From positions 57,745 to 77,744 of IMG/VR virus record IMGVR_UViG_3300021400_000484: a DNA stretch of 20,000 nucleotides. One strand, 5' to 3'. The notes below the pieces were generated by a model that searched no databases, was not told where the DNA came from, and worked only from the letters and a program-made list of their open reading frames with translations. The position numbers and the translations under genes were made by a program. Below, piece after piece: positions 1 to 20,000 of the stretch. Source of the DNA: an uncultured virus (IMG/VR IMGVR_UViG_3300021400_000484) (lineage: Duplodnaviria > Heunggongvirae > Uroviricota > Caudoviricetes). Within the stretch, counting starts at the first letter, position 1. Every line of letters begins with the position of its first letter.

Positions 1-1492
1 CTGAGTAACCAAACTTTACGCAATATCTTGATAAATCCCATTCAACCTCTTTTTGTTTACCAAATTTAGGTTTTGAAAAAGTCATAACAGAAATTAAGTC
101 ATCATTATAAAACAGCCCATAAGCAATAAGATTTCCGCTAGATTTACCTTTTAAATGATATTTATCACAGAATTTGTTCGCATCTTTCAAATCTATTTTT
201 TTTACTGTCGTTTTTCTTCCATATATTATTGTTTTTTGAATAAATAAATCTTTAAGAAATTGTTTAATTTTTTCTTTGTTTTCTATCCAGTCTTTGTCGA
301 ATATTGATATTAATCTTATGTTCTGTCGCTCACAAATTAAGTATTTATTTAAATTATGTTCTTTTGTTTGCGTGAATCGTTCGCCATGCCATAAACTACC
401 ATTATATTCTATTGCAATATTTTTATCTTTACAGAATATGTCTAATTCGAGAAACCGATTAGATTTTTCACTTTTTATGGTTGTACGATTCCTTTTTTCT
501 GCATTTGGATAAAATAACTTTATATAATTATAAATGGCATCTTCACTTGCAGATATACTTTGCTTGCAGTGTGGACATTTACAGGCAGGTTCCCCAGTCG
601 AAATAACGATATGATTTCCAACATACTGGTTGTATATTCCATGTTTTTGACAATAAAAATCTAAATATTCAGTTGATGATATTTCTGATTTTTTAGCTCT
701 TTCCTTATCATATTCATGTGCTAATTCATTTATAAACCAATCTGGATAGCAAGGACGGTTTTTTATTATTGTTTTATTTCTTGATATTTTTTTATTTATT
801 CTTCCACACACAGGACATCCCTGATTAGGTTTCCCAGTGGAAATGTAAATATGTGCATCGACTCTTTGTTTATAATTTCCATGAATGTGACATTTAAATT
901 CTATTTTATCAGACCAATTAAGTTCTTTAGAAATAGCTTTCTGTTTGTCATTATCATTTGCTATATCATTTATAAACCATTGGGGAAATTTCCTTTTTTG
1001 CTTGTTTTTTTCTTTAACAGATTGTTTTTGTTTTATTATACCACATAGAGGACAACCTTGCTTTTTAGATGATGTTTTGAAATCGATATGGTCTGCAACT
1101 ATTTGGTTATAAACGCCATGTTCTTTACAAAAGAATTCTATTCTTTCATTATATTTTAAATCCTTATTTATTGCTTTCTGTTTGTTTTCTTCTGAATAGA
1201 TTTCATCTATAAACCATTTCGGATATTCAGGTCTTTTTGATTTCTTTGTTTCTGAAAATTTAGCTTTTCTTTTAATTTCACTACATAGCTGACAACCTTT
1301 ACGTTTTTCACCTGTGCTAAGTTTTATATGATCTGAAATTCTCTGTGTATAACATCCATGCTCTTTGCAGAAAAAATCTACAACATCCGAACTTTTTAGC
1401 TCATTATTCTTTGCTTTTTGTTTATCTTCTTCGTGAGCTAGTTCATCAATAAACCAGTCAGGAAATGCAGTTCTGTTTTTGATGTTTTTCAT
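1..1492 (-). CDS. Hef-like putative homing endonuclease, 3'-truncated by the window edge: four zinc-finger repeats + Vsr/DUF559-like nuclease + GNAT/Mom-like C-terminal domain
   Basis: Hand-translated frame is open from ATG (1492-1490) to the window start, about 497 codons: MKNIKNRTAFPDWFIDELAHEEDKQKA... It has four ~80-aa repeats P-x-WFI..C-x2-HG-x-Y-x-Q...H...C-x2-C, then SEDAIYNYIK..ELDIFC..IAIEYNGSLWHG..IRLISIFDKDW, then YGRKTTVKKI..ANKFCDKYHLKG..YGLFYNDDLISVMTFSKPKF..EWDLSRYC. SD-like AGGT lies upstream. Confidence 0.85.
   Translation of the reverse strand, partial: MKNIKNRTAFPDWFIDELAHEEDKQKAKNNELKSSDVVDFFCKEHGCYTQRISDHIKLSTGEKRKGCQLCSEIKRKAKFSETKKSKRPEYPKWFIDEIYSEENKQKAINKDLKYNERIEFFCKEHGVYNQIVADHIDFKTSSKKQGCPLCGIIKQKQSVKEKNKQKRKFPQWFINDIANDNDKQKAISKELNWSDKIEFKCHIHGNYKQRVDAHIYISTGKPNQGCPVCGRINKKISRNKTIIKNRPCYPDWFINELAHEYDKERAKKSEISSTEYLDFYCQKHGIYNQYVGNHIVISTGEPACKCPHCKQSISASEDAIYNYIKLFYPNAEKRNRTTIKSEKSNRFLELDIFCKDKNIAIEYNGSLWHGERFTQTKEHNLNKYLICERQNIRLISIFDKDWIENKEKIKQFLKDLFIQKTIIYGRKTTVKKIDLKDANKFCDKYHLKGKSSGNLIAYGLFYNDDLISVMTFSKPKFGKQKEVEWDLSRYCVKFGYS
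560..1470 (-). repeat. Four degenerate tandem coding repeats (period 237-240 nt) encoding C-x2-H...C-x2-C zinc-binding modules
   Basis: The anchor ataaacca (WFI codons on the minus strand) ends at 739, 979, 1216 and 1456, giving spacings of 240, 237 and 240 nt. Confidence 0.9.
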
Positions 1493-1527
1493 GGTGCTTT
1501 ACCTTTAACACATACCTGAATTTTAGA

Positions 1528-1575
1528 GGGCAGGGAAGCAGGTAAATCTTCCTTTTCGGTTGGCCGACCTAGCCC
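1528..1575 (-). ncRNA. Putative structured cis-regulatory leader RNA (three-way junction with an anti-SD loop)
   Basis: GC-rich island in AT-rich DNA. Minus strand reads GGGC-U-AG G UCGG[CCAA]CCGA AAA GGAAG[AUUUACCUG]CUUCC CU-GCCC. The loop is complementary to CAGGUA (1518-1513) and AGGUAAA (1504-1498). Confidence 0.7.
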
Positions 1576-1581
1576 AAATAC

Positions 1582-1610
1582 TTTATAGCATATATTAAAT
1601 AGTTTGTTAA
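1582..1610 (-). promoter_or_regulatory. Sigma70-type promoter for the leader RNA and nuclease gene
   Basis: Minus strand: TTAACA (1610-1605), 17-nt spacer, extended -10 TG-C-TATAAA (1590-1582). The predicted +1 falls at about 1575, the first G of the structured RNA. Confidence 0.65.
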
Positions 1611-1658
1611 TCTTTTTATGTTCGTACTAAGTATGTGTTGTAAATGAAGTCTAAATTT

Positions 1659-1679
1659 TATCTTTCTATCTATAACAAA
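1659..1679 (+). promoter_or_regulatory. Putative phage late promoter motif TATCTTTCTATCTATAACAAA
   Basis: About 88 nt upstream of the tail tube ATG. An identical 21-mer lies on the minus strand at 17766-17786, upstream of the sheath-like gene. Confidence 0.7.
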
Positions 1680-1766
1680 AGAGAGGTTTATCTTATCAAT
1701 CTTTAGATTGGTTAAATCACAAATAGTTTTCATACATTATTCATCTTTATAATAGGAGACAAAGCT

Positions 1767-2390
1767 ATGGCGCAAGGCTGTTACCCAAATAGTAAAGGTA
1801 ATTACGGTGGTTTAGGAGCTGATGTATTTAAGAAGAATGCTCAATACGAAGTACAAAGGACATGCCACTTCGAGGTTTCACTCACATACATCCCAGGCAA
1901 CGACACACAATTTCCGCAGGAATTTCGCGTCGCCGTGTCAGAAGTTTCATTCCCAGAGTGGAGTGTTGGTGACATCACATTATACATGGGCAATCAGAGT
2001 GTAAAAGTTTCTGGCCAGCCAGAACTAGGTGATGCAACGATTACGCTTAATGATTATATTGGTATTGATCTTGAACACAGACTCTATAATTGGTGGAGAC
2101 GTGTTTATGATCCGCAAACAGGTTTGATGGGTCTTGCTATTGACTACAAGACCAATATGAAACTCATCATGTACGCGCCAGATGGTTCGATGGAGCGTTC
2201 GTGGGATTGTTATGGTGTTTGGCCGACGACAGCCCCAGCAGGTTCGTTCTCTTATGAGGGGTCAGACAAGCGTACAATCGACATGACATTAAAAGTTGAC
2301 AATATGTATCCAGATCTTGACGCCCGTGCAGGCATTCGTGAAGAAGCTGCTGCTATTAACGAGAATGGTGGTAGTATTCTTAGACCATAA
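1767..2390 (+). CDS. Tail tube protein (T4 gp19-like)
   Basis: AGGAG SD. The pattern FEVSL..VSFPEWSVGDITL..KVSGQPELGDATITL..LYNWWRRVYDPQTG..YKTNMKLIMYAPDG..W..YGVWPT..FSYE..MTLKVD is typical of gp19-family tubes. Confidence 0.85.
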   Translation: MAQGCYPNSKGNYGGLGADVFKKNAQYEVQRTCHFEVSLTYIPGNDTQFPQEFRVAVSEVSFPEWSVGDITLYMGNQSVKVSGQPELGDATITLNDYIGIDLEHRLYNWWRRVYDPQTGLMGLAIDYKTNMKLIMYAPDGSMERSWDCYGVWPTTAPAGSFSYEGSDKRTIDMTLKVDNMYPDLDARAGIREEAAAINENGGSILRP

Positions 2391-3018
2391 GGTTCGTAAA
2401 CATATCGCCATAATCTTTATACCACGGCTGCGGATGCATTCTTTCAACGAAGAATCCCAGCCGTTTTAGTTTAAGCATTTCTCGTTTTTCAGCATCTTTG
2501 CCTGAATCATCATTGTCGAAAGATAGAATTACATGATTGGTTAAAGTTCGCAAGACTTCCATTTTCAAAACGGATATTGAATCAGTTAGACAAGCGAGTA
2601 CATTTTTATTTATGTTATTTTTTATGTATTCGCAATCTGCTGTTCCTTCGCATATAACAATAGGATCTGTGAACTTTCTTTCGGAAGGCAGGCAGCCGAT
2701 GTTATAAAACATTGATGGTGTGCCGTTAGAAATATTGATAAAACGTTTATTCTTTGTGGCGCGGCATATAATTTCAATTATGCAGCCATCAATGATATTT
2801 GGAATAAACATAACCTGTTTTTCTGTATTTACGAATTCAACTAGGTTTTGTGGTAAATCAGATAGTTTGTTGTTTTCTAACAAACCAGACAGGTTGGTTA
2901 TATCAAATATTTTGAAGTTTTTATTATAGTAGTACCCAATGTAATGATACTTGCTGATTTTGCTTTCGTTTTCTTCGATGCACCTTGCACACGAATAGAT
3001 TTCATTTAGAGTTGTCAT
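2380..3018 (-). CDS. DNA primase catalytic (TOPRIM) domain lacking a zinc-binding domain
   Basis: IVICEGTADC (conserved Glu), ILSFDNDDSGK (DxD) and YKDYGD motifs. Only 212 aa, with no CHC2 motif. Confidence 0.8.
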   Translation of the reverse strand: MTTLNEIYSCARCIEENESKISKYHYIGYYYNKNFKIFDITNLSGLLENNKLSDLPQNLVEFVNTEKQVMFIPNIIDGCIIEIICRATKNKRFINISNGTPSMFYNIGCLPSERKFTDPIVICEGTADCEYIKNNINKNVLACLTDSISVLKMEVLRTLTNHVILSFDNDDSGKDAEKREMLKLKRLGFFVERMHPQPWYKDYGDMFTNLMV

Positions 3019-3073
3019 TTTTTTTTATGTTTGTTTTGAGAAAAATTGCAGTTTTTTCAATTTAGTTTGTTTG

Positions 3074-4135
3074 TTATTTTCCGTTCACGGGTTCTCGGAT
3101 ATCTCTGCTTGGTGAGCTAATAAATATTTCAGGTTCTTCTTCATCGCAGAATCCAGAAGTAAGATTTATGCAATTTCTCAAGAACCCATCTTTTTCGCGT
3201 ATTGTTATTATTGTTGGTGTGACGAATTCTGGATTTATGTTATTTTCTGTTTCTGTATAGTTTGTCATAAATCCATATTCGATCAGAAGATCGTTTAGTA
3301 GTGTAGTGAATATTTTACCTTTTAGGTTTAAAGTTATAGTGCCTTCATAATTATATTCATTTTTCATTTCTGCTGTGTATTGAGCGAGAATGATTCCTTT
3401 TATGAAAGCATAGAAGCAGTTAAACTTTACTTTTTTATCTATAAGATTTGCAACGTTTTTGTCGTCTCTGTCGTTTGCGGCAATAACGTAATAATGTCTT
3501 TTTATGTATTGGTCAATTTCTTCTTTTTCATAAACAGGATAATAGTTACCGTCCTCGTCTTGAACATATTTGGTATTCTTGGCAACAAAGTCAATGGCAT
3601 ATTCAGGTGATCCAGTTGTCTTTTCTCCTTCAGAATCAAGCACATAATTCCAACTTCCATCGTTGGTTATGTAATGCCATTTATCGCTGCCATCTTTTAA
3701 TTTTACATAAATCTGTGAAGAATCTCTAAGTCTTGTGCTTTCGGTATAACCGATTTCATTATCACTATTTTTTACTATGTAAAATAGTTTGAATAGTGGT
3801 GCTGGCGGTCGCTGCGATATTGGGTCATAAGTGAGCCACCAATCATCGAACATCATTCTTAAAGAATTTACAATTATCCTGTAATTATCTTCATTATTGT
3901 TTTCGTTTTCAAAAACATAATTAAGCAAATTTGTTAATTTATCAAATTCAGTTGTTGGTATTAAAGGATTCCATTGCAGATCAATTCTGAACTGCGATGA
4001 TAAATTTCCTTGAGACAGTGCGTAGCCAAAAACGCCCCAAATAGTTGGAATAAGGCGAATCCAATCATCGGTTACGATCTGCCAGTATCTTATATAACCA
4101 GTTGTTTTATCTGTTGAAAAATATTGCCTAATCAT
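3074..4135 (-). CDS. Hypothetical protein, possibly virion structural (353 aa)
   Basis: Long ORF with no recognised motif. A late-promoter-like TATCTAATAT lies about 105 nt upstream (4250-4241). Confidence 0.7.
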   Translation of the reverse strand: MIRQYFSTDKTTGYIRYWQIVTDDWIRLIPTIWGVFGYALSQGNLSSQFRIDLQWNPLIPTTEFDKLTNLLNYVFENENNNEDNYRIIVNSLRMMFDDWWLTYDPISQRPPAPLFKLFYIVKNSDNEIGYTESTRLRDSSQIYVKLKDGSDKWHYITNDGSWNYVLDSEGEKTTGSPEYAIDFVAKNTKYVQDEDGNYYPVYEKEEIDQYIKRHYYVIAANDRDDKNVANLIDKKVKFNCFYAFIKGIILAQYTAEMKNEYNYEGTITLNLKGKIFTTLLNDLLIEYGFMTNYTETENNINPEFVTPTIITIREKDGFLRNCINLTSGFCDEEEPEIFISSPSRDIREPVNGK

Positions 4136-4257
4136 ATTTTTTTAGTTTGCTTATTTTTATGATATAGACTAATAATACATATTAGTCGTTTGTTATTACC
4201 ATTTATAAACGATTACGAACGACATATCAATCCCTTTTTGATATTAGATATAAATGC

Positions 4258-5013
4258 GTGCTTATGTTTAATTCAGATGACAATTCCCATTTAACAGATT
4301 ATCAGCTTGAACTCTTTTTAATGCGGAAAGAGATGCAAGATAAGGTCGATGAAACGTTGCTGAAAAACCCAAGGCGCAAGCTACCGAAAAAGAAAGCCAA
4401 ACCGAATTCGGCATGGGTTATGTCTGAAATGAGAACTGATGATGGTGCTGTCACTGATGTTGGTTGGGATCGCATTGAATCGCTTACACGCACAATTTTA
4501 AGAAAACATTTTCCGTCTATATCAATATATAAAGACCTTATTCAGATTGGTGTTATTAAAGCAGCGCAAGTAATAATGGAAGATCCAGAAAATGGTGTTT
4601 ATCGTTCGCTGAGAACTTATATTTATACTTGCATTAGAAATGAAATATCAAATTATCTTTATCATACGCATAAGCGCACACGCGAGACAAGTGATGGTTT
4701 GATGTTTTGCAAGACAAGTTTTAAGCATTCGTCTATTGATAATAAATATATAGACATGGTGTTTAATCGACTTCCAAAGAAATATAATAAATATAAAGAA
4801 TTTATTACATCTGTCATTGCAGTGCTTTCTGATTCAGAAGATGAATATGATGACGAATTGCTGTTTAATGAAGTGAGAATAAGAAGCTCTGAGCAAAACC
4901 TTGAACTTACGGATGAGGAGCTTAGAGAGAGTTTTGTCGATTTTATTCTGCCAGTTGAGAAACAAATAATAACATTGATTGTCAATGCAATACTTGTAGA
5001 TCAGAGATCATAG
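4258..5013 (+). CDS. Sigma70-family sigma-factor-like protein (start uncertain: 4258, 4264 or later)
   Basis: Region-2-like segment YKDLIQIGVIKAAQVIMEDPENGVYRSLRTYIYTCIRNEISNYLY resembles the DLxQEGxxGL...F.TYA..WIR pattern. A region 4 HTH is not clearly recognisable. Confidence 0.6.
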   Translation: MLMFNSDDNSHLTDYQLELFLMRKEMQDKVDETLLKNPRRKLPKKKAKPNSAWVMSEMRTDDGAVTDVGWDRIESLTRTILRKHFPSISIYKDLIQIGVIKAAQVIMEDPENGVYRSLRTYIYTCIRNEISNYLYHTHKRTRETSDGLMFCKTSFKHSSIDNKYIDMVFNRLPKKYNKYKEFITSVIAVLSDSEDEYDDELLFNEVRIRSSEQNLELTDEELRESFVDFILPVEKQIITLIVNAILVDQRS

Positions 5014-5029
5014 GAGCTGAGTTCGCATA

Positions 5030-5746
5030 ATGTCTTCAATAACATCACTCTGTACTGTAATAAAACATGAATTTAAGGATATAGAAACAAAACTGGCATT
5101 GCTCGCTTTGGCAAACAAGAAACAGTGTGATTTCATTGAAATGCTTTATTATATATTGGAGAATGATACACCTCTTTTTATAGAATTGTTTGGCGGACAG
5201 TTGTTAAAAATACCGACAAAAAATGAATTTCTCAAAGCAGAAAATAGTATAAGACTTTTCTTATATACGGTTGCGCATTCAGATAAGCCGAATCCTTTTA
5301 TATGTACGTCATATCGTTTTGGTGTTTATATGGATCGTGTTTATTCAAATTTCATTGATAATTATGAAATTTTCATAAAGAACAAACCGACGAGCGAAAT
5401 TGAACTTGAAGTGACAAACAAGGATTTGGATGCACTCGAAAAAATGTATTTAATTGCGAAAGAATCCCTCGCGAAAATAAAAGATGATTCGTCATTAAAT
5501 AAAAGATATAGTAAATTCAGTAGTGGCAATAAGAAAAAAGAAGAACAAACAAATAATGATAATTCCGAATATGACTTGCCTAATTCTGCTATGCTTCCAG
5601 AAGAAACAAGTGATGAAGACGCATATACATATTTGGAAACTGAATTTAATTACAACTTTGACGAAAACATTGATCTATCTACGATTAAAGAAGTGGATGA
5701 TGATGATGAGAAAGATTGCGCAAAGCAGCTTTCACTTTTTAAATAG
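5030..5746 (+). CDS. Hypothetical protein with a Mor/C transcription-activator-like motif and an acidic tail
   Basis: AGGAG SD overlaps the upstream stop. FIELFGGQLLKIP resembles the Mor-family FGGxxxYIP motif. Confidence 0.45.
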   Translation: MSSITSLCTVIKHEFKDIETKLALLALANKKQCDFIEMLYYILENDTPLFIELFGGQLLKIPTKNEFLKAENSIRLFLYTVAHSDKPNPFICTSYRFGVYMDRVYSNFIDNYEIFIKNKPTSEIELEVTNKDLDALEKMYLIAKESLAKIKDDSSLNKRYSKFSSGNKKKEEQTNNDNSEYDLPNSAMLPEETSDEDAYTYLETEFNYNFDENIDLSTIKEVDDDDEKDCAKQLSLFK

Positions 5747-5756
5747 GTGAATCGTC

Positions 5757-6284
5757 ATGGCTAGTTTTACGAAGATCCCAAAGGATGATGATAAAAACGA
5801 AACTGTCGAAATACTTGCAGATACGATAGAGACTTCACTAAAAAAAGAAGTATCTGAATTAACGGAGCGGCAGCGCGATGAGTTTTTTAACTGGTTGTGT
5901 GGGCGGAGTGAGTCAATACCACCTTTTGTTGAGGGGCTAGTCAATAACCTTGCATATAAAATAAACACTTCGATGGGATTTCTTTGTGCGATGTCTGTGT
6001 CTCGTTTATATAGGCTAACACAGTTTATGAGCGAGGCAGAGGAAATTATTTTCGATCCAAATATGCTTAAAGCAATGTCAACAAAGGAAATCACCGAGAC
6101 GTATAAAACTGCATCTACGGTTATCATGCAGACAATGGAGTTTATCCGACGTTATCTTGCACAGAATCAGGATGCAATCAATTTTGACACTAATTCTGGT
6201 TCGTCTGCTGTGTCGCAACTACTATCAACGTTGCCGCCAGAAAAACTTGCTCAATTAAAAGCATTATTCTTGTCTCAAAGTTAA
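5757..6284 (+). CDS. Hypothetical helical protein, candidate terminase small subunit
   Basis: AGGTG SD, 175 aa, co-oriented two genes upstream of terL. Function is inferred from size and position only. Confidence 0.4.
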   Translation: MASFTKIPKDDDKNETVEILADTIETSLKKEVSELTERQRDEFFNWLCGRSESIPPFVEGLVNNLAYKINTSMGFLCAMSVSRLYRLTQFMSEAEEIIFDPNMLKAMSTKEITETYKTASTVIMQTMEFIRRYLAQNQDAINFDTNSGSSAVSQLLSTLPPEKLAQLKALFLSQS

Positions 6285-6300
6285 GAGGTATTTCTTTATT

Positions 6301-6723
6301 ATGATTAACGACGCACTGTTTTCTTCTGATTCATCCGAGTGGTCTACACCGAAGGATTTCTATGATAAGCTAAACCTTGAGTTTAACTTTGAATTAGATC
6401 CTTGTGCTACCGATGAAAACCATAAATGCGATCTCTATTTCACAAAAGAGACAGATGGGTTGAGGCAAGATTGGGGCAATAAACGTGTATATTGCAACCC
6501 GCCTTATGGCCGTGGCATTGATAAGTGGGTTGAGAAATGTGCAAAGCATAAAGGATTGGCAGTTATGCTTATTCCTGCTCGAACTGACACGGCTTGGTTT
6601 CATAAATTCATATATCATAATTTGAATGCTGAAATTCGTTTTATTAAAGGTAGATTAAAATTTAGTAATTCAAAGAATAGCGCTCCGTTCCCTTCTATGG
6701 TAGTTGTGTTCAGAAATATGTAG
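6301..6723 (+). CDS. Phage DNA N6-adenine methyltransferase (phage Dam family)
   Basis: EWSTP..F..LN.EFNFELDPCA, VYCNPPYG, VMLIPARTDTAWFH, IRFIKGRLKF and SAPFPS motifs. GAGG SD. Confidence 0.92.
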   Translation: MINDALFSSDSSEWSTPKDFYDKLNLEFNFELDPCATDENHKCDLYFTKETDGLRQDWGNKRVYCNPPYGRGIDKWVEKCAKHKGLAVMLIPARTDTAWFHKFIYHNLNAEIRFIKGRLKFSNSKNSAPFPSMVVVFRNM

Positions 6724-6764
6724 TTATTATATTTTGTTTTCTTTATTTTTTTTAGGTGGATGTA

Positions 6765-9104
6765 ATGATCGATGCTTCTATACTAAATAATTTTTCAAAA
6801 GAAGAAATTGAAAAAATCATAAAAGCACTTGATATAACACATGAAGAAAACAAGAAACAGACAGAACCAGAGCTTATTAGAGAGATAGAACCGATTGAGC
6901 GCTGGGTTAATAATCCGTATTATGTTGGAAAAGACGGATTAAAATTATATAATTTCTGGAAAGATGCGCTGATTGATATATTCGGAACACATAAAGGTCA
7001 ATATAATGAAGTTATTATAGAAGGCGCACTTGGTACTGGTAAAAGTACTGTCGGCACATTCATTCTTATACGAAAATTATATGAATTGTCTTGTTATAAG
7101 AATGTCGCAGGTTTGTTCGATTTAATGTCTTCTGCAAGCGTTGTTTTTATGTATTTCTCATTAACAAAACAGCAAGCAGAATTAACAGGTTTCAAACAGT
7201 TCAGAGAGACAGTTGATTCTATTCCATATTTTCAAGAAAATTTTTGCAGAAATATGCGACATAGTTCAATACTTGAGTTTCCAGAAAATGTCATATTCAG
7301 ACACGGTGCGAGACTGACAGATCAGATCGGATCAAACCTTATTGCGTCCATCATGGATGAGGCGAACTTTTTTAACCATGATGGAAGTGCGACGGCAGAT
7401 GCTGGTGCGTTGTCTGCCATTCAAGAATTGCACACAGCAGTTCTAAACCGAGGAGCTTCACGTTTTATGGCGAATGGCGTGAACTCATCTATATCAGTTC
7501 TTATTTCTTCTCCGACGTATTCTTCTTCATATACACAACAGCGTATTGAGGCTTCTATTGGTAATCCTCATGCAAAAGTTTTTAGATGCAGGTTGTGGGA
7601 TTGCAAACCAGATAAGTTTTCTAAAGAACATTTTTATGTTTTTTTAGGCAATGAAAAAGTAGATCCATTTATAATTAATGATGTCGAAGATTTAAATAAT
7701 GCATTAGAAGCAGAAATGTGTCAGCCATATCAAGGCTATGATCTTAAAGAAGGCATAGCTAAGATGCCACCTAGAATGCGTGAAAAGATAGACAGCATTC
7801 CTGTTGAGTTTAGAGATAGGTTTGATCAAAACTTATTGCAATCAATTATGGATGTTGCTGGTAAATCTGTTGCACCATCAGGTCGATTGTTTTCATCTAA
7901 AAAGATATGGAATGCCTGTATATCTGATAAAATCCCGCAGCTATTTACAAAGAATGAATTATCAATTACGACAGAGGATGATTCAGAAAGAAATACACTT
8001 GAATATTATTTAAAAGATAAATTTATTGATCCGCATTTGTCGCATTATATCCATATCGACCAATCTTATGCTCACGACTCTACGGGATTTGCGATTTGTC
8101 ATCGTGGTGAAAATGTCGTCCGCAATGGATCTTTAATGCCGACAATAATTATTGATTGTGCGCTGAGAATAAACCCACCACCACCACCTAAGAAAATATC
8201 TATTGCAAGGGTGCGATCTTTTATTTTCTATTGCATAAAGACATTAAAAATCAATATTGCAAAAGTTACATACGACTCTTTTTCAAGTGCAGAAAGTATT
8301 CAGACTTTAAAAGAGAATGGTGTTAATGCAGAAATGCAATCTGTCGATAGAACGGATGACGCATACCTAGGATTTATTGATTTGCTTTACGACAGCAGGA
8401 TAACTTTCAACAAGATGGATGCTGATTTGATGGCGACAGAAATATTTGAATTGGTGCATTATCGTGAACGTCATAAAGTTGACCACCAGCCTAATGGGTG
8501 TTTTTCTGGCCAGACAAAAATAAAAGTATGCGGCGAAGGTAATATAGCAATAGCAGAATTGGTTGGCAGAACTGACATACAGACTTATGGCATAGATGAT
8601 ACTGGCGAAATTATTGTCGTTCCAATCAGAAAAGTTTGGAAAGTAAAAGAAGAAGATCAAGTAACGAAAGTCAGGATATTAAATCTTGATGATGGTCAAA
8701 TAAGCGAAATTATTTGCACACGCGAACACATGTTTCTGTTAAAGAATGGAAGTTATGTGGACGCTAAGAGTTTAAGAACTGGGATGCCGCTTGCAGGATT
8801 TGGAAAACATGCAGTAGCAAGCATAATGAATTATACTACATTATCGCCGATACCTGTATATGACATGGAATCGCCTGTTACGCACAATTATTGTTTGGGC
8901 AATGGCATTATAGTTCACAACTCAAAAGACGTTATGGATGCCGTCGTTGGATGTGTTTATTCTGCTATTAAAGATAAGGATTTTGAAGTTATAACGCCAC
9001 AACAATTTTCCGCTGGCTTGAAAGGAAATTATGATACATACGATGATGATGATATTTTCTCTCAAGATGAATTATTGTCTGGTTATGAATATAGAGATTT
9101 GTGA
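6765..9104 (+). CDS. terL: Terminase large subunit with an intein
   Basis: Walker A EGALGTGKST, Walker B IMDEANF, motif III LISSP. RNase H-like nuclease motifs IHIDQS..DSTG, TYDSF and VDH..(intein)..SKDVMDA. ATG 6765 follows an AGGTG SD (the track starts at GTG 6756). Confidence 0.92.
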   Translation: MIDASILNNFSKEEIEKIIKALDITHEENKKQTEPELIREIEPIERWVNNPYYVGKDGLKLYNFWKDALIDIFGTHKGQYNEVIIEGALGTGKSTVGTFILIRKLYELSCYKNVAGLFDLMSSASVVFMYFSLTKQQAELTGFKQFRETVDSIPYFQENFCRNMRHSSILEFPENVIFRHGARLTDQIGSNLIASIMDEANFFNHDGSATADAGALSAIQELHTAVLNRGASRFMANGVNSSISVLISSPTYSSSYTQQRIEASIGNPHAKVFRCRLWDCKPDKFSKEHFYVFLGNEKVDPFIINDVEDLNNALEAEMCQPYQGYDLKEGIAKMPPRMREKIDSIPVEFRDRFDQNLLQSIMDVAGKSVAPSGRLFSSKKIWNACISDKIPQLFTKNELSITTEDDSERNTLEYYLKDKFIDPHLSHYIHIDQSYAHDSTGFAICHRGENVVRNGSLMPTIIIDCALRINPPPPPKKISIARVRSFIFYCIKTLKINIAKVTYDSFSSAESIQTLKENGVNAEMQSVDRTDDAYLGFIDLLYDSRITFNKMDADLMATEIFELVHYRERHKVDHQPNGCFSGQTKIKVCGEGNIAIAELVGRTDIQTYGIDDTGEIIVVPIRKVWKVKEEDQVTKVRILNLDDGQISEIICTREHMFLLKNGSYVDAKSLRTGMPLAGFGKHAVASIMNYTTLSPIPVYDMESPVTHNYCLGNGIIVHNSKDVMDAVVGCVYSAIKDKDFEVITPQQFSAGLKGNYDTYDDDDIFSQDELLSGYEYRDL
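8499..8921 (+). mobile_element. Mini-intein (141 aa) in the terminase nuclease domain
   Basis: Starts CFSGQTKI, block B ICTREHMF, block F PVYDMES, ends HNYCLGNGIIVHN followed by Ser+1. Too short to hold an endonuclease. Confidence 0.93.
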
Positions 9105-9110
9105 TAAAAC

Positions 9111-9124
9111 TTTCTATCTAATAA
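9111..9124 (+). promoter_or_regulatory. Putative late promoter motif TTTCTATCTAATAA
   Basis: Intergenic, about 40 nt upstream of ATG 9164. Confidence 0.65.
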
Positions 9125-9163
9125 TTATAATCGGTTTGTTTCTTTTCATTTGGAGATATTGCT

Positions 9164-9568
9164 ATGCTAAATAATAATAAGAAAACATCTAAACGTAAAT
9201 TGATGGAAACATTGATTGCACTCAAAAAAGTTAAACAGCAAAAAAGAGATATACTTGAGCATTACACGAAGAAAGCATTAAATGAGCGACACGAATGTTG
9301 TATGGGTGGGGCTTGCAAACATCCAAAGATGGATCAAGAAATGTTCGATGCGTATGCAGAGGATTGCAATGATTATCTTGCACAGTGTCAGGATGTGTTT
9401 TCTGGTTGCTTAGACGTTCCAGAAATTGCAGGCTGCTTTGATGGTATATGTGATCCCGATGGCGTCGTTTATGATGATTGTCCAGAAGATGATTTCGATG
9501 ATTGCATTGATACTTGCATAGATATGCTTGCTTTGTTAGTTGTTCCTGTTCGAGTTCGTTCTTGCTAA
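9164..9568 (+). CDS. Hypothetical protein with a basic N-terminus and a Cys/Asp-rich C-terminus
   Basis: GGAG SD. Twelve Cys in the last ~90 aa. Confidence 0.75.
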   Translation: MLNNNKKTSKRKLMETLIALKKVKQQKRDILEHYTKKALNERHECCMGGACKHPKMDQEMFDAYAEDCNDYLAQCQDVFSGCLDVPEIAGCFDGICDPDGVVYDDCPEDDFDDCIDTCIDMLALLVVPVRVRSC

Positions 9569-9584
9569 TATAGGAGTTTTAATT

Positions 9585-10229
9585 ATGATAAAGAGAACAA
9601 GAAAAATATTCAAAGAGTCATTATCATCTGTTAAAAATGAAATCATGGATATGTTCAATGATGTTAAAGATGGCCTCGAAGCAGCGCGTGAATCTGGAAG
9701 TGATGTTTCTGATATAACAGTTGTTATTCAGACATGGGATCAAGGCGCACCAGTGTTAGTTAAAGGTGCTTATAATTATTATAGCGGAGACGTTAATGTT
9801 GATGCAGACGAATTCATTGACGATCATGACAAACTCATTAAAGATTATATGAAAGATTTTAATGAAGAAGTCAATGAGCGCAATGAAATGCTAGATGATA
9901 TTCTTAGTAAGATGTGGAATGATGTAGAGAATGGTGATCTTGACGAGGATGAATATTATGAAGAAGAACATCGTTTGATGGATGATACTTGTACATGGTC
10001 TGTCAGCATTGAACTCAGCAAGGGTAAAGATGAGATTGAAAGTTCAATAGCAGTCAATGTTGAATCAGGTGATGCAGAAATTCTTGACAGCAATACACTT
10101 TCAGTCGATGAAGTTGAAAAGTGGTGCAAGAAAAAATCTGAAAGCAGAATTATGCGAGAAAGCCGCATTGCTAGCAGACGTAATGGCTTGAGAAAAGTCT
10201 TAGAGAACCGCCGCGATCGTCGTAGTTAA
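9585..10229 (+). CDS. Acidic hypothetical protein with basic termini, candidate head-internal protein
   Basis: AGGAG SD at 9572-9576 supports ATG 9585 (MIKRTRKIFKES...) over the track start at 9540. Confidence 0.75.
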   Translation: MIKRTRKIFKESLSSVKNEIMDMFNDVKDGLEAARESGSDVSDITVVIQTWDQGAPVLVKGAYNYYSGDVNVDADEFIDDHDKLIKDYMKDFNEEVNERNEMLDDILSKMWNDVENGDLDEDEYYEEEHRLMDDTCTWSVSIELSKGKDEIESSIAVNVESGDAEILDSNTLSVDEVEKWCKKKSESRIMRESRIASRRNGLRKVLENRRDRRS

Positions 10230-10597
10230 TTTTTAATTTTTTCAAAAGATTTAACCGCACCTGTATTTAAAAGTATGGGTGCGGTTTTTTTTATGTCGTT
10301 GTAGTCTGGCAATTCTGGGAAAAGCTCGAAATCACAGAAGTTGTTTTTACCAAGAATAAAATTGAAAACGCCAGACTGCACATATCCAGTTAGATGTGTC
10401 GTTGTAACGATACCTGTTATTTCATAATCAAATTCGTTTTGATCAAATAGTTCAATTTCAATTTTAACGAATCCCTTGTTATCCATCCACTCTTTATATT
10501 CCAGTGCTTTTATTCGTTTCTTATGATTTGCTTTTGAAAACAAAACGATAAGAATGATAAAAATAAAAAGAGCAAAAAACATAAAGAGTGTTTCCAC
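10226..10597 (-). CDS. Hypothetical protein with an N-terminal membrane anchor
   Basis: Hydrophobic LFMFFALFIFIILIVLF followed by basic residues. GTG start just after the upstream stop. Confidence 0.65.
   Translation of the reverse strand: METLFMFFALFIFIILIVLFSKANHKKRIKALEYKEWMDNKGFVKIEIELFDQNEFDYEITGIVTTTHLTGYVQSGVFNFILGKNNFCDFELFPELPDYNDIKKTAPILLNTGAVKSFEKIKN
10253..10292 (+). terminator. Intrinsic terminator embedded in the convergent gene
   Basis: AACCGCACC (10253-10261) pairs with GGTGCGGTT (10278-10286), extended by G-U pairs and followed by a T8 tract. Starts 24 nt after the stop at 10229. Confidence 0.7.
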
Positions 10598-10603
10598 GAT
10601 AGC

Positions 10604-11134
10604 CTATTGAGAATTGATCAAAAATTCATCATCTGTCATTGTTTGCCAAGGTGATGTGATATGTGTCTTTTCGATAGTTTCACCTTTTGAAGTCTCTGCA
10701 TGTTTGTCATATTCATCTGCGAGTATCGGATTGTCTTTTTCATACGATACAGCAGACAATATATTCCACAAACCGTATAAATAATTACGATTTATTCTTG
10801 TGATTTGCAAGCACATTTTATCTTCAAACAATAAAACATCACCTTGTTTTAACACAAGAAGCTGACCGTTTACTTTATATGGTGCGAAAAGCAGTAGATG
10901 TTGATCCTCTTTATCCTCTCTAAACCATCCAAGATTGTTTAATAATTTTCTTTGCGGATTGGTTTGTAATAGAACTCGCAGGGATGTGCCTTTATCCAAA
11001 GTTATGTTATCCAAATATTTTGAATAAATAGCCCGTGGAAAAAGTGTTACATTCTGTCCCCAAAACTCAAGTGCTTCGTTTATTGAGTCTGACAGGAATG
11101 TTAATTCTTGTTGTGATGGTAGCAAAGATGGCAT
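10604..11134 (-). CDS. Putative neck/head-closure protein (T4 gp14-like)
   Basis: INEALEFWGQNVTLFPR..LGWFRED..LLF..LKQGDVLLF..LQITRI parallels the gp14 pattern ESIQMRGVECYYVPR..PKEGDLIYF..FEI. GAGGTG SD. Confidence 0.55.
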   Translation of the reverse strand: MPSLLPSQQELTFLSDSINEALEFWGQNVTLFPRAIYSKYLDNITLDKGTSLRVLLQTNPQRKLLNNLGWFREDKEDQHLLLFAPYKVNGQLLVLKQGDVLLFEDKMCLQITRINRNYLYGLWNILSAVSYEKDNPILADEYDKHAETSKGETIEKTHITSPWQTMTDDEFLINSQ

Positions 11135-11152
11135 GGCATCACCTCGGTATTA

Positions 11153-11449
11153 TTATTGGAACGGTGGAAATCCAGTTGTTGAATAGACTTGGTTTAACTG
11201 ATAAGGCACGGTGTCGATTTGTGTTGATTCGCCATCTGCTTCGATGCTGACACCTGTGACTATCTGAATAAAGTTTCCGTTGAATGTTATGACTTGACCG
11301 AATTTGTCTTCAAAAACAACTTTGTCGGCAAGTTCGAGTTCGTTTGGATCTGTGATTTCAACTAGCTTGTAGATCTTCTTATAGATTGTGCCTGCGACTG
11401 TCATGCCCATACTGCATTCGCCGCGATGCTCTGGTGTAAATTCTGACAT
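11153..11449 (-). CDS. Hypothetical protein (98 aa), probably late/virion
   Basis: AGGAG SD, late-type motif about 36 nt upstream, co-transcribed with the neck-like gene. Confidence 0.7.
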   Translation of the reverse strand: MSEFTPEHRGECSMGMTVAGTIYKKIYKLVEITDPNELELADKVVFEDKFGQVITFNGNFIQIVTGVSIEADGESTQIDTVPYQLNQVYSTTGFPPFQ

Positions 11450-11484
11450 AATGAACTCCTAAATGATAAGAGAAATGACGATTA

Positions 11485-11494
11485 TTATTAGATA
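11485..11494 (-). promoter_or_regulatory. Putative late promoter motif TATCTAATAA
   Basis: Intergenic and oriented toward ATG 11449. Confidence 0.6.
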
Positions 11495-11518
11495 TATCGT
11501 TGCGGTGGAAACTTTTGT

Positions 11519-11546
11519 TTGACATGCGGTTTAAATTGTGAATAAT
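11519..11546 (+). promoter_or_regulatory. Sigma70-type promoter for the zinc-finger/polymerase operon
   Basis: Perfect TTGACA (11519-11524), 16-nt spacer, AATAAT (11541-11546). Confidence 0.5.
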
Positions 11547-11574
11547 GTTAATGATTTGTTTTTCGGAGATGCAA

Positions 11575-12045
11575 ATGCAATCAGACAAATTACTGGAAAC
11601 AAACACGCAATTTCAACGGCATATATTAAATTCAACTTTGGATTTTAGAATTGCATGTGAGCAATATGGAATAAACTTGCGTGCAGCTAAGTCAGGTGTG
11701 TGCTTTTGCCCATTCCATTATAATCGCAATACGCCGTCGGCAAAAGTTTACGAAGATAGCCTTTATTGCTTTTCAGAAAACCGTTCATTTCGTGTTAGCA
11801 GTTTGTTTGATTATGGATTGGTGTCAGATACAATCCAAAACGCATTTAATAATATATGGTGTCTTTTGAGCAATGATGCAAAAGATGAATTGATAAAATC
11901 ATTTAACGACAATGAAAATAATTCTGCTCAATGGATGATACGAAAAGAATTAGCACCTTTGAATGATTATAGACGTGGTATAATTGATTATAGTACATAT
12001 TGTAAACGTCTTTTGTCATGTCTGTCAGAAATTTCGAGGCAGTGA
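11575..12045 (+). CDS. Stand-alone primase-type (CHC2-like) zinc-finger protein
   Basis: ACEQYGINL...CFCPFHYNRNTPSAKVYEDSLYCFSE matches the DnaG zinc-binding pattern CPFH.e.tPS..v....yhCF. GGAG SD at 11565-11568 favours ATG 11575. Confidence 0.75.
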   Translation: MQSDKLLETNTQFQRHILNSTLDFRIACEQYGINLRAAKSGVCFCPFHYNRNTPSAKVYEDSLYCFSENRSFRVSSLFDYGLVSDTIQNAFNNIWCLLSNDAKDELIKSFNDNENNSAQWMIRKELAPLNDYRRGIIDYSTYCKRLLSCLSEISRQ

Positions 12046-14627
12046 TGCGGACAACGTTTGTTTCATCTTTAAATCTAAAAAATGCAGACGCACAAAGCAC
12101 TGACTGTATTTTGTTTAGTTGTGATGATAGCAATAAACTTTTTTTGCTATTTAATAATTATCAAAACAAACATAGGGTATTAGAATATTATTTTGCTGGT
12201 GATGATACGCAGATAGTTTATTTTGGTGGTCAAACAGAATATAGAATTTTATTAAATTTTGGTGCAATACCACAAAAGCTGTCGTTGACGCCAATTGATC
12301 TAAATGCGAGATATTGGAACGCAGATACAACGAGAACGAATCAAAATTATCTTGACGCACTTGAACAGTTAAAAATAATAGATTCAGAACAACGCACTGC
12401 AATAGAATTGTTTCTTGTTTATACATATAGACATTCACAGTCTGGTTTTGTTGAAATAGAAGAAAACATTGAATCAGATTTATATATAAACGCAAGAAGA
12501 ATTATGTATGGATTGAAACTTATTTATCAAAACAGTTCAAACAGAACTTTTGCAGATTCTATTGATGATGTATTATCACAATCACTTATGAAAATAGAAG
12601 ATAATAAAATTAAGTTGGATGAGCAATATATCAGATATTTGCGATCTGAAATAAACACAAAGACAAAGGAAGTGCTTAACGACATTTATTCTATTGCAGG
12701 AAAACGTTTCAATATAAATTCACCGAGAGAGTTAAATTTCATATTGAGTGAGCAAGGTTTATCGACAAACTCACTGACAAAAAATGCACTTGAGACAAAT
12801 TATGAGCAAACTGGGCTTATGATTTTTAAGCTCATAGACAAATACAGAAAACTTGTAATGTATGGCGAGCAATATATAAAGCCGCTTGAAAATTCTTTAA
12901 AAAATGGCTTTGGCCGTTTCAAATATAAAACAACATCAGTGCCGTGTCTTACGCAGGGTCATTTCTGTTTTGTAAAAGACCGTGGAATTATCGACATTGC
13001 GTGTGTAAAAAAAGATGATTTCATTTGGACTGACTTTGGTTTTAAACGTGTTTTATGGAATGAGGCTCATAAAACAAATGATATAACAAGGGTTGAATTG
13101 TCTAATGGTATGACGATAACTGGCGCGAGCCATCACCCAATTTTAGTTAATTCTTCTGCTAATATCAGAAGTAAATACCATTCGATATCGCAGCAATGGT
13201 GCGCGCTTGAAAATTTATTTATTGGTGAAAGCGTTATTTGCAATTATGATTATAAATCTTTGAAACAAGAAAAAGAACAATATCATCTTGCAGGCGAAAT
13301 TATTTGCAAGATAATGAATTCATATTCTGAATATAACAATAAGAAATATGGTGATACTCATTATCTTCGATTTGATAACATCACATTTTCTCACATGATG
13401 ACATTTGAATCATTCAAATCATATTGTGAGTTTGTCGGTCTTAAATTTTGGTGCTTCACTTATGGAAAAAATAATGAGCATTATGACATTGTTTTCTATG
13501 ATCAGAATAGCTTAAAAGATTTTTGTTCTGATTTTGCTGCGTATTTGAATAATAAAAATAAGAATTATATAGAAAATTTTTTGAAGAATTTAGCAAGCAG
13601 TGATTTCAATTATGAGCATTGTCATCCAAAAGATAATGGATATTTCAATCTGCAATATGAGGAAACGACAGTAATTTCAGTTACAAAATTAAATACTGAA
13701 ATGACGGTTTATGATATTGAGGTTGAGGATGTTCATGAATATAATGCAAATGGAATAAGGAATCACAATACAGGTCGTCTTGCATCATCGCGAACATCTG
13801 ACAGCAATAAATATTTTACAAAGTTAAATATTCAAAGCGTTCCAAAGAATTATATAGACAATATCAATGTGCGTAAATGCTTTTTGCCGAATGATAATTG
13901 TGAATGGTGCTGCATAGATTTCAAAGCACAAGAAATGCGGCTTGCGTCTTATTTGTATGGATTAAAAAAAATAAATAGCATACCGCTGAATGAAGATATT
14001 TATACAGAATTTGGAAAAGAATTAAATTTGTTTAATGGTGCTGAATTGTCAGAACATACGAAGCGAGAAGCATCTAAGGTTATTTGTCTTGGTATGATTT
14101 ATGGATTGTCTAATTATGGTATTGTTAGACAGTTAAAATCACTTGGAATTGATGTCGATGAAAATCATGATTTCAGACAATCATTTTATGATATTTGTCC
14201 AGAATTAAAAGATGGTCAAAGCCGAACGTTAAAATATGCACATGCTATAAATGGTATTTATACGATAAGTGGTAGGTTTAGAAAGATTGAATTTACGGAT
14301 TATGACAAAGAAAATTTGTTGACAAGAAATAATAGGATTGCACTAAATACTGTAATTCAGGGTGCTTGCGGTGATATTATGCGTGTCGTTCTTAATAAGG
14401 TTGAAAAAGAAATAAAACCACGATATAAAGAATATGGTTTCGCTTTATTAAGCACCATTCATGATGAGATAAACATAAGCATTCCTGCTGGCAAATCGTT
14501 GCAAAAGATTATTATAAATGACATTCTATCTATAATAACAAAGCCGATAGACCAACTTCAAGATTTGCAGTTTGGATGCTCTGTTTCCATTGGCAAATCT
14601 TGGGGAGCGTTGTCGCCGATTGTTTAG
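12045..14627 (+). CDS. polA: Family A DNA polymerase with an intein
   Basis: RFNINSPRELNFIL, YRKL, TGRLASS, LNIQSVP, motif A IDFKAQEMRL, motif B REASKVICLGMIYG, NTVIQG and motif C TIHDEI. ATG 12045 overlaps the upstream TGA (TGATG) and follows GAGG (the track start is 12018). Confidence 0.92.
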   Translation: MRTTFVSSLNLKNADAQSTDCILFSCDDSNKLFLLFNNYQNKHRVLEYYFAGDDTQIVYFGGQTEYRILLNFGAIPQKLSLTPIDLNARYWNADTTRTNQNYLDALEQLKIIDSEQRTAIELFLVYTYRHSQSGFVEIEENIESDLYINARRIMYGLKLIYQNSSNRTFADSIDDVLSQSLMKIEDNKIKLDEQYIRYLRSEINTKTKEVLNDIYSIAGKRFNINSPRELNFILSEQGLSTNSLTKNALETNYEQTGLMIFKLIDKYRKLVMYGEQYIKPLENSLKNGFGRFKYKTTSVPCLTQGHFCFVKDRGIIDIACVKKDDFIWTDFGFKRVLWNEAHKTNDITRVELSNGMTITGASHHPILVNSSANIRSKYHSISQQWCALENLFIGESVICNYDYKSLKQEKEQYHLAGEIICKIMNSYSEYNNKKYGDTHYLRFDNITFSHMMTFESFKSYCEFVGLKFWCFTYGKNNEHYDIVFYDQNSLKDFCSDFAAYLNNKNKNYIENFLKNLASSDFNYEHCHPKDNGYFNLQYEETTVISVTKLNTEMTVYDIEVEDVHEYNANGIRNHNTGRLASSRTSDSNKYFTKLNIQSVPKNYIDNINVRKCFLPNDNCEWCCIDFKAQEMRLASYLYGLKKINSIPLNEDIYTEFGKELNLFNGAELSEHTKREASKVICLGMIYGLSNYGIVRQLKSLGIDVDENHDFRQSFYDICPELKDGQSRTLKYAHAINGIYTISGRFRKIEFTDYDKENLLTRNNRIALNTVIQGACGDIMRVVLNKVEKEIKPRYKEYGFALLSTIHDEINISIPAGKSLQKIIINDILSIITKPIDQLQDLQFGCSVSIGKSWGALSPIV
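12945..13769 (+). mobile_element. Intein (275 aa) in PolA with an apparently degenerate endonuclease insert
   Basis: Starts CLTQGHF, block B ITGASHHPIL, block F VYDIEVEDVHEY, ends ANGIRNHN followed by Thr+1 of TGRLASS. Confidence 0.92.
14524..14535 (+). promoter_or_regulatory. Putative late promoter motif TTCTATCTATAA inside the 3' end of polA
   Basis: About 104 nt upstream of ATG 14639. Matches the core of the 1659 and 17786 copies. Confidence 0.6.
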
Positions 14628-14638
14628 GAGATATTATC

Positions 14639-16600
14639 ATGCCCGAAAATCAATTATTAAAACAGATAAATAGAGAGTTACGAGTAACTTCACTCGAAAA
14701 TTCAGAAAAGAAAGCTGCCAGAAATAAAGATGAGGCAGATGATAATGATAAAAAAGATTCAGATGAAATCTTAGATGATGAGAATGAACTGGATTCCGCT
14801 TCTGAAAATGATGAACAATCTGATGATACAGATGATGTAATGTCAGAAGAAAACGTCGAAGCAGAACGAGAAGCATTGGATGATTTGCAGGATGTAGAAT
14901 CCGACATTGAAGACGTTGCATCTGAACAGACAGATGAAGTCAAAGATGAATTGTCCGATGTAGTTTTGTCGTCTGCACCGCAGCTTTTAGATCCTGAAGC
15001 TCTGCCAACCGAACGAAACGAGATTGATGATCCCGTTGATACGAGTGGCATTTTAAAAGATTATAAATCAGATAAAACTTCTGACTTCATTGATCCAAAC
15101 GGTGATGATTCTGATAAAAATCAGTTGAAAGTTGTAGATACAGCTTTGGGTGTATTCACAATTTTGAACAATGATGATAAAAATGTTTTGTTGCTTGACA
15201 GCAATAAACAGAAAATTCAAATCTCAATAAATGACTTTAATAATCTACATCCATTTGAAATAAAAGATGATATGCTTTCGGATGTTAATTCTTTTACAGA
15301 TGCTTTTGAAAAAGATTTGAAAAAGAAAAAAGAGAAGCAGGAAATGGATGCAGAAGAAGGTGGCGACGAGGATGAAACAGAATTTGAAGAGGGTGAAGAT
15401 GAATCAGAAGATGAAGAACCAGCAGAAGAAGGTGGCGATGCTATGCCTGATTTGGGTGGCTTTGGTGAGTCTGTAAAACGTCGTCGCCGAGTAAAAAAAG
15501 AAAACAAAAATCTCATATCTGAAATTCAAAAAGGTTTGTCACAAAAGGCAGGCGTCGTTGAAACAATACGCAGCGATGTCCGTGGAAAGAATCGTTGTGT
15601 ACTTGTTGCAAAGCAGGCTAAGACAACAAAAGAATCACGCATGAATGAGACAAGACCTAAACCATCAAATTCTGTTATAAATTCTTATAAAAAGAAAAAT
15701 CAGAATAATGTGCTTGAGAGCAAAAAGAAAAAAGAAGCTACTCAAGTTGCCGATATAGCGCAAGCGCCTCGCGGTGTGTTCAGTGATGATGACAACTTTG
15801 ATCTTAATAAAGTTGTTACTATCAAAGATGGTAAATATGTTCTTGTTAAATTAGAAGGCAAATATAAGACTGCATATCTTAGATTGTTGCCTAAAAGGAA
15901 TATATCTATAAATGAATTGAAGTTTATTTTAAACGACGTTGAAACTTTCAACGAATCGTTAAAGGAAATAAAACGTGGATTTACTCTTATCGAAAAGGAA
16001 ATTGTTGCTATGAAAACAAAAAAATATGAAGCCGAAGAAGTTGAGGAAAAGGAAGAAATCGAGGACGACGAGGAATTAGAAGAAGTCGAAGTCGATAATG
16101 ATGAGGATGAAAAAGACGGCGACGCCGATGATGCAGAGGCAGATGACGAAAAAGATGATGATGCCGATGAGGACGAGGCAGAGGAAGCCGAAGATGAAGA
16201 AGCAGAATTAGCCGAAGATCAGCCTGATTCCGTTCCATTCTCAGTAGAGATTAATGGCGTTCGTTATTCTGGCACTCTCTATGCTGAAAAAGATGAGGAT
16301 GACGATGAGGATGACGACGAAGATTCTGATGAGGATGAGCAGGATGAGGATGACGACGATTATGCCGATCTGATTCTCCAGAGCGATGATGATATTGACG
16401 AATTAGATTTCCCGAACGGTCTTGATGATGATGATGAAATCATTGATGCCGATGTCGAGCTTGAAAATGTTCGTTACAATGTCTCATTTTATGATGTAAA
16501 GAAAGAGTGCATTAAACGTGCAAAACTTGAAATGCGCAAGCACAATAAGATTGGTGCATGGAATGCTCTCGTTCGCGGTGCAAAAAGCATTGAGTGCTAA
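14639..16600 (+). CDS. Large Asp/Glu-rich low-complexity protein, candidate prohead core/scaffold
   Basis: AGGAG SD overlapping the polA stop supports ATG 14639 (MPENQLL). Alternating very acidic and basic blocks. Ends at a strong terminator. Confidence 0.75.
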   Translation: MPENQLLKQINRELRVTSLENSEKKAARNKDEADDNDKKDSDEILDDENELDSASENDEQSDDTDDVMSEENVEAEREALDDLQDVESDIEDVASEQTDEVKDELSDVVLSSAPQLLDPEALPTERNEIDDPVDTSGILKDYKSDKTSDFIDPNGDDSDKNQLKVVDTALGVFTILNNDDKNVLLLDSNKQKIQISINDFNNLHPFEIKDDMLSDVNSFTDAFEKDLKKKKEKQEMDAEEGGDEDETEFEEGEDESEDEEPAEEGGDAMPDLGGFGESVKRRRRVKKENKNLISEIQKGLSQKAGVVETIRSDVRGKNRCVLVAKQAKTTKESRMNETRPKPSNSVINSYKKKNQNNVLESKKKKEATQVADIAQAPRGVFSDDDNFDLNKVVTIKDGKYVLVKLEGKYKTAYLRLLPKRNISINELKFILNDVETFNESLKEIKRGFTLIEKEIVAMKTKKYEAEEVEEKEEIEDDEELEEVEVDNDEDEKDGDADDAEADDEKDDDADEDEAEEAEDEEAELAEDQPDSVPFSVEINGVRYSGTLYAEKDEDDDEDDDEDSDEDEQDEDDDDYADLILQSDDDIDELDFPNGLDDDDEIIDADVELENVRYNVSFYDVKKECIKRAKLEMRKHNKIGAWNALVRGAKSIEC

Positions 16601-16623
16601 TTATTTGCATTGTGCTAAAAAAT

Positions 16624-16655
16624 AAAGAGCCAGAAATTTCTGGCTCTTTTTTTTT
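16624..16655 (+). terminator. Intrinsic terminator
   Basis: Perfect palindrome AAAGAGCCAGAAATTTCTGGCTCTTT running into a T9 tract. Confidence 0.9.
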
Positions 16656-16684
16656 GTTTATTATTTTCTATGCTATTTGAATTC

Positions 16685-16715
16685 AAAAAAAGCCAGTCGC
16701 TTTCGCAACTGGCTT
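16685..16715 (-). terminator. Intrinsic terminator for the sheath-like gene
   Basis: Minus strand AAGCCAGTTGC-GAAA-GCGACTGGC followed by T7, immediately after the stop at 16723. Confidence 0.9.
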
Positions 16716-16722
16716 AAATTTT

Positions 16723-17703
16723 TTATTCACCGCCATTATCAATGATGTATTGGCTTGGACATACATAGAATGTGTATGTGCTGAATGTCGTGACGGATGG
16801 AACGTCGCCTCCGCCTTCGATATTTGTTCTTAAAACGACAGGCAATGTCACCTTGTTTGGCGATGCCGTGCCATAAGCACGCATGGCAACTTGGTCGATT
16901 GAGAATGTAACGTTGCAAGGTGCGTTCTCAACAATGTTTGCAGATGGCTTTAGAACGATAGCTGTCTTTTTGTTATAGCCGTCGCCGAAGAACCAGTTTG
17001 CCTCGAACTGAGTGTCATTTAATAGTTCAGTAGCTTCTTGTCCAGACACGGGACTTTTGCTAACGATAATATCTTCTTCTGTGTCAGCAACATCTGAAAG
17101 TATAAGGCAAAGTTCTTCACTGTAAGATTTGTTGCCTTTGCTATCGATTTGATAAACGTCTGCATATCTTGCAGTCACAGAAGTGTTTTCCATTAAGATA
17201 GGATCGTCAACTATATCCATTGACAGATCATCAGCGATGTTCTTTAAATTGTCTGCTGGGACTTTCTGGGTTGTTGCGCCTTCTGTTGCAATGTGGAGCA
17301 TAAGGTTATGCGTTGCACCGCCGCCGTTTCCGTCTTCTACGTTGCCAGTTACGACGCCGATTGCAATTTCATTACCTTTACCACCATAAACAACATCAGT
17401 TGAAACGATAACCTGTGCGCCACGAAGTGAGTTTTCGTGAGCAACACGGATGATAAACATGGTGTTATCTTCTGCGATAATTTTATCGGCACAGATAAGT
17501 GCAATATGATCTGTCGTTGGCTCACCGAAAGTGGAAGCAAGCAAATCTGTTGAATTGATTTGATAGACTTTATTCAGTTCACCTTTAGAAGCAGTGACGC
17601 ATCCAAGTGCTGCCCAATTGAGTGCAGACGGGACTTTTGATTTGTCAACCACCCTAGAAAAAACATGGGCTGATTCTCTTTGTGTTCGCTCATATATTGC
17701 CAT
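16723..17703 (-). CDS. Tail-sheath N-terminal-domain-like protein (326 aa, lacks the sheath C-terminal domain)
   Basis: SAHVFSRVVDKS..ASKGELNKVYQINSTDLLASTFGEPT..MFIIRVA matches the sheath N-terminal pattern SPGVyvrEiD..kGPv..p..i.S...l...FG.P..vvRv. GGAG SD. Confidence 0.65.
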   Translation of the reverse strand: MAIYERTQRESAHVFSRVVDKSKVPSALNWAALGCVTASKGELNKVYQINSTDLLASTFGEPTTDHIALICADKIIAEDNTMFIIRVAHENSLRGAQVIVSTDVVYGGKGNEIAIGVVTGNVEDGNGGGATHNLMLHIATEGATTQKVPADNLKNIADDLSMDIVDDPILMENTSVTARYADVYQIDSKGNKSYSEELCLILSDVADTEEDIIVSKSPVSGQEATELLNDTQFEANWFFGDGYNKKTAIVLKPSANIVENAPCNVTFSIDQVAMRAYGTASPNKVTLPVVLRTNIEGGGDVPSVTTFSTYTFYVCPSQYIIDNGGE

Positions 17704-17765
17704 AATAAATTCTCCAATTATTTAAATATTGTAAAACAATCAAACGATAGCCATAGGACGATCTA

Positions 17766-17786
17766 TTTGTTATAGATAGAAAGATA
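17766..17786 (-). promoter_or_regulatory. Putative late promoter motif TATCTTTCTATCTATAACAAA
   Basis: Exact 21-nt match to 1659-1679, about 63 nt upstream of ATG 17703. Confidence 0.7.
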
Positions 17787-17788
17787 GG

Positions 17789-18157
17789 TTAATAAATTTC
17801 TAAAACCATATCATAAGAATCCAATGGATCTTCAACAGTTCCTGCACCGAAGCAAATAATATGTCCATCCATATTTCCAAATTCCGTTTCGATTTCAATG
17901 ACTCTATACTTGCCAGTCATTCTACCGTTTTCCCAACGATAGCCACCGAGAAAATGAGGATCATCTCCATAATAAACACCAGTGATGGATGGATGTGATT
18001 CTCGAATTGCATTGATTAATTCTTTGAAAGCACCCCACGCACCATCATCTTTAAGAATTTTTGATGTTAGTCTTTTCACTTCTGGATTTCTATATATAGC
18101 ATTTTTGATTTTTCTTAGTTCTCGCTTGTCGTCTTCAAAAAGTTTTTTTCTAATCAT
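17789..18157 (-). CDS. Hypothetical protein (122 aa)
   Basis: GAGGT SD. N-terminus MIRKKLFEDD. A weak late motif CTATCTAAAA lies at 18207-18198. Confidence 0.75.
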   Translation of the reverse strand: MIRKKLFEDDKRELRKIKNAIYRNPEVKRLTSKILKDDGAWGAFKELINAIRESHPSITGVYYGDDPHFLGGYRWENGRMTGKYRVIEIETEFGNMDGHIICFGAGTVEDPLDSYDMVLEIY

Positions 18158-18276
18158 ATTAACCTCTGTTATATAGTTGTTGAAGTTGGTAATTTATTTT
18201 TAGATAGTTTTTTTTTTTTTTGCTTTTTGCAATCAAAATACTGTGATATGATTTTTGTAGTTTTGCGTTGCGCTTG

Positions 18277-18288
18277 TCTATCTAATAA
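18277..18288 (+). promoter_or_regulatory. Putative late promoter motif TCTATCTAATAA
   Basis: About 40 nt upstream of the tail fibre ATG. Confidence 0.65.
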
Positions 18289-18327
18289 AATTAGCATTAT
18301 TTTTTCTTTTGAATAGGGTCGCAAAAT

Positions 18328-20000
18328 ATGAGTGCAGAAATTGAATTTAAACTAACTAGCATAGCGAAAACAGATTTAGCAAGCCTTTTAGATGGTGAGA
18401 CAATTGAAGTTACAAAGGCTTATATTACAAATGCGCAATCGGGCGAGGATATTCCTTATGTGTCAGGATTGTCGGGCACTGTTGTGTTTAATGGTGTAGT
18501 GCATGGCGAAGTTCTTTTTGAGAAAGATAACGTAATCTATACAAAAGAAGAATGGGCGGATATGCCAGCGGGTACGATCCCTGACACTGGAATTTTGCAT
18601 GTTGAATTTTTTGATGATTCAGAAACTTATTACAGCGGCAAAACAGTCGCAATAACATACAGAAAAGAACTTGAGGAGCGTATTCTCTGTTTAGCTACTG
18701 TTGAAAGTTCTGCCGATGAGTTGGTTGTAAAACATTTCTCGCCATTATCTTTTGCACTTGATCTTAGATTTGATAATGCAGATAGTGTTTCTTTTGAGAA
18801 TATAAACTTGTCTTTCCCGCCAGCGACAGAGACACGTCGAGGTTCTGTAAAAGTTGCCAGTAGTGAAGATGTAATGTCAGGTACAGGCACGGGTGTTGTC
18901 ACTTCACAGAATTTAAATACAAGACTAGGTGACTATGTTACGATAGCTACTACACAAACAATAACAGGTAGTAAGACATTTACATCTGATGTTTTTTTTG
19001 GTGGACAGAATTCCTATGTAGGAGGTGATGGCCATTATTTACATTCAATGTGTATTAATGGCAATGTTTCTAGTGAAATAGTTCAATCTTTTGGTAATAT
19101 AACTTTTCGATTATATAATGGTTCTACATCAATAGATACAATGTCCATAGCTGGTGTTAGTGATAATACAGAATCTCGGATATATTTAAATGCTGATAAT
19201 ACTGTTTTTCCTGAAGGTAAAAGACTATCGTTTGAAAAATATGGTGGATATTATTTAAATTTATATGAAACAATACATCAAGGTGTAGAGGAGGGTCAAC
19301 CTGTTAGTGTTCCAGATTTAAAAGTTGATATGTCTGGTTTATCAATTAGTGAACAAAGCAGGTTTATTATTAGTTCTGCAATGGTTGATGTGGCTTATTT
19401 TGATTCAGAAGGTTTAACTATTCTAGCTGGTAAAAGAATTTCAACACCAACAATAAATACAACACATGTTGTATTTGGAAAATATACATATAGTGGGCAA
19501 ACATATGATGTTGCTCTTTATAAAGAAAATAATAGTAGTAATAATATAGCATCTACATCTAATATAATTCCAGAAGATAATGACATGTATAATCTTGGAG
19601 AACCAGTAAGAAAATGGGATACAATATATTGTAATAATATTGGAAGTTTATCTGTTCCTGTTACTAATATTTATGGTTCATTAAAAGGTAATGCTGATAC
19701 AGCAACTACAGCAGAAACTGCGAAATATTTAACTTATTTCCCATCTTCTGGAACATCTACGAATTTAATATATGCTGCATCAACAACGAGTATATTGCCT
19801 ATTGGTACTTCTGGTAACATAGATTTAGGTAGTAATAGTGCTAAATTTAATTCAATATACGCAAATTTTTTTACAGGTTTAGCCAGTTTATCTTCTGAAT
19901 CTTTTATGTTGAGTACGATCAATGCTTACTTGTCTACACCAGTAAGAAAAGAGGTTGTTGGAGTACAGGCTACTAGTTCAGTAATTTATAATTTAATTCC
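18328..20000 (+). CDS. Tail fibre protein, 3'-truncated by the window edge
   Basis: Hand-translated frame is open from ATG 18328 (MSAEIEFKLTSIAK) to the end. Fibre-type motifs: PPATETRRGSVKVAS, YVTIATTQTITGSKTF, IIPEDNDMYNLGEPVRKWDTIY, GSLKGNADTAT and ILPIGTSGNIDLGSNSAKFNSIY. Confidence 0.85.
   Translation, partial: MSAEIEFKLTSIAKTDLASLLDGETIEVTKAYITNAQSGEDIPYVSGLSGTVVFNGVVHGEVLFEKDNVIYTKEEWADMPAGTIPDTGILHVEFFDDSETYYSGKTVAITYRKELEERILCLATVESSADELVVKHFSPLSFALDLRFDNADSVSFENINLSFPPATETRRGSVKVASSEDVMSGTGTGVVTSQNLNTRLGDYVTIATTQTITGSKTFTSDVFFGGQNSYVGGDGHYLHSMCINGNVSSEIVQSFGNITFRLYNGSTSIDTMSIAGVSDNTESRIYLNADNTVFPEGKRLSFEKYGGYYLNLYETIHQGVEEGQPVSVPDLKVDMSGLSISEQSRFIISSAMVDVAYFDSEGLTILAGKRISTPTINTTHVVFGKYTYSGQTYDVALYKENNSSNNIASTSNIIPEDNDMYNLGEPVRKWDTIYCNNIGSLSVPVTNIYGSLKGNADTATTAETAKYLTYFPSSGTSTNLIYAASTTSILPIGTSGNIDLGSNSAKFNSIYANFFTGLASLSSESFMLSTINAYLSTPVRKEVVGVQATSSVIYNLI

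Follow-up and report, generated by a model that had tools for sequence, protein, structure and literature searches.

An int-alpA-type RNA leader ahead of a homing endonuclease gene in a gut phage, with a loop complementary to a decoy and to the Shine-Dalgarno region

The int-alpA RNA motif (RF02996), which Rfam types as 'Gene; sRNA', was reportedly among the candidates of Weinberg et al. 2017. The name int-alpA is absent from the main text of PMC5737381, and no function is given in the literature found that names it. Among the matches listed on how a leader or kissing loop might control homing endonucleases, none was, by title and start of abstract, an int-alpA paper. Freestanding homing endonucleases have to be produced in small and well-timed amounts and, to our knowledge, their control by RNA is understood in a few T4-type cases only. 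PMC3014915 describes RBS-sequestering hairpins for the T4-type genes I-TevI, mobE, and segB, in which the Shine-Dalgarno sequence (SD) or the AUG lies within a local helix and a shorter late transcript relieves the sequestration. A second related system is the C4 antisense RNA of the immI operon of phages P1 and P7 (Citron and Schuster 1990, cited in PMC8198154). An earlier note on the DNA analyzed here, made by inspection of its letters, had drawn parallels to both T4 RBS sequestration and P1 C4, and the two papers back them.

The locus belongs to a gut phage and was analyzed within a window of 20,000 nucleotides (IMG/VR record IMGVR_UViG_3300021400_000484, positions 57,745 to 77,744). Promoter, leader and nuclease start are all on the minus strand, and the features are listed below by their positions in the whole stretch.

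1605..1610, minus strand: -35-like hexamer TTAACA, read from the sequence and followed at a distance of 17 nt by the -10-like hexamer
1582..1590, minus strand: extended -10-like element TGCTATAAA (TATAAA at 1587-1582; the 17-nt spacer ends in TGC)
1575, minus strand: candidate transcription start G1575, about 6-7 nt downstream of the -10-like hexamer
1515..1579, minus strand: match to Rfam RF02996 (int-alpA RNA), whole model 1-71, 30.1 bits
1528..1575, minus strand: three-way junction, minimum-energy fold, closing stem GGGC (1575-1572) with GCCC (1531-1528)
1557-1553 (GAAAA), minus strand: together with UA and CU, the junction bases of the three-way junction
1558..1569, minus strand: hairpin 1, GGU/ACC enclosing CGGCCA, drawn in the register of Rfam as aligned by cmscan
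1534..1552, minus strand: hairpin 2, GGAAG/CUUCC, with the 9-nt address loop AUUUACCUG at 1547-1539
1519..1527, minus strand: A/U-rich linker UCUAAAAUU; in the Rfam consensus, the U-rich tail aligns here
1513..1518, minus strand: site 1 (the 'decoy'), CAGGUA, complement of loop bases UACCUG
1494..1511, minus strand: SD-presenting hairpin GUGUU-AAAGGUAA-AGCAC, with an 8-nt loop, ending 1 nt before the AUG
1504-1498, minus strand: site 2, AGGUAAA, in the loop of the SD hairpin, complement of loop bases UUUACCU
1492-1490, minus strand: start codon ATG, 5 nt past site 2
2..1492, minus strand: homing endonuclease gene, overrunning the left end of the window, 615 aa in the full genome
1493..1661, minus strand: promoter and leader, forming the 5' portion of the nuclease cassette, whose edge is at 1661/1662

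The nuclease product matches phrog_559 ('HNH endonuclease', 1.1e-55) and phrog_3339 ('homing endonuclease', 6.2e-44), contains four Zn-finger-like repeats and is encoded by a gene present as a single copy in the phage genome. The leader is flanked by this gene and the tail tube gene, in a lytic-type phage nuclease cassette, and the integrase/alpA neighborhood expected for RF02996 does not occur in the window, where none of the 21 ORFs matched the integrase or AlpA families of Pfam. The edge of the cassette is visible in a relative (L007) that is 97.4% identical from window position 1662 rightwards and carries, to the left of it, a different nuclease of 706 aa that has a promoter of its own but lacks the leader; since this nuclease occupies the same site, such genes can do without the leader, a point against the main explanation given below. 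Divergence at 1662 is also seen in an RNA-library contig from a relative. Contigs from four RNA libraries, searched over window positions 900-2600, cover only 1771-2332 (tail tube gene) and a 30-nt stretch at 1662-1691, and the leader and nuclease lie outside this coverage. No close DNA relative of window positions 1400-1800 was matched among GenBank phages. A tRNA or tmRNA relic was considered as well and ruled out, ARAGORN finding none in the window.

The elements TTAACA and TATAAA, with a 17-nt spacer ending in TGC between them and G1575 at the start of the fold, were found on the minus strand where the earlier note had placed them. Sigma-70-like matches are not enriched in the window (92 vs. 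90.2 in shuffles), and we therefore treat this promoter as putative. A TATAAT stands 4-7 nt before the closing stem in four other copies (L046, L050, L068, and L130) and, by eye, in a fifth (L052), and the mRNA of the nuclease could plausibly start at the 5' edge of the fold. The three-way junction drawn in the note (1575-1528) is also the RNAfold minimum-energy fold, and both loop complements, CAGGUA at 1518-1513 and AGGUAAA at 1504-1498, are present as it described them. Taken alone, the 48-nt fold reaches -15.0 kcal/mol with a z-score of -0.71 (41 of 200 shuffles fold equally well), the 101-nt stretch has a fold z-score of +0.44, and when the downstream 38 nt were shuffled 20,000 times with dinucleotides preserved, 113 shuffles matched two complements of 7 and 6 nt. 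The case for something beyond chance, both for the fold and for the complements, comes from comparison with relatives and not from the single sequence.

The first of these comparisons is with Rfam, where the match to RF02996 covers the whole model with E-values of 1.1e-4 (221-nt search) and 9.2e-6 (whole-genome search). The cmscan check proposed in the earlier note therefore gave a match, at a score below the gathering score of the family (35.8 bits), and the window copy is not listed at that threshold (30.1 < 35.8 bits). The genome, where the note had proposed to look for other copies, holds three more, and of these c2 (40.7 bits) and c1 (35.8 bits) reach the gathering score and c3 (35.6 bits) falls just short. 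A near-identical core in an unrelated phage (L009) scores 44.1 bits, and two other copies reach 46.5 (L152) and 45.9 bits (L153). The junction bases CUAG, CGAAAAG, and CCUG of the window copy all align to the consensus; hairpin 2 matches with its 5 bp (GGAAG-AUUUACCUG-CUUCC), the tail UCUAAAAUUCAGG aligns to the end of the model and CAGG of site 1 to the AgGG found there. Only 4 of the model's 8 closing-stem pairs are kept, the four outer ones being non-standard, which explains most of the score deficit. Because its score is under the curated cut-off while two of its paralogues reach it, the window copy is a divergent int-alpA-type RNA, not a member at the curated threshold, and it does not represent a new class of RNA. 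For window positions 1440-1660, 7 matches were listed at E up to 10, and the Rfam C4 model does not figure among them. Among 131 genomes in the class of one metagenome-assembled genome (G001), an RF02996 match was found in that genome only.

The second comparison used a family set gathered by a sequence pattern covering hairpin 1 and the junction. In its relaxed form the pattern gave 101 stretches in viral contigs, mostly chance occurrences in G+C-rich coding DNA, from which those with the full motif were kept. A 19-mer gave five stretches in species-representative genomes, a single one of them a true copy (L114); the others fall in coding DNA, three of them in PNPase-like sequence. We left out eight stretches as non-motif (L112, L113, L115, L116, L118, L128, L141, and L143), together with the truncated L126 and L124, and with L015, which is identical to the window; hairpin lengths were set by hand for L110, L135, and c1. 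Over 30 sequences, 85.8% of the cells show pairing, compared to 65.0% in shuffles and 38-47% with slid partners, and 14 of the 16 stem pairs show changes on both sides. These both-side changes affect all eight pairs of the closing stem and four of the five of hairpin 2 in the family alignment. G-U pairs occur in the stems on the strand of the leader, where the other strand would have C-A. The pattern covered hairpin 1 and the junction, so neither varies within the set and they add no covariation. Two details of the earlier note, an AG/CU extension of the closing stem and a UCGG/CCGA register for hairpin 1, are likewise invariant in the alignment and find no support, and c2 (GCCC/GGGU) and c3 (GGUU/AGCC) fit instead the Rfam register, which is followed by unpaired GAAAA. 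Five copies missed by the pattern (c1-c3, L156, and L157) were found by the covariance model, all with the same layout. From the family match and the covariation of closing stem and hairpin 2 in its relatives, the folded element is, on comparative grounds, a real and conserved RNA element.

The copies stand right after promoter-like sequence and ahead of mobile nuclease genes, their orientation to the downstream gene being constant, and past each examined copy there is a start codon on the same strand at 40-70 nt, with both sites in between. The genes behind them encode HNH, T5orf172, and TnpB nucleases, besides the 615-aa homing endonuclease. Nuclease domains (HNH, T5orf172/MUG113, OrfB_IS605) were detected in 12 of the 27 downstream products scanned, and a further three of the 27 have accompanying DNA-binding domains only. 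The int-alpA-type RNA appears as the leader of HNH, T5orf172/GIY-YIG-like, TnpB, and Zn-finger nuclease genes. Identical DNA of 19-27 nt is seen in unrelated phages before unrelated nuclease genes.

No two of the 22 types share the same hairpin 2 loop, and in most of them the complement of the loop is found at two places downstream. Over these 22 types the best complementary run has a mean of 6.18 nt in the loop's own leader vs. 3.96 nt in the downstream regions of other leaders, the second site 4.59 vs. 2.55 nt, and the duplex energy -10.1 vs. -6.9 kcal/mol. On each of these three measures none of 20,000 derangements equaled the own value, from which we consider the pairing supported. Part of the match at site 2 is expected in any case, the loops being CCU-rich and SD-like. 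Within the phage genome the same relation holds for four different addresses: the window loop AUUUACCUG finds CAGGUA and AGGUAAA, and the paralogous loops find UGGAUA and GGAUAAA (AUUUAUCCA), CUGACG and UGACGG (AAUCGUCAG), and UUAGGCU and AGGCUA (AAAGCCUAA), with binding to the own leader of -7.8 to -9.6 kcal/mol compared to -1.9 to -6.1 for the others. The predicted decoy and SD pairings are therefore both supported by covariation, across 22 loop types and the four genome copies, which is what the earlier note had proposed to look for between loop and SD region. What it had missed is that the SD lies inside the loop of a small hairpin. This hairpin has at least 4 bp in 21 of 21 representatives (L127 was excluded from the count, its start codon being unassigned), its stability was equaled in none of 300 shuffle sets, and the complement falls inside its loop in 18 of the 21, the remaining three showing fewer than 4 complementary bases there. 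Since both pairings share overlapping loop bases they should be mutually exclusive, and because the loop of a conserved hairpin contains site 2, pairing with the SD would take the form of a loop-loop kiss. The duplexes of the window copy have energies of -7.9 (site 1) and -7.5 kcal/mol (site 2), a comparison of strength that covers the four genome copies only, as the fixed -20 nt split is unreliable in short leaders.

The likeliest explanation, which we hold with somewhat more confidence than doubt, is that this int-alpA-type leader limits translation of the nuclease by a loop that competes between a decoy and the SD region. Transcription would probably begin at around G1575 from the TTAACA-N17-TGCTATAAA promoter, so that the RNA begins with the three-way junction. 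The conserved core (UA/GAAAA/CU) would present the 9-nt 'address' loop on hairpin 2, which could form a pseudoknot with the single-stranded decoy of site 1, 10 nt past the junction, or kiss site 2, the Shine-Dalgarno region in the small hairpin's 8-nt loop. With overlapping loop bases and nearly equal strength the two pairings are expected to compete, leaving a fraction of transcripts with an occupied SD and thereby a low translation of a potentially harmful nuclease. Family membership, the covariation of stems and of loop with sites, the conserved SD hairpin and the placement before mobile nuclease genes are established here. The transcript start, a repressive rather than helpful effect of pairing at site 2, and an interchange between the two pairing states are inferred.

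A simpler reading, in which the junction locked on site 1 is a constitutive structure that protects the 5' end of the mRNA or fixes the geometry of initiation, with no competition for the SD, seems to us unlikely. It would suit an RNA that seems to begin at +1 and in which site 1 is transcribed before site 2, and the Rfam model ends precisely at site 1, its consensus loop CCuU being complementary to the tail AgGG, so that the pseudoknot may be part of the core fold. Nevertheless, the second site tracks the loop beyond the SD core (GGAUAAA vs. AGGUAAA in paralogous leaders), its complementary run exceeds that in other leaders (4.59 vs. 2.55 nt, 0 of 20,000 derangements) and it is held in a conserved hairpin loop.

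Quite unlikely, in our judgment, is a trans-acting small RNA, that is, a junction RNA terminated or cut after the closing stem and diffusing as an antisense like P1 C4, which is made from the operon of its own target according to PMC8198154. The Rfam type of the family points this way, and in the consensus and some copies, c1 and L028 among them, a U run comes after a G+C-rich closing stem, much as in a terminator. The window copy, however, has a closing stem of 4 bp followed by UCUAAAAUU, and no terminator-like site was called on the minus strand between 1490 and 1530. The start codon that follows every examined copy at 40-70 nt on the same strand, with both sites in between, also speaks against a separate RNA. 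The four loops of the genome are, moreover, orthogonal, which disfavors action in trans, and the action on paralogous nuclease genes considered in the earlier note is equally disfavored, the nuclease being single-copy and the leaders fitting their own mRNA best. The only exact 9-nt complements of the window loop elsewhere in the genome are two, both inside a 2767-aa ORF and none at a start, and we judged them chance.

We consider it very unlikely that the leader is primarily a sensor, with the invariant junction core binding a small molecule, protein, RNA polymerase or the ribosome and so picking the site of the loop, even if such a role could add to the main explanation. The nearly invariant UA/GAAAA/CU and hairpin 1 across unrelated phages, with stems varying freely, would agree with it, but this invariance is partly a product of the pattern-based collection and no ligand, conserved neighbor gene or riboswitch-family match was found. 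Hardly credible is a fold due to chance or some feature at the DNA level devoid of RNA function, such as a recombination patch moving promoter cassettes, which the single-sequence z-score of -0.71 and the shared 19-27 nt (a possible aid to cassette shuffling) would allow, but against which stand two helices with compensatory changes, G-U pairs where the opposite strand would read C-A, a loop that covaries with its sites and the fixed orientation to the downstream gene.

Returning to the competing loop, a broader and speculative reading, doubtful as a whole, would make int-alpA-type leaders modular, re-addressable translation governors that accompany selfish nuclease genes from a number of unrelated enzyme families. 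The junction core would answer a cellular or phage signal and steer the evolvable loop to decoy or ribosome-binding site, mutually orthogonal copies would work side by side, and the family would be a cis-acting switch rather than an sRNA; if so, these leaders would provide a natural set of orthogonal translational regulators. Already on the narrower mechanism, if true, the annotation of int-alpA would shift from sRNA to cis-regulator and small orthogonal parts for translation control would become available. The catalogued family is tied to a concrete and testable role, apparently as the leader of mobile nuclease genes, and the four differently addressed copies in one phage amount to a natural compensatory-mutation series.

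Compared with known systems, the int-alpA RNA family was already known, and what is added here is a loop co-evolving with two sites of its own mRNA, of which one is the ribosome-binding site. The window element shares with the family the three-way junction UA/GAAAA/CU, the 5-bp hairpin 2, the 9-nt C-rich loop and a U/A-rich tail that closes with an AGG-like word able to pair with the loop. It differs in running past the model to a second site in the SD hairpin, and in its context, a lytic-type phage nuclease cassette with neither integrase nor alpA. The C4 RNA of P1 and P7 has two sets of complementary sites and serves immunity, whereas the leader here has one loop and two sites, both downstream, is most likely attached in cis and precedes a nuclease. 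The likeness (PMC8198154) lies in a small folded RNA at the head of an operon, with short loop-mRNA pairings near the ribosome-binding site. The T4-type genes, as described in PMC3014915, resemble this locus by placement and role only, as an RNA structure at the start of a homing endonuclease that would limit ribosome loading; there the SD or AUG is held within a local helix, while at this locus a hairpin loop exposes the SD, and its competitor would be a distant junction loop, with a decoy in addition.

On the - strand of the virus record (77,744 bp, 35.1% G+C, with inverted terminal repeats), within the final 20 kb that make up the window, a folded leader RNA lies between a tail tube gene and a homing endonuclease gene, which are on opposite strands. 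An earlier note had proposed that this leader is a three-way junction (closing stem, hairpin 1, and hairpin 2) whose hairpin-2 loop could pair with either a decoy (site 1) or the Shine–Dalgarno (SD) region of the nuclease (site 2). On re-reading the sequence, all its elements were found in place, listed here with the flanking genes:

1767–2390, + strand: tail tube gene (Pfam Phage_T4_gp19)
1610–1605, - strand: -35-like TTAACA, then a 17-nt spacer
1590–1582, - strand: extended -10-like TGCTATAAA
1575–1528, - strand: 48-nt fold, 58% G+C
1547–1539, - strand: hairpin-2 loop AUUUACCUG
1518–1513, - strand: site 1, CAGGUA
1504–1498, - strand: site 2, AGGUAAA
1492, - strand: ATG start of the nuclease gene, which continues past the window end (615 aa in the full genome)

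The nuclease, with four Zn-finger-like repeats, matched phrog_559 "HNH endonuclease" (1.1e-55) and phrog_3339 "homing endonuclease" (6.2e-44). Contigs from RNA libraries (four runs) covered only parts of the tail tube gene.

Taken by itself, the window sequence would make a weak case. The proposed junction was the minimum-energy fold in RNAfold; its energy over 51 nt (-15.0 kcal/mol, z -0.71, with 41 of 200 shuffles equally stable) is not beyond chance, and the 101-nt fold had a z-score of +0.44. Shuffles were as rich in sigma-70-like matches as the window, and when the following 38 nt were shuffled 20,000 times with dinucleotides kept, 113 shuffles reached the double loop complement (7 + 6 nt).

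An unrelated viral contig (L009) has an identical copy of a 22-nt core of the fold, downstream of TATAAT and upstream of a different, HNH/AP2-like nuclease ORF, and this copy matched the Rfam int-alpA RNA (RF02996) at 44.1 bits, the gathering cut-off being 35.8. In the Rfam check that had been suggested, the window copy aligned to the whole length of this model with 30.1 bits (E 1.1e-4), below the cut-off, which explains why the scan at gathering threshold was empty. Every junction base agrees with the model, and the score is lowered by the closing stem, which has 4 bp instead of 8. The RNA family is already catalogued, and no function for it was found in print; of the two papers found with the name "int-alpA", one has it in a genome-annotation table and the other as words for a gene order, and neither gives a function. 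The main text of PMC5737381, which we take to be the discovery paper, does not mention int-alpA. A model search of the whole phage genome, another check the note had called for, returned four copies.

The four leader copies of the phage genome (genome coordinates; score; loop; site 1; site 2; gene preceded)
c1; 22593–22664; 35.8 bits; AUUUAUCCA; UGGAUA; GGAUAAA; 432-aa product, no informative Pfam match
c2; 24064–24133; 40.7 bits; AAUCGUCAG; CUGACG; UGACGG; 53-aa ORF
c3; 35217–35285; 35.6 bits; AAAGCCUAA; UUAGGCU; AGGCUA; TnpB-like gene (OrfB_IS605, 9e-29)
c4; window copy; 30.1 bits; AUUUACCUG; CAGGUA; AGGUAAA; 615-aa nuclease

By eye, the 432-aa product resembles the window nuclease. The 53-aa ORF behind c2, the best-scoring leader in the genome (L148, 24064–24321), has no family match and may be what is left of a nuclease gene since lost, or else encode a small protein; downstream of it, a 907-aa ORF shows weak VapE-like similarity. 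The TnpB-like gene (L150, 35217–36505 including the leader) matched OrfB_IS605, Cas12f1-like TNB, and HTH_OrfB_IS605. In the window, a 782-aa ORF (6756–9104, +) and a family A DNA polymerase ORF (12018–14627, +) each contain an intein-splicing/Hint match (31.9 and 33.0 bits, just under the Pfam cut-off of 35.8), and inteins in the replication genes of this phage are likely.

Further copies came from pattern scans of viral contigs, metagenome contigs, and species genomes (non-motif matches removed), giving, with those of the phage itself, 22 distinct hairpin-2 loop types. Two copies were added by searching other phage records with the model; by eye, they precede an ORF with a GIY-YIG-like N-terminus (L156) and an HNH-like ORF (L157). 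Among 27 downstream products scanned with Pfam, 12 had nuclease domains (HNH, HNH_3, T5orf172/MUG113, or OrfB_IS605), some below Pfam's own cut-offs, three had accompanying DNA-binding domains only (AP2; CapR, DUF723, DUF4379), two had HTH_36, and ten had no informative match. This nuclease enrichment was not built in, since copies were gathered by RNA sequence and not by gene. A conserved bacterial coding sequence (L115, L116, L118, L128, and L141), which by its translated motif looks like polynucleotide phosphorylase, contains the 19-mer GGTCGGCCAACCGAAAAGG in frame as well and gives false positives in pattern searches for this RNA.

Complementarity of the loop to two sites, the key point of the earlier note, holds across the family: the apex differs in each loop type, and its complement is found again downstream, in most types at two places. 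The best complementary run averaged 6.18 nt in the own leader vs. 3.96 in the downstream regions of other leaders, the second non-overlapping site 4.59 vs. 2.55 nt, and the duplex energy -10.1 vs. -6.9 kcal/mol, none of the three own values being reached in 20,000 derangements. The exceptions were two loop types lacking a second site and two with a best run of only 4 nt. Within the genome, the four copies amount to a natural compensatory series, the own leader being the best partner of each apex (-7.8 to -9.6 kcal/mol vs. -1.9 to -6.1 for others). This, together with the nuclease gene being single copy in the full genome, disfavours the suggested action in trans on paralogues. At the level of sequence comparison, the covariation shows both pairings to be under selection. 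The site 1 pseudoknot probably belongs to the core of the family, since the RF02996 model stops at site 1 and the CCuU of its consensus loop can pair with the AgGG of its tail.

Beyond what had been described, a small hairpin (GUGUU-AAAGGUAA-AGCAC, 1511–1494, - strand) ends 1 nt before the AUG and carries site 2 in its loop, so that SD pairing would be a loop–loop kiss. Each of the 21 representatives whose start was assigned has a hairpin of 4 bp or more in its last 26 nt, with widely different stem sequences, and in 18 of them 4 nt or more of the hairpin loop are complementary to the hairpin-2 apex; the mean energy was -3.36 kcal/mol vs. -0.98 in shuffles (0 of 300 sets as low). For the window copy, the two duplexes have almost the same energy (site 1 -7.9, site 2 -7.5 kcal/mol) and are mutually exclusive, because the loop bases used overlap. 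We favour, with moderate confidence, a leader acting in cis on the nuclease mRNA, in which decoy and SD would compete for one loop and thereby set the translation rate of the nuclease. A rival reading takes the same elements as a constitutive 5' structure.

In another rival reading, the invariant core would act as a sensor. In a 30-sequence alignment with the Rfam-type structure, hairpin 1 and the junction show no variation because the collecting pattern covered them, the UCGG/CCGA register and AG/CU extension being among these positions; copies c2 (GCCC/GGGU) and c3 (GGUU/AGCC) agree with the Rfam register of hairpin 1 instead of the UCGG/CCGA one of the earlier note. A DNA-level or chance feature, as the shuffles of the window would allow, has to be set against this alignment, where 85.8% of cells were paired vs. 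65.0% in shuffles (0 of 500 as high) and 38–47% with slid partners, both sides changed in 14 of 16 pairs (closing stem 8/8, hairpin 2 4/5), and G-U pairs are present on the leader strand. A released sRNA, the type assigned by Rfam, is weakened for the window copy by its closing stem of only 4 bp and by the lack of a terminator there.

Several relatives have TATAAT 4–7 nt upstream of the closing stem and others a 5/6 match, a placement that agrees with an RNA beginning at this stem. In a G+C-rich group (L114, L122, L123, L126, and L144) a shared block (…CTGACCGAGCACCACCGCCGCGC) in the 30 nt upstream replaces the -10-like box; it may represent a different kind of promoter or a conserved 5' part that reaches further upstream. 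Copies c2 and c3 instead follow the 11-mer TTCTATCTATA, present at six places in the 77.7-kb genome:

Window 1664–1674 (+), 14524–14534 (+), and 17771–17781 (-)
Genome coordinates 24051, 35203, and 37921 (+)

Five sites have a same-strand ORF start within about 110 nt downstream, that of the tail tube gene included; the sixth (24051) precedes c2, and 35203 precedes c3. This 11-mer probably serves as a promoter specific to the phage, which the sigma-like protein from 4258–5013 might recognise; transcription of the four leaders may thus differ in timing.

The relative L007, 97% identical, diverges from the window at 1661/1662. At the same sheath–tube site (its 1691–3811, -) it carries another Zn-finger nuclease, of 706 aa and with more repeats, which has its own TTGACA-N17-TGACATAAT promoter, a 12-nt leader, and no RF02996 match at E up to 1. 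A homing-endonuclease cassette seems to have undergone allelic replacement here; promoter, leader, and gene thus make up a single replaceable unit, and the leader is not obligatory. Upstream of its nuclease this relative has a long + strand ORF, possibly the sheath gene; read-through from such a gene would run antisense to the nuclease mRNA and leader.

As for known systems, the proposed leader would work somewhat like P1 C4 (PMC8198154) and the T4-type RBS hairpins (PMC3014915), while belonging to neither group.
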